DNA from: Kofleriaceae bacterium
Lineage (GTDB): Bacteria; Myxococcota_A; Polyangia; Haliangiales; Haliangiaceae
Reading direction: 5' to 3'
Length of the DNA stretch: 64,000 nucleotides
Assembly (NCBI GenBank): GCA_041389925.1
Contig: JAWKQX010000006.1
Coordinates: 343,837 to 407,836 of the forward strand
Part shown: positions 1 through 64,000 of the stretch, one piece after another
How the letters are laid out: each line of letters opens with the position of its first letter
Position numbering within the stretch: the stretch's first letter is position 1
Notes under the pieces: generated by a model
Databases searched by the model: none
What the model saw: only the letters and a program-made list of their open reading frames with translations
Told to the model about the DNA's origin: nothing
Made by a program: the position numbers and the translations under genes

Positions 1-541
1 CGTGGATGACCGCGGGCGTGATGCGAAACACGCCGGTGTCGAGCGCGTCGTAGGACGGCAGCATCTTGCCGATCTGGAGGACCCGGCTGCCGTCGGTGCC
101 GACCTTGGTCGCGTCGTCGAGATCGACGCAGTCGGCGATCTTGTAGTCGATGCCGAGCACCGCCTCGTCCTCGGCGAGCGGGAACGCCCGCACGCGCTCC
201 ACCAGGCTGGTCGACCACAGGTGGTCGCTCATCACGAGAAAGGTCGGACCCTGCACGTGCTCTTTCGCCTTGAGCAGGGACGTGCCATTGGGCTTGTCGT
301 ATTCGTGGTTCCAGCAGAACCGCACCGGGATCGCGAAGGTGCGCCTCTCGAGCGCGTCGACCAGGACCTCGCCGAGGTAGCCGACGATCACCACCACCTC
401 CTCGACGCCGGCCCGCGCCAGCCCCTGGATGACCCGCGCGATGAGCGGCTCTCCGCCGACGAGCTCGAGCGGTTTCGGGTAGGGCTTGCCGTTGACCAGT
501 CGCTCGCCCTTGCCGGCGGCGAGGATGATTGCGCGTTCCAT
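1..541 (-). CDS. Nucleotidyltransferase (NTP_transferase / MobA-LicC-like sugar-phosphate or phosphocholine cytidylyltransferase); 5' part only, C-terminus runs off the window start
   Basis: Reverse-complement translation from the ATG near 539-541 gives MERAIILAAGKGERLVNGKPYPKPLELVGGEPLIARV...VVVIVGYLGE, the classic G-x-G-x-R-L nucleotidyltransferase N-terminus. The ORF is not in the six-frame track because it has no in-window stop. Confidence 0.6.
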   Translation of the reverse strand, partial: MERAIILAAGKGERLVNGKPYPKPLELVGGEPLIARVIQGLARAGVEEVVVIVGYLGEVLVDALERRTFAIPVRFCWNHEYDKPNGTSLLKAKEHVQGPTFLVMSDHLWSTSLVERVRAFPLAEDEAVLGIDYKIADCVDLDDATKVGTDGSRVLQIGKMLPSYDALDTGVFRITPAVIH

Positions 542-863
542 CGGTCGCGAGCGGTACCACGCACGGTCCGCGAGTGTAAAGGCGGGACACCTCCGGCGCG
601 CCGCTGCGTGCCAGGCGGCGTGACCGCGCGCAACGTGACCCACCCCACGCAAGCGCGCCGCCGTCGTCGGGTGTGCTAACCCCTCCTCGACGTGAGCTAC
701 GTGTCGGGTCTGGAGCTGTTAGCGGCGCCGGTCACGCTGACGGCCCACGCGCAGAACTTTGGTGTACGTTGCGAAGGACGGTTATGGCAGACACGGCAGG
801 GACTCCGGCGGTAGACTTTGGCGGTGCTCGGGCGCCGCGACTTGGCGCAGGCGAGGTGATGCC

Positions 864-2117
864 ATGATGCGAACCGCGTTGTTGATGTTCGTCGTCGGGA
901 TCGGCTGGATCGGTTGCTACAAGGACAACCCGGCGTTCGACCCCGACGCGGGCATGTCGTGCTCGTCCTCGGCGGACTGCGCCGGTGACCCGGGGCGCCT
1001 CGCGTGCGACGTCTCCGACTCGAAGACCTGCGTCCAGTGCACGGCGGCCGAGCCGGCCGCGTGCACCGGCCGGACGCCGGTCTGCGGGGCGGGCAAGTCG
1101 TGCCGCGCCTGCGAAGCGCATGACGAGTGCAGTTCCAAGCTGTGCCTCCCGGACGGCTCGTGCGCCGCGGGCGACAAGGTCGCGTACGTCGCGCCCGTTC
1201 CCGTCGGCAGCGCCAACGACATGTGCTCAATGGACATGCCATGTACGGAGGTCGCCAAGGCGCTGCAGCGCGGACTTCCCTACATCAAGATTCAGGACAC
1301 CATTGATGAGCTGGTGTCCATCCGCGACCAGAACGTCGCCCTCTTTGGCGACGGGCCGCAAGCGCGGCTCAAGCCGACCAAGCCCGGCATCGTGGTCAAG
1401 ATCGAGGGTGCCAGCGAGGTCGAGATCTATGATCTGGCGATCACCGGAGGCCTCGGAGTAGGCGGCATCGGCGTGGCGACGCCGGTCGGCAGCTCCGTGA
1501 AGCTCAGCCTCGTACGCTCGCGGATCGCGAGCAACGCCGGCGGCGGCATCGTCACGAGCAACAGCAACGTGACGCTGTCGCGCTGCCTGGTCCTGGAGAA
1601 CACCCTGGGCGGCCTCGCGCTGTCCGGCGGGAGCTTCGATGTCACCAACACGTACATCGCGCGCAACGGCGGCGCGGCGAGCAGCTTCGGCGGCGTGCAG
1701 CTCACGAACATGACCGTGGGGACGCACCGCTTCGAGTTCAACACCGTCACCGCGAACTCCGCGATGGTCGGGACCTCCGGGGTGGTGTGCGCGCTGGTCA
1801 ACCAGCCCATCGGCCTCTCCAACAACATCGTCTACGGCAACCTCGGCGCCGGGGCGGGCACCCAGGTCTCCGGCGCCAACTGCACCTGGACGTACTCGGA
1901 CATCGGGCCAGATCCGCTGCAGGTCTCCGGCGAGGGCATCCTGAACGTGGACCCGGCGTTCTCCACCTCGGGCGCGCAGGCCTACAGCCTCTCCGACGGC
2001 TCCATGGTCAAGGACATGGCGGACCCCAACGCGACGCTGATGATCGACTTCGACGGCGACGCACGGCCGCAGGGCGCGCGCCGCGACATGGGCGCCGACG
2101 AGGTCAAGGGACCCTGA
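864..2117 (+). CDS. Secreted Cys-rich right-handed parallel beta-helix repeat protein (pectate-lyase-fold)
   Basis: The ORF 759-2117 is trimmed to the MMRTALLMFVVGIGWIGC signal/lipobox start. It has a Cys-rich N-domain, then repeated G-x-I/V-x-S-N-S-N-V-T-L beta-helix rungs, and a DMGADE C-terminus. Confidence 0.6.
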   Translation: MMRTALLMFVVGIGWIGCYKDNPAFDPDAGMSCSSSADCAGDPGRLACDVSDSKTCVQCTAAEPAACTGRTPVCGAGKSCRACEAHDECSSKLCLPDGSCAAGDKVAYVAPVPVGSANDMCSMDMPCTEVAKALQRGLPYIKIQDTIDELVSIRDQNVALFGDGPQARLKPTKPGIVVKIEGASEVEIYDLAITGGLGVGGIGVATPVGSSVKLSLVRSRIASNAGGGIVTSNSNVTLSRCLVLENTLGGLALSGGSFDVTNTYIARNGGAASSFGGVQLTNMTVGTHRFEFNTVTANSAMVGTSGVVCALVNQPIGLSNNIVYGNLGAGAGTQVSGANCTWTYSDIGPDPLQVSGEGILNVDPAFSTSGAQAYSLSDGSMVKDMADPNATLMIDFDGDARPQGARRDMGADEVKGP

Positions 2118-2280
2118 GCGCACCAAGCTCACCTCGCCCTGCGCGGCAGCGAGCTTTGGCTTGGTGACGGTGAGCGTTGAGCGTGCGTGTCCGAGGGGAC
2201 CGCACGATCGCGCCGGCGACGGCCAGGTCGCTGCACGTCTCGGGGTAGCGCCGCTCTCCTGGCAACCTTCCTGACCAGGT

Positions 2281-2637
2281 CTACGGTAGTAAGCCGCCGT
2301 CGATGAGGGCCAGGAGCAGGTCGATCGCGTTGTGCATCGCGTGGCGGCGGAGGGCGCCATCGCCCGTGCTGTCAAGCTCGGCCTTCCTGGGCGAGGCGTC
2401 GTCGGAGATGCCGCGGATGACGAGGAGGGCGGGCCTCGTGAGGTTCGTCAACGCCCCAAGCGCTCGCGCGCCCTCCTCCCCGATCTCGTTGCCGCCCACG
2501 TAGAGGCTCGTGAGGTTCGTCAGCCGTCCAAGCGCCCGCGCTTCCTCTGCCCCGATCCGGATTCCACGCAGGGAGACCTTCGTGAGCGCACGAAGGGATC
2601 CCATCTTGGAGATTCGTGAGCCAATCGCTTCGGTCAC
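2281..2637 (-). CDS. Leucine-rich-repeat (RNI-like, NLTxLxxxxNxIG) fragment; possible gene remnant
   Basis: The 118-aa ORF shows LTNLTSLYVGGNEIGEEGARALGALTNLT repeats. It has no signal peptide or partner domain and is short for an LRR protein. Confidence 0.3.
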   Translation of the reverse strand: MTEAIGSRISKMGSLRALTKVSLRGIRIGAEEARALGRLTNLTSLYVGGNEIGEEGARALGALTNLTRPALLVIRGISDDASPRKAELDSTGDGALRRHAMHNAIDLLLALIDGGLLP

Positions 2638-2705
2638 GACGAAGGTTCGAGCTTCGGAGACCCTATCGGGGAGCTCAGCATATTCGAGGTCCCACGGCTA
2701 GACGA

Positions 2706-4169
2706 TCAGCGTCCGCGCGCGGCGCGCCACATGGCGCGCGGCCCCATGTCTTGCGTGTAGGTGAGCAGCGGCAACAGCGCGGCGAGCTCGGCGACGATGA
2801 TGCCGAGGAAGCGCACGCCGACGGGGGCGCCGGCGAGCAGGAGCTTGGCGCCGATGCCCGCCGCCACCGCGACCGCGACGCAGAGCGGGATGCCGATCAC
2901 GGCCTTGAGGTAGTCGCGGGCGCGCAGCTTCACGGCGTAGAGCGCCATCGCCATCAGCACGGCGAAGGCGATGGGATATCCAACAGCCCAGGCCGTCGCC
3001 ACCGAGGTGAAGCCCAGGGACGGCCCCAGCACCGTGGCCGCGACGGTGTACAAGATCGGCAGCACGACCGCCGCGCAGCCCTGATAGATCAGCGTGCGGC
3101 CCGGGAAGCCGAGGCCGTCGAGCAGCGGCGGCACCACGAAGCCGACCGAGCGCAGCACGCCGACCAGCGCGAGCACGCGGATCGCCATCGCCGCCGGCAG
3201 GTACTCGGCGTCCACGGTGAGGATCAAGATCTCCTCCGCGGCGACCACCACGATGCCGAGGAAGGTCAGCACGGTGAACAGGTTCAGCCGGGTGAACGAG
3301 ATGAACTGCGCGCGGAGCTGCTCCGGGTCGCGACGCAGCCGCGCGAACGCGGAGAACGCGACCTCGCGGACGACGTCGGAGATGATGCGCACCGGCTCGA
3401 GCACGACCTCGTAGGCCCAGCGGTACATGCCCAGCGCGCTGTCGCCGAACACGCGGCCGACGATCGCGTAGTCGACGTTGGTGTAGAAGTAGAAGAGCAT
3501 CTGGCTGGCCGAGGTCTTGAAGCCGAAGCGCAGGTAGTCGGCGGCGTCGCGGAAGCGGCACACCAGGCGCGGGCGCCACGGGTGCCGGAGCTGGGTGCCG
3601 ACGCCGACGATGACGTAGCGGCACAGCGGTCCGAGCACCAGGCACCACGGCCCGAAGCCGGCGGCGGCGAAGCCGACCTTGCCCGAGAACTCGCCGAGGT
3701 TGCCGACGAGGCGGATGACGGAGAGCTCGCCGTAGCGCAGCTCCTTGCGCATCAGCGACTGCGGGATGAGGTAGAGGTTCTGCCAGAGCAGCTTGGCGCC
3801 GTACGCGAGCGCCATGTTGGCGACGATGACGTGGCCGTAGAAGCGCGTGAACACCGGGTGCAGCGCGGCGAGCGCGAGCACCATCACGATCGACACCAGC
3901 ACGTTGGCCCAGAACACCGTGGAGAGCTTCTCCTCGGTGTGGTCGTCGCGCTGGATCACCGCGGCGGACAGGCCGAGGTCGCTCGCGTAGTCGAGGATCG
4001 CGAACATCCACGCCGCCTTCGTCGCGATGCCGTACTCCGCCTTGGTCAGCCAGAAGCGGAGGATGAGGACGATGGCGACGAAGTCGAGGATCGAGACCGC
4101 GGTGGAGGCCAGCCCCACCCAGGACAGGCTCTTCTTGACGCGGCGCTGGAGCTGCGCTTGCTCGGTCAC
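2706..4169 (-). CDS. Polysaccharide/O-antigen flippase (Wzx, PST/MOP family)
   Basis: 487 aa, polytopic, ~12 predicted TM segments with the typical MOP-flippase layout. It lies directly downstream of the methyltransferase gene on the same strand. Confidence 0.65.
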   Translation of the reverse strand: MTEQAQLQRRVKKSLSWVGLASTAVSILDFVAIVLILRFWLTKAEYGIATKAAWMFAILDYASDLGLSAAVIQRDDHTEEKLSTVFWANVLVSIVMVLALAALHPVFTRFYGHVIVANMALAYGAKLLWQNLYLIPQSLMRKELRYGELSVIRLVGNLGEFSGKVGFAAAGFGPWCLVLGPLCRYVIVGVGTQLRHPWRPRLVCRFRDAADYLRFGFKTSASQMLFYFYTNVDYAIVGRVFGDSALGMYRWAYEVVLEPVRIISDVVREVAFSAFARLRRDPEQLRAQFISFTRLNLFTVLTFLGIVVVAAEEILILTVDAEYLPAAMAIRVLALVGVLRSVGFVVPPLLDGLGFPGRTLIYQGCAAVVLPILYTVAATVLGPSLGFTSVATAWAVGYPIAFAVLMAMALYAVKLRARDYLKAVIGIPLCVAVAVAAGIGAKLLLAGAPVGVRFLGIIVAELAALLPLLTYTQDMGPRAMWRAARGR

Positions 4170-4184
4170 GTGGCTCAGCGTGGC

Positions 4185-5057
4185 TCAGCGCGCGGCGCGA
4201 CGCGCGACCACGACGTACTGATCGGGCAGCGACTCCTTCGCCAGCTCGACGGCCAGGCCGGCGGAGCGGAGCTCCTCGAGGATCACCTCGGGCGGCAGCC
4301 GGTGCTTGGCCGGCGGGCCCTGGGTCGCCTCCATGGTGAAGTCGACGACGTAGATCGCGCCCCCGGGGCGGAGCGCGGCGGCGAGCTTGGCCGCGTAGGC
4401 GCGGCGGTCGCCGAGGTGATGCCAGACGTCGACGATGAGGACGCGATCGACGCCGCCGGCGGGGAGCTTCGGGTCATCGGGCGGCGTCTTCACGGCGCGC
4501 ACGTTGCGCCAGCCCTCGCGCTGGCCGCGCTCGCCGAGGTAGCGGACCATGTCGTCCTCGACGTCGGTGGCGAGCACCTGGCCGGTCGCGCCCACGCCCG
4601 CGGCGAGCCTGCTGATGAAGTACCCGGTGCCGGCGCCGACGTCCGCGACGGTCTGCCCCGGGCGGAGGTCCATCAGGGCCACGACCTCGTCGGGGCGCTG
4701 CCAGGCGTCGCGCGCGGGATCATCGAAGACCTTAGCCCAGCGCTCGGCGCCCTTGAAGTCGTGCTGCATGCCGGCGCTGTGATCGTGCGCGGGCCCGTGG
4801 TCGCCGTGCGCCTGGTCGCCGTGGCCGTGCTCGGCGTGCGCCTGTTTGTCGTGGTCGTGGTCGTGGTCGTGGTCGCCGTGCGCGTGCTCGTTGTGGTCGT
4901 GCTCGCCGTGGTGCTCGTGGTCGCCGTGGTGCTCGTGGTCGGCGGTGGGCGTCGTCGACGGGCTCGGGCCGGGGGCGACAGGCGGCGGGGTAGCCATGCA
5001 CGCAACGTACGACAGCAAGCAGGTCAACGCGAAGAGGGAGCGATGCATGGGCCGCAC
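4185..5057 (-). CDS. Lipoprotein SAM-dependent methyltransferase with N-terminal His-rich (HEHHGDHEHH...HDHDHDHD) metal-binding tract
   Basis: Lipobox LSYVAC. The MT motif I is VADVGAGTGYF and the post-I acidic residue is ATDVEDDM. The ~55-aa tract is almost entirely H/D/E/G. Confidence 0.65.
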   Translation of the reverse strand: MRPMHRSLFALTCLLSYVACMATPPPVAPGPSPSTTPTADHEHHGDHEHHGEHDHNEHAHGDHDHDHDHDKQAHAEHGHGDQAHGDHGPAHDHSAGMQHDFKGAERWAKVFDDPARDAWQRPDEVVALMDLRPGQTVADVGAGTGYFISRLAAGVGATGQVLATDVEDDMVRYLGERGQREGWRNVRAVKTPPDDPKLPAGGVDRVLIVDVWHHLGDRRAYAAKLAAALRPGGAIYVVDFTMEATQGPPAKHRLPPEVILEELRSAGLAVELAKESLPDQYVVVARRAAR

Positions 5058-5204
5058 TGTACCTGGAAACGTGTAGGTCGCACGGCACGGAGGGCACTAC
5101 GGGGGCTGGGGCACCTTGCCGCGGGAGGACGGGGCGGGGGCGTCGACGCTGCCCGACCAGGTCAATCGTCAAGGTGAAACGTCGCCGTCGCCGTCTGCGC
5201 TCAC

Positions 5205-5700
5205 GTGATACGTCAACGCTCACGTGCGGCGGCGGTGACGGTGACGGAGGCGGTGACGGCGGCGGAGGCGGTGGCGGAGGCGGTGGCGGTGACGGAGGCG
5301 GAGACGGTGGCGGTGGCGGAGGCGGCAACGGAGACGGAGGCGGTGACGGTGGCGGAGGCGGAGGCGGTGACGGCGGCGGTGACGGAGGCGGAGGCGGTGA
5401 CGGCAACGGAGACGGAGGCGGAGGCGGAGGCGGAGGCGGAGGCGGAGGCGGCGGCGGTGACGGTGACGGTGACGGAGGCGGTGGCGGTGGCGGTGGCGGT
5501 GACGGTGACGGAGGCGGAGGCGGTGGCGGCAACGGAGACGGAGGCGGTGGCGGTGACGGAGGCGGAGGCGGAGGCGGAGGCGGAGGCGGAGGCGGAGGCG
5601 GTGGCGGTGGCGGTGGCGGTGGCGGTGGCGGAGGCGGTGGCGGTGACGGAGGCGGAGGCGGTGGCGGTGGCGGTGACGGAGGCGGTGACAGCTATCGATC
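5205..5700. repeat. ~490-bp degenerate GGN/GAC microsatellite with 3-nt periodicity ((GGCGGTGACGGN)n-like)
   Basis: The sequence itself shows the tract. The frame reading poly-Gly/Asp (5174-5992) has poor GC3. The frame reading AVTVTEAEA (5205-5999) has ~100% GC3. The antisense frame reads poly-Pro/Ser. The coding status is ambiguous. Confidence 0.7.
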
Positions 5701-6021
5701 GGTCACACTTGGGACCCCGGCTCTCCGTGTTGAAGACATTGACGAGATGCTCTCCGAGGATCGGAGCGTCAAAGGTGGCGTCACCTCCACGTCGCCGTCG
5801 CCATCAACGTTCACGACCACCACGACGACCACGCCCACGACCACGATCACGTCGCCGACCATCGATGGATCTCCATCGAGCCCTGATCCGCACAAGCTCC
5901 CCCGAGCGAGCCCGAGGCCACAACATGGCGATCCACGACACGACGCTGATCGACCTGATGGGGGTCATGGTCTGTCGTGGTCGTGGTCGTGAACGTTGAA
6001 CGCGGACGGACGGTGTGCGGC

Positions 6022-7614
6022 TCACGTCGATGACCGACGCCGGGCGCCGAGGGCGAGGGCGAGGGCCCACAGGAGCAGGCCCGCGGGGCCGGTCCACGCG
6101 CCGAAGCGCACCGCCAACGTGGGCCCCGCGTCGAGCAGCGGGACCTCGTAGCGCAGCGCGCCGGGCGCGTCGATGGGGCCGCGCTCGCGGATCTCGCCGG
6201 TCGGCAGGATGAGCGCGGAGATGCCGGTGTTGGTGGCACGCACCTGCGCGCGGCGGGTCTCGACGGAGCGCACCGCGGCCATCGCCAGGTGCAGCTCCTT
6301 CTCCGCCCGGGACAGGAACCAGGAGTCGTTGGTGAGGTTGACCAGGGCCTGCGCGCCGGCGTCGACGGCGGCCGCGGCGTGGCCGGGGATGAGCGACTCG
6401 TAGCAGATGATCGGGCCAAGTCGGATCACGCGCGCCGGCGCCGCGAGCTTCAGATCGAGCACGCGGGGCGCGCCGCCGACGCCGAAGCGGGCGCGGCCCA
6501 GGAGCGGGATGTATTCGCCGAAGGGGATGAGATGAAACTTGTGGTACTCGGCGAGCTCGCCGTCGGCGTCGAGCAAGAGCGCGCTGTTGTACTCCACCTC
6601 TCCGCTGCGCCGGTAGCCGCCGAAGAGCAGCGGTACCCCGCGCTCGCGCACGAACGTCGTCAGCTCCTGATCGACGTCGTCGTCGAGCGAGCTGCGGTGG
6701 GCGCCGTACGCCAGCGGGTAGGCGGTCTCCGGCCACACCAGGAGCTGCGGCGCGACCGCGCCCTCGGGGAGCCCGGTGGTGAGCTGATCGGACAGCTCGC
6801 CGTAGGCCTTGAGCGTGTGGATGATCCCGTCGACGTCGCCGCGCGCCGCGATCTCCTTGGTGACGTTGCCGATGTTCGCCTGCACGACGCCGACGGACAA
6901 GGTCGGCGCGGCGCGCTGCGCGTCACCGACCTGCCGGCTGCGCACCGCGCCGTAGAGCAAGATCGCCGCCCACAGCGCGCCGGCGACGATCGCGCCGCCG
7001 AGGGCGCGGCGGCGGTGCAGGGCGACCGCGGCGACGACCTCTCCGACGAGCACGGCTGCGAACGTCAAGACGTAGAGGCCGCCCAGGTCGGCGACCTGGA
7101 TGACCCAGAGATCGCCGACGAACGCGACGCCCAGCGTGTCCTGGAAGAGCTTGGGCAACAGCCAGTCGAGGCCGGCGTAGAGCGCCGCGCTCGCGACCAG
7201 CGCGTGCGCGCCGGTGCGGTGGCGCCAGCGCCAGCGGACGACCGCCCAGATCGCGAGCTGAGGCTGCGCGATCGCCGCGTAGAGCGGGAACACCGCCCAG
7301 GAGGCGATCGGCGGCAGCTTGAAGAACGCCTCGACGGCGCCGGGCACCCAGTGGAAGACCAGCGCCGTGGTGAGCGCGCTGGTCGCGAGCCCAGCCAGGA
7401 GCGCGCGCGGCCAGCTCGTCGTCCGGTCGAGCAGCCACGCCAGCGGCGCCAGCGCGATCAGCGCGAACGGCGAGACGCCGAGGGGCGGCGCCGCCAGGGC
7501 GGTGAACCCGGCGGTCGCCAGCACCGCGAGCGCGGCGCGCCACCGCGGCGAGAGCCGGCCCCAGGCTGCCTGGGGCCCGACGCGTGGGGGTGGGCTCGCC
7601 GCGGCGGTCTTCAT
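6022..7614 (-). CDS. lnt: Apolipoprotein N-acyltransferase
   Basis: 530 aa with N-terminal polytopic TM segments and a C-terminal CN-hydrolase domain (ICYESLIPG... catalytic Cys context, WPETAYP). Confidence 0.8.
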   Translation of the reverse strand: MKTAAASPPPRVGPQAAWGRLSPRWRAALAVLATAGFTALAAPPLGVSPFALIALAPLAWLLDRTTSWPRALLAGLATSALTTALVFHWVPGAVEAFFKLPPIASWAVFPLYAAIAQPQLAIWAVVRWRWRHRTGAHALVASAALYAGLDWLLPKLFQDTLGVAFVGDLWVIQVADLGGLYVLTFAAVLVGEVVAAVALHRRRALGGAIVAGALWAAILLYGAVRSRQVGDAQRAAPTLSVGVVQANIGNVTKEIAARGDVDGIIHTLKAYGELSDQLTTGLPEGAVAPQLLVWPETAYPLAYGAHRSSLDDDVDQELTTFVRERGVPLLFGGYRRSGEVEYNSALLLDADGELAEYHKFHLIPFGEYIPLLGRARFGVGGAPRVLDLKLAAPARVIRLGPIICYESLIPGHAAAAVDAGAQALVNLTNDSWFLSRAEKELHLAMAAVRSVETRRAQVRATNTGISALILPTGEIRERGPIDAPGALRYEVPLLDAGPTLAVRFGAWTGPAGLLLWALALALGARRRSST

Positions 7615-7628
7615 CGCGCCGGGTTATC

Positions 7629-8567
7629 TCACAGACCCTGCGCCGCGTGCTCGTCGGCGAGGCGCTGATGGCCGGCCGCCGTCGGGTGGACGTCGTCCGA
7701 CTGCAGGTAGTCGACCACGGTGCTGGTGCCCGTGCGCTTGGTGTTGGCGTCGGTGAGCACCGCCTTCGCGGCGATCACGCGATCGTAGTACGCGCCGAAG
7801 TTGTCCTCGTCGGTCGCGCGGTTGATGCGGACCTGGTCGATGTCCGGCGTGCTGTCGGCGTCCAGGCTGGTGTCGACATCCGCGGCGTTGAACGCCGCCA
7901 GACCGTCGGCGCACTCGAAGCCGCGCGCCCACGCCTCGTTGCACATGTTCCAGTTCGCCTCGACGATGTAGTCGAGGAAGATGTCGAAATGGCGATCCCC
8001 GCCGCAGATCCGGCTCTTGTCCGAGTTCATCCCGGGGTAGTAGAGGCTCATCACGACCACCTTCGAGCCGGCCTTGCGGTTGGCGGCGATGGTGTCGAGC
8101 GCCGAGACCAGGTTGGTGTGGCAGGTGGTGAGGGCGGAGGCCAGCACCGTCTCGTTGGTGCAGCTCGACTGGTTGCGGTACGACTTGCGCGCGTTGAGGA
8201 AGTCGTTGCCGCAGCCCTCGATGGTGATGTAGTCCGCGGCGCGCAGGTCCGTCAGGTTGTTGCGGATCTTGCTGGCGATCTGGGACATCACGTCTCCGCT
8301 CTGCGCGCGGCCGCGATAGGACACGCTCGCGTCGAGCGAGTTCGCGACGGTGCGGCCGTAGCGGACCGCATACGAGTCCGTCCGACAGAAGATTCCGCAG
8401 TACCCTGCGGCGATCGAGTCACCAAACGCGGTGTTCACCCGCGTCGTGGTCCAGGTGCCGTCCGAGGGCCGCAGGGTGCGAGACTCCGAGCCGGCGGCGA
8501 AGGCCGAAGACGTTAGTGCAGTGATGGTGGCTACGCTGAAGACAATCGCGAGAAGTTGATTGCGCAT
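7629..8567 (-). CDS. Secreted SGNH/GDSL-family lipase/esterase
   Basis: Signal peptide MRNQLLAIVFSVATITALTSSAFA. Block I is AFGDSIAAGY, block III is GCGNDF, block V is DDVHPT. Its 5' end and upstream region have lower GC than the surroundings. Confidence 0.7.
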   Translation of the reverse strand: MRNQLLAIVFSVATITALTSSAFAAGSESRTLRPSDGTWTTTRVNTAFGDSIAAGYCGIFCRTDSYAVRYGRTVANSLDASVSYRGRAQSGDVMSQIASKIRNNLTDLRAADYITIEGCGNDFLNARKSYRNQSSCTNETVLASALTTCHTNLVSALDTIAANRKAGSKVVVMSLYYPGMNSDKSRICGGDRHFDIFLDYIVEANWNMCNEAWARGFECADGLAAFNAADVDTSLDADSTPDIDQVRINRATDEDNFGAYYDRVIAAKAVLTDANTKRTGTSTVVDYLQSDDVHPTAAGHQRLADEHAAQGL

Positions 8568-8777
8568 GACACTCCTTCTTGGATGAGGCGCGACCATACG
8601 TCAGCCAATCTGCACTTTCGCAACGACAACCAAGCAAAATTCAATGCTTACAGTTGCATGAGTTGTCGCTGTTTGTAGGTGTATTCCGCCTATTTTTGCC
8701 GCTCTGCATCCTAACGGATTGCGCGTGGCGCTGACCGCTTCTCCCCAAACCGATAGGTTTGCGCCTCAGGGAACTGC

Positions 8778-9287
8778 CTAGGCTGCTTGCTGCACGGCGT
8801 CGCGGAGCTTTCGCCTGGCGCGAAACGCTCGAATCTTCACATTCGAGACCGAGAGCCCCAGCGCGCGTGCGACTGCTGGCTCGGAGAGACCGCGCTCGAA
8901 CCGCAAACGGAAGACATCACTATAGGCGGGATCGAGCCTGGAAATTTCTTGCTGTAGGCGTCTGTGTTCCTGGGCCCGCTCGAGCAGCTCTTCGGGGGTG
9001 GCGACGTCGCCGCGCGTGAGCGCGTCGTTCTCCGCCGCGCCGAGGTGGAGCACGGAGCGCCGGCGTCTCCGTCGGAGATGCGAGAGCCCGACCGACATGG
9101 CGATCTTGAAGAGCCACGTATGGTAGCGAGAGTCTCCTCGGAACCGCTCGCGGTTTCGATAGGCCAAGAGCAGCGCGTCCTGCGCGACGTCGGCGGCGTC
9201 CGCGTCTCCGACGATCCTGCGAGATACCGCGAGCAGGAACTGGCGGTCCGCCGCGGTGAACGTCACGGCGTTCGCTCGTTCGGGCAT
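8778..9287 (-). CDS. ECF (sigma-70 family, RpoE-like) RNA polymerase sigma factor
   Basis: The 169-aa C-terminal part of ORF 8778-9980 starts at MPERANAV. Region 2 reads DAADVAQDALLLAYRNRERFRGDSRYHTWLFKIA. The region 4 HTH reads LSEPAVARALGLSVSNVKIRAFRARRKL. The ORF's upstream 231-aa extension is an artefact overlapping the divergent gene. Confidence 0.75.
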   Translation of the reverse strand: MPERANAVTFTAADRQFLLAVSRRIVGDADAADVAQDALLLAYRNRERFRGDSRYHTWLFKIAMSVGLSHLRRRRRRSVLHLGAAENDALTRGDVATPEELLERAQEHRRLQQEISRLDPAYSDVFRLRFERGLSEPAVARALGLSVSNVKIRAFRARRKLRDAVQQAA

Positions 9288-9449
9288 GGGCCAGGTAGTG
9301 CACGCGCGATGCCAGCGAGTGGGGCGCAACAAGCCCTCGAAAACGGCGCAGGAGTGTCGCCGGAGCGTCCAGAAGTTGTCGGGGCGCCCGGCAACGGGTG
9401 ACGACCTGTCGGACGTCCATACACTCGCACCGCGTGGTAGGGTGGCGCC

Positions 9450-9800
9450 ATGGCGGACAAGACGCTGTACTGGAAGAGCACCTGAACGAGCTGCCGTGAC
9501 GCGAGGAGTTCCTTGCGCAGCCTCGGAGTGGAGTTCGAAGACGTCAACTACGCCAAGCAGCGGCTGACGCCGGAGCAGGTGCTCGCGGTCGTACGCGCGG
9601 CGGGCTCGGTCGCCGCGGTGCTCAACGTCCGGCACGCGATCGCCAAGGAGCGTGGCTGGGCGGCCGCGCCACCGCCGGCCGAGGAGTTCGCCGCCGCCGT
9701 CGTGCAGGAGCCCAACCTGCTGCGCCGGCCGATCCTGCTCGTCGGGGGGCAGGCGATCGTCGGCCTCAACCGCACCGCGTACGGCAAGCTCGTCGGGTGA
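9450..9800 (+). CDS. Spx/ArsC-family (thioredoxin-fold, arsenate-reductase-like) protein with an in-frame TGA at the first Cys of the CxxC motif; candidate selenoprotein (UxxC) or a pseudogene
   Basis: ATG at 9450 reads MADKTLYWKST-TGA-TSCRDARSSLRSLGVEFEDVNY..., in frame with ORF 9513-9800. This aligns to the Spx/ArsC N-terminus (...SPSCTSCRKARAWL...). The TGA at 9483-9485 sits exactly where the CxxC Cys would be. An imperfect 13-bp hairpin with an AGUU apical loop spans +6 to +42 after the UGA. Confidence 0.5.
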
Positions 9801-9906
9801 GGTCCGGGACCGGCGCCGCTTGGGGCCGTGGTCGTCGACGGGCTGAGCGCGCGCGGCGCGCGAAAAGTGCTGGCGAGCGCCCGGCCGGCTCTGTATCGTC
9901 CGCGCC

Positions 9907-10464
9907 ATGTTCGTGACCGACGCATTGGCGCGCCTGCTGCCGAAGATGCCGGGGCTGCCCACATTGGACGGAGAGCGCAACCTGGTTCGGGACGCCTGGA
10001 ACCTGTTGCAGCTCGTCCCCGGTGGCAGATCGCTATTCTCACGACTGCTGGGTCGGCTCGCGCCCTACACCGGCTCGATCCACCCGGCGGTGATCGAGCT
10101 GAGCACGGGGCGCGCGGTGGTCGCGATGCCGGATCGCGCGAAGCTCCGCAACCACCTCCAGTGCCTCCACGCCGCGGCGCTGGGCAACCTCGCGGAGCTG
10201 GCGGGGAGCATCGCGCTCGCGTACTCGCTCCCCGATGACGCGCGCTTCATCGTGGCGGGGCTCGAGGTGGAGTACCTCAAGAAGGCGCGCGGGACGATCC
10301 TCGCGACCGGCGAGTGCCAGGCGCCGCGCAGCAACGCGCAGGCGACGTGTGACGTGCACGTCACGTTGCGCGACGCGAGCGGCGAGCTCGTCGCGCGGGC
10401 CGTGGTCCGCAACGTCGTGGGTCCAAAGCCGGGGCTCGAGCGCGAGCCGCTGGATCTCAACTAG
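9907..10464 (+). CDS. DUF4442-type hot-dog-fold (thioesterase-like) protein
   Basis: 185 aa. Same strand and 107 bp downstream of the Spx/ArsC-like gene. The sequence pattern is typical of DUF4442/PaaI-like proteins (assignment from memory). Confidence 0.45.
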   Translation: MFVTDALARLLPKMPGLPTLDGERNLVRDAWNLLQLVPGGRSLFSRLLGRLAPYTGSIHPAVIELSTGRAVVAMPDRAKLRNHLQCLHAAALGNLAELAGSIALAYSLPDDARFIVAGLEVEYLKKARGTILATGECQAPRSNAQATCDVHVTLRDASGELVARAVVRNVVGPKPGLEREPLDLN

Positions 10465-10531
10465 TCAGCTGCGGTTCCCGCTCGACGTCAACCGATCCTC
10501 GTTTCAGGATCTCTCTCTTCGATAGGCTCAC

Positions 10532-11863
10532 TTGATGGACAAGCACCTCCTCCGTCTCCGCACACCGCTCGCCGCGCTCGTGCTCCTCGCGTCCGCGTGC
10601 GGCGCGAGCTCTTCGACCACGCCGACGTCGGCCCCAGCGAGCGCGCCGCCCGCGGCGCCCGCGGCGATCGTCGCCGAGCCGCCGCCGCCGCCGGTCGAGC
10701 CCGTCGAGCCGGTCGAGCCCGTCGAGCCGGTCGAGCCGGTCGAGCCGCCGGCGCCCGTGGCCGAGGGGAAGGACTTCATCAACGACGCGCGCGCCTTCTA
10801 TGGCGCGGTGGCGTGTGGCCCGGGCGCGCCGCCGCCCTCGCTGGATGAGGGCATCGTGTCCAAGCACTGCGCCGAGATGACCAAGCGCTACGAGCGCTTC
10901 CGCGCGCGCTACGTCGTCCCCGCCGGCGCCTTCTTCGCCAAGGTTCGCCCCGCGGAGCTGCCCGACAAGGTCGTCTATCCCTTCGGCGGGGGGGACCTGG
11001 GCTCCGCGCTGGTGACCTTCCCGAACGCCACGGAGATCACGACGATCTCCCTCGAGCACGCCGGTGATCCGACCCGGCTCGTGAGCCTGCGCCGCGCGGA
11101 GCTGCGCGCCGCGCTCAGCGAGTTCCGCGCCGCGGTGCGCGGCCTCCTGACCAACAACGACTCCACCAGCGAGAACATGCGCAAGCTGGAGCGCGGCGGC
11201 ATCCCGGGTCAGCTCTCGTTCCACCTGACCGGCGCCGCGGCGCTCGGCTTCGAGCCGGTGTCGCTGCGCTTCTTCACGCTGGAGGACGACGGCGCGATCC
11301 ACTACCTCGGCGCGGAGGAGATCGACGCGCTCGCCCGGGTGCGCGCCAAGCGCAAGAAGGGCACCTGGGTCGACACCGACTTCTCCGCGGCGTTCACCAA
11401 CATGGAGCTGGTGCTGCGCAACACCGCCGATCCCGCCGCGCCGCTCGTCGTGCACCGCCACTTCGCGGCCAACCTGGCGAACAACGGCTTCCGCGGCTCG
11501 TCGCTGGAGAAGCACCTGCTGGCCAAGGGGACGATGGCGGCGATGACCAAGGCCGCCAGCTATCTGCTCTGGTCGCAGAACTTCGCCGGCATCCGGGACT
11601 ATCTGCTCGCGCACGCGGCGTGGATGGCGTCGGACGCCACCGGCATCCCGGCGGCGAACGCCCGGCGCGCCGGGTTCCGGCAGACCACGTATGGCAAGTT
11701 CATGGGTGCGTTCCTCCCCGACGCGCCGGTCTCCGTCAACGAGACGATGGTCAAGCTCTGGGCCGACCAGCCGCTCCGGAAACTGGCGTTCCGCTACGGA
11801 TACCCGGATAGTCAGGGGAACGTGCACCTGCTGATCACCGCCCCCATCCAAGGACGCCCGTGA
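10532..11863 (+). CDS. Lipoprotein of unknown function with (PVE)6 tandem repeat
   Basis: Signal plus lipobox LLASACG. The repeat (ccggtcgag)x6 at ~10690-10745 encodes PVEPVEPVEPVE. The rest is a ~350-aa domain with no motif I recognise. Confidence 0.6.
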   Translation: MMDKHLLRLRTPLAALVLLASACGASSSTTPTSAPASAPPAAPAAIVAEPPPPPVEPVEPVEPVEPVEPVEPPAPVAEGKDFINDARAFYGAVACGPGAPPPSLDEGIVSKHCAEMTKRYERFRARYVVPAGAFFAKVRPAELPDKVVYPFGGGDLGSALVTFPNATEITTISLEHAGDPTRLVSLRRAELRAALSEFRAAVRGLLTNNDSTSENMRKLERGGIPGQLSFHLTGAAALGFEPVSLRFFTLEDDGAIHYLGAEEIDALARVRAKRKKGTWVDTDFSAAFTNMELVLRNTADPAAPLVVHRHFAANLANNGFRGSSLEKHLLAKGTMAAMTKAASYLLWSQNFAGIRDYLLAHAAWMASDATGIPAANARRAGFRQTTYGKFMGAFLPDAPVSVNETMVKLWADQPLRKLAFRYGYPDSQGNVHLLITAPIQGRP

Positions 11864-12846
11864 GCCGCGCCGCCGCGTTCGTCCTCGCCGCGCTGCTGGT
11901 GTCCTCCGGGGCGCTTGAGCAACCGGCGCCCGCTCGCGCCGACAGCGCGCCGGGCGCCACCGGCAGCGAGGGTCGAGCGCAGGCGCGGATGACGGACACG
12001 CCGGTGCGCGGGGAGCGCGCCGCAGGCCGCCGGGAGGGCGCCAGCCCGCGGCGTGGTCGGTTGGTCAAGGAGGAGGATCAGGTCGCGGGCGGCACGCACT
12101 GGCGGGTCAAGACGGACGCGGGCGCGGTGCACGTCTGGGTCCCGCCGGGCTACGACCGCGAGACCGCCGGCACCGTGGTGTACGTGCACGGCTACTACAC
12201 CGACGCGGACGGCGCCTGGCGCGGCCATTCGCTGGCGCGCCAGTTCCGCGCCAGCAAGCAGAACGCGGTGTTCATCGTCCCCGACGCGCCGAGCGGCAAC
12301 GACCAGGACGTCAAGTGGCCCGCGCTCGCCGATCTGCGCAAGGCGATCTCGCGCGCCAACATCCGCCTGCCCAACGGCCCGACGATCGTCATGGGGCACT
12401 CGGGGGCGTTCCGCACGGTGATGAAGTGGGTCGATCACAAGCTGGTGGCCCAGGTCATCCTGCTCGACGCGCTCTACGGCGGCGAGCGCGCCTTCGATGA
12501 CTTCATCGGCACCGGCAAGCGCGCCAAGCACCACAAGCTGATCGTGATCGGCTCGGACACCGCGGAGGAGTCACGCTCCTTCATCCGGCGCTACCCGTTC
12601 GCCGTCGCCCGCGACGCCATGCCCCGCTCGACCGACGGCTTCACCAAGCGGGAGAAGCGCGCGAAGCTCCTCTACGTGCGCTCGCAGTTCGGGCACATGG
12701 CGATCGTGACGAGCGGCAAGGTCATCCCGCTGCTGCTGCGCCTCACACCGCTGGCGGCGATCGGCGCGCCGTCCCCGGCGGCCGAGCCGGCGCCCGCCGA
12801 GCCGGCGCCCTCGCTGCCGTTCTCGTCGCTGTTCGGCAAGTCGTAG
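11860..12846 (+). CDS. Secreted alpha/beta-hydrolase-like protein (GHSGA nucleophile elbow)
   Basis: GTG start overlaps the previous stop (GTGA), so translational coupling is likely. Signal peptide MSRAAAFVLAALLVSSGA. Carries a GxSxG motif (GHSGA). Confidence 0.5.
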   Translation: MSRAAAFVLAALLVSSGALEQPAPARADSAPGATGSEGRAQARMTDTPVRGERAAGRREGASPRRGRLVKEEDQVAGGTHWRVKTDAGAVHVWVPPGYDRETAGTVVYVHGYYTDADGAWRGHSLARQFRASKQNAVFIVPDAPSGNDQDVKWPALADLRKAISRANIRLPNGPTIVMGHSGAFRTVMKWVDHKLVAQVILLDALYGGERAFDDFIGTGKRAKHHKLIVIGSDTAEESRSFIRRYPFAVARDAMPRSTDGFTKREKRAKLLYVRSQFGHMAIVTSGKVIPLLLRLTPLAAIGAPSPAAEPAPAEPAPSLPFSSLFGKS

Positions 12847-12949
12847 CCGGGCTGCGGCGTCGCTCGCGCGGCGCCAGCTATCGGTGGTGACGGCTCTTGA
12901 TGGTCATTCGTCGGAGACTTTGGGTGACTCGTGGCGGGGTGTCCGACGA

Positions 12950-13190
12950 GATGCTCCGCCTCCGCCACGGTCCCCGTCCCCGTCCCCGTCCCCGTCCCCG
13001 CCACGGTCCCCGTCACCGTCACCGTCCGTCACCGTCACCGTCACCGCCACGGTCACGGTCACCGTCACCGTCACCGCCACGGTCACGGTCACCGTCACCG
13101 TCACCGCCACGGTCCCCGTCTCCGCCACCGCCGCCGTCCCCGCCTCCGTCACCGCCACCATCCCCGGGAACGGATCAAGACATCGCTGAC
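12950..13190. repeat. Hexanucleotide microsatellite (CCGTCA/CCGTCC)n, the reverse-orientation relative of the 5205-5700 tract
   Basis: The tract ccgtccccgtcccc...gtcaccgtcaccgtcaccgccacggtcacggtcacc is intergenic, between the convergent hydrolase and pmbA-like genes. Confidence 0.7.
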
Positions 13191-13239
13191 ACGTTGGACA
13201 AAGCGGGCCCCAACCGACAGGGCCGCTCTCGCAGCTGGC

Positions 13240-14502
13240 TCAGCGCAGCGTCAGCGGCCCCAGGCGCACCCACGATGGGCCCAGGTACGCCCCGCGCCGG
13301 ACCTGATCAGGGGCGCGCCGCGCGTCGGCGAGCACGGCCGCCAGGTCGACGACGAACGTGCCGCCGCGCAGCGGCGCGCGCGTGTCGCGGTCGTGCGCGA
13401 GGAGCAGCTCCCCCTCGGCGGTGCCTCGCAGCGCGTCCAGGGTGAGCCAGCGCAGCCGGACGACCTCGAGCAGCTGGGCGCCGCGATCACGCGCGGAGTC
13501 GCCGGCGCCGGCGTTGACCACCAGGTTGCGCACGCCGCCGTTGGGCGCGACGCCCAGGCGCGCCGCGTCCTCAGCGCCGGCGCCGGCCTCGCCGACGCGC
13601 CCGTCGACCACCAGGGGGAAGCGGCGCACCGCCTCCCCTTCGTCTCCCAGTGGCGCCGAGAGGGTGCCGTAGGGCAGGGTGCCGTCGCTCCACACCGTCA
13701 GCGGCGCGTCCGTCGGGCGCGCGAGCTCGGCGCCGCGCGCGCGCGCCAGGCCGCGCGCGACCGCTCCGGGGTCTCCGAGCGCCGCGATCGCCGCCCAGAT
13801 GCCGTGGGCGTCGTCGACGAGCATCGCCTCGACGCCGAGCTCCAGCACGACCGAGCGGCCCACCGCGGAGCGCGCCTCGGCGCGGCCCACGGCGCGCGCG
13901 GCGGCCTGCACCGCGCTCGCCACCTCGAGCTCGGCGAGCCGGCGGGCGCGCCGCCGCACCGTGGTGACCGCGAGATCTCGCTTGAGCTCGGCGACGAGCT
14001 CGTAGCTGGACTGCGACCAGGAGAGCTGAAACCCCAGCGCCGAGCGCAGCGTGATCTCCTCGCGGGCGACGCGCAGCGTGGCGTCGGCGAGCTCCAGCCC
14101 GACGGCGGCCGAGGCGTCCGCCAGCGCGCGGCGCAGTCCGGCGAGCGCGTCCTCCAGCGATCCCACGAGCGCCTCGTCGAGCAACGCGACCCGGGCAGGC
14201 GCGGCGGCGGGCGGCGTCGTCCACGGCGGGCCGACCGAGGCCTCCGCCAGCGCGACGGCGTGGTCCAGCACGGTGCCGGCGTCCCCGGTCTGCGCGTGCA
14301 CCTCGACGACGCCGGTGCCGCGGCCGGCGGCGAGATCGCGCCGCACGAGCACGCGCAGCGTCTCACCCTCGTCGGCGCGCCACCGTTCGCGACCGGCCAA
14401 GAGGTGCAACGTCAGGCGCTGGCGCCGGCGCGACGTCAGCACCCAGTCGGCGAGCTTGCGCGCCGCGATCGCCGTGCCCAGCGCGCTCCAGTCGAGCCTC
14501 AT
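13240..14502 (-). CDS. PmbA/TldD-family metallopeptidase (PmbA-like partner)
   Basis: Trimmed from ORF 13240-15018 to the internal MRLDWSALGTAIAARKLADWV start; the 172-aa Arg-rich N-extension is antisense junk. The ATGA overlap with the upstream tldD-like stop supports this start. Confidence 0.6.
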   Translation of the reverse strand: MRLDWSALGTAIAARKLADWVLTSRRRQRLTLHLLAGRERWRADEGETLRVLVRRDLAAGRGTGVVEVHAQTGDAGTVLDHAVALAEASVGPPWTTPPAAAPARVALLDEALVGSLEDALAGLRRALADASAAVGLELADATLRVAREEITLRSALGFQLSWSQSSYELVAELKRDLAVTTVRRRARRLAELEVASAVQAAARAVGRAEARSAVGRSVVLELGVEAMLVDDAHGIWAAIAALGDPGAVARGLARARGAELARPTDAPLTVWSDGTLPYGTLSAPLGDEGEAVRRFPLVVDGRVGEAGAGAEDAARLGVAPNGGVRNLVVNAGAGDSARDRGAQLLEVVRLRWLTLDALRGTAEGELLLAHDRDTRAPLRGGTFVVDLAAVLADARRAPDQVRRGAYLGPSWVRLGPLTLR

Positions 14503-16031
14503 GGCCAAGCTCCTTGGCGCAGCGTGGCGCGGCAGAGCGACCAGGGGATCGTCGCGGAGCGGAACCTCGGCCAGCCGTCGCGCAGCTCCCGGCGGCTGAG
14601 GTGGTCGGCCTCGGTGGACCAGCCGCGGATCGAGTCGATCAGCGCGCTGAGGCTGCCGCGCAGCTCGATCTGCGCGAACGCGCGGCCGCTGTACGTACCG
14701 CGCGCCAGTTCCCGGGCGACCTGCGCGCGCGCCGTGAACTCGTCCTCGAGCAGATCGACGCTCGCGTCGAGGCCTCCCTCCACCGAGAACCCCGCGGCGA
14801 CCTCGCCGAGGAGGTCGGCGAGCGGGCGCCGGGGCGCGTCGACCTCCAGGTGCGCGGGCGCACCGTCGAGCTCGTCGCCGGCGTCGGACGGCTCGCGCGA
14901 CGGGACCACCAGGACGCCGTCCCGGAGCAGCACCGCGTCCGCCGCGGGCGCGCCCCCTCGACCGGGTGGCGCGCCGCCGTACGCGCCGGGGGCGCTGACG
15001 TTCGAGCGCAGCCGCCACGCGCCGTCGCGACCGACGCGGCGCCGCGCGTTCCAGCGCTTGACCGCGCCGCGTAGCGCCGGCGCACGCAGCGCGCGGGCGA
15101 GCGCGCGGAGGATGGTCTCCGCGACGGAGGGATCGAGCACCACGTCGTACGCGCCGGCGCGGAGCGGCGAGGGCGTGGTCAGCCGCAGGACGCGCTCGAC
15201 GGCGCCGGCGATGGCGTCGTCGCTGGGCGCGCGCAGCGGATCGGGCGCGTCGGGCGCGTCGGGCGCGTTGGACGCCGCGTCCGTCGCTCGGGCGGACGGC
15301 TCGCGCACCCGCCAGCGCGCCCAGCCCGCGGCGACCTCCGCGCCGATCGGCCGGGTGCTCGTCGAGGCGACGACCGCGATCGCCTGTCGACGGCGCCGGA
15401 GCTGCTGCTCGTACACTCCGGCGTCGTCCACGTACCAGGCGGTGGTGAAGTCCAGGTCCACGCCGGCGCCGCGGTACACCACGCGGCTCGAGCCGAACCG
15501 GTCCGCGCGCTCGGCGAGCTCCTGGGTGACCTGCCGGAGGCGCTCCGGCGCCCGCGCCAGCGGATCGCGCGCGAGCGCGTCCTGGCGCCAGAGCCCGTCG
15601 GAGCGGCCGCCGGGCAGCGCGGCGGTCGCCGGCGCCGCGGCCGCGCTGGCGCCGGCCAGCTGCGCGAGCCGCGCCGGCAGCTGCAGGATCGCGTCTCGCT
15701 CCAGCCCCAGCGTCCGCACCTCCAGCGCGCGTCCGCGCGCGTCGCGCGCGCGCAGCGCGACCTCCGCGAGGCGCGCGGCGCCGCTCGCCGCGCCCGCGAC
15801 GTCAACGCGGGCGGCGACGTGCTCATGGAGCAGCGCGACGCCGCGGACCGCCCCCCAACGCTTGGCCGCCTCCGCCGCCGCCTGGCGCAGCCACCCGCGC
15901 ACCTCCTCGCCGCTGACGTCCTCCGCGGCGGCGCGGCCGGCCCGCGGGGCGCCGCCGCACGCCGTCGAGAGCAGCGCGGAGCCGGTGGCCACGCCGGCGT
16001 ACTGCAGCCACTGGCGCCGCGTCCAGCTCAT
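14499..16031 (-). CDS. TldD/PmbA-family metallopeptidase with twin-arginine (Tat) signal
   Basis: MSWTRRQWLQYAGVATGSALLSTAC carries a Tat RRxWL motif plus a lipobox-like Cys. It is TldD-like in length and in glycine-rich C-terminal blocks. Confidence 0.6.
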   Translation of the reverse strand: MSWTRRQWLQYAGVATGSALLSTACGGAPRAGRAAAEDVSGEEVRGWLRQAAAEAAKRWGAVRGVALLHEHVAARVDVAGAASGAARLAEVALRARDARGRALEVRTLGLERDAILQLPARLAQLAGASAAAAPATAALPGGRSDGLWRQDALARDPLARAPERLRQVTQELAERADRFGSSRVVYRGAGVDLDFTTAWYVDDAGVYEQQLRRRRQAIAVVASTSTRPIGAEVAAGWARWRVREPSARATDAASNAPDAPDAPDPLRAPSDDAIAGAVERVLRLTTPSPLRAGAYDVVLDPSVAETILRALARALRAPALRGAVKRWNARRRVGRDGAWRLRSNVSAPGAYGGAPPGRGGAPAADAVLLRDGVLVVPSREPSDAGDELDGAPAHLEVDAPRRPLADLLGEVAAGFSVEGGLDASVDLLEDEFTARAQVARELARGTYSGRAFAQIELRGSLSALIDSIRGWSTEADHLSRRELRDGWPRFRSATIPWSLCRATLRQGAWP

Positions 16032-16927
16032 CGCCGCGGCGCCGGGAGGGAGCCGCTCGCCTCCACGCGCAGCGTCGGCTTGCGCTCGGCGGCGCGCCTC
16101 GCGCCCGTGCGCGTCGCGGGGCTGCTGCGGGCGAGCCAGCGGAGCGCGCGGTCGAAGTCGGCGAAGCGGTCGGCCTTGCTCTTGCCACCGAGCACCGCGA
16201 CCACGACCTCGCGGCCGTGGAGGTGCGCGCCGGACACGAAGCAGTAGCCCGCGGCGCGCGTGTACCCGGTCTTGCCGCCGGTGACCTGGTGGGTCTTGTC
16301 GAGCAGCGGCACGTTGGTGGTGCGGTAGCGCAGCTTCGCGAACTTGCTCTTCGACATGACCTCGACCTCCTCGGCCCCGAAGATCGCGCGGAGCTCGTCG
16401 TCCTCCAGCGCGGCCCGCAGCGCGAGCGCCAGCTCGCGCGCGGTCGACACGTTGCCGCGCAGGCCGGACGGATCGGTGAAGCGCGTCTTGTTCAGGTGAA
16501 GATCCTTCGCGACCGCGTTCATCTCCTCGACGAGCCCGGCGGCATCGAGCCCCACCGCGCGACCCAGCGCGCTCGGGGCCCGGTTGTCGGACGCCATCAG
16601 CATGGCCCGCAAGAGGTCGCGGTTGCGAAAGGTCTGCCCGCGATCTAGCCGGGTGCGCGCGCCGCCCTTGGCGAGCTCGACGTCGTCCTGGGTGATCTGC
16701 GTCCAGCCGTCGAGGTCGATCCCCTTGCGGCGCACCGCGAGCGCCACGAAGATCTTGGTCGTGGAGGCGATGGGGCGCACCTCATCGGCCGCCTTGCCCA
16801 GCAGCTCGACGCCGGTCGGCGCGTCGATCACGATGATATTCCGAGATGTTAGGTCTGCAGGAGCGGTGGCTCCAGCGGCCAGGGCGACGGACGGCAGCAG
16901 CGCTACGAGCCACGCGAGCGGCGCCAT
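16028..16927 (-). CDS. D-alanyl-D-alanine carboxypeptidase (PBP5/6-type serine peptidase S11)
   Basis: Signal MAPLAWLVALLPSVALAAG. Motifs SxxK (STTKIF), SxN (SDN) and KTG (KTGYT). The ATGA overlap with the tldD-like start points to a three-gene operon. Confidence 0.7.
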   Translation of the reverse strand: MAPLAWLVALLPSVALAAGATAPADLTSRNIIVIDAPTGVELLGKAADEVRPIASTTKIFVALAVRRKGIDLDGWTQITQDDVELAKGGARTRLDRGQTFRNRDLLRAMLMASDNRAPSALGRAVGLDAAGLVEEMNAVAKDLHLNKTRFTDPSGLRGNVSTARELALALRAALEDDELRAIFGAEEVEVMSKSKFAKLRYRTTNVPLLDKTHQVTGGKTGYTRAAGYCFVSGAHLHGREVVVAVLGGKSKADRFADFDRALRWLARSSPATRTGARRAAERKPTLRVEASGSLPAPRR

Positions 16928-17096
16928 GCGCCACGCGAGCCAGCGGTTCGAGGAGGTCACCGATGGAGAATCGCAGATCGCGGGCGGGGTCGCCAATCCG
17001 GCGGAGCGGGGGCGGCCAAGTGAGCAAAGACGTTGCGATTGTGCCCTGGCGAGGGCGCGGGGCGTGCTGCTATGCTGCCTCCTCGCGGAGGACCTC

Positions 17097-18716
<1,620 letters not shown>

Positions 18717-18733
18717 AGGACGCGAGGACGTCA

Positions 18734-19858
18734 ATGATGCGACAAGTGATGCAAGCGGCTCTCTCTCTGCTCGCCGGCGTGGCGCTGGCCCTCGCCCCGG
18801 GTGTGGCGGTGGCCGAGCCCAAGACCGCCTCCGAGTGGTTCAACCTGGGGGACAACCACTACAACCTCGGCGAGTTCGCCAAGGCCATCGAGGCGTTCCG
18901 CAAGGCCTTCGAGATCGAGAAGGACGAGGCGCTCAAGCCGATCTACCTCTACAACATCGCCCAGTCGTACCGGCAAGCCGGGGACTGCGACAACGCGGTG
19001 TTCTTCTACAAGCGCTTCCTCTCGCTCAAGGCCAACGACACCAAGAAGCCGCTGGAGGCCAGCACCAAGGAGACGATCCTCAAGCGCATCGAGGAGCAGG
19101 AGAAGATCTGCGCGGAGAAGAACAGCAACCGCGACAAGCCGCCCGAGGGCACGATGCGCCCCGAGAACGGCGCCCACGGCGACTCGACGCGCCCGGCCGA
19201 TCCCGAGATCAAGCGCGACGATGGGGACCCCGGCGAGTCGACCAAGCGGCCGAGCGTCAACGCGAGCGTGTCCGACGAGGATCCGGAGGAGGACCCCGAG
19301 GATGAGCTCACCGCGGGGGTGACCGGTCAGGCGAAGGTCGTCGCGCTGCGGCTCGGCCTGGGAGTGGGGATCCCCAACCTCGATCCGGTCGCGGTGGCGA
19401 AGCAGTTCTCGTCCGCGGTCGTCGGTGGGTACCCGATCCCGCTGACGGAGACCGCCTCGGTGGAGGTCGGCGCGGCGCTGGGCCTCTCGCCGCTCCAGTG
19501 GGACGATGACGCCGGCGGCACGCAGACCTCGCTGTTCGTGAGCGCGGTGGCCAATGCCGGCCTGCGCCTGGAGGTGATGCCCAAGCTCTCGCTGCGCGGA
19601 GATCTGGGGATCGGCGCGCTGTTCTTCACGAACGTGGCCGCGGGCAACCCGTTCACCGAGGGCGGACAGGCCGCCGCCGGCGGCGCGCTCACGATGTTCC
19701 ACCTGCGCGTCGGCGCCGGCGTGGAGTACGCGGCAACGGAGTCGATCTCCGTCTGGGCCTCCCCGTTCACTTTCGGGTACAGCCCGGCCAAGGCCGGGCT
19801 GCTCTCGGACTCGATCACGCAGATCAGCTTCCTCGCCGGGGCCGGCTACCGGATGTAA
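18734..19858 (+). CDS. Secreted TPR-repeat protein with C-terminal Gly/Ala-rich beta-rich domain
   Basis: Signal peptide, then TPR-like NLGDNHYNLGEFAKAIEAFRKA...YNIAQSYRQAGDCDNAVFFYKRFL. It sits 18 bp downstream of the kinase. Confidence 0.6.
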   Translation: MMRQVMQAALSLLAGVALALAPGVAVAEPKTASEWFNLGDNHYNLGEFAKAIEAFRKAFEIEKDEALKPIYLYNIAQSYRQAGDCDNAVFFYKRFLSLKANDTKKPLEASTKETILKRIEEQEKICAEKNSNRDKPPEGTMRPENGAHGDSTRPADPEIKRDDGDPGESTKRPSVNASVSDEDPEEDPEDELTAGVTGQAKVVALRLGLGVGIPNLDPVAVAKQFSSAVVGGYPIPLTETASVEVGAALGLSPLQWDDDAGGTQTSLFVSAVANAGLRLEVMPKLSLRGDLGIGALFFTNVAAGNPFTEGGQAAAGGALTMFHLRVGAGVEYAATESISVWASPFTFGYSPAKAGLLSDSITQISFLAGAGYRM

Positions 19859-20026
19859 CGCGGCGCGCGCGTCGCCTGACTGGGCTCGAATCTGTGCCAA
19901 CATGTGGCATGTGTCGCGAGCCACTGAACCCGAGCGTGTTCCCCGCGCCTGGCGCCAGCGTCGGCGCAAGGGTCCGGCTCACGCGCCGTTCCCGGCGGTC
20001 CACGCGACCGCAGGCCGGAGGCCGAG

Positions 20027-20827
20027 ATGAAGAAATGCCCATTTTGCGCTGAGCAGATCCAGGATGAGGCGATCAAGTGCAGGTTTTGCGGCTCGTTCTT
20101 GACCGACGCGGCCGCGCCCGTCGCTGCGGCGGCCGCGCCCGCCGCCCCGCCGGGGCCCGCCGCCGCGGAGCCTGCGGTCGCGCCCGCGGCGCCCGCGCCC
20201 GCAGCGCCTGCGGCCCCTGCGCCCGCGATGCCCGCCGCCGTCCCGGCGGCCGCGGCCGCGACGCCCGCCGCCGCCGCGCCCGCCAAGGGCGCGCCGTTCG
20301 CGCGAGACGCCCACGAAGGCGACCACGCCGCCACCGTGCGCAAGACGCTGTACGACGGCGCGCCGTCGTGGCGGGTCTACCTGGGCCTGTACACCTACGG
20401 CGTCCTGGGCACCGCGCTGGCGCTCTGGCTGTGCACCTGGATCGGCTGGCAGCGCGTCAGCGGCATGGGCAAGGCGCTGCTGATCCTGGTGCCGCTGGCG
20501 ATCGCCGCGGTCTACTTCGTCGGCCTGGTCCTGTATCGCAGCTCCATCCGCTTCCGCGTCACCACCACGAACATCGAGGTCGAGCACGGCGTGCTCGCCA
20601 AGCGGATCGACGTCGTCGAGCTGTGGCGGTGCCGAGACGTGCGCTTCAAGCAGTCGATCGTCGATCGCCTGCTCGGCATCGCCCACATCGAGGTGTTCTC
20701 CGCGGACGCCACGACGCCGGTGATCGAGATGATCGGCCTGCCCTCGTCGCGCAAGCTCTTCGAGCAGCTCCGCGACAGCATCGAGATCCAGCGGCAGTCG
20801 AAGAACGTCTACGGCGTGGTGAGCTAG
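20027..20827 (+). CDS. Zinc-ribbon plus Ala/Pro-rich linker plus bacterial PH (bPH_2/YdbS-like) domain membrane protein
   Basis: The N-terminus MKKCPFCAEQIQDEAIKCRFCGS is a CxxC...CxxC ribbon. Two TM helices follow, then a C-terminal bPH-like segment. Confidence 0.55.
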   Translation: MKKCPFCAEQIQDEAIKCRFCGSFLTDAAAPVAAAAAPAAPPGPAAAEPAVAPAAPAPAAPAAPAPAMPAAVPAAAAATPAAAAPAKGAPFARDAHEGDHAATVRKTLYDGAPSWRVYLGLYTYGVLGTALALWLCTWIGWQRVSGMGKALLILVPLAIAAVYFVGLVLYRSSIRFRVTTTNIEVEHGVLAKRIDVVELWRCRDVRFKQSIVDRLLGIAHIEVFSADATTPVIEMIGLPSSRKLFEQLRDSIEIQRQSKNVYGVVS

Positions 20828-20960
20828 CCCGAGGTAGACCGGCGCCCGCTCCGCAGCGCGCAACGCTCGTCAGCGCAGAGGTGCGGAGGCGCGGAGGCCA
20901 GGTCGAGGCGCCGCCCGCCAGGGGCCCGGTTCGCCCGGGCGCGCGCTGGCGCTCCTCGGG

Positions 20961-22334
20961 TCACGCCGCGCGCGCCAGCTCGAGGTCGCCCACCGGCGTC
21001 GCGTGCGGCGCGCTCGGCTCGAGCGCCGCCATCTCACCCACCGACTCGCCGTGCTGGCTCAGATCAAGGCCGAGCTCCTCCTGCTCCTGCGTCACCCGCA
21101 GCGGCATCACCAGGTTCACCACCTTGTACAGCGCCCACGCGCCGCCGAACGAGAAGGCCCCGACGATCCCGAACGCCGCCAGGTGCAGGAGGAACGTGTG
21201 GGTCTCGCCGAAGAGCAGCCCGACGTCCTTGGCGAACACCGCCGTGAGCAGCATGCCGACCGCGCCGCCGACGCCGTGGCATGGGAACACGTCCAGGGTG
21301 TCATCGAGGACGGACTTGCTCCGCAGGTGGACCGCCGCGCTGCTCGCGGCGCTCGCGAGCACGCCGATGACCAGGCTGTGCCCGACCGAGACGAAGCCCG
21401 CCGCCGGGGTGATCGCGACGAGCCCCACCACGGCGCCGACGCACGCGCCTACCGCGGAGGGCTTCCTGCCGCGCGCCCAGTCCAGGGTCATCCACGTCAG
21501 CATCGCCGCCGCGGAGGCGGTGTTGGTGGTGGCGAACGCGAGCGTCGCCGTCGCGGACGCCGACAGCGCCGAGCCGGCGTTGAAGCCGAACCACCCGAAC
21601 CACAAGAGCCCGGTGCCGAGGAGCACGAACGGCACGTTCGCGGGCGTGTGCGGGTGGTTGTCGACGTGGGCCTTGCGCCGGCCGAGCACCAGCGCGCCGG
21701 CGAGCGCGGCGAACCCCGCGGACATGTGCACGACGGTGCCGCCGGCGAAGTCGAGCACGCCCCACGCGCGCAGGAAGCCGTCCGGGTGCCACGTCCAGTG
21801 CGCCAGCGGCGCGTAGATGAGCAGGCTGAACAGCACCATGAAGAGCAGGTACGCGCCGAAGCGCACGCGCTCGGCGAACGCGCCCGTGATCAGCGCCGGC
21901 GTGATGATCGCGAACTTGAGCTGGAAGAGGGCGAACAGGAGCAGCGGGATGGTGGGCGCCAGCGCCGCGTCGGTGTCGCCTCCGACGCCCGAGAACAAGA
22001 AGAAGGTCCGCGGATCGCCGACCACGCCGCCGAGGCTGTCGCCGAACGCCAGGGAGAAGCCGAGCACGACCCACAAGAGGCTGATCACCGCCATGGCGAG
22101 GAAGCTCTGCATCAACGTGGAGACCACGTTCTTGGCCCGGACCATGCCGCCATAGAAGAACGACAGCCCCGGCGTCATCAGCAAGACCAGCGCGGTGGCG
22201 GTGAGGAGCCACGCCGTGTCGGCGGCGCTGATGGGGCCACCTGGGCTCGTGCGGCCCTCCTTGGCGAGCAAGCCGAGCGCCCCGAGGAGCAGGAGACCAA
22301 GCGTTCCGAGGATCATTTTTGATCTACCTGTCAT
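20961..22334 (-). CDS. amtB: Ammonium transporter
   Basis: Amt/MEP family with 11 TM helices. Start MTGRSKMILGTLGLLLLGALG, with AGAGG 8 nt upstream. No glnK/PII gene is adjacent. Confidence 0.8.
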   Translation of the reverse strand: MTGRSKMILGTLGLLLLGALGLLAKEGRTSPGGPISAADTAWLLTATALVLLMTPGLSFFYGGMVRAKNVVSTLMQSFLAMAVISLLWVVLGFSLAFGDSLGGVVGDPRTFFLFSGVGGDTDAALAPTIPLLLFALFQLKFAIITPALITGAFAERVRFGAYLLFMVLFSLLIYAPLAHWTWHPDGFLRAWGVLDFAGGTVVHMSAGFAALAGALVLGRRKAHVDNHPHTPANVPFVLLGTGLLWFGWFGFNAGSALSASATATLAFATTNTASAAAMLTWMTLDWARGRKPSAVGACVGAVVGLVAITPAAGFVSVGHSLVIGVLASAASSAAVHLRSKSVLDDTLDVFPCHGVGGAVGMLLTAVFAKDVGLLFGETHTFLLHLAAFGIVGAFSFGGAWALYKVVNLVMPLRVTQEQEELGLDLSQHGESVGEMAALEPSAPHATPVGDLELARAA

Positions 22335-22635
22335 CACATTTGCCTCTATTTTGCGTCCTTTAAATATTAACTCGACGTCAAATAGCATTATCTGGATGCG
22401 GAGAGCCCGTCAAGGACTTTTGCGACGCATCGCGGCACAGGCGATCGGCCGACGGCGCGCGCCGAGCGCGCGCCCGCAGCGGCCGGCTCACCCATCGACC
22501 CAAGACCCAAGAGGTCAGGCTGGCGTGTCCGCCGATCGCGCGATCGCGCGCCCGAGCCCGCAAGCTGGCGCGCCCATGCGCCCGAGCCCGCGGGCCGGCG
22601 CGCGCCCCGTCGGCAACGCCCCGATCGGGCGCGCG

Positions 22636-23844
22636 CTACCGCTGCTTCTTGAGGCGGATGATCTCCTCGGACGCCTTGCCGCGCAGGGGATCGTTCTTGG
22701 CGGCGATGTCCACGACCTTCTGGTACGCCTCGATCGCCGAGCGATAGCGTCGCTGGGCGGCGTAGACCTCACCCAGCTCGTAGTAGTTGAGCGGGTTCTC
22801 GGTGTCCTTGCGGATCGCGGTCGTGAGGATGTTGACCGCCTCGTCGTACTCCTTGCGGTAGGTCAGGAGCTGGCCGAGCTTGGAGGCGGCCTTGGGGTGC
22901 GGAGGGTCGATCTCGATCGACTTGTGATACGCCGCGATCGCCGCGTCGTACTTCTCCTGCACGCGATAGATCTCGCCGAACGCGTACCAGAACGTGGTGT
23001 CGCGGGGCGACAGCTCCACGGCGCGCCCGAGCGCGACCTCGGCCTCGTCCTGCTTGCGCTGCGCGTTCATCAGGAGCCCCAGCTCGAAGTACGCGCGGGC
23101 GTTCTCCGGATCGAGCTCGATCGCGCGATCCAGGAACTGCCGCGACTCGTCCAGCTCGCCCTGATCGCGCAGCGCCATGCCGAGCAGCGCGTTGATCATC
23201 GAGTCATCGGGCGCCTCGTTGAGCGCGGTGCGAAACTGCAGCGCGGCCTCGTCGACGCGGCCGGCCTTCCCCAGCGCCTCCCCGAGGGCGACCAGGTAGA
23301 CCGGGCTCTTGTCCTCGATCTGGGCGGCGCGGCGCAGCTCCTCGATCCCCTCCGGTTGCCGATTGAGCAGGAGCAGGGCCTGGCCGCGCTGCTTGTGGGC
23401 GAGCGCGTTGTTCTCCTCCAGCCCGATGAGCTGATCGGCGATCTCGAGCGCCGCCTTGCCCTTGCCGTTGGCGATCAGCGCCTCGCAGTAGATGTGGTAC
23501 GCGCGCGTCTCGGAGATGTTGTCGTCGTAGAACTCCCGGGCGACCTTCTCGCCCTCCGGGGCGAGGTTGGCGTGGATGAGGAAGTCCACGTGCTCCTCCA
23601 GGATGTCCGCGTCGCCGTTGGTGCGAAACGCCCGGCGGTACTTCTGGTTGGCGGCCTCGATCTCGCCGGCGCGGGCGGCCTCGCGGGCCTCGGCGAGCAG
23701 CGCCTGGGCCGCCTTGTTGTTCGCGGCCTGCTTCTTCTTCTTGGACACCTTGGCTGGCTTCTCGGGACCGCCGCAGCCGCCCAGCGGGGCGAAGGCGATA
23801 GTCGCCGCGAGGACCGTCGACACGCGTGTGCGCCATGACCACAT
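22636..23844 (-). CDS. TPR-repeat lipoprotein
   Basis: Lipobox FAPLGGCG. Multiple canonical 34-aa TPRs (AxxxLGxAyxxxGxxxEAxxxyxxAlxxxP). Confidence 0.7.
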   Translation of the reverse strand: MWSWRTRVSTVLAATIAFAPLGGCGGPEKPAKVSKKKKQAANNKAAQALLAEAREAARAGEIEAANQKYRRAFRTNGDADILEEHVDFLIHANLAPEGEKVAREFYDDNISETRAYHIYCEALIANGKGKAALEIADQLIGLEENNALAHKQRGQALLLLNRQPEGIEELRRAAQIEDKSPVYLVALGEALGKAGRVDEAALQFRTALNEAPDDSMINALLGMALRDQGELDESRQFLDRAIELDPENARAYFELGLLMNAQRKQDEAEVALGRAVELSPRDTTFWYAFGEIYRVQEKYDAAIAAYHKSIEIDPPHPKAASKLGQLLTYRKEYDEAVNILTTAIRKDTENPLNYYELGEVYAAQRRYRSAIEAYQKVVDIAAKNDPLRGKASEEIIRLKKQR

Positions 23845-24117
23845 GTCCGGAGGGTAGCGAAGGCAGCGCAGTCGCGCCACTCCAGGGGGCGCGCGCTTCG
23901 GTCGAGGTCATCGCGACCGCCGCCGCGCGTGCGCAGCGTCGCGCGCGCCACGCGAAGAAATCGTCATGATTATATGTCGTTATGTTGCGAGCGCGGGCCG
24001 TCGGCGCGCGCGCGCGGTGAGGCGCGCCGCGGGGACGCGGGACCGCGCGCGAAGAGATCGTATGCGCTCTGCGGCCCTTGGCAGGGCCAGGTGGCGACGG
24101 TGTATCATGGCGGAGCG

Positions 24118-25071
24118 ATGGCGAAGATTCGGATCGTCGACGATTGGCTGCGGAGCCCAGCGTCGCCGCCGAGCCACTATCGCTCGGTGATGGTGATCGC
24201 CGAGAAGTGGGCAGAGCAGCGCGTGCTCATGCGGTCCTACTCGGAGAGCCGCGATCAGACGCGGCCCACCATCGTGCTCTACGGCGAGGAGCTCGCGATC
24301 GGCCCCGCCGGGCTCGACAGCAACGGCCCGTGGGGCATCCACGTCAGCCAGGGCGCAGAGGGGCGGGCGCAGCAGCTCGCGTCGATGCTCGAGGAGGCGG
24401 CGCGCCGGCTCGCCGGGTCCAAGGGCAGCCCGCCGCGGCTCATCGACGAGTCGCAGACCTTCGACCGCGAGCCCACCGGCAACTGGTCCCCGGGCGCGCC
24501 CGCGCTGCGGCCGGCCGTGAAGCCGGGCAGCCGCGCGCGCCGGGCCACCGACGCGGGCGCCGGCCACATGGCGGCGACGCGCGTCCCCCAGGCCCAGGCC
24601 GCGATGGCGGTGCAGCCGTCCGCCGCCGAGCGCTTCGCCGCGCCTGGCGGTGCTCCCCATGTGATCGGCCACGCGCCCTCGAACCCAGAGCAGCGTCGGA
24701 CCCCGGTGCCCGCGGTGCGGCGAGGAGGCGCGCCGCGCCCCGATCGGACCGCGCTCGGCTACCAGTCCGGCGCGGGCGCGCAGTCAGCGATCATCAGCCT
24801 AGGGCTCGCGCCCGCGGTGGCGGCGCGGATGCGGCACCTCGCGGAGCGCGTGGTGCCGGCGGACTTCGAGGTCAGCGCCCTGGAGCGCCAGGTGCTCAAC
24901 GCGCTCGGCACGCACGGCGTGATGTCGGCGCGCGCGATCGGTCACCTCGCGCATCTCGCGGATCCGGTCACTTGGATGGAGCACCTGATCCGCAAGCTCG
25001 AGGGGCACGGCCTGGAGGTCGTCGAGCCCGGCGAGCCCGACGGCGGCGAGCCAACGTACCGATTGCGCTGA
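24118..25071 (+). CDS. Hypothetical protein
   Basis: Trimmed to MAKIRIVDDW. No motifs I recognise. Confidence 0.4.
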   Translation: MAKIRIVDDWLRSPASPPSHYRSVMVIAEKWAEQRVLMRSYSESRDQTRPTIVLYGEELAIGPAGLDSNGPWGIHVSQGAEGRAQQLASMLEEAARRLAGSKGSPPRLIDESQTFDREPTGNWSPGAPALRPAVKPGSRARRATDAGAGHMAATRVPQAQAAMAVQPSAAERFAAPGGAPHVIGHAPSNPEQRRTPVPAVRRGGAPRPDRTALGYQSGAGAQSAIISLGLAPAVAARMRHLAERVVPADFEVSALERQVLNALGTHGVMSARAIGHLAHLADPVTWMEHLIRKLEGHGLEVVEPGEPDGGEPTYRLR

Positions 25072-25190
25072 TCAAGAAGTTTCGCTTTCTTTTCGCGGCC
25101 CCTCGGGGTCGGCGGAGCTTCCCGTGGTGCTCGGTCTGTGGTAACCAAACCTGCTTTTGTCGTCGCCGAAGCGACGGGCCCGAGGAAAAT

Positions 25191-26561
25191 ATGCAGGTTC
25201 GCATCGAAGACGTTTCCCCCGTTGAGAAGAAGATGTTCGTCGAGGTCCCCTGGGAGACCGTGAGCACCAAGCTCGGGTTGGCCTATCGCGAGCTCGGCAA
25301 GGACGTCGCGCTCAAGGGCTTCCGCAAGGGCAAGGTGCCGCGTCCGGTGCTCGAGCAGGTCTACGGCCCGCGCGTCAACGCGGAGGTGGCCTACCAGCTC
25401 GTCCGCGAGTCCTTCTTCCAGGCCACCGAGACGCACAAGCTCGAGGCGGTCGCGGAGCCGCGCGTCGAGGACGCGGCCCCGATCAAGAAGGGCCAGCCGT
25501 TCGTGTTCTCGGCCATCGTCGAGGTCCGCGGCGTGGTCGATCCCCAGGGGTACGAGGGCCTGGCGATCGAGCGCCGCAAGCTGGTGGTCGCGGAGGACGC
25601 CGTCACCGAGGCCATCGCCGCGTTGCAGCGCGAGCACACCGAGCTCACGCCCATCGTCGGCCGCGACGTGACGGCGGCCGGGGACGTCATCGCGATGAAG
25701 ATCGACGGCACGGTCGGCGAGCACCCGATCAGCCAGCCGCAGTTCGGGCTGGATCTCGATCAGCCGGACGCCGAGCCGCTGCCCGGCCTGTGCGCGCTGC
25801 TCACCGGCGTGCCGCTCACCACCGCGGACAAGGTCCTCGAGATCGACGTCCCGGAGGACTTCAAGGACGAGTCGCTGCGCGGCCGCAAGGCCAACCTCAC
25901 CGTCTCGTTCATCGAGGTGCGCGCCAAGAGCGTCCCGGCGCTCGACGACGAGTTCGCCAAGGACACCGGCAAGGCGGAGACCCTCGAGGGGCTGCGCGCC
26001 GCGGTGCGCAAGGATCTAGAGGAGCGCGAGCAGGCGGTCATCCAGCGCGAGGCCAAGGAGAACGCGCTGCGTGCCCTGGTCAAGATCAACCAGATCCCGG
26101 TGGCGTCCTCGCTGGTCGAGCGCGCCGTGGAGATCCAGTACAACCGCATGCGCCAGATGCTCGGCATGCCGCCGGAGAAGGATCTGGCGGGGCTCCACGA
26201 GGAGCTGCGCGAGAAGCTGCGGCCCGGCGGCGCGGATGAAGTGCGCAGCCAGCTGTTGCTCGACGCCGTCGGCGAGCGCGAGAAGATCGACGTCACCGAC
26301 GCGGAGCTGGACGCCCACATCGCCGAGCAGGCGCGCGCCCGTCAGGTCGCGCCGGCGAAGCTGCGCGCGGAGTGGATGCGCGAGCGTCGCCTGGACAACG
26401 TCCGCTTCTCGCTGCGGCAGGACAAGATCCTCGAGATGCTCGTGTCCAAGGCGAACATCACCGAGGTGGACAAGCTCACCGAGGTGAGCCCGCCGGTGCC
26501 GGACGCGCCGGTGGCCGCGGACGAGCCCGAGCACGTGCACGGCCCTGACTGCAACCACTGA
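25191..26561 (+). CDS. tig: Trigger factor (ribosome-associated PPIase chaperone)
   Basis: MQVRIEDVSPVEKKMFVEVPWETV...GFRKGKVP is the TF N-terminal ribosome-binding signature. RBS GAGGAAAAT precedes ATG 25191. No clpP/clpX follows. Confidence 0.85.
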   Translation: MQVRIEDVSPVEKKMFVEVPWETVSTKLGLAYRELGKDVALKGFRKGKVPRPVLEQVYGPRVNAEVAYQLVRESFFQATETHKLEAVAEPRVEDAAPIKKGQPFVFSAIVEVRGVVDPQGYEGLAIERRKLVVAEDAVTEAIAALQREHTELTPIVGRDVTAAGDVIAMKIDGTVGEHPISQPQFGLDLDQPDAEPLPGLCALLTGVPLTTADKVLEIDVPEDFKDESLRGRKANLTVSFIEVRAKSVPALDDEFAKDTGKAETLEGLRAAVRKDLEEREQAVIQREAKENALRALVKINQIPVASSLVERAVEIQYNRMRQMLGMPPEKDLAGLHEELREKLRPGGADEVRSQLLLDAVGEREKIDVTDAELDAHIAEQARARQVAPAKLRAEWMRERRLDNVRFSLRQDKILEMLVSKANITEVDKLTEVSPPVPDAPVAADEPEHVHGPDCNH

Positions 26562-26604
26562 GCGGCGGCGCGCCGCGCGCGCCCCCTTCGCGGTACCCTG
26601 AGCC

Positions 26605-26859
26605 ATGCCGATCGACGACCTCGCGACCCTCGAGTACAAGCTGCAGAAGCGAGGCTTCCGACGAGACGACGTGTTCCTGCACGTCTGCGAGAAGTGCCAG
26701 GAGCAGGCCGTGCTGACCTACCTCATCGCGGGCAAGGTCGGCGGGCGCGACATCAAGCTCTGCCAGGCCTGCGGGGACGCGCGGTCGTGGCGCAGCGGCG
26801 CCGGCCTCGAGCAGCGCGAGGAGGACCTCGGGTTCGATCTGCGCGCCTTCCTCGGCTGA
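26605..26859 (+). CDS. Small zinc-ribbon (CxxC-N21-CxxC) protein, hypothetical
   Basis: 84 aa with the two pairs CEKC...CQAC. Confidence 0.4.
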   Translation: MPIDDLATLEYKLQKRGFRRDDVFLHVCEKCQEQAVLTYLIAGKVGGRDIKLCQACGDARSWRSGAGLEQREEDLGFDLRAFLG

Positions 26860-26871
26860 CCGAGGCCGAGC

Positions 26872-28404
26872 TCAGCCGCGCTCGTGGTGCAGGCGCTGGC
26901 GCGCGGGCAGGGCGCTCGATCGCTCCGGTCGGGGCGCGGCGGCGAGCTCGCGCTGCGCGGCCGTGATGTACGGCTGGATGCAGACCGGCGCCCGCCTCCC
27001 CGGCGCCAGGAAGTCACGCGCGAGCGCGGCGCCGACCTCGTCGCGCGGCTCGCCGAGCTCTTCGACGAGGAACTGCATCACCAGCTCGGTCAGCCGCGGC
27101 AGCGCCACGCCGCCGAGCGACACGCGCGTCGCGAGGAAGTCGGTGAGCGCGAGCGCCGCGGCGAAGGCGGAGCGCCCACGCCACAAGAGCGGCGCGGCGT
27201 GGACGAAGTTGCCGCGGTTCACCACCAGGTCCCAGACGCGCGCGAACCGCTTGAGCCGCTGCATCTCGGCGAAGCCGATGAGGCGGTTGGCGACGATCTC
27301 GTAGGGGGGATCTTCGCTCCACACCACGCCGAACTCGTCGTCCCAGCGGGTGATCGGCGTGCCGCGCAGCCGCTTGAGCACGCCCACCTGGATCTCGTGG
27401 GGCCCCAACGCGAGCAGCCGATCGAGCCCGGCGCCGAAGGTGGCGGCGTCCTCGCCGGGCAGGCCGATGATCAGATCGGCGTGGACGTGCGCGCCGGTGC
27501 TGCTGGCCAGGAAGCGCAGGTTGTCCTCGAGCGCGGCCACGTCCTGGCGCCGGCTGATGCGCTCGCCGGTGGCGGCGTCGAAGGTCTGGATCCCGACCTC
27601 GAGCTGGATGGCGCCGCGCGGGAAGCGCGCGATGCGCGTGCGCAGGGCCTCCGGGAAGCGATCCGGCACCATCTCGAAGTGGCCGAAGACGCCGAGGTCC
27701 TGGCGCTCCAGCAAGAAGTCGAGCAGCGCGTGGCTGGTCCGGGCGCTGAGGTTGAACGTGCGGTCGACGAACTTGAGCTGGCGGGCCCCGCGCGTCACCA
27801 GGCGATCGAGGTCGGCGAGCAGGCGGTCGAGCGGGAAGCTGCGCACCTTGCGATCGAGGGACGACAGGCAGAACTCGCACGAGAACGGGCACCCGCGCGA
27901 CGCCTCGACGTAGAGGACCCGGTGCGCGAGGTCGTGCTCGGTGTATTCGTCGTACGGGGAGGCCAGCGCGTCCAGGTCGGGCAGGCCGCCGTCGAGCACC
28001 TTGGTGAGGTGCGGGCGGCCGGTGAGCAGCCGCTCCACCAGCGCGGCGAAGGCGAGCTCGCCTTCGCCGGTGATCACGTGGTCGGCCAGGGCGCACAGCG
28101 GCTGGCGGTCCACCTCGTGGCTGACCTCGGGACCGCCGAGGACGACGCGCACCTCCGGGGCGACCTGCTTGAGCAGGCGCACCACCGCGAGCGTCGGGGC
28201 GGCGTTCCAGACGTAGACGCCCAGGCCGATCACCTTGGGCCGCTCGGCGAGCAGGCGCTCGACGACGTCGAGCGGTCGCTCCAGGATCGTGAGCTCGAGG
28301 AGCGCGCACCGCTCGCGCCACGGGCCGAGGTTGGCGCGCAGGCAGCGCAGCCCCAGCGAGGCGTGCTGGTACTTCGCGTTGAGCGTGGCCAGGACGATCT
28401 CCAC
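26872..28404 (-). CDS. B12-binding-domain radical SAM protein with DUF4080-type C-terminus
   Basis: B12-binding N-domain ([16 protein letters not shown]...) and rSAM motif [12 protein letters not shown]. Probable GTG start (VEIV). The ORF-track N-extension is discarded. Confidence 0.65.
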
Positions 28405-28555
28405 GGCGCGGTTATCCCACGTTCGCCGGCGCGCGCGCGGCACCGCGCGCGCGGACCGCTCGGTCCGGGATGTCCGCGCTCCGGCGCCGGCCGCTGGGGC
28501 GTCGGCCCGGTGCGCGCGGCCGCCGCGCGGCGCCCACTTGCGGCACCATGAAGCG

Positions 28556-28897
28556 ATGAACCAAGAGCCTCCGCCGCGCGCGGCCGCCGCCCTTGCTCCG
28601 AGCAAGCTTGACGATGACGAGGTGTCGCGGGCGCTCGCCGCGCTGCCGCGCTGGCGGCTCGTTGGCGGCAAGCTCTTCCGCGAGCTCCAGTTCGCGGACT
28701 TCGTTGAGGCGTTCGGCTTCATGACGTCAGCCGCGCTGGTGGCCGAGCGGATGAGCCACCATCCCGAGTGGAGCAACGTCTATGGCACGGTGCGGGTGTA
28801 CCTCACGACGCACGACGTCGGAGGGCTGACGTCGCTCGACGTCGAGCTCGCGCGCGCCATGGAGCGACTCGCCGCTGGCCACTCCGCAAGCCAGTAG
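28556..28897 (+). CDS. phhB: Pterin-4a-carbinolamine dehydratase (PCD/DCoH)
   Basis: 113 aa with the signature [32 protein letters not shown]. Confidence 0.75.
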
Positions 28898-29213
28898 GCT
28901 TCTGTACGACTCCGGCCGCGCTCCGGACGGCCGGCGCGACCACCGCGCGCGAGGACCGCGCCCCGCGCGGGGGCGAAGCGCGACGCGGTCAGCGGCCAGG
29001 CTCGTCGAGGACGACGCTGGCGCGGGCGCATCGAGCTCGGGCGCGCGGCACCGCGCAGGCACCGCCGGAGCCACGGCTTGTGGGCGTTGGCAGCACCGTT
29101 CTGGCCGCCGTTCGCCCGATCCGCCAGCCTCCTAGCGACCGCCGGCCCGACCACTGCACTTGCCACCTCATCGAGGTCCCATCCCTAACATTTTGATTTT
29201 AAACGATGCCGGT

Positions 29214-29230
29214 CTGGCACATGCGCTGCA
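29214..29230 (+). promoter_or_regulatory. Sigma-54 (-24/-12) promoter candidate TGGCAC-N6-TGCA
   Basis: cTGGCACatgcgcTGCAa lies ~65 bp upstream of ATG 29291. The GG and GC elements have the correct 10-nt spacing. An AT-rich tract (ttttgattttaaacgat) just upstream could bind IHF. Confidence 0.55.
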
Positions 29231-29290
29231 ACTCGACCGCTCGTCCTCGGGGCTCGTCCCCTCGTCGCTTCCTGTCGCCGGAGAAGGTCC

Positions 29291-30343
29291 ATGAACGTCA
29301 CTCAGGTTGGTCTCGCCCTCGCCCTCGCTCTCACTGGCACCGCGGTCGGCTGCGTCTCGGACGCAACCGGAGTGGATCCGGAGTCAGGCGACGGCAGCGA
29401 TTCCAACCCGGGAGAGCCCGCCCCGAAGACCGCGGAGGGCACCTTCACGCTGCACAGCAAGTTCGATCTCGCGACCAACCTGCCCGGACGGGTCGGCACC
29501 GTCGTCAACGTCATCATCTCGGCGACCGACGACAGCAATGATCCGGTGCAGTACATCTATGACCGCGTGGTGGATGGGCTCGCCGACGGCGCCGTCAAGA
29601 CCGCGCTGCGCGGCGCGGGGCCGCTGGTCACCGGCTACCTCAACGATCGGCTGCTCTCGATCGCGCCGGACTTCGCCACCAAGATGCTCTCGCTCAGCGC
29701 GCGCTTCGGGCAGATCGCGAAGAACTTCGGCACGGTGTCCCAGCTTCAGATCACGCGGAGCGGCGCCGGTTACCTCTCGACGCACCTCACCACCGGCGTG
29801 GAGTTCAAGCTCGATGATCAGGGCAACCCGCTGGAGCTGCAGTTCCCGTTCGCGGACTACGGCCTCGGCGACATCCGCGTGGACAACCTGGCGGTCGCGC
29901 TGGAGGACTCGGGCAAGCTGACCATCGACGCCCACGCGATCTCGGTGTCGATGGGCCAGGTGCTGCGCATCGGCGTCGACGACATGATCCTCCCGCTGCT
30001 CGACGATGAGGCGACCAACCTCGGGGAGCTGTTTCACAACCTGGTGGACTGCCACAAGGTCGGGCTGGCGGTCTACGACGCCCTCCGGCTGGGGAGCGCA
30101 GGCGCGTTCGAGGCGGCCTGCACCAAGGGGCTCACCGCCGGCGCGACCTTCATCTACCAGAAGATCGCGGAGATCGATGGCAACGCGCTCGAGCTGAACA
30201 TCTCCGGCGTCGCCAAGGCGATCGACCGCAACCGCGACGGGAAGATGGACGACCTCCAGCGCGGCGCGTGGACCGGCACGGTGACCTACGCGACCTCGCC
30301 GGCGCCGCTCGGCGCTGGGACCTTCACGGGCCGCAGCCAGTAG
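29291..30343 (+). CDS. Lipoprotein of unknown function
   Basis: Signal plus lipobox LTGTAVGC. 350 aa with no motifs I recognise. Candidate sigma-54 promoter upstream. Confidence 0.55.
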   Translation: MNVTQVGLALALALTGTAVGCVSDATGVDPESGDGSDSNPGEPAPKTAEGTFTLHSKFDLATNLPGRVGTVVNVIISATDDSNDPVQYIYDRVVDGLADGAVKTALRGAGPLVTGYLNDRLLSIAPDFATKMLSLSARFGQIAKNFGTVSQLQITRSGAGYLSTHLTTGVEFKLDDQGNPLELQFPFADYGLGDIRVDNLAVALEDSGKLTIDAHAISVSMGQVLRIGVDDMILPLLDDEATNLGELFHNLVDCHKVGLAVYDALRLGSAGAFEAACTKGLTAGATFIYQKIAEIDGNALELNISGVAKAIDRNRDGKMDDLQRGAWTGTVTYATSPAPLGAGTFTGRSQ

Positions 30344-37843: not shown

Positions 37844-40738
37844 ATGACGTGCTTTGGCCGAGGCGCCGAGCTGCGCCGCCTCCTCGGCCTGGCCGACGAT
37901 GACCCGGTGGCGGTCTTGGTCGGGCTCCCGGGCATCGGCAAGAGCGAGCTCGCGTATCGCGTCGAGGCCGAGCTGCTGGCCGCGGCGCCGCGACCGGTCG
38001 TGCACGTCAACGTCGCCCCGGGGCAAGCGCAGACGCTGTACCGCCAGCTCCTGGCGAAGATCGACGCGACGCTCGATGAGCCGTCACGCGGCGCGGCCTC
38101 GTCGGAGCTGGCGCTCGACGCGCTGGTCGAGCGGCTGGTCCGCTCGCCGCACCTCGTCCTGCTCGATGACGCGCACCACGCCCCGCTCGAGGCCGCCGCG
38201 CTGATCGATCGCTTGATGCGCCGCATCTCCGTCGCGGCCCGGCTCATCGTCGCGTCGCGCTCGATGTTGCCCATCGAGACGACGCCGATCGTGGTGCGGG
38301 TGGAGCCGCTGCCGCCCGACGCGGGCCACGCGATGGTGGAGCACTTCTCCGCGCGGCTCGGCGTGCAGGTGGAGGACGTGGGCGCGGTGGTCGCGCGCGG
38401 CGGCGGCAGCCCGCTCTTGCTGCGCCATCTCATCGCGGGCTCCTCGCCGGGCGAGCGCTCGCGCGATCCGCTGCACGCCACGATCACCGCGCTCGACGCA
38501 CCGGCCCAGCGCGCGCTGACCCAGCTCGCGGCGGTCGCTTCGTGCTCGCAGTCTCGTCCCGCGGCGGCGCGCCTGGTGTCGACCGAGCTCATCTTGCAGA
38601 CCCTCCACGAGCAGTGCCTGATCGACTTCGGTCCGGAGCGCGTCGTCGTGCACGATCTGGTGCGCGACGCGGTCCTCGCCAAGGCGGACCCCGAGCTGGT
38701 CCTCTCGAGCCGCGTGCACGCCGCGCGCCTCTTGTGGAACGAGTACCGCGCCGGCTGTGATCCGCGGGTCGCCATCGAGGCCATCTGCCTCGCGGCGTCG
38801 GTCGGCGATCTGGAGTCCGCGATGTCGCAGCTCCAGTCGGCGAGCCGCGCGATCACCGACGCCGGGCTCGATCATCTCATCCTGCCGAAGCTGGAGAAGC
38901 TGGCCGCGCGGGGCTCGCTCGACGCGTGCTTGCTGGCGGCGCGGATCTATGTTCGCGTCGCGCGGGTCCGGGACGCCGCGCGGATGCTCGATCACATCCT
39001 CCCGGCGGACCGCCTCAGCTACCAGGCGCTGATCGCGCGCGCCGCGCTGGCCGAGCGGCGCGGCGAGCTGACGGAGGCGACGCGCGGCTTCGCGCGCGCG
39101 TTGGACTCGGTCCCCGCCGGTCAGGCCCGGACGTGGCTGCGGCTGCGCCTGGTCACCGCGCACGCGCTGGCGGGGCGCTGCGACGAGGCCGCCGGCGCGC
39201 TGGCGGAGCTCGAGCCGGTCATCTTCGCCGCGCCCGATGACCCGGAGTCGCGACGGGACCTCGCCCGGTACTGGTGGTCGCATACGCTGGTCACCATGGC
39301 GCGCTACGAGTGGGAGCTCGCGCTCGCGTCGATCGATCACGGGATGCGCGCGGCGAGCAACGCCGGGGATCGCGAGCTCGGGTTCCGGTTTCGCCTCGCC
39401 GGGCTGCTCGCCGCGAGCGAGCTCGGCGCGACCCAGCAAGCGCGCACGTGGGCCGACGAGGTCGCGCGCGCGCGCGGCGGCGAGCCGGCCCACGAGCGGT
39501 TGAGCAACCTGTTCCTGGGGGTCGCGCATCTCGCCGAGGGTGCCGTCGATGAGATCGTGGCGCACCTGCGCCATGCCTACGACCTCCACGCGGCCGACCA
39601 CGACGTCCTGCTCTCCACCGTCGCCGCGTATCACCTGGCGCGCGCGATGCTGGTCGGCGGCTCGGCGGCGGCGGCGTGTGAGGTGCTCCGCGGCGTCGTG
39701 GACGTCGTCGTCGGTCAGGGCCTGGGAGCGCTCGTCGGTCCGGCCAAGGCGCTCTACGGCCGCGCGCTGGTCGCGGCGGGGCGCCTCGACGAGGCCCACG
39801 TCCTCGCCGCGGAGCTGGTCCGGTACGCGCACGCGCGGATGGTGGGCGAGGGCCAGGCCCTGCACGCGCACATCGCCGCGATGAGCGGAGACCTCTCCAC
39901 CGCGCGACGTCACCTGGCGTTGGCGTTGGAGGCGGTCGGCGATCGCGTCGCGGCGCGGGCGAGCCTGGTGATGGACCAGGCCCTCCTGGAGCTGTTCGGT
40001 GGCGATCCGGAGCGCGCCCGCGCGGCGGCGCTCGCGGCGCGCGACGCGAGCGCGTCTCGAGCTCATCCGCGCCTCCGCGGCAGCGTCCTCTATGTCCTGG
40101 CGGTGGCCGATCTCGCCGCGGGGCTCACCGACACCGCGCTCGAGGCGCTGGGCGAAGCCGAGGCCATCGCGGCCGAGTACGCGCTCGGGCAGCTCACGGA
40201 GTCCATCAAGCTCCTGCGCAACGCGACCGCCCTGGGAGACTCGATCTTCGATCGGGTGCCCCAGACCCACCGGCAGGGATATCTCGGCCTGCTCCGCGTC
40301 CTGGGCCTTCGATCCGGTACGCTGCTCGTGCTGAGCCGGCGGGGGCGGATCCACACCGGCGCGGCGCAGCTCGCGCAGGCGGCGCAGCACTTCGACATCG
40401 TCGTAGATCGCGTGGTCAACTCGCTCCGCGGTCCGAGCTCGACGGTCGAGGGGCGCGCCACCGCGGTGGCGATCTTGGTGGGGCTCGCCGAGAGCGAGGA
40501 GCCGGTCAGTCCGGAGCGGCTCTACCAGATCGTCTGGGGGGCTGGTGAGTATCACCCTATCCGACATAGAAATACTCTATATATTGCGCTCAATCGGACT
40601 CGAAAGGCCTTGAAAGACATTGGAGAGTCCCGCGAGGTGATCCTGCGCGGCAGCGACGGGTGGTACCTCTCGCCGGAGATCGACCTCGCGGTCGTCTATC
40701 GAGATCCGCGGGTCTCCACCGTTGCAGTGCCCATGTAA
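37844..40738 (+). CDS. STAND-type P-loop NTPase fused to helical/TPR-like region and a C-terminal OmpR/PhoB-type winged-helix DNA-binding domain
   Basis: Walker A VLVGLPGIGKSE and Walker B HLVLLDDAHH. Then ~600 aa of Ala/Leu-rich helical repeats. C-terminus LYQIVWGAGEYHPIRHRNTLYIALNRTRKALKDIGESREVILRGSDGWYLSPE resembles trans_reg_C. Confidence 0.6.
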   Translation: MTCFGRGAELRRLLGLADDDPVAVLVGLPGIGKSELAYRVEAELLAAAPRPVVHVNVAPGQAQTLYRQLLAKIDATLDEPSRGAASSELALDALVERLVRSPHLVLLDDAHHAPLEAAALIDRLMRRISVAARLIVASRSMLPIETTPIVVRVEPLPPDAGHAMVEHFSARLGVQVEDVGAVVARGGGSPLLLRHLIAGSSPGERSRDPLHATITALDAPAQRALTQLAAVASCSQSRPAAARLVSTELILQTLHEQCLIDFGPERVVVHDLVRDAVLAKADPELVLSSRVHAARLLWNEYRAGCDPRVAIEAICLAASVGDLESAMSQLQSASRAITDAGLDHLILPKLEKLAARGSLDACLLAARIYVRVARVRDAARMLDHILPADRLSYQALIARAALAERRGELTEATRGFARALDSVPAGQARTWLRLRLVTAHALAGRCDEAAGALAELEPVIFAAPDDPESRRDLARYWWSHTLVTMARYEWELALASIDHGMRAASNAGDRELGFRFRLAGLLAASELGATQQARTWADEVARARGGEPAHERLSNLFLGVAHLAEGAVDEIVAHLRHAYDLHAADHDVLLSTVAAYHLARAMLVGGSAAAACEVLRGVVDVVVGQGLGALVGPAKALYGRALVAAGRLDEAHVLAAELVRYAHARMVGEGQALHAHIAAMSGDLSTARRHLALALEAVGDRVAARASLVMDQALLELFGGDPERARAAALAARDASASRAHPRLRGSVLYVLAVADLAAGLTDTALEALGEAEAIAAEYALGQLTESIKLLRNATALGDSIFDRVPQTHRQGYLGLLRVLGLRSGTLLVLSRRGRIHTGAAQLAQAAQHFDIVVDRVVNSLRGPSSTVEGRATAVAILVGLAESEEPVSPERLYQIVWGAGEYHPIRHRNTLYIALNRTRKALKDIGESREVILRGSDGWYLSPEIDLAVVYRDPRVSTVAVPM

Positions 40739-40807
40739 AGACGAAGTATAGGTGTCGTTGCTGGTGGGTTGTTCCGGCCTGAGAAGAATGGTTCTCGGGA
40801 ACCGGAC

Positions 40808-43243
40808 ATGGAAGCTGGCACGACCATCGGCCGTTACGAAGTCCTCCGACTGCTGGCCGCAGGAGGGATGGGGGAGATCTACCTGGTGCGGCAGCACTCG
40901 ACGGTGCCGGGCTTCGCGTCCCTCGCCGTGATCAAGCTGCTGATCAACTCGCTGAGCATCAACCCCGCCTTCGTGCAGATGTTCCTGGAGGAGGCGCGGA
41001 TCGCCAGCCGCCTTCAGCACAAGAACATCGTACAGGTGCGCGACGTGGCTCAGCACGGCGGTCAGTACTACATGGTCATGGAGTACATCCCCGGGCACAA
41101 CCTGCGCGAGCTGCTCGGAGACACCTCCATCCTCGATCGCCCGCTGTTCTCGCCACGGCTCGGCGCGGAGCTGTTCGCGGACATCGCCAGCGCCCTCGGC
41201 GCCGCGCACGCGCAGCACCTCGTGCACCGCGACATCTCCCCGAACAACCTGATGATCAGCGATGAGGGCGTGCCCAAGCTGATCGATTTCGGCGTGGCGC
41301 GCGCGCAGAGCACGACGTCGTTGACCAAGCCGGGGACGCTCAAGGGCAAGTTCTCGTACATGGCGCCGGAGTACGTGCGCAGCGAGGCGTACGACCACCG
41401 CGTGGATCTGTTCTCGCTCGGCGTGGTGATGTGGGAGACGTTCACGCGTCGTCGGTTGTTTCGCGGGCCGAGCGCGGCCGAGCAGATCCACCAGATCCTC
41501 GAGGCGCCGATCCCGGCGCTCGACAAGGTGGTGCCGGACTTTCCACACGACCTCTCGACGATCGTGGCGGCCGCGCTCGAGCGAGATCCGCAGCGCCGGA
41601 TCTCCTCCGCGATGCTCCTCGCCGATAGCCTCGCCGAGATCGCGCGCGCGCTCCCGGTGGGGCGCGATCCGACGCTGCGCAAGTGGCTGGAGCGTCGCAT
41701 CCCCGATCGCTTGCGGGAGCGCGCCCAGACGGATCAGCTGCTGGCGACGCTGCCGCACGGCGCGCCGATCCCAGATTTCGGGACCGCGTTCCCCAACGCC
41801 GGCAGCGTGCCCAGCAGCTACGGCAACGCGCTCCATCACGACGCTCATGAGGAGGAGACGGGGCCACGTGAGGCCGTGGCGGCCGCGCCTCGCCGATCGA
41901 GCTCGCCGTCGTCGCTCCCGCCGGGGAGCGGGCTGGCGCCGGGGATGGGGCGCACGCCCGGGAGCACGCTCGCGCCGCGGATCGCGCCCGCGCCGGCCCT
42001 GGGGCCCGCGCCGAGCCACGCTCCGCTCACGGGGCCCGCGCCGGGGCAGGGGCCGTCGCCCGCGCCGGCGCCCGCGCCGCCGGCGCCCAGCGGCCGCGCG
42101 CGGTCGTTGCCCATCGTGCTGGGGTTCCTCGGCGGCATCCTGGCGATCGTGGTCGGGCTGCTGGTGCTGCGCGGCTCCTCGACGGACAAGGGGCCCTCGG
42201 TCGCGGCCGGCGCGGCTGAGGGCTCGCTCGCCGACGCGCATCGCCAGCTCGGCCTGCGCGCCATGGCCGGCGGTGATCTGGAGCAGGCGCGGCGGGAGTT
42301 CGCCGAGGCCGTGCGGCTGGGCGCGGGGGGAGACGTGACGCGGCTGCTCGAGCTGACGACGACCCAGGCCAAGCTGGCGGGGACCCCCGACGCGGCCGCC
42401 GCGGAGCCCGCGCCGGCCGAGGCCCGCGCGGCCGCGGCGGTCGCCGAGCCGGCGGCTCCGGACGAGGTCGTCGCGTCGGCGCCGAGCAGCGTCGCGCCGC
42501 CGGGCTCGGGGGGCTCGGACGGCTTGGACGGCTCGGACGGCTCGGAGGACGACGACGCGGCCGCGCCGCCGTCGCGCCCGTCGTCGCGCAGCGTGCGCTC
42601 GACGCCGACCCGCACCCGAGTCGCGCGCCAGCCGGACGTGAGCGTGAGCGTCGAGCCGGATGTCGCGCCGGCGCCCGTACCGGCGCCGGCGCCGGCGCCG
42701 CCCGCGATGGCGACGGTGACGGTCACGTCGGCGGTCCCCGACGCACAGGTGTTCGTCGATCAGCAGCTCGTCGGCACGGCGCCGCGCAAGCTCGAGCTGA
42801 CCCCGGAGGTCGAGCACGTGGTGGTCGTGAAGACGCGCGGCGGAGAGACGCTGCTCACGCGCCCCGTCCGGCTCGCGGCGGGCGCCACCACCTCCTTCCG
42901 CGTGGTGGCCAGGCCGGCGGCGGCGCCGCCGGCCGCCGCGCCGGCGGTGCCCGCGGTCAAGCCAGCGCGGACGCCGCGCGTCACCTCCGACGGCTCGGTC
43001 GACGCCGGCGCGCGGGTCGTGGCGGCGTGCAACGCGTGCCACGCGCGGACCGGCGCGGCGTCGTTCGGCGGTCGCCGCTATACGCGCGCGCAATGGGAGC
43101 GCTTCTTCGCGGGCGGTCTCCACGATCGATACGTCGGCATCGGCGACCAGATGGGCGCGGGAGAGCTGAGCGCGGCCCGCGCGTTCCTCCGCGCCAACGC
43201 GGCCGACAGCGCGGAACACCAAGGCGCGGGGATCCAGGAGTAG
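40808..43243 (+). CDS. Ser/Thr protein kinase with TM, Pro-rich linker, periplasmic PEGA domain and C-terminal mono-heme c-type (CXXCH) domain
   Basis: Kinase motifs GGMGEIYLV...VIK, HRDISPNN and DFG. TM is LPIVLGFLGGILAIVVGLLVL. PEGA-like segment VTVTSAVPDAQVFVDQQLVGTAPRKLELTPEVEHVVVVK. C-terminus VVAACNACHARTG.... Confidence 0.75.
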   Translation: MEAGTTIGRYEVLRLLAAGGMGEIYLVRQHSTVPGFASLAVIKLLINSLSINPAFVQMFLEEARIASRLQHKNIVQVRDVAQHGGQYYMVMEYIPGHNLRELLGDTSILDRPLFSPRLGAELFADIASALGAAHAQHLVHRDISPNNLMISDEGVPKLIDFGVARAQSTTSLTKPGTLKGKFSYMAPEYVRSEAYDHRVDLFSLGVVMWETFTRRRLFRGPSAAEQIHQILEAPIPALDKVVPDFPHDLSTIVAAALERDPQRRISSAMLLADSLAEIARALPVGRDPTLRKWLERRIPDRLRERAQTDQLLATLPHGAPIPDFGTAFPNAGSVPSSYGNALHHDAHEEETGPREAVAAAPRRSSSPSSLPPGSGLAPGMGRTPGSTLAPRIAPAPALGPAPSHAPLTGPAPGQGPSPAPAPAPPAPSGRARSLPIVLGFLGGILAIVVGLLVLRGSSTDKGPSVAAGAAEGSLADAHRQLGLRAMAGGDLEQARREFAEAVRLGAGGDVTRLLELTTTQAKLAGTPDAAAAEPAPAEARAAAAVAEPAAPDEVVASAPSSVAPPGSGGSDGLDGSDGSEDDDAAAPPSRPSSRSVRSTPTRTRVARQPDVSVSVEPDVAPAPVPAPAPAPPAMATVTVTSAVPDAQVFVDQQLVGTAPRKLELTPEVEHVVVVKTRGGETLLTRPVRLAAGATTSFRVVARPAAAPPAAAPAVPAVKPARTPRVTSDGSVDAGARVVAACNACHARTGAASFGGRRYTRAQWERFFAGGLHDRYVGIGDQMGAGELSAARAFLRANAADSAEHQGAGIQE

Positions 43244-43245
43244 AC

Positions 43246-44952
43246 ATGACTGCATCGTTCTCGACGTCGCGCACCGCGGCGTGCCTCAACGTTCGTTGGC
43301 TCTCGCTCGCGCTGCTCCTCGTCGGCGCGGGCCGCGCGGCCGCGCAGGGAGGTGCGCCCGGGCGGGAGGACGACGGCGCCGAGGAGCCCGCCGCGGGCGC
43401 CGCGGAGCCGAGCGACGCCGAGGATCGCGCGCCGTCGCTCGCGCTCCCGGCGCCGGCGGAGGATGAGGTCGCCGAAGATCGGCGTCGCCTCCGCGAGCTC
43501 GAGGATCGCCTCGACGAGGTGGAGAAGCACTCGACGCTGCAGCGCCTGGAGTGGTCCGGCGACTACCGGACCAGCCTGGCGCGCTACTGGTATCACGGCG
43601 CCTCGCCGGACAGTAACCCGTACGCCCGGCCCACCATCATCGACGGCCGCACCGACGAGCAGTGGATGCACCGCGCGCGCTTCATGATCAAGGCGCAGCC
43701 CTCGGAGAACCTCCGCTTTCGCGGTCGCGTCTCGGTGTTCAAGCGCTTCGGCACCAACACCTCGACCCCGTCGCCGCAGGACTTCTCACAGGGCCGCGTG
43801 CCCTCCGATACCACGCTGCGCATGGACCGCTTCTGGCTGGACTGGTTCCTCACCCCGAAGCTGGCGTTGTCCTTCGGCCGCATCTCGTACTCCGACGGCA
43901 GCCCCGCGGAGCTGCGCGAGAACCTGGAGAAGCCCGACGCCACCTGGGGCCTCACCATGGTCGACGGCGAGTACGAGACCTTCGACATCACCGCCCAGAT
44001 CTCCGACCACGTCCTGGTCCGCGGCTTCTACGCCTCCTGGGCGTTTCCTCGCAACGACGACCTTTTCTCCTCGAGCCTGTTCCTCGACAGCGAGGTCAAC
44101 AACCTGCGCATCCTCGGCGGCAACGCGGACATCTCCTACCCCGCGGCGAAGCTGTTCGCGCAGCTTGGCGCCTACGCGGTGCCGAAGTTCCGGCCGTTCG
44201 CGATCCCGCTGCCCAACCCGGCCTTCTACGCCGATCCGAACGCCAACCCGACCAACGCGCCGCCGCCGCTCGATGGCTCGCTGGTGTTTCCATCGTCGCT
44301 GCCGAGCTCGCTCGGCTCGTACGCGAACCTGAGCCTGATGGTGATGGTGCGAGATCTCGCCGGCGTGGACTTCTTCGCGGGTGGGGCGCTCGGCTTCCTC
44401 AACCCCAATGGCGAGGCCATCAAGTATCGAGGGTTCGCTCCCGATGGAAGCGAGCAGCCGATCTTGACGCTGGTGGGCGCCGATCAGGGGCTCTGGGAGT
44501 ACGACGCCCAGGGCAACCCCACCGTCTTCCGCAACGAACCCGCGCCGAGCCGCACCACGTTCGTGTACCTGGGTGGGCGCTGGACCCTGCCGGTCGGCGG
44601 GCCCTACGCGCCGAAGGTCGGGCTCGAGTACAACTACGGATCTCGATACTCGATCTCGTTTAGCCAGTCGACGGATCTGTTGACCAACAAGCTGGCGACG
44701 CGCGGCAGCGCGTGGGAGACCTACGCCATCCAGCCCATCTCCGAGCGCGCGTTCCTGCGGCTCGATCTGCAGTACATCGACGCGAAGTACACCAGCGGCA
44801 TGCCCGGCAACATCGCGGGCGGGACCGGCTTCTTCGGTAGCCCGGACAGCCCGCTGGCGCCGATGCAGGCGCACGGCGGCACGTCGCCGCCGGTGTCGCC
44901 CTCGGGCCAGAACCTCTACGCGCTGTCCGCGACGATCCACGTCAACTTCTAG
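43246..44952 (+). CDS. Secreted/outer-membrane beta-rich protein (putative porin-like) with N-terminal coiled coil
   Basis: Starts 3 bp after the kinase stop. Signal MTASFSTSRTAACLNVRWLSLALLLVGAGRAAAQ, then coiled coil EDRRRLRELEDRLDEVEK, and a C-terminal aromatic residue (…IHVNF). Confidence 0.5.
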   Translation: MTASFSTSRTAACLNVRWLSLALLLVGAGRAAAQGGAPGREDDGAEEPAAGAAEPSDAEDRAPSLALPAPAEDEVAEDRRRLRELEDRLDEVEKHSTLQRLEWSGDYRTSLARYWYHGASPDSNPYARPTIIDGRTDEQWMHRARFMIKAQPSENLRFRGRVSVFKRFGTNTSTPSPQDFSQGRVPSDTTLRMDRFWLDWFLTPKLALSFGRISYSDGSPAELRENLEKPDATWGLTMVDGEYETFDITAQISDHVLVRGFYASWAFPRNDDLFSSSLFLDSEVNNLRILGGNADISYPAAKLFAQLGAYAVPKFRPFAIPLPNPAFYADPNANPTNAPPPLDGSLVFPSSLPSSLGSYANLSLMVMVRDLAGVDFFAGGALGFLNPNGEAIKYRGFAPDGSEQPILTLVGADQGLWEYDAQGNPTVFRNEPAPSRTTFVYLGGRWTLPVGGPYAPKVGLEYNYGSRYSISFSQSTDLLTNKLATRGSAWETYAIQPISERAFLRLDLQYIDAKYTSGMPGNIAGGTGFFGSPDSPLAPMQAHGGTSPPVSPSGQNLYALSATIHVNF

Positions 44953-45317
44953 ATCCGACGACATCCGACGACGCGTGGCTCGGTGGCGCGGCGGCGCGCG
45001 CGAGGCGCGCTCGGTCGCGGTCACGACCTCCGTGCGCTTGCGCTTTCGGGAGCGAGGCGTTCACACGATCGCGCGGTCGCCATCGCCGGTGGCGAACCTG
45101 GCCAACGTGTGTGGATGCTCCGTCCCGACCGCGGTCACCGACGCGTTGATGCAAGGCGTTGTGGTCCGTCCAAACGAGCCGCCCACCGCGTGTTCGTAGG
45201 TTCTCCATCCCTACAATTCTGGGCCGCCCACTCACGTGCTTGGACTTCATGGAATTCCCGATCTCACTTGCGCGTTCGGCCGCGCGGTGGATGGTCCACC
45301 AGAAGTTAGGAAGTCCA

Positions 45318-45929
45318 ATGAAGAAGCAAAAAGTAGGCACGAAGTTGTTGGCTGTGTTCTTGGCGATCGCGATGGTCGCAGCTGGATGCGCCGCGGAGGG
45401 GCCGCGTCCCAGCACCGAGTTGCCCCGTCAGACGGGGGAGCAGATGTTTCGCGGTCTGGTCTTCGGTGAGGGCGCGGTCGCCGCGCAGGTTCCGGAGATC
45501 TGGGGTAGCTATCAAGCGCCCGAGCTCGACGCGAAGGATCAGGCGCGGCGCGAGGAGATGATCGCGCAGCTCATCGCCGATCTGCGCGAGGCCGACGCGA
45601 CCTTCCTGGATCGCTATGGCGCCGCGATGCAGAGTGGGGATCACCTGTTGATCGAGAAGACGCTCGATGAGAGCGCCGTGCTCGTTCGGCAGGCGGTGGA
45701 GAAGCGCCAGGGCCCGCTGTCGGACAGCAAGGTCGTGAAGGATCCGGGCGGCACCTGTCTCGCCGTGGCACTCGTCGTCGTCGGCGCCCTCGTGGTCGCG
45801 GTGGTCGGCTACGCGGTCTACAACGAGAACGTGTTCTGGGGCGGTGGCGACGAGTTCGGATGGTCCGGGTCGCAGCTCGGTCGCGACCAGGCGGTCGACC
45901 TCATCGCGACGAGGCTCGTCACGCACTAG
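45318..45929 (+). CDS. Small lipoprotein with C-terminal hydrophobic helix; candidate SdpC-like toxin/bacteriocin precursor (assignment by synteny)
   Basis: RBS AGGAAG. Lipobox MVAAGC. C-terminus GGTCLAVALVVVGALVVAVVGYAVYNENVFWGGGDEFGW. It is followed by a strong hairpin and then SdpA/SdpB-family-like genes. Confidence 0.35.
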   Translation: MKKQKVGTKLLAVFLAIAMVAAGCAAEGPRPSTELPRQTGEQMFRGLVFGEGAVAAQVPEIWGSYQAPELDAKDQARREEMIAQLIADLREADATFLDRYGAAMQSGDHLLIEKTLDESAVLVRQAVEKRQGPLSDSKVVKDPGGTCLAVALVVVGALVVAVVGYAVYNENVFWGGGDEFGWSGSQLGRDQAVDLIATRLVTH

Positions 45930-45968
45930 GTCCCACCGAGTGACGTGAACCTCTAGCTCGCCGGTCGT

Positions 45969-45993
45969 GGGGCGTCCGCGCGGCGGACGCCCC
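45969..45993 (+). terminator. Perfect 11-bp stem hairpin GGGGCGTCCGC-GCG-GCGGACGCCCC (intrinsic terminator/attenuator candidate)
   Basis: The inverted repeat is visible 40 bp after the stop at 45929. The T-tract after it is weak (ctatttccctct). Confidence 0.5.
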
Positions 45994-46043
45994 ACGGTTG
46001 GCCCCTATTTCCCTCTGGTCCCTGGCAAGGCTGCGTGATCTCC

Positions 46044-46670
46044 ATGGCTACCACTGACCCCACCGAAGCATCGGCCCCTCCTCTCCCCTCGACTCTTCCC
46101 CCAACGATGGTCGTGTCCGCGGTCGTCGCCCCGTCGGCGCGCGCGCTCGGCGCGCTGACGCTGGCGCTGGCGGCGGCCTGGCTCGTCGTCATCGGCTACG
46201 CGGCCTACCCCGCGCTGCCGCAGAGCCCGGTGCGCCTCCCGCTGGCGGAGCGTGCGCACAGCTACCTCTGGGCGCCGCAAGGGTGGAGCTTCTTCACGCG
46301 CGACCCGCGCGGAGATCGGCAGTTCGTCTATCACAAGGGCGCCTCGGGCTGGGATCCGGTGCTGTTGGCGCCGCACGGGCGGCTGACCAACCTCGCCGGC
46401 CTGCGCCGTCGCTCGCGCGCGCAGGGCGTGGAGATGGCGCTCCTCCTCGAGAATGTCCCGCCCACCGCATGGCGGACGTGCGACGCCCCGGTGCAGGTTT
46501 GCCTGAGCCAGCCCAGCACGCCGCGCGAGGTCCCCAACGTCTCGCCCGATCCGACGATGTGCGGCGACGTCGCGGTGGTGCTGCAGCGGCCATTGCCGTG
46601 GGCGTGGGCGCGCGCTTCGCGCCCGATCACCATGCCGTCCCGCGTGGTGTCGCTGAGGGTGTCATGCTGA
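46044..46670 (+). CDS. SdpA-family (antimicrobial-peptide system) protein-like
   Basis: N-terminal TM (ALGALTLALAAAWLVVIGYAAY), then SYLWAPQGWSFFTRDPRGDRQFVYHKGASGWDP. This resembles the SdpA family as I recall it (assignment from memory). The stop overlaps the next gene's start. Confidence 0.45.
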   Translation: MATTDPTEASAPPLPSTLPPTMVVSAVVAPSARALGALTLALAAAWLVVIGYAAYPALPQSPVRLPLAERAHSYLWAPQGWSFFTRDPRGDRQFVYHKGASGWDPVLLAPHGRLTNLAGLRRRSRAQGVEMALLLENVPPTAWRTCDAPVQVCLSQPSTPREVPNVSPDPTMCGDVAVVLQRPLPWAWARASRPITMPSRVVSLRVSC

Positions 46671-47695
46671 GCGCCCTCGGGAGCAAGGTCCGCGCGGCGA
46701 TCGCGCAGCCGCTGCACTCCAACGTCCTCGGCGTGGCACGCACGGTGATCGCGCTGGGCACGTTGGGCACGCTGCTGTTCAGCCGCGCCAGCGACATCCT
46801 CCGGCCCGCCGTGGGGTTCAGCGAGTCGCCGCACTGCGCGAGCGTGGGCAAGGCCGGGCTGTTCTGCCTCACCGGCGCGGATCATCTGGAGCTGGGGAGG
46901 TGGCTCGCGGTGGCGGCGCTGCTGCTGGTCGCCAGCGGCTGGCGGCCGCGGCTGACCGGCCTGTTGCACTGGTACGTGGTGACCAGCTTGTTCTCCTCCG
47001 GCACGCTGGTCGACGGTGGCGATCAAGCCGCGGTGGTGCTGACGTTCTTGCTCGTGCCGATCACGCTCGCGGATCCGCGACGCTGGCACTGGAGCGCCGC
47101 GCCGCCGGTCTCGCTGGAGCGGACGACCGCGCGGCGCGCGCTGGGCGCGAGCGCGCTGCGCCTGTTGGCGCTGACCTGCGCGTGGGCGCTCCGGCTGCAG
47201 ATGGCCGGGATCTACTTTCAGGCGTGCGTCTCCAAGCTCAAGGTGCCGGAGTGGCAGGACGGCACCGCGGTGTACTACTGGTTCACCGACCCGTGGTTCG
47301 GCATTCCGGAGCCGGTGCGCTCGCTGGTCATGCCGCTGCTCACCAATGGCATGGTCGTCACCGCGATCACCTGGGGTGCGCTGGCGCTGGAGATCTTTCT
47401 CTTCTCCGGGCTCGTGGCGACGCGCCGGACCCGGAGGGCGCTCCTGGTGCTCGGCATTTCGTTCCACGCGATGATCGCGCTCATCCACGGGCTGCTGAGC
47501 TTCGCGCTGGTGATGTGGGGTGGCCTGATCCTGTTTCTGCGGCCGCTGGATCAGGAGTTCGCGGCGGTCCGGCGCCTCACCGAGCGGCTCGGCGACGGCG
47601 TGCGGCTCGTCGGGGCGCGCGTGAGGCGCCGCGCCGGCAACGAGGGGGAGGCCTTGCCCACGCGCGGCGCGCGCGGCGCGGTCGTGCGCTCGTGA
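46664..47695 (+). CDS. HTTM-domain (vitamin-K-dependent gamma-carboxylase-like) membrane protein, SdpB-family-like
   Basis: 343 aa, polytopic, with an N-terminal HTTM-like segment (…VARTVIALGTLGTLLFSRASDILRP…). ATGCTGA overlap with the SdpA-like stop. Confidence 0.5.
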   Translation: MLSALGSKVRAAIAQPLHSNVLGVARTVIALGTLGTLLFSRASDILRPAVGFSESPHCASVGKAGLFCLTGADHLELGRWLAVAALLLVASGWRPRLTGLLHWYVVTSLFSSGTLVDGGDQAAVVLTFLLVPITLADPRRWHWSAAPPVSLERTTARRALGASALRLLALTCAWALRLQMAGIYFQACVSKLKVPEWQDGTAVYYWFTDPWFGIPEPVRSLVMPLLTNGMVVTAITWGALALEIFLFSGLVATRRTRRALLVLGISFHAMIALIHGLLSFALVMWGGLILFLRPLDQEFAAVRRLTERLGDGVRLVGARVRRRAGNEGEALPTRGARGAVVRS

Positions 47696-49452
47696 CCCCG
47701 CGCGAGGCGCCCGTCGAGGACGGATGGGCCGCGCGCGGCGCGGTTGCGCTGCTCGGCGCCGGCGTGCTCGCGTGTGTCCTGCTCGTCTGGCCGCTGCCGC
47801 CGCTCGAGCCGCTGGACTTCCTGCAAGCGAAGTCCGCGGTGTGGCTGGCCGCGGCGTCGCTGGCGTCGGCGTGCTGGCTGGTCGGCCGGCGCGCGTGCGC
47901 GCTCGACGGAGCAGCCGCGGCGCTGGCGCTCGCCGTGGTGCTGGGCCTGGTCGCGACGCTGACCGTCGCAGAGAACCGCTCGCTGGCGTGGTCCTCCTGG
48001 GGACTCTCGACCGGCGCCGCGCTTGGCTTCGGGGTCACGCGCGCGCTGCCCGAGCGGGCACGCGGCCGCCTGCTCCTCGTCGTCCTCGCCGCGGTCCTCG
48101 TCGCTGCCGGCGTCGCCATCCTCGAGGCGTTTCGGCTGACGCCGCACCTGTCCACGGCCCATCGCGTCCCCGGTGGCACGCTCGGCAACCGGAACCACCT
48201 CTCGCACCTGCTGGTGCTGACGCTGCCGTCGATCGCGCTGCTCGGCGTGACCGGGCGCCGCTGGGTGCGCGCGCTCGCGCTCCTCGGCGCGCTGAGCGCG
48301 GGCTACTTGATCGTGCTCGCGCGCTCGCGCGGGGCGTGGCTCGGCGCCGCGCTGGTGATCGCGCTCTGGACCGCGCTGGTCGCGTCGCGACTGCGCCATG
48401 GCGCGCCGCGCTCGACGGGGCGCCGCGCGACGGCGCTCGTGCTCGCGCTGCTGCTCGGCGCGGCCGCCGCGGTGGCGTTGCCCAACCGGCTACGCTGGCG
48501 CTCGGCGCACCCGTACCGGGAGACGCTCTCCTCGCTGGTGGACTCCAGGAGCGGCAGCGGGCGCGGCCGGATGATCCAGTACCGGACGTCGCTCGCGCTG
48601 GCCTCGGAGTCGCTGCTCCTCGGGGTGGGGCCGGGCAACTGGTCGGTGCAGTACCCGCGGGTCGCCGCGCCAGGGGACCCGTCGGTGAACGCGAGCGGCC
48701 TCGAGCCGGTCAACCGGGTGCCGAGCAGCGATGCGCTCGCGATCCTGTGCGAGCGCGGCGTGATCGTCCTGGTGCTCTTGCTCGCGGTGGCGGTGCAGCT
48801 CCTTGCGCGCGCGCGGCGGGCGCTGTGGCGCCGCACGTCGCTCGACGAGGCGCTGGCGCTGGGCGCCGGCGGCGTCACGCTGCTGGCGCTGGGCTGGCTC
48901 GGCGTCATCGACGCGGTGCTGGTCACCCCTGCGGCGGCGTGCGTGGCCTCGGTGGTGCTGGGCGCGCTGGTGCCAAGGCCGACGGCGCCGCCACACCCCA
49001 TCGCTGCGCAGGCTGGCGACGCGGCGAGCGCGGTCGCGAGCGCGCCGTGTCGCGCGGCGTGCGTGGCTCGCACGTGCGCCGCGGTGGCGCTCGCCGTGCT
49101 GGGGCTCTTGGGGGCCTCGCGCGAGGCCGCGCTTCTGGTGGTGCGTCACCAGGCGCGGACCGCGGCGCGCCCCGAGGACGTCGAGGCGCGCGTCGTGCGC
49201 TACGCGGGCGCCGACTACCCGGCACGGATGACCCTGGCGATGCGCTGGGCATTCGCTGGGGAGTGCGACAAGGCCGCGACGCATCTGGACGCCGCGGCGC
49301 GGCTCCTACCGGCCGCGACGGCGCCGGCGCGCCTCGCGGCGTCCTGCGCGGCCCGGCGCCCGCGCGCGGCGACCGGCTCCCGACAAGCGGAGCCTTCGCG
49401 ATCGCCGCGCTCGGCGGATCGTCGGGGCGAGCCTCCGCGAGCGCCGCGCTAG
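47692..49452 (+). CDS. O-antigen ligase-like (Wzy_C/RfaL family) polytopic membrane protein
   Basis: GTG start overlaps the HTTM gene's stop (GTGA). The Wzy_C-type core GTLGNRNHLSHLLVLTLP is followed by further TM helices and a long Ala-rich C-terminal region. Confidence 0.5.
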   Translation: MTPREAPVEDGWAARGAVALLGAGVLACVLLVWPLPPLEPLDFLQAKSAVWLAAASLASACWLVGRRACALDGAAAALALAVVLGLVATLTVAENRSLAWSSWGLSTGAALGFGVTRALPERARGRLLLVVLAAVLVAAGVAILEAFRLTPHLSTAHRVPGGTLGNRNHLSHLLVLTLPSIALLGVTGRRWVRALALLGALSAGYLIVLARSRGAWLGAALVIALWTALVASRLRHGAPRSTGRRATALVLALLLGAAAAVALPNRLRWRSAHPYRETLSSLVDSRSGSGRGRMIQYRTSLALASESLLLGVGPGNWSVQYPRVAAPGDPSVNASGLEPVNRVPSSDALAILCERGVIVLVLLLAVAVQLLARARRALWRRTSLDEALALGAGGVTLLALGWLGVIDAVLVTPAAACVASVVLGALVPRPTAPPHPIAAQAGDAASAVASAPCRAACVARTCAAVALAVLGLLGASREAALLVVRHQARTAARPEDVEARVVRYAGADYPARMTLAMRWAFAGECDKAATHLDAAARLLPAATAPARLAASCAARRPRAATGSRQAEPSRSPRSADRRGEPPRAPR

Positions 49453-50696
49453 TCGCACGCCAGCGCGGAGAAGACGTGCTCCTCGAGCAGGCGCGCGGTC
49501 TGGTCGTGCATCCCGCGGGTGTTGAAGTTGGTGGTCGTGACGACGGCGACGGCGTCGCGCGCCGGCAGCACGACGGCGTGGATGCCGCCGTTGCCGGACA
49601 TGTACCAGCCGGTGGTCTCGCCGCAGGAGGTGGCATAGGGCCGCTGCCACATCAAGTAGCCGTAGCCGTGGATCCCGCGCGGGTCCGTGGAGGGAGAGGG
49701 CTTGACGTAGGACGTGAGCATGCGGTCGATCCAGGTCTCGGGCACGAGCTGCGCGCCTCCAGAGTGGCCGCGGTCGAGCACGAGCTGCGCGACCTTGAGG
49801 AGATCGCCCGCGCGGATCCGGAGCTGCCCGCTGCCGGCGACCTCACCCGTCGGCGAGCGGTTCCAGCGCACCGGAGCGACGCCGAGCGGCGCGAACAGCT
49901 CCGCTTCCACAAAGCGGTCGAGCGGCTGTCCGACCGCGCGCTCCAGGATCTGCCCGAGGAGAAACGCCCCGGCGGTGCAGTACGCGAACGAGCCGCGGCC
50001 ATGCGCGTCGCGGGAATAGGACGCGCGCAGCGGCAACGCGACCGCCCAGCGCGCCCACACCTGCTGGGGGTACATGTTCTCTTCGTTGCCGGGGCTCTGC
50101 TCCTCGTCGTCATCGCAGTCGAGCGCCGACGACATGGTGAGCAGATCTGCCAGCGTGATCTGCGCCTTGGCCGGCTCATCGTGGGCGTACGGCCGCAGAT
50201 CGGCGAGGTACGCGAACGCCGGGTCGTCCACCGAGCGGAGCTGGCCGCGCGAGAGCGCGAGGCCCACGGCCAGCGCGGTGAAGGACTTGGTCACGGAGCG
50301 GACGTCGTGCAGCGTGTCCGCATCGGTGCCGCCGAAGTGGCCTTCGTAGAGGAGCACGCCGTGCTGGCTCGCCATGACGCTGGTGGTGCGCGGAAAGTCG
50401 CCGGCCTCGATGGCGGCGGTGAGGCGCGCGGCGAGCGCGGGAGCCGGTGGCGCAGCGGCGCGCTCGGCGGCGGGGCGGTCCGCGCGCGGGCGCGCCCGGC
50501 AGCCGAGCGCAAGCGACGAGACCAGCGCGAGCAGCGCGAGCAGCGCGATCTGTGTGAGCGACCCGCGCGACCCGACCTGCGCGGCGTCATGCCCGCGGCG
50601 CGGCGCGGCGCGCGTGGACGCGGACGTGGATGCGGACGCGGACGCGGACGCGGGGCAATCGGTGAGGCACGACATCGAGCGACTCGCTTTCTCCAT
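49449..50696 (-). CDS. Serine hydrolase / beta-lactamase-family lipoprotein (class C/PBP4-like)
   Basis: The SxxK motif is SVTKSF. Lipobox-like SLALGC. Start taken at MEKASRS; an earlier start is possible. The (gcggac)n repeat encodes SASASASTSAS near the N-terminus. Confidence 0.6.
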   Translation of the reverse strand: MEKASRSMSCLTDCPASASASASTSASTRAAPRRGHDAAQVGSRGSLTQIALLALLALVSSLALGCRARPRADRPAAERAAAPPAPALAARLTAAIEAGDFPRTTSVMASQHGVLLYEGHFGGTDADTLHDVRSVTKSFTALAVGLALSRGQLRSVDDPAFAYLADLRPYAHDEPAKAQITLADLLTMSSALDCDDDEEQSPGNEENMYPQQVWARWAVALPLRASYSRDAHGRGSFAYCTAGAFLLGQILERAVGQPLDRFVEAELFAPLGVAPVRWNRSPTGEVAGSGQLRIRAGDLLKVAQLVLDRGHSGGAQLVPETWIDRMLTSYVKPSPSTDPRGIHGYGYLMWQRPYATSCGETTGWYMSGNGGIHAVVLPARDAVAVVTTTNFNTRGMHDQTARLLEEHVFSALACD

Positions 50697-50774
50697 GAGA
50701 CCAGCGCGCGAGAGGACGCTCGCGGCCCGCGAAGCTGAGCAGGCGCGCGCGCACACCGCAAGCGCGCGCGTGCG

Positions 50775-51509
50775 CTATCCCAGCGGCGAGACGCGGACGG
50801 CCGAGCCCCGGGCGAGCACGACCGAGCTCGGACGCGCCGAGGTCAGCTCGCCCCACGGTGCGCCGTAGGTGGCGCCGAAGTCCCAGTCCAGCTCGTAGCG
50901 CTCGACGGGGAAGATCTCCCACACGGGGTGGCGCACTTCGTAACGGTTCAGCTCGCCGCGCCGCGAGCGGCCGTAGCCCCAGCTGTGCTCCTTGAAGAAG
51001 TGCTCGCGGCTGTCCTCGGCGGGGAGCTGCGCCTGCGCGCGCGCACGCACCCAGAGGCGCTGCGTCCGGCCGCCCGCGCGCAGCGTGTGCTCGACCTCCA
51101 GCGAGCCGCCGAGCTCGCGGACCTCGCTGCGCATCGGCGCGTAGGCGTAGGGCTCGTTGTAGAGCAGGCGCGCGAGCCACGCCACGAGCCGCTTGGGCAC
51201 CAGCTCGCGCACGAAGGCCACGCCTCGGCGCTCACCCTCGCGGACGTAGAAGCGCAGGTTGATCTCGGGGAAGTCGCGGTAGCCAGGCCACGGGACGCCG
51301 AGCACGCGTGTGCGCAGGAAGTCGAACGCGACGAGGCTGACGAACGCCTCGCCATCCACGGTGTCCAGCGCGAGCCCCGGCGGCAGAAGCCGCGCGAGCC
51401 GCTCCGGCGCAACGGCGTACGTGAACAGGCACAGATGTCGCCACTCCGCGGTCAGGAACGACCGCGTCGACATCGTGAGCGGCGGCGCGGGAACGAGGGC
51501 GTCGGACAT
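50775..51509 (-). CDS. DUF2071 (YqjF-like) family protein
   Basis: Trimmed to MSDALVPAPP. The segment FLTAEWRHLCLFTYAV...DFPEINLRFYV matches DUF2071 as I recall it. Confidence 0.45.
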   Translation of the reverse strand: MSDALVPAPPLTMSTRSFLTAEWRHLCLFTYAVAPERLARLLPPGLALDTVDGEAFVSLVAFDFLRTRVLGVPWPGYRDFPEINLRFYVREGERRGVAFVRELVPKRLVAWLARLLYNEPYAYAPMRSEVRELGGSLEVEHTLRAGGRTQRLWVRARAQAQLPAEDSREHFFKEHSWGYGRSRRGELNRYEVRHPVWEIFPVERYELDWDFGATYGAPWGELTSARPSSVVLARGSAVRVSPLG

Positions 51510-51637
51510 GGCGTGCCCAGCGTAGATGCGCGCCGCGGGCGATACGGCGAGCGGTGGGACGGCGTTCGCGTGCGGCGAGTTGCCGCAGGTCCATCGCGTA
51601 CGCAGGTGCCCCGCCCGCGTGACATTCAATGCAGGAA

Positions 51638-54322
51638 CTACGGCAAGTTGTACTTCGTGCGGAGGTAGTTGTTCACCGTGTTGCGTTCGGTGTCCGAAAG
51701 CGCGCGGTCGTAGATCATCACCTCGGCCACCTCGCCCTGCATGAACTCACTCCCGTAGTACGCCCCTACTTGCGCCAGGATCCACGGTCCGCTCGTGGTG
51801 AAGGAGTGCGTCGAAGTCGGCGAGCCGTCGCGATACACGATCATGGAGGAGCCGTCGTAGCGCGCGGAGAGCGAGTGGAAGACCATCGTGTTCCCGATGG
51901 TGGAGGTGGACACGGGCATGCCGTTGCCGGTGCCAACAAATAGTGCCTGTGTGGAGCTCTCCCAGCGCATCTGGTTGTTGGGAGAAGAGCCGCCTGGGCC
52001 CAGGATCATGCTGACGCCGCCGACGCGCGTGTTCCGACCAACCACGAAGACCGTGAACGTCGTTGTTTGCGTGAAAGAGGTCAACGCCAGCGACTGCGCC
52101 CCGCTGAACCGCAGTACAGGGTGGCCGTTGAGCGCAGCGGTCACAAGGGTGGGCTGCCGTGCAACCGTTGCCATGGTAGCGTCTCGCCCGTTGCCGCTCT
52201 GATCTAACCAGCCCGCCACGAGCGCCCCGGTGCCGAGCTGAATTCCTACGTCCGAGTTGAGCCACAGGTGGAGCCCCGTGGTCGGTGGCCGGTCATCATC
52301 GATGACGGTGACGTTCACGGTGCGCGACGCGAGGCCGCCCGAGGCGACCGTGATGACGGACGTGTCGTCGTTCGAGTCGGCATCTTGGGTGCCGGCGACT
52401 CCAAGGAGTTGGGGCACGCTGTAGTTTGCCGGGGTGAACGCGAGCGACGTCTGCGACAGGCCGATCTTGCCGTTGGAGGCTGAGAGGGTCACGATCGTCG
52501 TCCCCGCGGGCATGTACTGCAGCGCGATCTGCACGTCACCGCCGTCGCCCTCGTCGATGGTGAGCGACGTGGGAGAAACGAGGATTGCCTGGGTGTCGTT
52601 GTCGCTGACGAACGCGGAGACGCTGACGCTGGAGAAGCCGGGCGCGCTCAGCGTGATGGTCACGGTCTCGGCCGCGAGATCGATGTCCTCGATGCCGGTG
52701 ACGGTGACTGTCTGGAGCGTGGGCCAGTTCGTGCTGTTGAACGTCAGTGTGGTCGGCGAAGCCGCCGCGGCGCCGGTGTCACTGCTGGCGATCGAGACGG
52801 TGACCGAGCTGATCGGGTTGGCGGTGAGGCGGACGCCGAACGTAGCAGTGCCGCCCTCCGAGAGGCTCACGGACGTGGTGGACGCCGAGATCGCCAGCAC
52901 GTCGTCGTCGTCGATGTCCAGGCTGACGTCGGTGCTGAGGCCGGGGGCGTTGAGGCGAACCTGGCCGGCCCCGTCGGCGGCGTCGTCGTCCTGGGCCGCC
53001 GTCACGGTGACGGTTTTCGGCGTGGCGTAGTCGGTCGTCGTGAAGGTCAGCGTCGCGGGCGACACTGAGAGGGCCGCGGGCGCGAGGCTGGCGGCGTTGA
53101 CCGTCACCGTGCTCGCCGGCTGGAACGCCAGGCGGACCGAGAGCGAGACCGTGCTGCCCTCCACGATCGTGGTGGAGAGCGGCGAGACGACGATGGCCTG
53201 GACGTCGTCGTCGATGACGTTCGCCGAGACGGTGCGCGTCGACAGGCCTGCCGCGCTCAGCGAGATCGTCACCGCGGCGCCCGCGGTGTCGGCGTCCTGC
53301 GGGGCGCTTGCCGTGATGGTCTGGGGAGAGGCCCAGTTGATCGGAGTGAAGGTCAACGAGGTCGGCCCGACCGCAAGCGCGGACGAGCTGGAGCTGACGG
53401 TCACCGTGACGTTGGCAGGCGGCTGGTGGGACAGGGCCACGGAGAAGGTGGACGCGTTTCCCTCGGTGATGTTGCCGAGGCTGCTGGTGCTCGGCTGCAC
53501 CATGAGCACGTCGTCATCGACGACTTGAAGCGGGACGCTCAAGGTCGGGAGGTCGCTCGAGCTCAACACAATCTGGGTCATCTCGTCGACGGTGTTGGCG
53601 TCTTGCACGCCGGCGACCGTGATGATCTGCTCTTCGTTCCAGCTATCGGCATCGAAGGACAGCTCCGCCGGAGACACCGTCGCGAACGCGGGGTTCATGG
53701 AGCTGATCGCGACCGTGAGCGGCGCCTGGGGTTGTGCGCCGAGGCGCACCGTGAAAGTACGCGACGAACCCTCGGTCACGTCCATGCCCGAAGCCGGCGT
53801 GGCGAGGAGCTCCAGCGTGTCGTCGTCGGCGATGGCCACCGCGAGCGTCTGCTCGCCGATCCCGGCGGCGGCGACCAGGACGCTCGCCGCCTCGTCGACC
53901 GCGTCGTCATCGGCGCGACCGGAGACGGTCACCGTGAGCGGCGTAGGATCGACGCCCGGAGCGAACGTGAGCTCCGCGGGGGTAACGGCGAGCTTGGCCG
54001 GCGAGCTGGAGGTCAGCGTCACGGCGACCGACTCGGTGACCCGGCCGCGGAGCGCGACGGTGAAGGTGCGATCGGCGGCCTCGGGGACGTCGAGCGACGG
54101 CTGCGAGAGCGCGAGGACGACCACGCCAGGCGGGGTATCCGGCAGCGGCCCGCCGTCGCCGCGCGAAGCTCCCGATGAGAAGACGACGTCGTCGACGGAG
54201 CACGCCGCGCAGCTCAGGGCGCAGAGCGCGCCGGCCAGGGTCAGGGCGCCGCGGCGCCGGGCGCGCACGGTGGGCTGGCTGGCAAGGAGATCTCGTGGGT
54301 GAAGGGTCGCTGCGTGGTTCAT
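51638..54322 (-). CDS. Large secreted lipoprotein with ~7 tandem ~90-aa Calx-beta-like beta-sandwich repeats and a C-terminal LamG/ConA-like lectin domain
   Basis: Lipobox LSCAACS. Each repeat ends in a V/I-DDD motif (VVDDDV, IADDDT, VIDDDV, IDDDDV, VIDDDR). The C-terminal ~200 aa has the jelly-roll pattern (LDQSGNGRDA...MIYDRALS). Confidence 0.6.
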   Translation of the reverse strand: MNHAATLHPRDLLASQPTVRARRRGALTLAGALCALSCAACSVDDVVFSSGASRGDGGPLPDTPPGVVVLALSQPSLDVPEAADRTFTVALRGRVTESVAVTLTSSSPAKLAVTPAELTFAPGVDPTPLTVTVSGRADDDAVDEAASVLVAAAGIGEQTLAVAIADDDTLELLATPASGMDVTEGSSRTFTVRLGAQPQAPLTVAISSMNPAFATVSPAELSFDADSWNEEQIITVAGVQDANTVDEMTQIVLSSSDLPTLSVPLQVVDDDVLMVQPSTSSLGNITEGNASTFSVALSHQPPANVTVTVSSSSSALAVGPTSLTFTPINWASPQTITASAPQDADTAGAAVTISLSAAGLSTRTVSANVIDDDVQAIVVSPLSTTIVEGSTVSLSVRLAFQPASTVTVNAASLAPAALSVSPATLTFTTTDYATPKTVTVTAAQDDDAADGAGQVRLNAPGLSTDVSLDIDDDDVLAISASTTSVSLSEGGTATFGVRLTANPISSVTVSIASSDTGAAAASPTTLTFNSTNWPTLQTVTVTGIEDIDLAAETVTITLSAPGFSSVSVSAFVSDNDTQAILVSPTSLTIDEGDGGDVQIALQYMPAGTTIVTLSASNGKIGLSQTSLAFTPANYSVPQLLGVAGTQDADSNDDTSVITVASGGLASRTVNVTVIDDDRPPTTGLHLWLNSDVGIQLGTGALVAGWLDQSGNGRDATMATVARQPTLVTAALNGHPVLRFSGAQSLALTSFTQTTTFTVFVVGRNTRVGGVSMILGPGGSSPNNQMRWESSTQALFVGTGNGMPVSTSTIGNTMVFHSLSARYDGSSMIVYRDGSPTSTHSFTTSGPWILAQVGAYYGSEFMQGEVAEVMIYDRALSDTERNTVNNYLRTKYNLP

Positions 54323-54747
54323 GGAGATCCTCTGGGTCGCACCGGGGCGAGCCACGGCCGGTCCGCGCGGCGCGGTCAGGCGCGTGAAGCGCGGGGCGTC
54401 GAGGCGGTGCGAACCTCGAGCGAAGCCGCGAACGGCGAGGGCCATCGGGGCCTCTGCGGTCGCCGCGCCGCGCGCGTGCCGGCTCCTGCTCTCCGCCAAC
54501 GCCCCTCATCGACCAACGCAATATCACAGCTTGAGCGTCAGACTCCGCATTATTGTGACCGGCAACTTCGCAACAGACTGTAGAGTCGTGCGTCCGCAGC
54601 CTACATTTCCCTCGAGGATGCGCAGCCACAGCGCGTCTGTGCACGCTGAGAGTGTGGCTCTTTCGCTATCGACAGATCGACTGTGCAGTGCGACCTGCAC
54701 GGACACGAGCGCGGGGCGGGGACCGCCAGCTGGCGCCGGTGCGCCGC

Positions 54748-56100
54748 CTACGCGCGGGCCCGTCGCGACGCCCGCGCCGGCTTGAGCGGCTGCCACGAGG
54801 TCACTACCTCGCGCAGCTCGGCCGCCTTGGCGCGCGACAGCGCGCCGACCGCGGTGACCACCAGGTTCTCCGGCCGGAACACGCGACGCGCCGCAGCGAC
54901 GACGTCCTCCACGGTGATCTGGCTGATCGCGGCGAGCCGCCTGGAGAGCTGCTGCGGCGGATAGTACAGCGCGACGCCGCCGAACCACGCCGCCATCGCG
55001 CTGGCGTCGTCGATCGAGGCGAGCGTCTCGTAGCGGTAGCGCGCCCGCGCCTTGGCGAGCTCCGCCGGATCGATCTGCCCCTGGCAGAGCCCGGCGAGCA
55101 GGCCGAGGATCTCGCGCAAGAGCTCGGGGACCTTGGTGTTGGCGGTGGCCCCGGCGATCTCGAAGAGGGAGACGTCCGCCAGCGGCTCGATGCCGGCGTG
55201 GATGGAGTAGGCCAGGCCCTTCTGATCGGCGAGCTGGTAGTGCAGCCGCGTCGACATGCCGTCGTCGAGGACGCGCAGGAGCGCGACGAACGCCAGGTAC
55301 GCCGGGTCGAGCTCCGGCACGCCGTGGAAGAGCACCGCCAGGTTGGTCTGCGAGCCGGCGTCGCGGATGTGGCGCACCAGCGGGCCCTGCGGCGCGGCCG
55401 GGGCGGGGGCGCCGATGGCGGGCTGTCCGGCGGGCAGGCGCGTCAGGCCGCGCGTGGCCGCGGCGACGACGCGCTTGTGCTCCACCGCGCCCGAGACGCA
55501 GAGCAGGGCGTTGGTGGCGCCGTAGAACGAGGCGAAGTGGCGGCGGACATCCGCGGACGAGAAGCGCTGGATGTTGCCGCGCGGGCCCATCACGCGCTGC
55601 CCCAGCGGGTGCTTGCCGAACATCAGGCCGCGCGCGATGTCGTCGACGTTGGTCTCCACGCCGTCCTCGTCGTAGTCCTCGTTGAGCTCCTCGAGGATCA
55701 GCGCGCGCTCGAGCTCGATGTCCGCGAAGCGCGGGCCACCGAGCAGCTCGCCGAGCAGCTCGATCGCGGCGGGGACCCGCGAGGGCTCCAGGGCCATCTG
55801 GAACAGCGTGTAGTCGCGGCCGGTCTCCGCGTGCAGGGTGGAGCCGAGCTCCTCCACGGCGGTGTTGAGCGCGAGCGAGGTGGGGTGGCGCTCGGTGCCG
55901 CGGAAGAGCATGTGCTCCACGAAGTGCGACAGGCCGCTGTCCTCCGGGGTCTCGAAGCGAGAGCCGACCTTGATGAACATGGCGACCGTCGCGGTGTGCA
56001 GGTGCGGCAGCGGCACCGTGGTCACCCGTAGCCCGTTGGCGAGGGTGGAGGTGGAGACGGATGGGTCGAGGGAGCGGAGCGAGACGCGGGCGGTGGACAC
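54748..56100 (-). CDS. M16-family (pitrilysin/insulinase-like) zinc peptidase
   Basis: Inverted zincin motif HFVEHMLFRG (HxxEH) followed by E-x7-E (LNTAVEELGSTLHAETG). 450 aa. Confidence 0.75.
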   Translation of the reverse strand: MSTARVSLRSLDPSVSTSTLANGLRVTTVPLPHLHTATVAMFIKVGSRFETPEDSGLSHFVEHMLFRGTERHPTSLALNTAVEELGSTLHAETGRDYTLFQMALEPSRVPAAIELLGELLGGPRFADIELERALILEELNEDYDEDGVETNVDDIARGLMFGKHPLGQRVMGPRGNIQRFSSADVRRHFASFYGATNALLCVSGAVEHKRVVAAATRGLTRLPAGQPAIGAPAPAAPQGPLVRHIRDAGSQTNLAVLFHGVPELDPAYLAFVALLRVLDDGMSTRLHYQLADQKGLAYSIHAGIEPLADVSLFEIAGATANTKVPELLREILGLLAGLCQGQIDPAELAKARARYRYETLASIDDASAMAAWFGGVALYYPPQQLSRRLAAISQITVEDVVAAARRVFRPENLVVTAVGALSRAKAAELREVVTSWQPLKPARASRRARA

Positions 56101-56327
56101 GAACCGTCAACGTAGCACTCTGCGGGGGGCCGGGCGCGGCGCGCGGCGCACCGCGTGACGAATCGCGGCCGGCGGTCGCCCACGGGATCGCTTGAGCGCG
56201 CCGTGCTCCTCGGGCGCCCGCCGCTGGATCCTTCGGGATTGCGGGGGATTTCCCCGATTCTGCGGGCCGCGACCCCGCAGAAGGTTTGACGAAGGCCTGG
56301 CTTTCCGGGTATCACGGCCCAGGACCC

Positions 56328-57200
56328 ATGCTGCTCAAGAAGATCGTCGTGGCAGAGGATGACGATGCCATCGCTCACATGGTGAACATGGCGCTGGGCG
56401 ACGCGGGGTTCCTGTGTCTGCGCGCGCGCGACGGCGACGAGGCGCTGCGCCTCGTCAAGCACCATGATCCGGACCTGCTCGTCCTCGATGTCATGATGCC
56501 GCGCGTCGATGGCTTTGAGGTCGCGCGGCGGCTCAAGGGCGACGTGATGTGGTCGCGCACGCCCATCTTGATGCTCACCGCGCTCTCCGGCGTGGACAAC
56601 CAGGTCCAGGGCATCGACGCGGGCGCGGACAGCTACATGTCCAAGCCGTTCGACCTGCGCGAGTTCGGTGCCCGCGTCAAGGCGCTGGTCCGCGCGTCGC
56701 GCCGCGAGCGCGATCGCAACCCGACGACGAACCTGCCGGGCTCGCGCGCCATCGATGAAGAGATCGAGAGCGGGCTGCGCGCGGGCCGCGCGACCAGCGT
56801 GGTGCACGTGGACCTGCTCAACTTCGATGCCTACGCCGACGCCGTGGGCCTGCAGCGCTCCGAGGAGACGGTGCGCGGCCTGGGCCAGCTCCTGCTCGAG
56901 GCGGCGCGGCAGGCGAGCGGCGGCGGCGCGTTCGTCGGCCACGTCGGCGGCTCGGACTTCATCGCCATCCTCGCGCCCGATCAGGTGGAGGCGATGGTGG
57001 AGCGCGCGCTCTCCGCGTTCGACGCCCATCGCGCGGAGCTCGCGCTGGATGAGCAGCCGCACCTCGCGATCGTGATCGCCTCCTCCGGAACCGAGGGCCT
57101 CACCGCCACCGGCGCCGACGAGCTCGGCCGCAGGCTCGGCCGCGCGATGAAGCAGGCCAAGGCGGCGGGCAAGTCCACGCACGTCGCCTGGGCGCCCTGA
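56328..57200 (+). CDS. Response regulator receiver fused to a degenerate GGDEF domain (GGSDF)
   Basis: REC domain has KIVVAEDD, phospho-acceptor LDVMMP and the T/K pair. The GGDEF-fold C-terminus has HVGGSDFIAIL in place of GG(D/E)EF. Confidence 0.65.
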   Translation: MLLKKIVVAEDDDAIAHMVNMALGDAGFLCLRARDGDEALRLVKHHDPDLLVLDVMMPRVDGFEVARRLKGDVMWSRTPILMLTALSGVDNQVQGIDAGADSYMSKPFDLREFGARVKALVRASRRERDRNPTTNLPGSRAIDEEIESGLRAGRATSVVHVDLLNFDAYADAVGLQRSEETVRGLGQLLLEAARQASGGGAFVGHVGGSDFIAILAPDQVEAMVERALSAFDAHRAELALDEQPHLAIVIASSGTEGLTATGADELGRRLGRAMKQAKAAGKSTHVAWAP

Positions 57201-57258
57201 GGCGCGGTCGTGAGCGGGCTGGCGCCGGGCGTCGGGCCGGTGTCATACAATCGAGGCG

Positions 57259-59295
57259 TTGACGGACCGAGGCCATAGCGATGACGCGACGCCCCTCGCG
57301 ACGCCCACGGAGGGCGAGCCGCGCGGCGCGTCGAGGTCGTTCCGCGTCGTGGAGGCGGGCGATCGGCTGGGGCGCTTCGAGCTGCTCGAGGCGATCGGTG
57401 AGGGAGGCATGGCGTCCGTGTTTCGCGCGCGCGATCCGGAGCTGCGGCGCGACGTGGCGATCAAGGTGCTGTTCCCGCACCTGAGCCGTCGCGAGGAGGT
57501 GGTGCGGCGGTTCCAGCGCGAGGCGCGCGCGGCGGCGCGGCTGCACCACCCCGCGATCTTGCAGACCTTCGATGTCGGCGGCGGGGAGGACGGCGAGCCG
57601 CCGCACATCATCATGGAGCTGGTCCGCGGCGCCTCGCTGCACGAGCACCTCGCCGCGCACCCGCCGATGCTCGCCGAGGTCGTCGCGTGCCTCGGGGTGG
57701 TGATCGCCGAGGCGCTGGCGGTCGCACACGACGCGGGGGTGATCCACCGCGACCTCAAGCCGGGCAACCTGCTGGTGTCGCAGGACGGGCGCGTGCTCCT
57801 CGCGGATTTCGGGGTGGCGCACGTGGAGCGCGATGAGTCGCTGGCGACGCGCACGGGCGCGGTGCTCGGCACGCCCGCGTACATGAGTCCGGAGCAGGCC
57901 TCCGGCGAGGACATCGACGGGCGGAGCGATCTGTACTCGCTGGGCGCCACGCTCTATCACGTCGCCACCGGCGCGCCGCCGTACAGCGGCTCGGCGATGA
58001 AGGTGATGTCGTCGCTCGCCACGCCGGGGGCGCTGGTGCCGCCCGCGCAGCGACGCGCGGCGATCGGTCGCCCTCTATCGGACGCGATCCTGAGGCTGAT
58101 GGCGCACGATCCGGCCGCGCGGCCGGCGACGGCGCGCGAGGCCGCAGAGCTCTTGCGGCCGCTGACCGCGCCGCTCGGGGAGCCGGCGGCGGCGCTGGAG
58201 GCGTACTGCCGCGAGCCGGCGAGCTACGTGGAGGCGGCGACGCCGCGCGTCGTGACCCGCCTCCTCGATGACGCGCGCGCGGCGCAGCGGGCCGGGCGGC
58301 TCGCCGGCGCGCTGGCGCTGGTGGACCGCGCCGCGCAGCTCGCGCCTGAGGACGACGCGGTCGCCACGCTGGTCCGCGACGTCACCGCGCGGCGCGGCCG
58401 CGTCGTCGGGGTGCGTCGCGCGGCCGCGGTCGCGCTCGTCGCGGTCGCCGCGTTTGGCGCCGTCGCGGCGATCGTCCTCGGCGGGCGCGCGCCGGGCGGC
58501 ACGGCGACGCCGAGCGAGGCGGCCTCGGCGGCGGGGGCGGTCGACGCCGCGCTCGGCCTCGTCGACGCCAGCCCGGCCTCGGCGAGCGCCGCGCCCGGCG
58601 ACGCGGCGCCCGCGGACGCCCGCCTCAGCGACGCCGAGCGCGCCGAGGTCGCCGAGCGCGCCGAGGTCGCCGAGCGCGCCGAGCTCCATGACGCCCAGCC
58701 CGCGCGAGCGCGCCCCTCTACGCCGGACGCCGCGCGGCGCCGCCCGCCGCCCGAGGTCGTCGGGGCGCGCCCCGAGGTCGTCGCGGACGCCGCGCCATCC
58801 CCCTCCGCGAGCGCGACCCCGAGCGAGCCCGCGACGTCGCCGCCGGTCGAGCCCGCGGGCGCCGCGGAGCCGCGGCGCGGCGCGGCCATCTTCGCGATGG
58901 ACGCCTGGTGCGAGCTCAGCGTCGACGGCGTCCGCCGGGGCCGCGCCGATCGAACCGCGGCGATCCCGCTCGCCGAAGGGCCGCACGCCGCGGTGTGCAC
59001 GCAAGGCCCGGGGCTCGGCGAGTGGCGCGGTGCGTTCGAGGTTCGCGCGGGCGAGACTCGCGAGGTCCGCGGCGCGCTGCGGCGGCAGGTGCGGGTCACC
59101 GTCTCGGTGTCTGGCACCTCGGTCACCATCGCAGGCAAGACGATCGACAACCGCGCCCAGGTGTCGCTCGACAACGGTCGCCACCGCGTCACGATCCTGC
59201 GCGGGGCGAAGGACATCGGCGGCGGCTGGGTCTCGATTCCGCGGGTGGCGAGCTGCACGCTCCGCGACCAGCCGGTGCTGGACTGCTATCCATGA
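57259..59295 (+). CDS. Ser/Thr protein kinase with TM segment and C-terminal extracytoplasmic beta-rich domain
   Basis: Motifs GEGGMASVF...AIK, HRDLKPGN and DFG. TM is AAVALVAVAAFGAVAAIVL. Contains an (AERAEV)n repeat. Start uncertain (TTG 57259 or downstream GTG). Confidence 0.7.
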   Translation: MTDRGHSDDATPLATPTEGEPRGASRSFRVVEAGDRLGRFELLEAIGEGGMASVFRARDPELRRDVAIKVLFPHLSRREEVVRRFQREARAAARLHHPAILQTFDVGGGEDGEPPHIIMELVRGASLHEHLAAHPPMLAEVVACLGVVIAEALAVAHDAGVIHRDLKPGNLLVSQDGRVLLADFGVAHVERDESLATRTGAVLGTPAYMSPEQASGEDIDGRSDLYSLGATLYHVATGAPPYSGSAMKVMSSLATPGALVPPAQRRAAIGRPLSDAILRLMAHDPAARPATAREAAELLRPLTAPLGEPAAALEAYCREPASYVEAATPRVVTRLLDDARAAQRAGRLAGALALVDRAAQLAPEDDAVATLVRDVTARRGRVVGVRRAAAVALVAVAAFGAVAAIVLGGRAPGGTATPSEAASAAGAVDAALGLVDASPASASAAPGDAAPADARLSDAERAEVAERAEVAERAELHDAQPARARPSTPDAARRRPPPEVVGARPEVVADAAPSPSASATPSEPATSPPVEPAGAAEPRRGAAIFAMDAWCELSVDGVRRGRADRTAAIPLAEGPHAAVCTQGPGLGEWRGAFEVRAGETREVRGALRRQVRVTVSVSGTSVTIAGKTIDNRAQVSLDNGRHRVTILRGAKDIGGGWVSIPRVASCTLRDQPVLDCYP

Positions 59296-59412
59296 CCCGG
59301 CCTTCCGGACATCGTTGTCATACCGCCGGCGGGTCGACGCCTCGGCCGAGGTCGCCGGGCCCCGCAGACCAGCCACTTGCGCTTGGCAAAGCAGTTGCAA
59401 GCTAGGAGTTCC

Positions 59413-60498
59413 ATGCGTCGTTCGTCGAACGTAGCCAGAGGGGGCGCGGTCGGGCTGCTCGCCTGGCTGGGGGCCGGCTGTCTCTACTTGCACGACGTCA
59501 ACCAGCGGCCGGCGATCGAGATCGTCCGCCGGACCACCACGGCGATCGAGCGCGGCGCGCCGGTGGAGCTGGAGGCGCAGGTGCAGGATCCGGACTCCAA
59601 CGAGGTGACCCTCCAGTGGCGCGCCTACGCCTGCGGCGCGACCACCGCGCTTTGTGACGACGTGCCGTTCGCAGAGGCCACGCTCGAGACGTTCCGGCCG
59701 ACGGTCCCGTCGCGCACCGCCGGCGCCGAGCCGGTGCGGCACGTGCGGATCACGCTCGACGCATCGGATGAGCACGGCGCCCGAGCGCAGCTCCCCCAGG
59801 TCCTCGAGCTCGACGTGGTCAACGCCACGCCTTCGGTGATGCTGCAGAAGGTGGGCACCGCGGCGGTCCTCGGGCACCCGGTAGAGCTGCGCGCGCTTCG
59901 CCAGGACGCGGACGACCCGGCGACGAGCGTCACGCTCACCTGGCAGCTCTTCGGCCCCGCGGGCTCCGCGCGCCCCGCGCTGCGGCCCGTGCCGAGCGGC
60001 GATCCGGCGGTGGAGGCGCAGGAGTTCACGCCCGACGTCGTCGGCGCGTGGACCCTCATGGTCACCGCGCGCGATCCGGCCGGCGCGGTCGGCACCGGGC
60101 AGCTCGCGTTCGTCATCTCGCCGGATCGGCCGCCGTGTCTGGTGGCGCTGGCGCCGTCCGCGGCCGCGCCACTCGTGCTCGACCAGCTCCGCCGCTTCGC
60201 GGTGGTGGTGGTCGACGATGACCTCGATCCGTTCCCCGCCGAGGGCAGCGGCGCGCGCTTCGCGTGGTCCCTGCTGGCGCCCTCGCGCGGCGCCGGGCGC
60301 GCCGCGCTCGGTGGGCCGAGCGATCACGCCGTCGAGCTCGATCCGGCGACCTTCGTGCCCGGCGAGCTCTTGGAGCTCCGCGTGGAAGTGAGCGACCAGG
60401 TCGCGCGCACGCTGCCGTGCGCGGATGGCGACGCGAGTTGCTCGATCGGGAGCGATGGCTGCGATCAGCGCCGGACGTGGCGAATGGAGGTCCGATGA
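59413..60498 (+). CDS. Lipoprotein, hypothetical (Cys-rich C-terminus)
   Basis: RBS AGGAG. Lipobox WLGAGC. Confidence 0.5.
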   Translation: MRRSSNVARGGAVGLLAWLGAGCLYLHDVNQRPAIEIVRRTTTAIERGAPVELEAQVQDPDSNEVTLQWRAYACGATTALCDDVPFAEATLETFRPTVPSRTAGAEPVRHVRITLDASDEHGARAQLPQVLELDVVNATPSVMLQKVGTAAVLGHPVELRALRQDADDPATSVTLTWQLFGPAGSARPALRPVPSGDPAVEAQEFTPDVVGAWTLMVTARDPAGAVGTGQLAFVISPDRPPCLVALAPSAAAPLVLDQLRRFAVVVVDDDLDPFPAEGSGARFAWSLLAPSRGAGRAALGGPSDHAVELDPATFVPGELLELRVEVSDQVARTLPCADGDASCSIGSDGCDQRRTWRMEVR

Positions 60499-62225
60499 GC
60501 GTCAGGCACCACTTCCTCGCGTCGCTCGCCGGGCTCGCCGGGCTCGCCGGCTGCGCTGGCGACTTCCCGGACCAGAACACCCCTGGCGATGGCTGCGCCG
60601 TCAACATCGTGAGCTCCCCGGAGATCCTGGTCGCGTCGTCGACGTCCCTGGTGCGCCTCGCCGCGGTGGCCGGGGAGCGCCGTCCGTACGGCTACGAGTG
60701 GCAGGTCACTTACGGGGGCCAGCCGATCGAGACCACGCCCGCCAGCGCGGCCTCGTCGGAGATCGAGTTCATCGCGCCGACGCCCGGCATCTACCAGGTG
60801 GCGGTCCGCGCCGTCCCAGGCTCGAACTGCGCCGCGCTTCGCGAAGATCTGAACGTGCGCGCGCCCGACGCGGTGCTGCGGCCGTACCGGCTGCGCCTCA
60901 CCCCCTCGACGGACACGGCGGCGGTCGAGGACGTGGTGATCACCGTGCCCTCCGGCGCCGACTTCTCCTACGGCCGCCGCGCGCTCACCGAGGCGGTGTC
61001 GACGCCTGGCGCGGTGCGACTAGGCGAGGCGCCCCTGCCGGCCTACCTGCGCTTCACCGGCGTCGGCAGCGCGGAGCCGCTCGCCGAGGTGGCCGCCGGC
61101 GCCGACGGCGCGTTCTCGGCGCCGCTCATCGCCGGCCCGCACGACGTCCTGGTGGTGCCGACGTCGGACGTCGCGCCGATGCGCTTCGCGGCGTGGGCCC
61201 CGGCGCGCGGACCGCTCGTCGTCGTCCCCGGCGTGACCGTCTCCGGCGTGGTGCGCGACGCCGTCGGTCCGCTGGCCGGCGCGCGGGTGTCGCTGCGCGT
61301 CGACGGCGTGCCGAGCACCGTCGGCGTGAGCGCCGGCGATGGCACCTTCGCCGTGCAGGCGCGCACGGGGACCTCGGTGGAACTGACGGTGATCCCGCCG
61401 CTGGGCAGCGGGCTGCCGCGCCTGGTCGGCAGCTCGACGTCGCTCGATCTGGCGCAGTCGCTGGCGATCCGCTTCGCGGATCTGCCGCGCCGCGATCTCG
61501 GCGGCCTTGAGCTGCGGCGAGGCGGCGCGGTGGCGCCGGGCGCGAGCGTCACGTTCGTCGCCGAGCTGCCCGCGGCGGGCACCGCCACCGCGGGGTCGGC
61601 GGTGACGCTGCGCGGCGTCCTCGCGGTGCGCGCGCAGGCCGCGGCGAATGGTCGCCTGCCCTCGACGCAGGTGGTGGCGACCGCGCTCAGCGCCGTCTTG
61701 CAGCCGGCCGCCGGCGAGCAGGCGGTGGTGACGCTCGACGCGGCCGCGCCGCCGGCCGCGCTCGACGCGCCCCCGATGCAGCAGGTCACCGGCGTGGTGA
61801 CCGCCGGCGGCCAGCCCGCCGTGGGGGCGATGGTCGCGCTGGCGCCGCAAGGCGCGCTCGCGCTCGCGGGCGCGGCGCCACGTACCGAGCGCACCGCCGA
61901 GGATGGCAGCTATGTCCTGCCCGCGGCGCCGGGCGGCAGCTACCGGGCGCGCGTGTCGGATCCGCGGTTCCGCGGCGCGCCGTCCTCGACAGGGCTGATC
62001 TCGGCGGGATCGCAGCCGCCGCACGCGCTCGCGCCGGGGTGGCAGCTCGTCGGCGCGCTCACCCGACCCAGCTCGCTCGCGGGCGCCGCGGGAGTCGGGG
62101 TTGCCGTGTATTGCCCCGAGCTGCTCGGGCAGCCTTCGACGCAGCCGCTCAGCGAGACCGTCACCGGTGTCGATGGACGCTTCCTGCTCGTGGTGCCCGA
62201 CGCGCCGGCGTGCCCGGGCTCGTAG
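60495..62225 (+). CDS. Lipoprotein, hypothetical, with carboxypeptidase-regulatory-like beta-sandwich segments
   Basis: ATGA overlap with the previous stop. Lipobox LAGLAGC. Motifs VSGVVRDAVGPLAGARVSL and TGVDGRFLLVVPD are typical of CarboxypepD_reg-like folds. Confidence 0.5.
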   Translation: MSVRHHFLASLAGLAGLAGCAGDFPDQNTPGDGCAVNIVSSPEILVASSTSLVRLAAVAGERRPYGYEWQVTYGGQPIETTPASAASSEIEFIAPTPGIYQVAVRAVPGSNCAALREDLNVRAPDAVLRPYRLRLTPSTDTAAVEDVVITVPSGADFSYGRRALTEAVSTPGAVRLGEAPLPAYLRFTGVGSAEPLAEVAAGADGAFSAPLIAGPHDVLVVPTSDVAPMRFAAWAPARGPLVVVPGVTVSGVVRDAVGPLAGARVSLRVDGVPSTVGVSAGDGTFAVQARTGTSVELTVIPPLGSGLPRLVGSSTSLDLAQSLAIRFADLPRRDLGGLELRRGGAVAPGASVTFVAELPAAGTATAGSAVTLRGVLAVRAQAAANGRLPSTQVVATALSAVLQPAAGEQAVVTLDAAAPPAALDAPPMQQVTGVVTAGGQPAVGAMVALAPQGALALAGAAPRTERTAEDGSYVLPAAPGGSYRARVSDPRFRGAPSSTGLISAGSQPPHALAPGWQLVGALTRPSSLAGAAGVGVAVYCPELLGQPSTQPLSETVTGVDGRFLLVVPDAPACPGS

Positions 62226-62319
62226 CGCCAGGCGCCGGACGCGCCGGCGCTCGCGAGGGCGCAGCGGCGGACGCACCACGGACCAGCACGGCGTTGGCGT
62301 CGAGAGGGCGCGCTTCGGT

Positions 62320-62520
62320 CGGGTTGCGCCGCGTCGCGTGAAGCGCCGCGCGGCGTGAAGCATCGCGCCCGTGTGCAGGCGCACGGTGGTCCGCGTTTGC
62401 GGGGTCGCGCCGCGCCGCGAGGCTTCGCGCTCGCGGTGAAGGTGGGCCCGCTTCGACCGCGTTTCGCGGAGTTGCGCCGCGCCGCGCGAATCTTCGCAAC
62501 CGCGGTGATGGTGAGCCGAC
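62320..62520. promoter_or_regulatory. Three imperfect direct repeats (GTTGCGCCGCG-N-CGCG...CGGTGAAGG) at ~70-bp spacing upstream of the 62531 gene
   Basis: gggttgcgccgcgtcgcgtgaagcgccgcgcggcgtgaag / gtcgcgccgcgccgcgaggcttcgcgctcgcggtgaagg / gttgcgccgcgccgcgcgaatcttcgcaaccgcggtgatgg. Confidence 0.4.
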
Positions 62521-62530
62521 CCATCGCCCC

Positions 62531-63775
62531 ATGAACCCTGCATCGTCCACGAGCTCCCCCACGGCAGGCGCGGCGCGCGCCGCTCCGATCGCGCGCGGCG
62601 GGGCTGACGGCTTTGACTGGACGACGCTCCTGGACCCCCGCGACGAGGCGCCGGGGCGGGCCGCGGCGCTCGAGCTCCCGCTCGATCTGGACGCGCGCGC
62701 GTCCGCGCCCAACCGCGCGCGCGGGCTCGACGTCGCGGCCGTCGCCGCGCTGTCGGACGACGAGCTGGCGCGGTGCGCGGACGCCCTCGGGCGCGCGCTC
62801 GCGGGGCCGACGCTGAGCGAGGAGCACCGCGCCGCGCTGGTGCGGGTGGAGCACGCGATCGAGGCCGCGCTGGCGTATCGCGGCAGGAGCGCGCTGGCGC
62901 CGATCGAGGACCTCGGCGGCGTGTCCGCCCTCCGGGCCGACGCCGCGGAGCTCCGGCGCTGGATGCGGCGCACCCTGGTGACCGCCGGTTCGTATGCCGC
63001 GGGGCGCGCGTCGATCGCGGCCTGGCTGGCGGGGCACCGCGACGCCGAGACGCGCCGACGCGGGCGCGCGCAGCTCGCGCTGCTCGACGCCGAGGCCGCG
63101 GAGTTTCGCGGCGCGTTCCTCGTGCAGGTGGACGCGAACGCGCAGGCGATGCTCGACGCCGCCTGGCGCGCCGTGGCCGCGGCGCTGCAGCGGTACGGCC
63201 TCGAGCTCGCGACGTGGCAGCTCCAGCGAGCGACCGATCAGGTCGCGGCGGAGCCCGCCGCGGCCGCGCGCATCGCGGACGCGTGGATCGAGGCGGCGTC
63301 CAGCGGCGAGGGGCGCGCCCGCTACGCCGCGCGGGCGTCCCAGCGTCGCGATCTCGCGTGGTGGGCGGAACTGCTGCTGATCCAGCGCGGCCGCGCCCAC
63401 GCGGCCGAGGAGATCTGGGACGCGAGCTGGAGCAAGGCGCTGTACGCGCACTCCATCCTGGCGGGGTGCGCGGCTGGCGGCGCGGCCTCCACCGAGGCGC
63501 TGCGCGCGCTCTGTCGCGACGGAGCTTGCGCGTTCCGCGAGGTCCTGACGCGCCTCCTGCGCGCCCTGGCGCCGCTGCGCGCCACGCAGCGGCAGCTTCG
63601 TCGCGCCTCCCTCGCCGCCATGTCGGTGCCCGCGGCGGTCCAGCTGACCGCGACGAAGATGTTCGTGCCGTCGGGATCCCTGCGGCAGGTGGTCCTCGCC
63701 GATCTGCAGGTGCAGGGCGGCAGGCCGTGCGGGAGCCCCGCGTGCGCAAGCCTACGTCCCGCCGCTGCGAGGTGA
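62531..63775 (+). CDS. Hypothetical protein (Ala/Arg-rich, helical)
   Basis: 414-aa ORF with no motifs I recognise. Preceded by the direct-repeat region. Confidence 0.4.
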   Translation: MNPASSTSSPTAGAARAAPIARGGADGFDWTTLLDPRDEAPGRAAALELPLDLDARASAPNRARGLDVAAVAALSDDELARCADALGRALAGPTLSEEHRAALVRVEHAIEAALAYRGRSALAPIEDLGGVSALRADAAELRRWMRRTLVTAGSYAAGRASIAAWLAGHRDAETRRRGRAQLALLDAEAAEFRGAFLVQVDANAQAMLDAAWRAVAAALQRYGLELATWQLQRATDQVAAEPAAAARIADAWIEAASSGEGRARYAARASQRRDLAWWAELLLIQRGRAHAAEEIWDASWSKALYAHSILAGCAAGGAASTEALRALCRDGACAFREVLTRLLRALAPLRATQRQLRRASLAAMSVPAAVQLTATKMFVPSGSLRQVVLADLQVQGGRPCGSPACASLRPAAAR

Positions 63776-64000
63776 GGTTCCTCGCGCGCGCTGCGTGAAG
63801 CTCCTCGCAGCGAGGCGCCTCGCTGGCGCCGTCGCACATTTCTCACGTTCGCGATGAACAAAGCGCGGCGAGCCCGTCGTACCGGGAAACGGAGGCGCCT
63901 GGCGGAAGCGACGCTCGCGATCGCCGGCGCTTGCGCGTCGAGGAGTCCCTCGACGCTGCGGGCCATCCGTGAGCTTTTCTATCAGGAGAGATGTGCACAT

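Follow-up and report, generated by a model that had tools for sequence, protein, structure and literature searches.

A gene of 116 codons in the stretch of DNA studied here, which comes from a soil-dwelling myxobacterium of the Kofleriaceae (64 kb, the whole of which we call the window), is in all probability a functional selenoprotein gene, in which an in-frame UGA at position 9483 would be read as selenocysteine (Sec). We place the probability of this reading, which draws on sequence comparison, at about 0.88. The kind of selenoprotein is already known; the branch to which the gene belongs is a new addition that lies outside the curated NCBIfam model. Under the proposed mechanism, ribosomes would start at ATG 9450 and reach the UGA after 11 codons, where an mRNA hairpin at 9500-9517 would serve as a bacterial SECIS element, its AGUU loop exposing a G and a U. 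By recruiting SelB with Sec-tRNA(Sec), the hairpin would allow selenocysteine to be inserted, and translation would go on to the true stop at 9798. The predicted product is a thioredoxin-like protein of 116 residues with the ArsC/Spx fold, in which a U12-T-S-C15 motif would lie between strand beta1 and the N-terminus of helix alpha1. The features of the locus are as follows.

8778-9287, minus strand: divergent ECF sigma factor (Sigma70_r2 and r4_2; TIGR02937, 82.9 bits), separated by a 162-bp intergenic region
9450-9800, plus strand: complete gene for the predicted selenoprotein (116 codons, Sec12 among them); ArsC/Spx fold; U12-T-S-C15
9450-9452, plus strand: ATG start codon, the sole start between an in-frame TAG (9438-9440) and the TGA
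9483-9485, plus strand: in-frame UGA, predicted selenocysteine codon (Sec12), aligned with the N-terminal Cys of CxxC (Cys10 of Spx)
9492-9494, plus strand: TGC, encoding Cys15, partner of Sec12 in UxxC; Cys in 111/111 distinct Sec sequences
9500-9517, plus strand: predicted bacterial SECIS core, a 7-bp stem with an AGUU apical loop, based on fold, covariation and loop identity
9513-9800, plus strand: truncated ORF called in the public annotation, TTG start, 95 aa, without strand beta1 and UxxC
9907-10464, plus strand: downstream DUF4442 hot-dog-fold protein (PF14539, 120 bits)

Reading frame, codon conservation and fold

Translation of the sequence confirms the coordinates given in the preliminary description: the frame opened by ATG 9450 contains a single in-frame TGA, giving an N-terminus of MADKTLYWKST-TGA(9483-9485)-TSCRDARSSL, and has no further stop until TGA 9798-9800. 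The in-frame TAG lies four codons 5' of the ATG. The copy in the window is free of frameshifts and of any second stop, its start codon and Cys15 are intact, and its GC3 of 0.93 is typical for coding genes of the window. TGA is the ordinary stop in 19 of 32 window genes, this gene among them, so recoding must be local and the code is not reassigned.

Information on the UGA comes from the aligned codon in relatives. Across 160 related loci, drawn from genomes and metagenomes and counted as sequences that share ancestry, this codon is TGA in 139, TGC or TGT in 21, and nothing else; thus the orthologue alignment that the preliminary description had proposed shows TGA swapping only with Cys codons, with Sec outnumbering Cys by about 7 to 1 among the loci sampled. 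Such recurrence of TGA at one codon greatly exceeds what chance would produce. Carriers include Kofleriaceae, Haliangiales, Polyangiaceae, Nannocystaceae, Blastocatellia/Acidobacteriota and Planctomycetota. The Cys forms are scattered in a mostly-Sec tree that requires at least 11 switches and has Sec as its inferred root state. Both nearest relatives (L001 and L002) carry TGA, and the closest Cys relative (L010) still has a degraded hairpin. Four assemblies of the same organism (L161-L164), made independently from different runs (SRR28338157-60), all read TGA and are identical in sequence, and over 100 further contigs, the products of unrelated projects, read TGA too.

Coding conservation extends to both sides of the UGA. 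In the codons 5' of it, the amino acids are conserved in frame while synonymous changes are free: Lys occupies position -3 in 111/111 sequences (AAG 89, AAA 22) and Thr position -1 in 109/111 (ACT 32, ACC 33, ACG 44). For 119 Sec-type loci, 90 nt or more of upstream sequence was available; in 92 of them, an ATG located 8-11 codons 5' of the TGA is the closest in-frame start. The downstream frame is likewise conserved with synonymous variation, and the invariant Cys15 is encoded by TGC in 69 and TGT in 42 of the 111 distinct Sec sequences. The locus therefore shows what is expected of a selenoprotein gene, namely a UGA in frame, Cys at the aligned position of homologues, and conserved coding sequence on either side. 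These comparative data support the earlier suggestion of an ArsC/Spx-fold protein in which Sec takes the place of the N-terminal Cys of CxxC.

The family assignment and fold agree with this placement. When Cys is substituted at the UGA, the 116-aa product matches the Pfam family ArsC (PF03960) over residues 7-113 with 39.2 bits (cut-off 24), and PF03960 is present in all listed homologues except P0082. A family profile matches solved Spx structures with E about 3e-14, the TGA aligning with Cys10 of C10-T-S-C13. In the AlphaFold model of a Cys homologue that is 70% identical (P0002; pLDDT 94.8), strand beta1 spans residues 4-8 and C12 is followed by a helix at 13-24; its best match in the PDB is Spx (1Z3E; TM 0.85, rmsd 2.2 A), and it also matches YffB and ArsC structures. 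The P0002 model, which stands in for the window protein itself, thus shows a thioredoxin-like fold in which helix alpha1 starts at the active-site Cys.

The public annotation gives a different account of the locus. The GenBank entry is a 95-aa fragment (MEZ4363400.1, our P0001), "MAG: ArsC/Spx/MgsR family protein [Kofleriaceae bacterium]", and about 70 of the best 120 database matches are similarly cut, to 93-100 aa and about 80% coverage. If taken at face value, these calls would mean that UGA 9483 ends an 11-codon leader peptide and that the real protein is 95 aa long, translated from TTG 9513. The NCBI pipeline called exactly that ORF, dozens of relatives were treated likewise, and in-frame TTG or ATG codons occur near 9513. 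Nevertheless, we consider this very unlikely: the 95-aa product would be without strand beta1, the N-terminal portion of helix alpha1 (residues 13-21) and the entire active-site motif, all of which the fold needs; the supposed leader is conserved, in frame, as the N-terminal segment of Cys homologues of full length; and its TGA alternates with Cys codons only. Further, a gene caller that has no dedicated model is unable to call Sec, and this clade lies beyond the reach of NF041106. The window protein scores 33.3 bits against the NF041106 cut-off of 85, and among other members of the clade and a distant sister, seven score 27-46 bits and P0082 has no match at E 1e-5. Judged by these sequence scores, the clade is a different subfamily from NF041106, which explains why the NCBI pipeline cuts its genes short. 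The 95-aa ORF is an annotation artefact and no separate gene, and a clade of ArsC/Spx-like genes that no curated model covers is being systematically mis-annotated.

The candidate SECIS hairpin

A stem-loop downstream of the UGA is a further feature used to recognize bacterial selenoprotein genes (PMC1794560, PMC9312934), and one is present here. Bases 9500-9506 (CGCGAGG) pair with 9511-9517 (CCUUGCG) around the loop at 9507-9510 (AGUU, with G9508 and U9509). The stem begins 14 nt after the UGA, and this distance is fixed across relatives. Over 53 distinct hairpin variants, pairing is kept in 89% of cells and four of the seven pairs show compensatory changes; the covariation score of 0.287 (0.171 in shuffles) was reached by 0 of 500 shuffles, and registers slid along the alignment pair at 20-74%. 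For instance, Nannocystaceae have GUACGA-GGUC-UCGUAC in place of the Kofleriaceae GCGAGG-AGUU-CCUUGC. Most Kofleriaceae-type Sec sequences have exactly the core found in the window. Stems in Acidobacteriota lie in a different register and require a one-base bulge; as a result, describing all variants by one consensus structure underestimates the pairing and makes it somewhat less distinct.

Loop identity and codon usage provide two additional signals. GU occurs at the fixed loop positions in 88/98 Sec sequences versus 0/17 Cys sequences (Fisher p about 1e-13, without correction for phylogeny), and G26 is at least 90% conserved. The Ser at +8 is encoded by AGT in 91/92 sequences, versus 4/134 among the Ser codons at -2 and +2, and codons are similarly frozen elsewhere inside the hairpin (Arg AGG in 88/111, Leu TTG in 77/98). 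These rare codons, AGT, AGG and TTG, are fixed because the hairpin forces them.

Folding energy adds little. The hairpin forms, as the preliminary description had proposed to check, with an energy of -22.4 kcal/mol, a stability that lies within the range of shuffled sequences (z = -0.91; 35 of 200 shuffles fold equally well or better). Energies of -12.1 kcal/mol for Sec forms and -10.4 kcal/mol for Cys forms show no significant difference (p = 0.16). Since the window is 72% G+C, folding energy is uninformative, and the covariation, loop-identity and codon-usage tests were used instead. An Rfam scan of the window matched no family. The hairpin was originally described as a 13-bp structure with the AGUU loop; the 7-bp core and the loop are conserved and were retained, and the extended form was dropped, its outer helices being only 39-66% paired in relatives. 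The hairpin variants constitute a naturally covarying SECIS set that could seed a covariance model with which to look for further selenoproteins in these phyla.

Selenocysteine machinery, remaining alternatives and gene context

No selA, selB, selD or tRNA-Sec gene was found in the 64-kb window (part of a 544-kb contig) or in relatives (about 1.3 Mb of sequence): ARAGORN detected no tRNA-Sec in the window or any of the loci, tblastn with E. coli SelD gave no match, and Pfam annotation of 29 window ORFs revealed no sel genes. Genes of the Sec machinery need not be linked to a selenoprotein gene. A search for other in-frame TGA candidates in the window with a GC3 filter returned many spurious high-GC3 frames, with no UxxC or CxxU context.

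That the machinery is not seen in the window would fit a pseudogene, created either by a recent nonsense mutation, the alternative offered in the preliminary description, or by loss of the Sec machinery followed by decay of the gene, and selenoprotein loss is common in bacterial evolution (PMC1794560). The conservation data disfavour both versions, and we consider a pseudogene highly improbable: TGA is ancestral and present in 139/160 loci, including L001 and L002, and the frame, start, Cys15 and hairpin core are intact, with the coding GC3 noted above and the same sequence in all four assemblies.

It is also conceivable that the UGA is read through with a standard amino acid (Cys, Trp or Arg) by a near-cognate or suppressor tRNA or under an altered code. 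The identity of the inserted residue is deduced from nucleotides, and under selenium limitation Sec codons can receive Cys. However, TGA serves as the principal ordinary stop of window genes, this gene included, which argues against reassignment; at the recoded site, that of the catalytic Cys, Cys codons are the sole alternative to TGA, as is characteristic of Sec/Cys exchange; and only TGA forms have the conserved hairpin at SECIS distance with G and U in its loop. We therefore assign readthrough of this type a very slight probability. Finally, although TGA differs from TGC or TGT by a single base, a sequencing or assembly error is effectively refuted by the agreement of the window with four independent assemblies and more than 100 unrelated contigs.

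With selenocysteine at position 12, the protein most probably switches between a selenol/thiol and a selenenylsulfide form, and if this cycling holds its role would be that of a thiol-disulfide oxidoreductase or redox switch. Both neighbours named in the preliminary description, the divergent ECF sigma factor and the downstream hot-dog-fold protein, are where it had placed them. Its proposal that they form an oxidative or thiol-stress module with this gene does not survive comparison, as the association is not conserved: among about 100 loci with enough flanking sequence, the ECF sigma neighbour is common only to L001, L002 and L010, and the DUF4442 gene adjoins only in L001, L010 and L021. 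De novo clustering of flanking ORFs yielded clade-specific neighbours only, such as an NtrC-type activator in Nannocystaceae and unrelated proteins in Acidobacteriota, and no conserved operon partner that would define a function emerged from these loci.

Relationship to known systems

The mechanism proposed here involves no new principle and would be standard bacterial Sec recoding. The prototype SECIS of E. coli fdhF is likewise a stem-loop within the coding sequence just after the UGA, with G and U in the apical loop, and the Nannocystaceae loop GGUC is the same as that of fdhF. The Kofleriaceae hairpin differs from the prototype in having no conserved bulged U and in the position of GU, whose distance from the UGA exceeds that of G23/U24 in fdhF by 3 nt. 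In the bSECISearch consensus, the loop lies 16-37 nt from the UGA, measures 3-14 nt and has a G within its first two positions; the hairpin agrees with this consensus in spacing and stem length.

Among characterized proteins, the best match in both sequence and structure is Spx of Bacillus subtilis and other Firmicutes, a regulator with a CxxC redox switch that contacts the C-terminal domain of the RNA polymerase alpha subunit. The motif is in the same register (C10-T-S-C13 in Spx, U12-T-S-C15 here), the Gly aligned with Gly52 of Spx is invariant, and the LLRRP motif is also conserved. However, the window protein is only 26-29% identical to Spx and, at 116 aa versus 131 aa, has no equivalent of the C-terminal tail of about 15 residues. 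The clade also has invariant motifs of its own that are not in Spx (N-x-R-H, K66, G-W and P-P), its hosts belong to Gram-negative phyla, unlike those of Spx, and the window protein falls below the cut-offs of the Spx models (NF002459, 41.3 bits versus 123; TIGR01617, 41.4 versus 75.05), with a distant relative (L156) just passing TIGR01617 at 76.9 bits. By analogy, the protein could be a Sec counterpart of Spx, that is, an RNA-polymerase-binding redox regulator in Gram-negatives (Myxococcota, Acidobacteriota). The closeness of Spx in sequence and structure and the invariant Gly speak for such a role, and the failed Spx models, the missing tail and the lack of a conserved regulatory neighbour speak against it; on balance we regard it as unlikely. 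If it were true, this would be the first selenoprotein transcription regulator, and a selenenylsulfide switch would modulate how transcription responds to oxidants, in Kofleriaceae perhaps with the ECF sigma factor.

Arsenate reductases provide a second point of reference. The R773 ArsC of E. coli has the same fold, and Sec12 aligns with its catalytic Cys12, which is a single Cys and not part of a CxxC. YffB (1RW1) and other "putative arsenate reductases" give TM scores of 0.75-0.81. The window protein scores 35.4 bits against the cut-off of 106 for TIGR00014, the glutaredoxin-coupled arsenate reductase ArsC, and no arsenic-resistance families (arsR, arsB/acr3) that would indicate an ars operon occur among the window genes or the recurrent neighbours in relatives. 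NF041106 (ArsC_rel_Se_1), a curated ArsC-family clade that includes selenoproteins, aligns end to end with the window protein, its positions 4-107 matching residues 6-111.

The closest parallels are the ArsC-like UxxC selenoproteins that have been predicted since 2006-2008 (PMC1794560, PMC2398784, PMC9312934), a family graded as predicted only in a 2022 review (PMC9312934). A literature search on selenocysteine in Haliangium or Myxococcota returned nothing relevant. The published proteins, covered by the surveys of Zhang and Gladyshev and listed as "Arsenate reductase 2, cd03032" in the GOS selenoproteome and as "Arsenate reductase-like protein, COG1393" in the 2022 review, share with the window protein the superfamily (PF03960 / COG1393), the position of Sec as the first residue of UxxC, and the type of evidence, an in-frame UGA with Cys homologues and a downstream stem-loop (PMC1794560, PMC2398784, PMC9312934). 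Published examples, which may belong to the same subfamily, come from marine metagenomes and anaerobic Deltaproteobacteria (Desulfotalea, Desulfuromonas), whereas the clade described here comprises Kofleriaceae, other Myxococcota, and MAGs of Blastocatellia and Planctomycetota, as well as metagenome contigs. The balance of forms is also different, with 139 Sec versus 21 Cys in this clade and 42 versus 238 in the GOS "ArsC 2" family. A clade dominated by Sec is unlike most Sec/Cys families and adds to the map of selenium use.

The in-frame TGA codon and its coding context

We conclude, with a probability of about 0.88, that the gene under study encodes a selenoprotein. This reading, which the preliminary description had proposed with a U-T-S-C motif, is upheld by the exchange of TGA with cysteine codons only, by a reading frame kept upstream of the TGA, by a covarying hairpin, and by a GU found in Sec forms only (Sec forms are relatives with TGA at the aligned codon; Cys forms have TGC or TGT). 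The features concerned are the following:

8778-9287, minus strand: ECF sigma factor, upstream and divergent
9450, plus strand: ATG start codon, preceded by an in-frame TAG at 9438
9483-9485, plus strand: in-frame TGA, predicted Sec12
9500-9506 and 9511-9517, plus strand: stem CGCGAGG / CCUUGCG in the window RNA fold
9507-9510, plus strand: apical loop AGUU in the window RNA fold
9513-9800, plus strand: shortened GenBank ORF MEZ4363400.1 (TTG start, 95 aa), 'MAG: ArsC/Spx/MgsR family protein [Kofleriaceae bacterium]'
9907-10464, plus strand: DUF4442 hot-dog-fold gene, downstream

Translation from the ATG gives MADKTLYWKST-TGA-TSCRDARSSLRSLGVEFEDVNY... as far as the next stop, TGA 9798-9800, and the 116-residue product, with the in-frame stop written as Cys, passes the Pfam ArsC model (PF03960; 39.2 bits against a threshold of 24). 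The window has a G+C content of 72%, and neither a sigma-70-type promoter pattern nor an intrinsic terminator pattern was seen around the gene. A protein search returned 242 relatives, of which the full-length members (112-126 aa) carry ...YWKSTCTSCRDAR... at the N-terminus, so that the TGA falls exactly on the first Cys of CxxC. About 70 of the 120 best database matches are 93-100 aa long, with starts that coincide with that of the window's shortened ORF. Public gene calls for the clade, MEZ4363400.1 among them, are systematically ~93-100 aa and begin just 3' of the hairpin.

The aligned codon was surveyed at DNA level in loci encoding relatives, 80 from genomes and 80 from metagenomes. A first motif pass found TGA at 124 loci, TGC at 15, and TGT at three; the 19 loci missed or unscored in that pass added 15 TGA and three Cys codons, and one (L138) ends before the codon. 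The orthologue comparison, at 139 Sec-type versus 21 Cys-type loci, supports the selenoprotein reading, and the surveyed loci had no other codon at this position and no scattered stops or frameshifts. The window organism has been assembled independently four times (SRR28338157-60), each time with TGA at this codon. Carrier MAGs belong to Kofleriaceae, Haliangiales, Polyangiaceae, Nannocystaceae, Blastocatellia/Acidobacteriota, and Planctomycetota. Because TGA is the ordinary stop in 19 of 32 window genes, and also ends the gene under study, the genetic code is not reassigned.

The second cysteine is missing at two loci, with U-T-T-A in L068 (binned as Alphaproteobacteria) and C-T-T-A in L061; judged by motif, these would be single-Sec and single-Cys forms, nearer the ArsC type than the Spx type. 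The contigs of two further loci are filed under a 'Bifidobacterium breve' MAG (L054) and under 'Heliomicrobium sp.' (L076), with a gene of high-G+C Myxococcota/Acidobacteriota type, and the 48 nt from the TGA are identical in L076 and a metagenome contig (L139). Both taxon labels are probably binning errors.

Upstream of the TGA, all 111 distinct Sec-type sequences encode Lys at codon -3 (AAG 89, AAA 22) and 109 of them Thr at -1, with about equal use of three synonymous codons; third codon positions are the most variable. Of the 119 loci whose upstream sequence is long enough, 92 have an ATG 8-11 codons 5' of the TGA as their nearest in-frame start. This pattern argues for a single continuous coding sequence rather than a leader followed by a separate gene.

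A neighbour-joining tree of 142 members placed Sec at the inferred root, with Cys forms scattered and at least 11 switches. The window gene groups on the tree with two Sec forms (L001, L002) and one Cys form (L010); in L010 the hairpin is retained and the GU is gone (AGC UUU), which resembles the 'remnant SECIS' described in recently converted Cys forms (PMC1794560). Peat and bog metagenomes supply a remoter sister group (L144-L160), with 'KMYLKPT-U-TSCRKARGLLLE', that is mostly Sec too. This subfamily ('KMYLKPT-U-TSCRKARGLLLE...DLGK') is 35-40% identical and has TGA at the same codon in L144, L148-L151, L155, L156, and L158-L160, with a few Cys forms (L152, L154); it scores far under the NF041106 cut-off, and L156 narrowly passes TIGR01617. 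The clade itself comprises only ~22 representative clusters at 50% identity (E <= 1e-10), many with representatives likewise ~93-98 aa long.

A candidate SECIS hairpin

A 13-bp hairpin had been proposed downstream of the TGA. On folding, the stem and AGUU loop do form and the 7-bp core covaries; the outer pairs are not conserved. The hairpin's folding energy is not exceptional at this G+C content (z = -0.91) and does not differ significantly between Sec and Cys forms, so stability proves nothing. In an alignment of 53 distinct variants, gap-free from the TGA, the 7-bp helix is 89% paired, with compensatory changes at four of seven pairs, whereas slid registers pair only 20-74%. The covariation score is 0.287 versus 0.171 in shuffles (0 of 500 as high); all hairpin and codon counts include related sequences, and p-values are indicative only. 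Covariation is clearest between Nannocystaceae (GUACGA-GGUC-UCGUAC) and Kofleriaceae (GCGAGG-AGUU-CCUUGC). Acidobacterial hairpins lie one base off in register, with a bulge, and this shift accounts for most 'broken' cells at pair 22-31.

The loop keeps a fixed place. Among 98 distinct Sec sequences it reads AGUU, GGUC, GUU, or GUC in 85, and 88 have G26-U27, a pair of bases seen in none of 17 Cys forms. [quoted passage not shown] Synonymous sites within the hairpin are frozen to codons that high-G+C genomes seldom use: AGT for Ser at +8 (91/92), AGG for Arg at +7 (88/111), and TTG for Leu at +10 (77/98), whereas beyond the hairpin AGT accounts for only 4 of 134 Ser codons. Sec forms consequently read 'ARSSLR', and Cys forms drift to 'ARSALR' or 'ARKALR'.

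Neighbouring genes

Both neighbours, the ECF sigma factor and the DUF4442 gene, lie as the preliminary description had placed them. They are common only to the closest relatives (L001, L002, L010, L021), and the suggested thiol-stress module is not supported by conservation, though it may still hold for the window's own lineage. Unbiased clustering of flanking ORFs yielded clade-specific neighbours only and no universal partner gene. Nannocystaceae-type loci (L051, L053, L056-L058, L060, L062, L064, L130, L132-L134) have a divergent sigma-54-dependent NtrC-type response regulator directly upstream on the opposite strand, ~1.5 kb from the gene, a clade-specific neighbour unlike the window's ECF sigma factor. 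No selA, selB, selD, or tRNA-Sec was present within the 64-kb window, part of a 544-kb contig, or the fetched relatives' loci.

Elsewhere in the window, one gene of this Kofleriaceae MAG resembles those for vault proteins: its 854-aa ORF (30744-33305, minus strand) matches domains of eukaryote-type major vault protein (MVP_shoulder PF11978, 84.8 bits; Vault_3 PF17795, 37.3 bits). The ORF at 45957-46667 (plus strand) encodes a homologue of sporulation-delaying protein A (SdpA, PF17418, 146.8 bits); the SdpA family, known from the cannibalism operon of Bacillus, thus occurs here in a myxobacterium. Three Ser/Thr protein kinases (16500-18713, 40739-43240, and 57214-59292, plus strand) and a 1059-aa STAND/AAA NTPase (37559-40735, plus strand) are typical of myxobacterial genomes.

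Protein family and known ArsC-like selenoproteins

The family profile best matches solved Spx structures (E about 3e-14), with YffB and R773 ArsC next at weaker scores. The U of the clade aligns with Cys10 of Spx C10-T-S-C13, and an invariant Gly with Spx Gly52. An AlphaFold model (pLDDT 94.8) of a 70%-identical Cys homologue places the active-site residue between beta1 (residues 4-8) and helix alpha1 (13-24), and superposes on Spx at TM 0.85. With Cys substituted for the in-frame stop, the window protein falls under all curated NCBIfam cut-offs: Spx NF002459 (41 bits vs 123), Spx/MgsR TIGR01617 (41 vs 75), arsC TIGR00014 (35 vs 106), and 'ArsC family (seleno)protein' NF041106 (33 vs 85). We rejected identity with Spx on these scores, on the clade's own invariant positions (Y34, N59, H62, K66, W70, P75, N89, R92-R93-P94), and on its lack of the Spx C-terminal tail; a glutaredoxin-coupled arsenate reductase on the TIGR00014 score; and membership of NF041106, for which eight clade representatives also score <= 46 bits. 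The window protein is therefore filed as an ArsC/Spx-superfamily UxxC protein. Family knowledge suggests that it would most likely cycle between selenol/thiol and selenenylsulfide, like other thioredoxin-fold UxxC selenoproteins.

No account of selenocysteine use in Haliangiales or Kofleriaceae turned up in the literature searches. Desulfotalea and Desulfuromonas were predicted in 2006 to have ArsC-like selenoproteins (PMC1794560), and the GOS metagenome entries include 'Arsenate reductase 1, UxxS' and 'Arsenate reductase 2, cd03032, UxxC' (PMC2398784); a 2022 review lists the ArsC-like family as predicted, not experimentally verified (PMC9312934). NCBI curates one ArsC-like (seleno)protein subfamily, NF041106. 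The present clade is modestly new in that it sits outside that curated model, is shortened throughout public databases, and is dominated in Myxococcota and Acidobacteriota by Sec rather than Cys forms.

Follow-up and report, generated by a model that had tools for sequence, protein, structure and literature searches.

A STAND NTPase with a C-terminal OmpR-type winged helix in Polyangia and a candidate operator before its neighboring kinase–porin genes

The window analysed here, a stretch of 64,000 nucleotides from a Kofleriaceae bacterium, contains a gene for a large predicted regulator, which raises the questions of whether a STAND NTPase can carry an OmpR-type DNA-binding domain at its C-terminus and which genes such a protein would control. 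An earlier note, made from the sequence alone, had proposed the order of STAND NTPase, TPR-like body and C-terminal OmpR-type winged helix (wHTH), and this order was borne out by motifs and by profile and fold searches. The two findings that the note had named as refuting it, a C-terminus that does not match trans_reg_C and Walker motifs lost in orthologues, were both checked for and did not occur. We favor the reading, with a probability of roughly 0.6, that the protein is an ATP-dependent cytoplasmic transcription factor with the layout of MalT, which controls the adjacent kinase/porin operon via the repeat adjoining its own gene. The features of the locus are collected in Table 1.

Table 1. 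Coordinates of the regulator gene, its domains and motifs, and the neighboring features in the window
Feature	Position	Strand	Evidence
CBM20 gene	35970-36752		domain annotation
GDSL hydrolase gene	36721-37572		domain annotation
STAND-TPR-wHTH regulator gene, 964 aa	37844..40738	+	ORF, translation, codon-position GC
Walker A/P-loop, G27-S34, GLPGIGKS (VLVGLPGIGKSE)	37922..37945	+	G27, G30, G32 and K33 invariant in 18 relatives
Walker B, L104-D109, LVLLDD (within VLLDDAHH; D108 D109)	38153..38170	+	D108 invariant, followed by invariant H111
All-helical TPR-like sensor region, residues ~283-795	38690..40228	+	AF2 model, profile, Foldseek
OmpR/PhoB-type winged-helix DNA-binding domain, residues ~846-955	40379..40708	+	profile, fold, paralogue Pfam
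Recognition-helix codons, residues 905-925 (...HRNTLYIALNRTRKAL...), with N917	40556..40618	+	helix H905-925 in AF2 model
Candidate operator GTAAAGACGAAGTATAGG, direct repeat (GTAAAGACGAAGTAnAGG)	40735..40752	+	alignment of four loci, motif scan
Second conserved block GAGAAGAATGG (TGAACAATGG in relatives)	40781..40791	+	orthologous intergenic sequences
Transmembrane Hanks-type Ser/Thr kinase, 811 aa	40808..43243	+	Pkinase 148 bits; start via orthologue alignment
DUF3373 outer-membrane beta-barrel, putative porin	43246..44952	+	DUF3373 105 bits

The open reading frame around the regulator gene was listed for the window as 37634-40738 on the + strand. The longer frame from the ATG at 37634 was ruled out, since codon-position GC at 37634-37843 was 0.63/0.67/0.67, with no coding pattern, whereas the first 100 codons from 37844 gave 0.82/0.47/0.92. 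Because the coding pattern begins there, the ATG at 37844 and the length of 964 residues are correct, as the earlier note had them, in accordance with the translation, which also contained all the strings quoted there (VLVGLPGIGKSE, VLLDDAHH, LYQIVWG...NTLYIALNRTRKAL...GWYL). The stop codon is the TAA at 40736-40738. An identical database protein (P0001), from a Kofleriaceae MAG, is named ‘AAA family ATPase’ at NCBI, and the search of the regulator against NCBIfam gave no meaningful match. The AF2 model of the whole protein had a pLDDT of 82.9 and a pTM of 0.66. Relatives were numerous, with at least 344 clusters (50% identity) at E ≤ 1e-30, many of them aligning end to end, and 69 genome loci were found, all from Polyangia (Myxococcota) except one weak N-terminal match. 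The family is thus seen almost only in Polyangia, where several paralogues per genome were frequent in the family loci.

At the N-terminus, Pfam identified AAA_22 (41.5 bits, cut-off 27) and nSTAND6 (PF25201; 29.5 bits, gathering cut-off 27.7), the latter also matched by most paralogues, while NB-ARC was sub-threshold at 14.1 bits. No published description of nSTAND6 was found in the literature search, and membership of this Pfam family is uninformative on function. Conservation of the motifs was scored over 18 relatives of 27-100% identity. The Walker motifs were invariant or nearly so in these relatives, as were R139 of a sensor-1-like ASR and G188 and P190 of a GxP motif (all three invariant), and H270 and R274 around an MHD-like VHD in the winged-helix arm were conserved at ≥90%. 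In the profile search of the PDB, the solved structure closest to the NTPase and its winged-helix arm was PH0952 (6mfv, E 2.9e-19, profile positions 11-300), which was also the top match of the whole model in Foldseek against the PDB, the remainder being generic TPR proteins. The regulator belongs to the STAND NTPase superfamily, for which ATP binding and hydrolysis and nucleotide-dependent oligomerisation would be expected.

The NTPase is followed by about 26 consecutive helices, mostly with pLDDT 90-97 in the AF2 model, and the family profile matched MalT domain III (1hz4, E 3.1e-10) and TPR proteins in the PDB; weak TPR_MalT matches were present in paralogues. The TPR region is the sensor part in STAND proteins. 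The view that the regulator has no receiver or other sensor domain was therefore right about the receiver, as Pfam gave no Response_reg match and the N-terminus is a P-loop NTPase, and it overlooked the TPR region as a sensor.

A short helix and a beta-hairpin linker (residues 805-845) lead into the C-terminal winged helix. The Trans_reg_C match in the regulator itself was below the cut-off (17.3 bits against 26.2, E 0.005, residues 870-933, Pfam), and the assignment was secured through paralogues aligning end to end, which carried Trans_reg_C at their C-terminus with 29-47 bits, and through profile and fold searches. The profile of the C-terminal 160 residues had 24 matches in the PDB, all OmpR/PhoB-family DNA-binding domains, among them PhoB (1gxp, E 8.8e-6) with the whole domain covered. 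The isolated domain was modelled by AF2 with a pLDDT of 87.3, and its top 50 Foldseek matches comprised only wHTH domains of OmpR, ToxR, CadC, PhoB, EmbR and AfsR, with target-normalised TM of 0.5-0.74 against isolated DNA-binding domains. Residues W898, G899, Y903, H904, P905, R909, N910, Y913, R918, R920, G939 and W940 were invariant in the 18 relatives, and the α2-α3 loop EYHPLRHRN, also invariant in the family, was three residues longer than that of PhoB. Pfam gave no GerE (LuxR-type HTH) match in the regulator and no BTAD at E ≤ 1, nor was BTAD found at E ≤ 0.01 in seven relatives.

Base composition drew attention to this domain and to the spacer behind it. The upstream region, which had been called AT-rich, proved ordinary for intergenic DNA and carries no operator: the GC of 37573-37843 was 67.5%, the mean of the window being 72% (sd 6.5%, 100-nt windows), and ahead of the regulator gene the best operator score was -6.3 bits. 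The true low-GC spot was 40540-40640 within the wHTH coding region (48.5%, under the first percentile of the window), where GC3 fell to 0.32 over the 19 codons of the loop and helix compared with 0.86 in the rest of the last 110 codons. The second standout was the spacer 40739-40807, with 55% GC.

At the start of this spacer lies the candidate operator, which consists of the hexamers GTAAAG and GTATAG 11 bp apart, overlaps the regulator stop and ends 56 nt before the kinase ATG. Its 18-mer was invariant in four aligned loci, also where the TAA within it is not used as a stop codon, and the repeat, with the consensus GTAmAG-N5-GTAmAG in an 11-bp register, was present upstream of the kinase and in the kinase orientation in 12 of 12 orthologous loci, at 49-95 nt from the kinase ATG, including the rearranged loci L014 and L015. 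It was the sole site in the window (32.4 bits, against 8.6 for the next best and a shuffle maximum of 14.4). The core motif had about 50 matches in 1.05 Mb of family loci, where about 0.04 were expected by chance (hand estimate), and none of them lay beyond the regions flanking regulator and kinase genes. In paralogues of only 27-31% identity the repeat stood at -12 to +156 nt from the regulator stop; this variable position, together with its location off the regulator 3′ end in L014 and L015, ruled out a coding constraint on the C-terminus. A scan of metagenome contigs for the 17-mer GTAAAGACGAAGTAMAG gave at least 120 matches, mostly on low-GC or gut contigs and in numbers consistent with chance, so that the scan is unusable as a specificity test; among the matches listed, only L099 was a true orthologous locus, with the order regulator-motif-kinase-porin.

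The surroundings of the repeat bear on how it might act. A second conserved block stands 28-30 nt past the repeat, and both block and spacing were kept in orthologous intergenic sequences; this block could serve as a -10-like element (AAGAAT, 40785-40790) or as a further binding site. The sigma-70 consensus scan of 37300-41100 gave no matches. No terminator was predicted between regulator and kinase, so part of the kinase transcription may be read-through. In paralogous promoters the repeat preceded a TAnnnT -10-like hexamer by a constant 35-37 nt and was thus centred near -41.5, with no recognisable -35, a geometry that suggests activation rather than repression. In the clade of the window there was no convincing -35/-10 pair, and the distance from the repeat to the candidate -10 exceeds that in the paralogues by about one helical turn, so that the suggestion of activation carries less weight there. 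In L001, L009 and L012 an inverted copy of the repeat was found 40-70 nt upstream of the regulator start.

Sequence comparison showed that the repeat not only adjoins the gene but also covaries with the recognition helix. Of 26 loci with an Asn-type helix (A[LI]NR), about 25 had the motif, against 1 of about 25 whose helix is Lys-type (AVKR). Both traits are shared within clades, so this correlation is confounded by common ancestry. N917 is put forward as a candidate specificity residue. By k-mer counting, the Lys-type paralogues had no shared downstream motif of their own. The earlier suggestion of an ATP-dependent signal-integrating transcription factor gains support in its transcription-factor part from this conserved operator-like repeat.

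The repeat could also be foreign to the regulator, which would then be a transcription factor with distant targets, the repeat being the site of another regulator, an element of an alternative sigma factor or a signal in the kinase mRNA. The second block after the repeat in the clade of the window would suit such an arrangement, as would the spacer RNA, which folds better than shuffled controls (z -3.05), and, since the Lys-type members share no local motif, not every member of the family has a local autoregulatory site. We nevertheless consider it unlikely, since the motif lies beside family genes over 27-66% identity and essentially nowhere else in the 1.05 Mb, its presence tracks the recognition-helix residue, and its direct half-sites 10-11 bp apart are those expected for OmpR/PhoB/SARP domains; moreover, Rfam gave nothing relevant on 36000-46000, including no family match for the repeat, and by inspection the sequence matches neither sigma-54 spacing nor the two-block spacing of ECF factors.

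The neighbors had been described correctly, with CBM20 and GDSL hydrolase genes before the regulator and kinase and porin genes after it in the gene and domain annotation. A leucine-rich repeat (LRR) protein gene and a major-vault-protein-like gene are also nearby. In the kinase, a cytoplasmic kinase domain is joined by a single TM segment to a periplasmic PEGA-like region, and the C-terminal domain has a CxxCH motif, here CNACH; CxxCH was kept in all orthologues; the Cytochrome_CBB3 match there was weak (15.7 bits, below the cut-off). The porin starts 2 nt past the kinase stop, so the two genes form an operon. The porin sequence carries a signal peptide and ends in Phe, and TCDB places DUF3373 in family 1.B.62, putative outer-membrane pore-forming proteins (PMC4827864). 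With three Ser/Thr kinases in 64 kb, such genes are dense in this genome, and adjacency in paralogues by itself is for this reason weak evidence, so the case rests on the orthologous kinase. This kinase adjoins the regulator in 12 of 12 orthologous loci, in which the regulators share 35-66% identity, the kinase domains 50-83% and the porins, found in most of the loci, 65-87%. The linkage outlasted rearrangement, as the order is kinase-porin-regulator in L014 and the kinase is divergent in L015, and in L001 and L012, where the kinase is tandemly duplicated, each copy has kept the operator. This linkage makes the kinase/porin operon the regulator's conserved partner and probably its target.

On the favored reading, the TPR region and the nucleotide-binding module (NOD) would keep the regulator monomeric in a resting ADP-bound state, and a signal, perhaps the binding of a ligand or protein to the TPR region, or phosphorylation of the AfsK-AfsR kind by the adjacent kinase, would trigger nucleotide exchange and oligomerisation. 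Oligomerisation would bring the wHTH domains together, so that they occupy the two units of the repeat in head-to-tail order, and this binding would switch on the kinase-porin operon. Feedback would then connect an envelope- or redox-sensing receptor kinase with its own expression.

The weight of the kinase in this scheme may be greater than we assume, the regulator being mainly a substrate or adaptor of the kinase, AfsK/AfsR- or PknH/EmbR-like, with phosphorylation as the decisive input and the TPR region docking the kinase or other proteins. This account overlaps the favored one and does not exclude it. The linkage kept through rearrangements and the tandem duplicates, each with an operator, agree with it, as does the precedent of AfsR (PMC10936776), but for AfsR the effect of phosphorylation was marginal and ATP was the stronger activator (PMC10936776). 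The conservation of the NTPase motifs argues that the nucleotide switch is likely functional, and no FHA or other phospho-binding domain was found in the regulator by Pfam, so that a decisive role of phosphorylation appears improbable. A broader proposal, which we offer tentatively and with some doubt, is that the regulator and a presumed haem-c-bearing transmembrane receptor kinase form a dedicated pair, a Polyangia-wide and so far unrecognised ‘Ser/Thr-kinase two-component analogue’. The regulator would read both kinase phosphorylation and its own TPR/ATP switch, bind a family-wide operator AmAGAyGAwGTAAr and drive the kinase operon, and paralogues would be insulated from each other by one recognition-helix residue (Asn versus Lys, Thr or Gly).

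The other role that had been suggested was that of a defence-type STAND sensor acting on DNA; it would be Avs-like, with an invader protein recognised through the TPR region. In its favor, anti-phage STAND systems often contain nSTAND-type NTPases and TPR sensors, the family is expanded in multicellular myxobacteria, and LRR and vault-like genes are nearby. The role is nevertheless unsupported and very improbable, given that PADLOC gave 0 matches, the wHTH is the sole output domain and no enzymatic effector accompanies it, the gene keeps its place beside housekeeping-type signalling genes in loci across Polyangia of 35-66% identity, a conserved cis-element lies at the neighboring promoter, and the recognition helix is invariant and not diversifying.

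Among known systems, MalT and the LAL regulators are close in design, with a STAND NTPase and winged-helix arm, a TPR-like (SUPR) sensor and a C-terminal DNA-binding domain. MalT and LAL proteins already carry the DNA-binding domain at the C-terminus, and the novelty here is the type of this domain, not the domain order: theirs is a LuxR/GerE HTH, and that of the regulator is an OmpR/PhoB winged helix. MalT multimerises, driven by inducer and ATP, and then binds repeated boxes, and the same would be expected by analogy for the regulator. They differ further in their partners, which are maltose-system proteins for MalT and a receptor Ser/Thr kinase and a porin here, and in the restriction of the present family to Polyangia. 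PH0952 of Pyrococcus horikoshii, a MalT-like STAND protein with a TPR sensor, matched over the NOD and TPR region only, with no part of it aligning to the OmpR-type domain at the C-terminus. The OmpR/PhoB response regulators share the fold and the VWG...R.R signature of this domain, from which binding to tandem direct repeats would be expected, but they are governed by a receiver with a phospho-acceptor Asp, whereas here a STAND/TPR module of about 800 residues is in control.

AfsR and the large SARPs of Streptomyces likewise unite an OmpR-type wHTH, a STAND NOD and a TPR region in one polypeptide, and AfsR (8hvr) and EmbR were among the fold matches of the C-terminal domain. AfsR is an ATP-stimulated STAND-wHTH activator phosphorylated by AfsK, which is encoded nearby; the direct repeats recognised by OmpR/PhoB and SARP domains are spaced at 11 bp, and the AfsR/SARP operators are direct repeats in this register near the -35 region (PMC10936776). 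In AfsR and the SARPs, however, the wHTH is N-terminal, whereas in the regulator it comes last (residues ~846-955 of 964), no BTAD was detected and the phylum is another. The label ‘reverse SARP’ chosen in the earlier note thus captures the position of the wHTH and is otherwise loose, with no BTAD, NB-ARC at 14.1 bits and AfsR absent from the profile-to-PDB matches; on the domain evidence, a MalT-like design with an OmpR-type output domain appears the better description. The literature search for STAND proteins with Trans_reg_C/OmpR domains and for myxobacterial examples found no account of this architecture. STAND transcription factors come in the forms of MalT/LAL (LuxR HTH), AfsR/SARP (N-terminal OmpR wHTH and BTAD) and GutR, to which the locus adds a further combination, a MalT-like chassis with a C-terminal OmpR-type output, in a family of at least hundreds of clusters. 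For an uncultured lineage it offers concrete hypotheses, namely an 18-bp candidate operator, a candidate target operon and a candidate specificity residue. To our knowledge, very few links from kinases to transcription are known, such as AfsK/AfsR and PknH/EmbR in actinobacteria, and the locus provides a tractable route to how myxobacteria link their very large Ser/Thr-kinase repertoires to transcription.

The regulator, the STAND NTPase of the window, is predicted from three independent lines of sequence and model evidence to end in an OmpR-type winged helix (wHTH). Pfam Trans_reg_C matched residues 870-933 at 17.3 bits (E 0.005), below the cut-off of 26.2, and the paralogues that were alignable with the regulator end to end at 27-31% identity contained a C-terminal Trans_reg_C at 29-47 bits. 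The residues W898, G899, Y903, H904, P905, R909, N910, Y913, R918, R920, G939, and W940 were invariant in the C-termini of the regulator and its paralogues. A profile built from the last 160 residues and searched against all PDB sequences (E < 0.1) gave 24 matches, every one an OmpR/PhoB-family DNA-binding domain, among which PhoB (1gxp) was matched at 8.8e-6 over the entire PhoB domain. The AF2 model of the C-terminal domain alone (pLDDT 87.3, pTM 0.80) showed the order β-sheet/α1/α2/α3/wing, and the best 50 Foldseek matches in the PDB were all ToxR, CadC, OmpR, PhoB, CovR, SaeR, RstA, EmbR, AfsR, and similar domains. The C-terminal wHTH proposed in an earlier note from the sequence was thus recovered through the paralogues, the PDB profile search, and the fold search. 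We put the probability that the regulator is a DNA-binding transcription factor at about 0.85.

The gene lies in a longer open frame (see the table) in DNA of 72% GC. Codon-position GC was of the coding type (0.82/0.47/0.92) only from the ATG at 37844 and not in the upstream extension (0.63/0.67/0.67), and therefore the gene starts there and encodes 964 aa, in agreement with the earlier note, whose quoted strings were all found in the translation and whose placement of the gene between a GDSL/CBM20 pair and the kinase and porin genes was also correct. The identical NCBI protein entry is named "MAG: AAA family ATPase [Kofleriaceae bacterium]" (Kofleriaceae: Haliangiales, Polyangia, Myxococcota). 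In the N-terminal part, residues 4-129 matched AAA_22 (41.5 bits) and nSTAND6 (PF25201, 29.5 bits, cut-off 27.7), and NB-ARC was matched weakly; NCBIfam and PADLOC gave nothing useful for the regulator. No BTAD, receiver, FHA, or enzymatic effector domain was detected in it by Pfam, so the receiver is absent, as the earlier note had stated. The nucleotide-switch motifs are intact: Walker A (G27-K33), D108 of Walker B, R139 of the sensor-1-like ASR, and G188 and P190 of the GxP motif were invariant in 18 sequences, and H270 of the MHD-like VHD was conserved in at least 90% of them, so that the Walker motifs noted earlier are kept in the relatives. In the full-length AF2 model (pLDDT 82.9, pTM 0.66), an α/β NTPase and a small winged-helix arm were followed by about 26 consecutive helices (residues 283-795) and then by a short helix/hairpin linker leading into the wHTH. 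The family profile matched the STAND-TPR protein PH0952 (6mfv, E 2.9e-19), domain III of MalT (1hz4, 3.1e-10), plant NLR NB-ARC domains (~1e-6), and PhoB (7.6e-4), and 6mfv was also the best whole-chain Foldseek match of the model.

A family HMM built from 18 members matched at least 344 sequences, each representing a 50%-identity cluster, with E <= 1e-30; in many of them a single alignment ran from near position 5 to near position 970. The scan of one genome per species gave 69 loci, all from Polyangia except one weak N-terminal match in a Chloroflexia MAG. The loci came from Kofleriaceae, other Haliangiales, Polyangiales, and Sandaracinus, including the cultured Polyangium jinanense SDU13 and Polyangium sp. 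15x6, and single genomes often held several paralogues.

Positions of the regulator, its operon, and other features in the window
Feature	Position	Strand	Remarks
Hanks-type kinase domain	~17130-17972	+	
MVP-like protein	30741-33260	-	839 aa; major vault protein shoulder domain 84.9 bits, vault repeat 37.4 bits; ~4.5 kb upstream of regulator
Leucine-rich-repeat protein	35102-35851	-	249 aa; LRR_4 100.9 bits; just upstream of CBM20/GDSL pair
Open frame spanning regulator	37634-40738	+	
Regulator gene	37844-40738	+	
Low-GC 100-nt window	40540-40640		48.5% GC, below 1st percentile
α2-α3 loop and recognition helix (EYHP...NRTRK)	40556-40620		19 codons
Spacer RNA tested for folding	40725-40815		forms a hairpin
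Repeat GTAAAGACGAAGTAnAGG	40735-40752	+	regulator stop codon inside it
Spacer region with conserved block GAGAAGAATGG	40774-40806		between repeat and kinase ATG
TGA(A/G)nAAT(G) block	40781-40791		
Hanks-type Ser/Thr kinase	40808-43243		811 aa; after 69-nt spacer downstream of regulator
Kinase C-terminal domain	42911-43240		110 aa
DUF3373 outer-membrane β-barrel (porin)	43246-44952		starts 2 nt past kinase stop codon
Unannotated ORF	45159-45929		256 aa; between porin and HTTM gene
HTTM protein (vitamin-K-dependent carboxylase-like)	46283-47695	+	470 aa; 35.8 bits; downstream of porin
Hanks-type kinase domain	~57349-58182	+	

The downstream partner of the regulator is conserved. In every orthologous locus (handles L001/L011, L003, L004, L009, L010, L012-L017, and later L099; 35-66% regulator identity), an orthologue of the kinase adjoined the regulator, with kinase domains 50-83% identical, and the porin was present in most of them as well. 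The linkage persists while the arrangement varies: the kinase was in tandem duplicate in L001 and L012, the order was kinase-porin-regulator in L014, and the kinase lay upstream of and divergent from the regulator in L015. The genes upstream of the regulator were not conserved (GDSL and CBM20 in the window, VIT1 and DUF7873 or DoxX-like genes in other loci). The other two kinase domains of the window were 33-37% identical to the operon kinase, and such a density of kinase genes in the genome bears on arguments from adjacency. In the paralogous clades, the regulator was often followed directly by a kinase, or by a protein of about 510 aa without a Pfam match and then a kinase. This protein (L005 11182-12714, L006 11174-12706, and about eight other paralogous loci; 62-76% identical from locus to locus, 45% in L037) lay directly 3' of many paralogues with Asn in the recognition helix and is a recurrent third partner there, but is absent from the window.

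The kinase was predicted to span the membrane once and contained a PEGA-like region in the periplasm as well as a periplasmic C-terminal domain with a CxxCH motif (CNACH), which was present in every kinase orthologue. This domain was 60-84% identical between orthologues, and its only family match was Cytochrome_CBB3 at a sub-threshold 15.7 bits. The motif suggests redox or small-ligand sensing, and a Hanks kinase bearing haem c, if true, would be an unusual sensor. The porin had a signal peptide and a terminal Phe; DUF3373 is included in TCDB family 1.B.62 of putative outer-membrane pore-forming proteins (PMC4827864).

When the 3' end of the regulator gene and the adjoining spacer were aligned between four loci, an invariant 18-mer emerged in surrounding DNA that was unalignable. 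The 18-mer consists of two GTAmAG hexamers with starts 11 bp apart, and in L001 the identical sequence was placed 16 nt past the regulator stop. It was found 49-95 nt before the kinase ATG, in kinase orientation, in all 12 orthologous loci. This holds even for L014, with no regulator upstream, and for L015, with the 18-mer on the opposite strand alongside the divergent kinase. The repeat therefore belongs to the promoter region of the kinase. In the PWM scan of the 64-kb window it was the sole site (32.4 bits; next best 8.6; maximum over 20 shuffles 14.4). Across the family loci (1.05 Mb), the core A[AC]AGA[CT]GA[ATC]GTA[AC][AG] gave about 50 matches, with a chance expectation of roughly 0.04 by a hand estimate from base composition, and none beyond the regions flanking regulator and kinase genes. 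It was located near the regulator stop codon (-12 to +156 nt), even in paralogues of only 27-31% identity (consensus AmAGAyGAwGTAAGAa), before the regulator gene (by ~40 to a few hundred nt), and before the second kinase copy. The matches listed from a metagenome motif scan were mostly due to chance. Inverted second repeats in L001 (7936-7953, -), L009 (6944-6961, -), and L012 (~6916-6933, -), 40-70 nt before the regulator start codon, suggest autoregulation or control of a divergent gene in these three loci; no such copy was present upstream of the window's regulator, where 37573-37860 scored at most -6.3 bits with the PWM.

The recognition-helix region was nearly invariant in the family (EYHPLRHRNTLY-A-NR-RK), and its single variable position (N917 in the window) aligned with Arg200 of PhoB, the numbering being derived from the profile alignment. 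The motif was beside the gene in about 25 of 26 loci with an Asn-type helix (A[LI]NR, the window included) and in one of about 25 with a Lys-type helix (AVKR and similar); no alternative motif common to the Lys-type loci was found. This correlation is partly phylogenetic, yet it is as expected if the wHTH reads the repeat. OmpR/PhoB and SARP domains bind as side-by-side protomers on direct repeats with an 11-bp register (PMC10936776). The repeat is probably the operator of the regulator, although it could serve another factor or an RNA-level function. The folding of the spacer RNA (z -3.05) favored the latter, while the lack of an Rfam match spoke against it, and the co-occurrence of the repeat with the family and its covariation with the helix opposed both alternatives.

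In the paralogues, a TAnnnT hexamer was present at a fixed 35-37 nt after the repeat in 15 of 21 sites, with a near-match at the same distance in most others. Taking this hexamer as the -10 element would center the repeat near -41.5, overlapping the -35 position without a -35 consensus, which would be the geometry of activator-dependent promoters. The clade of the window had another conserved block, TGA(A/G)nAAT(G), 28-30 nt after the repeat; with this block as the candidate -10, the repeat would lie about one helical turn further upstream than in the paralogues. Since the sigma-70 consensus scan of the window's promoter region gave no match, the promoter in this clade is one that we infer. 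The conserved block before the kinase ATG (TGAACAATGG in relatives), part of a GTTCnnnGAAC palindrome in L003 and L010, is a possible second regulator site or 5'-UTR structure.

The codons for the α2-α3 loop and recognition helix had a GC3 of 0.32, against 0.91 for the whole gene. The dip was also present in the four closest orthologues (L003, L004, L009, L010; 0.42-0.63), with identical amino acids and different synonymous sites, and absent in more distant orthologues and paralogues. It could reflect an internal promoter, translation pacing, or mRNA-structure avoidance.

We propose that the NOD-TPR module would keep the regulator inactive in a MalT/AfsR-like cycle. A signal bound by the TPR body and/or phosphorylation by the adjacent kinase would lead to ATP binding and oligomerisation, and the paired wHTH domains on the two repeat units would then activate the kinase-porin operon, resulting in feedback on the receptor kinase. 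Activation, as the direction of control, is about an even guess, and phosphorylation by the adjacent kinase is rather doubtful. A model in which the regulator is solely a kinase substrate overlaps with the proposed one. The defence (Avs-like) role, raised earlier as a STAND sensor acting in defence, lacks any support, given the PADLOC result and the neighbourhood conserved in orthologous loci.

No published description of nSTAND6, of which the regulator is a member, was found, and literature searches found no characterisation of this domain combination. Relatives carry the automatic annotation "OmpR family regulator/TPR repeat protein" in some JGI records; the combination is therefore already in databases, and our analysis adds concrete candidates for the operator, the target operon, and the residue that sets specificity. 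With a switch, a sensor, and a C-terminal DNA-binding domain, the regulator follows the MalT/LAL plan, with an OmpR/PhoB wHTH at the place of the LuxR-type HTH of MalT. It lacks both the N-terminal wHTH and the BTAD domain of SARP/AfsR proteins, so a rearranged SARP was ruled out and the label "reverse-SARP" was not retained; unlike OmpR/PhoB response regulators, it has no receiver domain. By analogy, the regulator may work like MalT/LAL and AfsR while departing from each in a defining feature.

Follow-up and report, generated by a model that had tools for sequence, protein, structure and literature searches.

Results

The window, which is the whole 64-kb stretch of DNA analysed here, comes from a Kofleriaceae (Myxococcota) MAG and carries four forward-strand genes at positions 45318-49452, namely sdpC, sdpA, sdpB and a Wzy_C gene (g1-g4). 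Judged by its sequence, the locus is of the SdpC/SdpA/SdpB family and kin of the Bacillus SDP 'cannibalism toxin' system. All of the features that an earlier sequence-only reading had described were found in place, and the Gram-negative predator that it suspected as the host agrees with the organism being a myxobacterium. The operon is immediately flanked by genes for a DUF3373 protein and a beta-lactamase-family protein, the former separated from g1 by a 366-nt gap. This intergenic region (44953..45317, forward strand) presumably contains the promoter and the 5' UTR of the operon; a search upstream of g1 for a sigma-70 consensus site found none, the neighbourhood GC minimum (0.60) lies at 45150-45449, and an AGGAAG ribosome-binding motif at 45305-45310 stands 5 nt ahead of the g1 ATG. 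The precursor gene had been said to be lower in GC than its surroundings, which holds to a modest extent (66.3% for g1, 72-77.5% for g2-g4 and a window mean of 72.0%), although low GC is shared by the DUF3373 gene that precedes the operon (68.7%).

The first gene, g1 (45318..45929, forward strand), encodes a 203-aa SdpC-family pre-pro-lipoprotein, the predicted toxin precursor. Its score against TIGR04032 toxin_SdpC (93.8 bits, E 1e-26) is slightly below the NCBIfam curated cutoff of 99.2, and a PF26137 Toxin_SdpC match is precomputed on the public copy of the protein. In the alignment, homologues keep the motifs FRGLVFGEG..PEIW, QSGDHLLIE and L187..D190..ATRL. The N terminus reads as a signal peptide with a lipobox (MKKQKVGTKLLAVFLAIAMVAAG before C24, VAAG/C24; 45318..45389, forward strand), and a Cys equivalent to C24 occurs in nearly all Gram-negative homologues; the NCBI gene call begins at Met43 and so omits the signal peptide. 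With its AGGAAG motif, this signal and a hydrophobic stretch from C147, g1 matches its earlier description as a small, RBS-driven lipoprotein. AF2 models residues 38-131 with confidence as a helical scaffold and adds a helix at 189-199, with a pLDDT of 31-45 in the core. T146 and C147 are nearly invariant in the alignments, the stretch after them is not conserved but has conserved sequence on both sides, and g1 thus appears to be built as a scaffold with a variable insert. The hypervariable core C147-G177 (CLAVALVVVGALVVAVVGYAVYNENVFWGGG; 45756..45848, forward strand), as delimited by the alignments and the AF2 model, is the presumed mature peptide, its exact cleavage sites likewise presumed. 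This core is hydrophobic and poor in Ser/Thr, and therefore offers no obvious glycosylation substrate.

Between the precursor gene and sdpA lies a GC-rich stem-loop (45960..46002, forward strand), whose perfect 14-bp stem with a 3-nt loop (45966-45996) extends to 20 pairs at 45960-46002 (dG -40.6 kcal/mol). The hairpin noted earlier is real and perfect, but its stem had been understated as 11 bp. It is the longest perfect hairpin of the window, for which first-order Markov simulations gave 0-3 perfect stems of at least 11 bp per 64 kb. Nor is it peculiar to this locus, as had been implied: strong hairpins of unrelated sequence (dG -22 to -45 kcal/mol) occupy the same position after sdpC in all 10 of the other sdpC-sdpA loci examined. 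A search of Rfam with the g1-g2 stem-loop matched no family. Unlike intrinsic terminators, the hairpin has no typical U-tract and is followed on its 3' side by only a weak T-tract (CCCTATTTCCC); it may serve as a partial terminator or an mRNA stabiliser. In lantibiotic operons (for example, nisA-nisB), attenuator or terminator stem-loops follow the precursor genes. The present locus has in common with them a strong stem-loop that separates a small precursor gene from the maturation genes downstream, an arrangement compatible with an excess of precursor transcript and read-through.

The second gene, g2 (46044..46670, forward strand), encodes a 208-aa SdpA-family protein in which a membrane anchor at the N terminus is combined with a Cys-rich domain; it exceeds the cutoffs of PF17418 (147 bits, cutoff 25, E 3.9e-43) and TIGR04034 (119.5 bits, cutoff 53.1, E 1.3e-34) and contains the QGWSFFTRDPR stretch remarked on earlier. 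The single N-terminal hydrophobic helix and the four Cys conserved across phyla in the SdpA alignment suggest an extracytoplasmic domain. The third gene, g3 (46664..47695, forward strand), encodes a 343-aa SdpB-family HTTM polytopic membrane protein that likewise exceeds the cutoffs of TIGR04033 (272 bits, cutoff 178, E 5.8e-81) and HTTM (37 bits, cutoff 27.7, E 3.5e-9) and is 61-71% identical to SdpB of other Wzy_C-linked loci. The SdpA-like and SdpB-like assignments of 46044-46670 and 46664-47695 thus survived comparison with the family models, as did conservation of the cluster as a unit, and the stop and start codons overlap as had been claimed, by 7 nt at g2/g3 and by 4 nt (GTGA) at g3/g4.

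The fourth gene, g4 (47692..49452, forward strand), encodes a 586-aa membrane protein assigned by its Wzy_C match and AF2 fold to the WaaL/PglL type, with a C-terminal TPR-like domain. The Wzy_C character proposed earlier is borne out by the profile score (49.2 bits, cutoff 31.7, E 6.4e-13), and the database annotation is 'O-antigen ligase family protein'. The closest PDB fold to the AF2 model (pLDDT 87.3) is WaaL 7tpg_B (Foldseek E 1.4e-5, ~16% identity), and the nearest PDB sequence relative is the O-oligosaccharyltransferase 9rmk_A (E 0.0024), probably a PglL-type enzyme. With WaaL (7TPG), g4 shares the Wzy_C domain and the multi-helix membrane fold, and with 9rmk_A the GxxGxRNxxxH and S-R motifs; however, it has ~13 helices, not 12 as in the WaaL/9RMK enzymes, adds a TPR-like tail that is predicted to be periplasmic, and sits in a peptide-toxin operon, whereas LPS or glycosylation loci encode those enzymes. 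In g4 nothing corresponds to the His of the T-H-S-H-N motif of 9rmk_A: the canonical Wzy_C catalytic His is missing, no His at all occurs in residues 340-350, and Asp347, which is invariant, falls at or close to the aligned position. Because the canonical catalytic His is absent, glycan-transfer chemistry is not assured. Helix order combined with the positive-inside rule appears to place both the conserved residues that were mapped and the TPR-like tail, in which Cys525 and Cys552 are conserved, on the periplasmic side. Sdp-linked and unlinked members of the g4 family, including stand-alone homologues from other phyla, were combined in one alignment (A2), for which the figure 35 denotes the invariant residues in one statement and the family members in another; the Sdp-linked clade by definition keeps the residues that are invariant across this family.

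Close g4 homologues (at least 50% identity) occur at six distinct loci, each with sdpC-sdpA-sdpB directly upstream; the flanks differ, the loci span at least three genera and three of them retain the 4-nt sdpB/g4 overlap. Cultured carriers include Corallococcus sp. M7 and Pyxidicoccus trucidator. The Wzy_C gene is thus part of the operon, as had been proposed, and the phrase 'fused into the operon' is apt for translational coupling but not for a protein fusion. Among distant homologues (31-41% identity), sdp genes were near none of 80 metagenome loci, 31 of which included over 2.5 kb upstream of the homologue; a further three distant homologues likewise have no link to sdp, two apparently stand-alone and one beside a peptidase M48 gene. 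Identity between the linked loci is 53-70% for g4, 56-69% for SdpA, 61-79% for SdpB and 38-54% for SdpC, with unrelated SdpC cores; these values suggest that g4 diverges at about the rate of SdpA and SdpB, unlike the hypervariable toxin core. Long polar N/D/T/Y-rich low-complexity cores occur in four of the six linked loci and in P0009, and such cores are confined to the Wzy_C-linked clade among ~150 family representatives; hydrophobic SDP-like cores after the near-invariant T146-C147 are found in the window's own g1 and in L001. Loci whose core is a polar repeat, unable to form a membrane helix, still keep g4. As the six linked loci belong to one clade, shared ancestry, and not functional coupling, may account for the traits they have in common. 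The absence of SdpI remarked on earlier extends to the entire window, in which no SdpI-like or CPBP-like gene was detectable, and to ~7 kb around the other Wzy_C-linked loci; no glycosyltransferase or polysaccharide gene adjoins the operon in the window.

A survey of 80 species-representative sdp loci found the order C-A-B in at least 62 and A-B-C in 5; the gene order taken earlier for an oddity of this locus is the usual one outside Bacillota. None of the 80 has a Wzy_C gene. The next gene downstream of sdpB, in the same orientation, encodes an SdpI-family protein in L008, L059, L063 and L069 and a CPBP/Rce1-like protein in L002, L009 and L074, and SdpI, CPBP and Wzy_C proteins were never found together at one surveyed locus. 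Non-Bacillota sdpCAB loci (Myxococcus, Pyxidicoccus, Streptomyces, Bacteroidota, Acidobacteriota and Gemmatimonadota) share with the window the C-A-B order, the hairpin after sdpC and the hypervariable core, and most diderm members have the lipobox-type signal; the gene after sdpB in these loci encodes SdpI, a CPBP protein, an alpha/beta-hydrolase or an unrelated protein.

Discussion

The toxin family is already known, and its fourth partner, the WaaL-like g4, has not been described before. The term 'uncharacterised variant' suits the Wzy_C-linked form but not the system itself, which is not uncharacterised at the database level because models of the family exist (TIGR04032-34, PF26137) and an SdpC homologue of Myxococcus xanthus has been catalogued as TC 9.B.139.2.1 (PMC3924187). 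We propose, with a probability of roughly 0.45, that the operon serves to make an SDP-type ribosomally made peptide toxin in a diderm cell, with g4 as a dedicated periplasm-facing enzyme. The system is probably an SDP-like processed-peptide pathway; a tailoring or maturation role for g4 is a more tentative suggestion, slightly favoured over immunity. A single promoter upstream of g1 would drive the four genes, the stem-loop would leave precursor mRNA in excess of the read-through g2-g4 message, and g2-g4 would be translationally coupled. Sec would export the g1 product, which would receive a lipid at Cys24 and whose helical scaffold (N-domain plus C-terminal helix) would present the hypervariable C147-~G177 at the periplasmic face to SdpA, anchored in the membrane, and to SdpB, the HTTM protein; conversion of pro-SdpC into the active peptide would depend on these two, as in Bacillus. 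The peptide would damage target membranes; the 'contact-dependent' action once suggested for it is not supported. The WaaL/PglL-fold g4 would act on the exported precursor or product together with the Sdp machinery, most likely by transferring a lipid-linked (undecaprenyl-pyrophosphate-type) group, or else by aiding maturation or release. Because its divergence tracks SdpA/SdpB, it is kept beside polar cores and its invariant residues seem to be periplasmic, we suggest that it works with the machinery and not on a specific core, and a function as a core-specific immunity protein would be less likely.

Such an immunity function, in which g4 is the producer's polytopic inner-membrane immunity protein and replaces SdpI (or the YitQ of yitPOM), seems rather unlikely to us. 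It is favoured by the slot after sdpB, which elsewhere holds SdpI or CPBP/Rce1-like proteins of families associated with bacteriocin immunity, and by the lack of any other immunity candidate in the window, and it fits the mutual exclusion of the three protein types in the survey and the same lack around the other linked loci. Sdp-type immunity proteins are also non-homologous membrane proteins, YitQ being unrelated to SdpI, and membrane-protein genes adjoin other sdpABC homologues (PMC6818787). However, g4 is conserved and coupled where the cores are polar repeats without a hydrophobic helix, its divergence does not follow the core, and the A2-invariant residues retained in the Sdp-linked clade suggest that an ancestral enzyme activity has been kept. 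Many sdpCAB loci, moreover, have no adjacent immunity-type gene, so such adjacency is not obligatory.

It is improbable, in our judgement, that the cluster of this clade makes no diffusible membrane toxin and that the SdpC-like protein is instead a surface or outer-membrane lipoprotein displaying a variable insert, possibly glycosylated by g4, in adhesion, kin recognition or matrix, with SdpA/SdpB as assembly factors. The lipobox in all clade members, the polar inserts, which are implausible pore-forming helices, and a g4 superfamily of periplasmic glycan ligases and O-oligosaccharyltransferases are consistent with this; yet the cores of the window and L001 are classically hydrophobic and SDP-like, the only experimentally studied family members, SDP and YIT, are both toxins (PMC6818787), and g4 has no catalytic His. 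We consider it very unlikely that g4 simply lies downstream, functionally untied to sdp, as an ordinary ligase or polymerase of envelope polysaccharides. Its annotation and its distant homologues, which lack sdp genes and are mostly stand-alone in housekeeping contexts, would suit such an enzyme, but the linkage throughout the close clade amid varied flanking genes, the start/stop overlap in three loci and a window without adjacent glycosyltransferase or polysaccharide genes argue against it.

Our preferred reading, a toxin operon with a dedicated g4 enzyme, can be set against the B. subtilis sdpABC-sdpRI system, which has homologues of all three core proteins (TIGR04032, TIGR04034 and TIGR04033) and in which SDP is C141-S182 of the 203-aa SdpC (PMC6818787). 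The g1 product has the length of SdpC, both begin with an export signal, and the internal hydrophobic segment from C147 is at a near-equal position. In contrast to the B. subtilis system, the order here is C-A-B instead of A-B-C, the precursor signal is of the lipoprotein type instead of type I, no sdpI was detected, neither immediate neighbour is an sdpR, an extra translationally coupled WaaL-fold gene is present and the host has two membranes. The SDP core has two Cys joined by a disulfide, whereas that of g1 has one, at its start. [quoted passage not shown] The yit system differs from the present locus in having no WaaL-like component and in its YitQ, which does not belong to Wzy_C and has an upstream operon of its own; yitPOM/yitQ provides a precedent for the swapping of both cores and accessory membrane proteins.

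Results

The window was matched to a metagenome-assembled genome at NCBI with the label Kofleriaceae bacterium (Myxococcota, Polyangia, Haliangiales), and the public copies of the first and last proteins of the cluster are 100% identical to the window proteins. Four genes on the forward strand make up the cluster: the precursor gene g1 (45318-45929; 203 aa, with an ATG five bases after an AGGAAG motif), the sdpA homologue g2 (46044-46670), whose stop overlaps the g3 start by 7 nt, the sdpB (HTTM) homologue g3 (46664-47695), whose stop overlaps the g4 start by 4 nt (GTGA), and the Wzy_C gene g4 (47692-49452). Because a convergent beta-lactamase-family gene meets g4 head-to-head, g4 is the last gene of the unit; on the other side, the cluster adjoins a gene for a DUF3373 protein. 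The wider surroundings comprise a Ser/Thr protein kinase together with the DUF3373 protein upstream (40769-44952), the kinase having a weak PEGA-domain match (E 5.9e-4) under the Pfam cutoff, and, downstream on the reverse strand, the beta-lactamase-family protein, a DUF2071 protein and a 953-aa Laminin_G_3 (LamG-like) protein with a sub-threshold Calx-beta match. None of these flanking genes recurs beside the cassette in relatives.

The sequence-only reading had proposed an SdpC/SdpA/SdpB-like cluster, and profile searches bear this out, with g2 and g3 above curated cutoffs: g2 scored 147.1 bits against PF17418 (cutoff 25) and 119.5 bits against TIGR04034 (cutoff 53.1), and g3 scored 272.1 bits against TIGR04033 (cutoff 178.4; profile positions 7-276 of 276) and 37.1 bits against the HTTM family PF05090 (cutoff 27.7). 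The match of the precursor to NCBIfam TIGR04032 (toxin_SdpC) runs the length of the profile (positions 7-171 of 172; E 1e-26) and scores 93.8 bits, just under the cutoff of 99.2. A precomputed PF26137 Toxin_SdpC match is recorded for the public copy of the protein; g1 itself had no match in the local Pfam copy. A phmmer search of g3 against PDB sequences returned no match.

In g1 there are a secretion signal, a conserved pro-region and, close to the C-terminus, a variable hydrophobic segment, as is typical of the SdpC family, and the SdpA and SdpB homologues lie directly downstream on the same strand. At its N-terminus, positive charge and a hydrophobic stretch precede a lipobox (VAAG-C24). 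The NCBI gene call starts at Met43 and yields a 161-aa 'hypothetical protein' that omits the signal peptide and lipobox; the 203-aa start is the better one because alignments with homologues cover all 203 aa and the lipobox Cys has a counterpart in nearly all diderm homologues, and our reading thus corrects the public annotation. Alignments of homologues reveal a conserved N-terminal region (FRGLVFGEG..PEIW, DxxF.DR[FY]G..QSGDH and also QSGDHLLIE) and a conserved tail (L187..D190..IATRL), separated by a segment without any conservation. The hydrophobic stretch of g1, CLAVALVVVGALVVAVVGYAVYNENVFW, opens at a near-invariant T146-C147 and extends from C147 to about W174, after which a conserved follower (W182-S-G-S-Q-L) leads into the conserved tail. 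The AlphaFold model agrees with the alignments, as a helical scaffold (residues 38-131) and a helix at 189-199 are confidently predicted (pLDDT about 90) and residues 135-185 have a pLDDT of 31-45; a PDB fold search with this model found no meaningful relative of the scaffold. SdpC of Bacillus subtilis is likewise 203 aa long, and its toxin SDP spans C141-S182 (PMC6818787), close in layout to the g1 stretch that begins at C147.

The g2 protein carries the conserved PQGWSFFTRDPR motif and four Cys. In aligned SdpA proteins from Bacillota to Myxococcota, a membrane helix at the N-terminus and four cysteines are conserved: two in the spacing C-x6-8-C, one further Cys, and a last one that is at the C-terminus or close to it. 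Judged from sequence, this pattern implies a probably disulfide-bonded extracytoplasmic domain and suggests that SdpA may act outside the cytoplasm, on the side to which the precursor is exported.

The g1-g2 spacer contains a stem-loop on the forward strand (45966-45996), in which 14 bp pair perfectly around a 3-nt loop; the stem can be extended to 20 pairs (45960-46002; dG -40.6 kcal/mol). No other perfect hairpin is as long across the 64 kb, for which first-order Markov simulations give an expectation of 0-3 perfect stems of at least 11 bp; whole-region folding of 45925-46045 gave a z of only -1.4, the informative test being the local perfect-stem count. The earlier description of a hairpin with an 11-bp stem after the precursor gene was accurate, if slightly understated. 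The hairpin has no clear U-tract, and an intrinsic-terminator scan of 44800-49800 overlooked it because it lacks a T-run, returning just two terminator-like sites, both within g3 and in no excess over chance. A sigma-70 promoter scan of the same interval found none, and Rfam and tRNA scans of the locus had no match. Strong stem-loops (dG -22 to -45 kcal/mol) of unrelated sequence also occupy the spacer after sdpC in 10 other loci, which rules out that the hairpin is special to the window locus. A conserved post-sdpC stem-loop fits a possible role in setting the precursor:enzyme transcript ratio. The lower GC content of g1 that had been remarked on is real (66.3%, against 72-77.5% for g2-g4) but modest, since the gene upstream of g1 likewise reaches only 68.7%.

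To place the cluster among its relatives, one genome per species was scanned with an SdpB alignment, giving 80 loci from Myxococcota, Actinomycetota, Bacteroidota, Acidobacteriota, Gemmatimonadota and Bacillota. By local profile searches, the order C-A-B was found in at least 62 of the 80, and four more loci classed as partial also read C-A-B; the order A-B-C occurred in five, three of them from Bacillota. The gene order had been singled out as different from that of Bacillus, and the cluster is indeed C-A-B whereas the canonical sdpABC-sdpRI is A-B-C; however, C-A-B is the usual order outside Bacillota and is therefore not special to the window locus. The SdpC family comprises 1,922 representatives at 50% identity (E <= 1e-3). 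A Myxococcus xanthus member was catalogued in 2013 (PMC3924187), and our literature search found no study of a non-Bacillus member beyond genome-mining mentions.

A Wzy_C gene was present in none of the 80 species-representative sdpB loci. A database search with g4 itself returned five homologue clusters that are 50-55% identical, with identity falling abruptly to 43% or less beyond them; in all five, as in the window, the gene lies directly after sdpC-sdpA-sdpB. These linked loci are a metagenome contig (L001), Pyxidicoccus trucidator (L085), Corallococcus sp. M7 (L086), L087/L088 and L174; three linked loci retain the 4-nt overlap of sdpB and g4. The Wzy_C protein, which the sequence-only reading had assigned to the operon, is encoded by a conserved, translationally coupled fourth gene. 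A metagenome scan with the linked clade, which served as a negative control, recovered distant, unlinked homologues only and no new cassettes: sdpA, sdpB, sdpC and sdpI were absent from 80 metagenome loci with 31-41% identical homologues, 31 of which had more than 2.5 kb of upstream sequence. Three more distant homologues were also unlinked, one beside a peptidase M48 gene and two seemingly stand-alone. Since the g4 clade is always linked, its distant homologues are unlinked and the surveyed sdpB loci lack a Wzy_C gene, g4 represents a small subclade within a wider family of WaaL-like proteins, one that is dedicated to an sdpCAB cassette into which it was recruited in Myxococcota. In Pyxidicoccus trucidator, a second, divergent Wzy_C paralogue (L085:9288-11216, reverse strand) lies about 0.5 kb downstream of the cassette, and integrase/transposase (rve) fragments are found on either side (L085:1834-2082 and L085:12406-12777), suggesting that this cassette is in a mobile or rearranged region.

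The g4 protein matches PF04932 (Wzy_C) over residues 200-364 with 49.2 bits (cutoff 31.7), and NCBIfam has no model matching it. Its AF2 model (pLDDT 87.3, pTM 0.88) has WaaL (7tpg_B; E 1.4e-5, target TM-score 0.57) as the best Foldseek match and RodA (8tj3_B) as the second. Against PDB sequences, phmmer found no match and the full-length profile retrieved TPR proteins only, in keeping with a TPR-like C-terminus of about 100 residues; the trimmed core profile reaches an O-oligosaccharyltransferase (9rmk_A, E 0.0024). Both proteins have a GxxGxRNxxxH motif (G162-H172 in g4) and an S-R motif (R213 in g4). In WaaL and PglL, the periplasmic His of the H-N-x-x-L...E-x-G motif is catalytic. At this site, T-H-S-H-N-I-V-L-Q-L-L-A-E-M-G of 9rmk_A aligns, with moderate local alignment confidence, to P-S-S-D347-A-L-A-I-L-C-E354-R-G of g4, which has no His at residues 340-350 and so lacks the Wzy_C periplasmic His; Asp347 is invariant in the family. 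Throughout the family alignment, which includes stand-alone homologues from Gemmatimonadota and soil metagenomes, P-S-S-D-W..E-R-G (g4 residues 340-356) stands in place of the Wzy_C H-N..E-x-G. Within the O-antigen-ligase superfamily, this family is thus a branch that lacks the His and has a TPR-like tail. Helix order and the positive-inside rule predict about 13 membrane helices in g4, which would place the mapped invariant residues (R158, R167, N168, H172, R213, R293, GVGPGNW, D329, D347, E354 and D407) and the tail with its conserved Cys525/Cys552 on the periplasmic side.

Among the linked loci, identity is 53-70% for g4, 56-69% for SdpA, 61-79% for SdpB and 38-54% for SdpC, and the cores, the hypervariable segments presumed to be the mature peptides, are unrelated. 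In four of the six linked loci, the core is a long polar repeat without a hydrophobic helix, and g4 is kept and coupled there. The core from Pyxidicoccus trucidator (precursor at L085:4666-5343) consists of Y/T/D repeats, for example YDFTNTYAYDLTYAYDFTYDLTY, and those of L086 (4661-5371), L087 (4589-5353) and L174 (2770-3609) are N/D/T/G-rich and about 70-115 aa long, for example SGNTMEANTISGNDELENTESGNTYL. Among about 150 family representatives, polar cores were found in this linked clade and in one other precursor only, P0009 (L093:2425-3195), whose contig ends directly after the precursor gene.

Discussion

The SdpCAB reading of the cluster is supported, and the polar cores of the linked clade together with its conserved, coupled WaaL-fold fourth gene are the genuinely new element. 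To our knowledge, no mechanism has been established, even in Bacillus, for the maturation of Sdp-type toxins by SdpA and SdpB. For the window locus, transcription would start from a promoter in the spacer before g1, which is 366 nt long and lower in GC, the stem-loop after g1 may act by partial termination or transcript stabilisation, and translation of g2-g4 would be coupled through the observed gene overlaps. The lipobox points to export of g1 by Sec and lipidation at Cys24. By homology with Bacillus (PMC6818787), SdpA and SdpB would recognise the conserved scaffold at the periplasmic face, process g1 and release a peptide from C147 to about G177, which might damage membranes. On the same membrane face, g4 would modify or handle the precursor, or protect the producer. 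SitA toxins of Myxococcus are lipoproteins delivered through outer-membrane exchange, and a similar delivery of g1 is a speculation by analogy.

For g4 we favour a role in tailoring or maturation, with a probability of roughly 0.4. Its divergence matches that of SdpA and SdpB, while SdpC is less conserved and the cores are unrelated; it is retained and coupled where the cores are of the rare polar type; and the residues invariant across the family, stand-alone homologues included, are kept in the linked clade. As the six linked loci form one clade, these associations possibly reflect common descent. Flanking genes vary among these loci, and it is very improbable that g4 is a hitch-hiking envelope gene. 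It also seems unlikely that the system serves a non-toxin role as a surface lipoprotein. The more specific proposal that g4 is a periplasmic tailoring enzyme, which would take a glycan or similar group from a lipid carrier and attach it to the SdpC-type precursor or product after export, is doubtful, and classical glycan ligation is uncertain because the canonical His is missing. If it were true, the N/D/T/Y-rich repeat cores would be heavily modified cargo, this would be the first bacteriocin-like pathway with a recruited enzyme of the O-antigen-ligase type, and it would define for myxobacteria a class of effectors that are glycosylated and borne on a lipoprotein.

Producer immunity is a possible, though not a probable, function of g4. 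Elsewhere the same slot directly after sdpB is taken by an SdpI-family gene (L008, L059, L063 and L069) or a CPBP/Rce1-like gene (L002, L009 and L074), and SdpI, CPBP and Wzy_C types were not found together at any surveyed locus. The canonical sdpABC-sdpRI has SdpI with the operon, whereas none is detectable in the window: a local HMM, made from four SdpI-like proteins that are encoded next to sdpB and were verified with Pfam (PF13630), had no match in any frame of the 64 kb, confirming the earlier remark that there is no obvious SdpI, and no CPBP-like gene is detectable there either. Moreover, the immunity proteins of Bacillus Sdp-type systems are non-homologous membrane proteins (PMC6818787). 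Tailoring or maturation by g4 and immunity conferred by it can both be pursued in cultured, tractable myxobacteria, as the Wzy_C cassette occurs in Corallococcus sp. M7 and Pyxidicoccus trucidator. The cassette offers a handle on how diderm bacteria make, handle and survive Sdp-type peptides, and on whether O-antigen-ligase-type enzymes were recruited to peptide tailoring or immunity.

Further variation was seen among the sdp loci. Four sdpCAB loci of different phyla have, directly after sdpB, a gene for a related protein that is 444-519 aa long and predicted to span the membrane with one or two TM helices (L011:5998-7527, L023:7967-9526, L066:7945-9279 and L077:7980-9332); that of L011, the one scanned against Pfam, is an alpha/beta-hydrolase, and the protein may be another recurrent accessory of the sdp system. 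At several loci, there are two or three sdpC genes in tandem, with differing cores, or a tandem sdp arrangement (L001:8001-9220, L003:1054-2522, L074:4386-6266 and L029:22-3757, the last reading A-B-A-B-C), which fits diversification of the toxin cargo.
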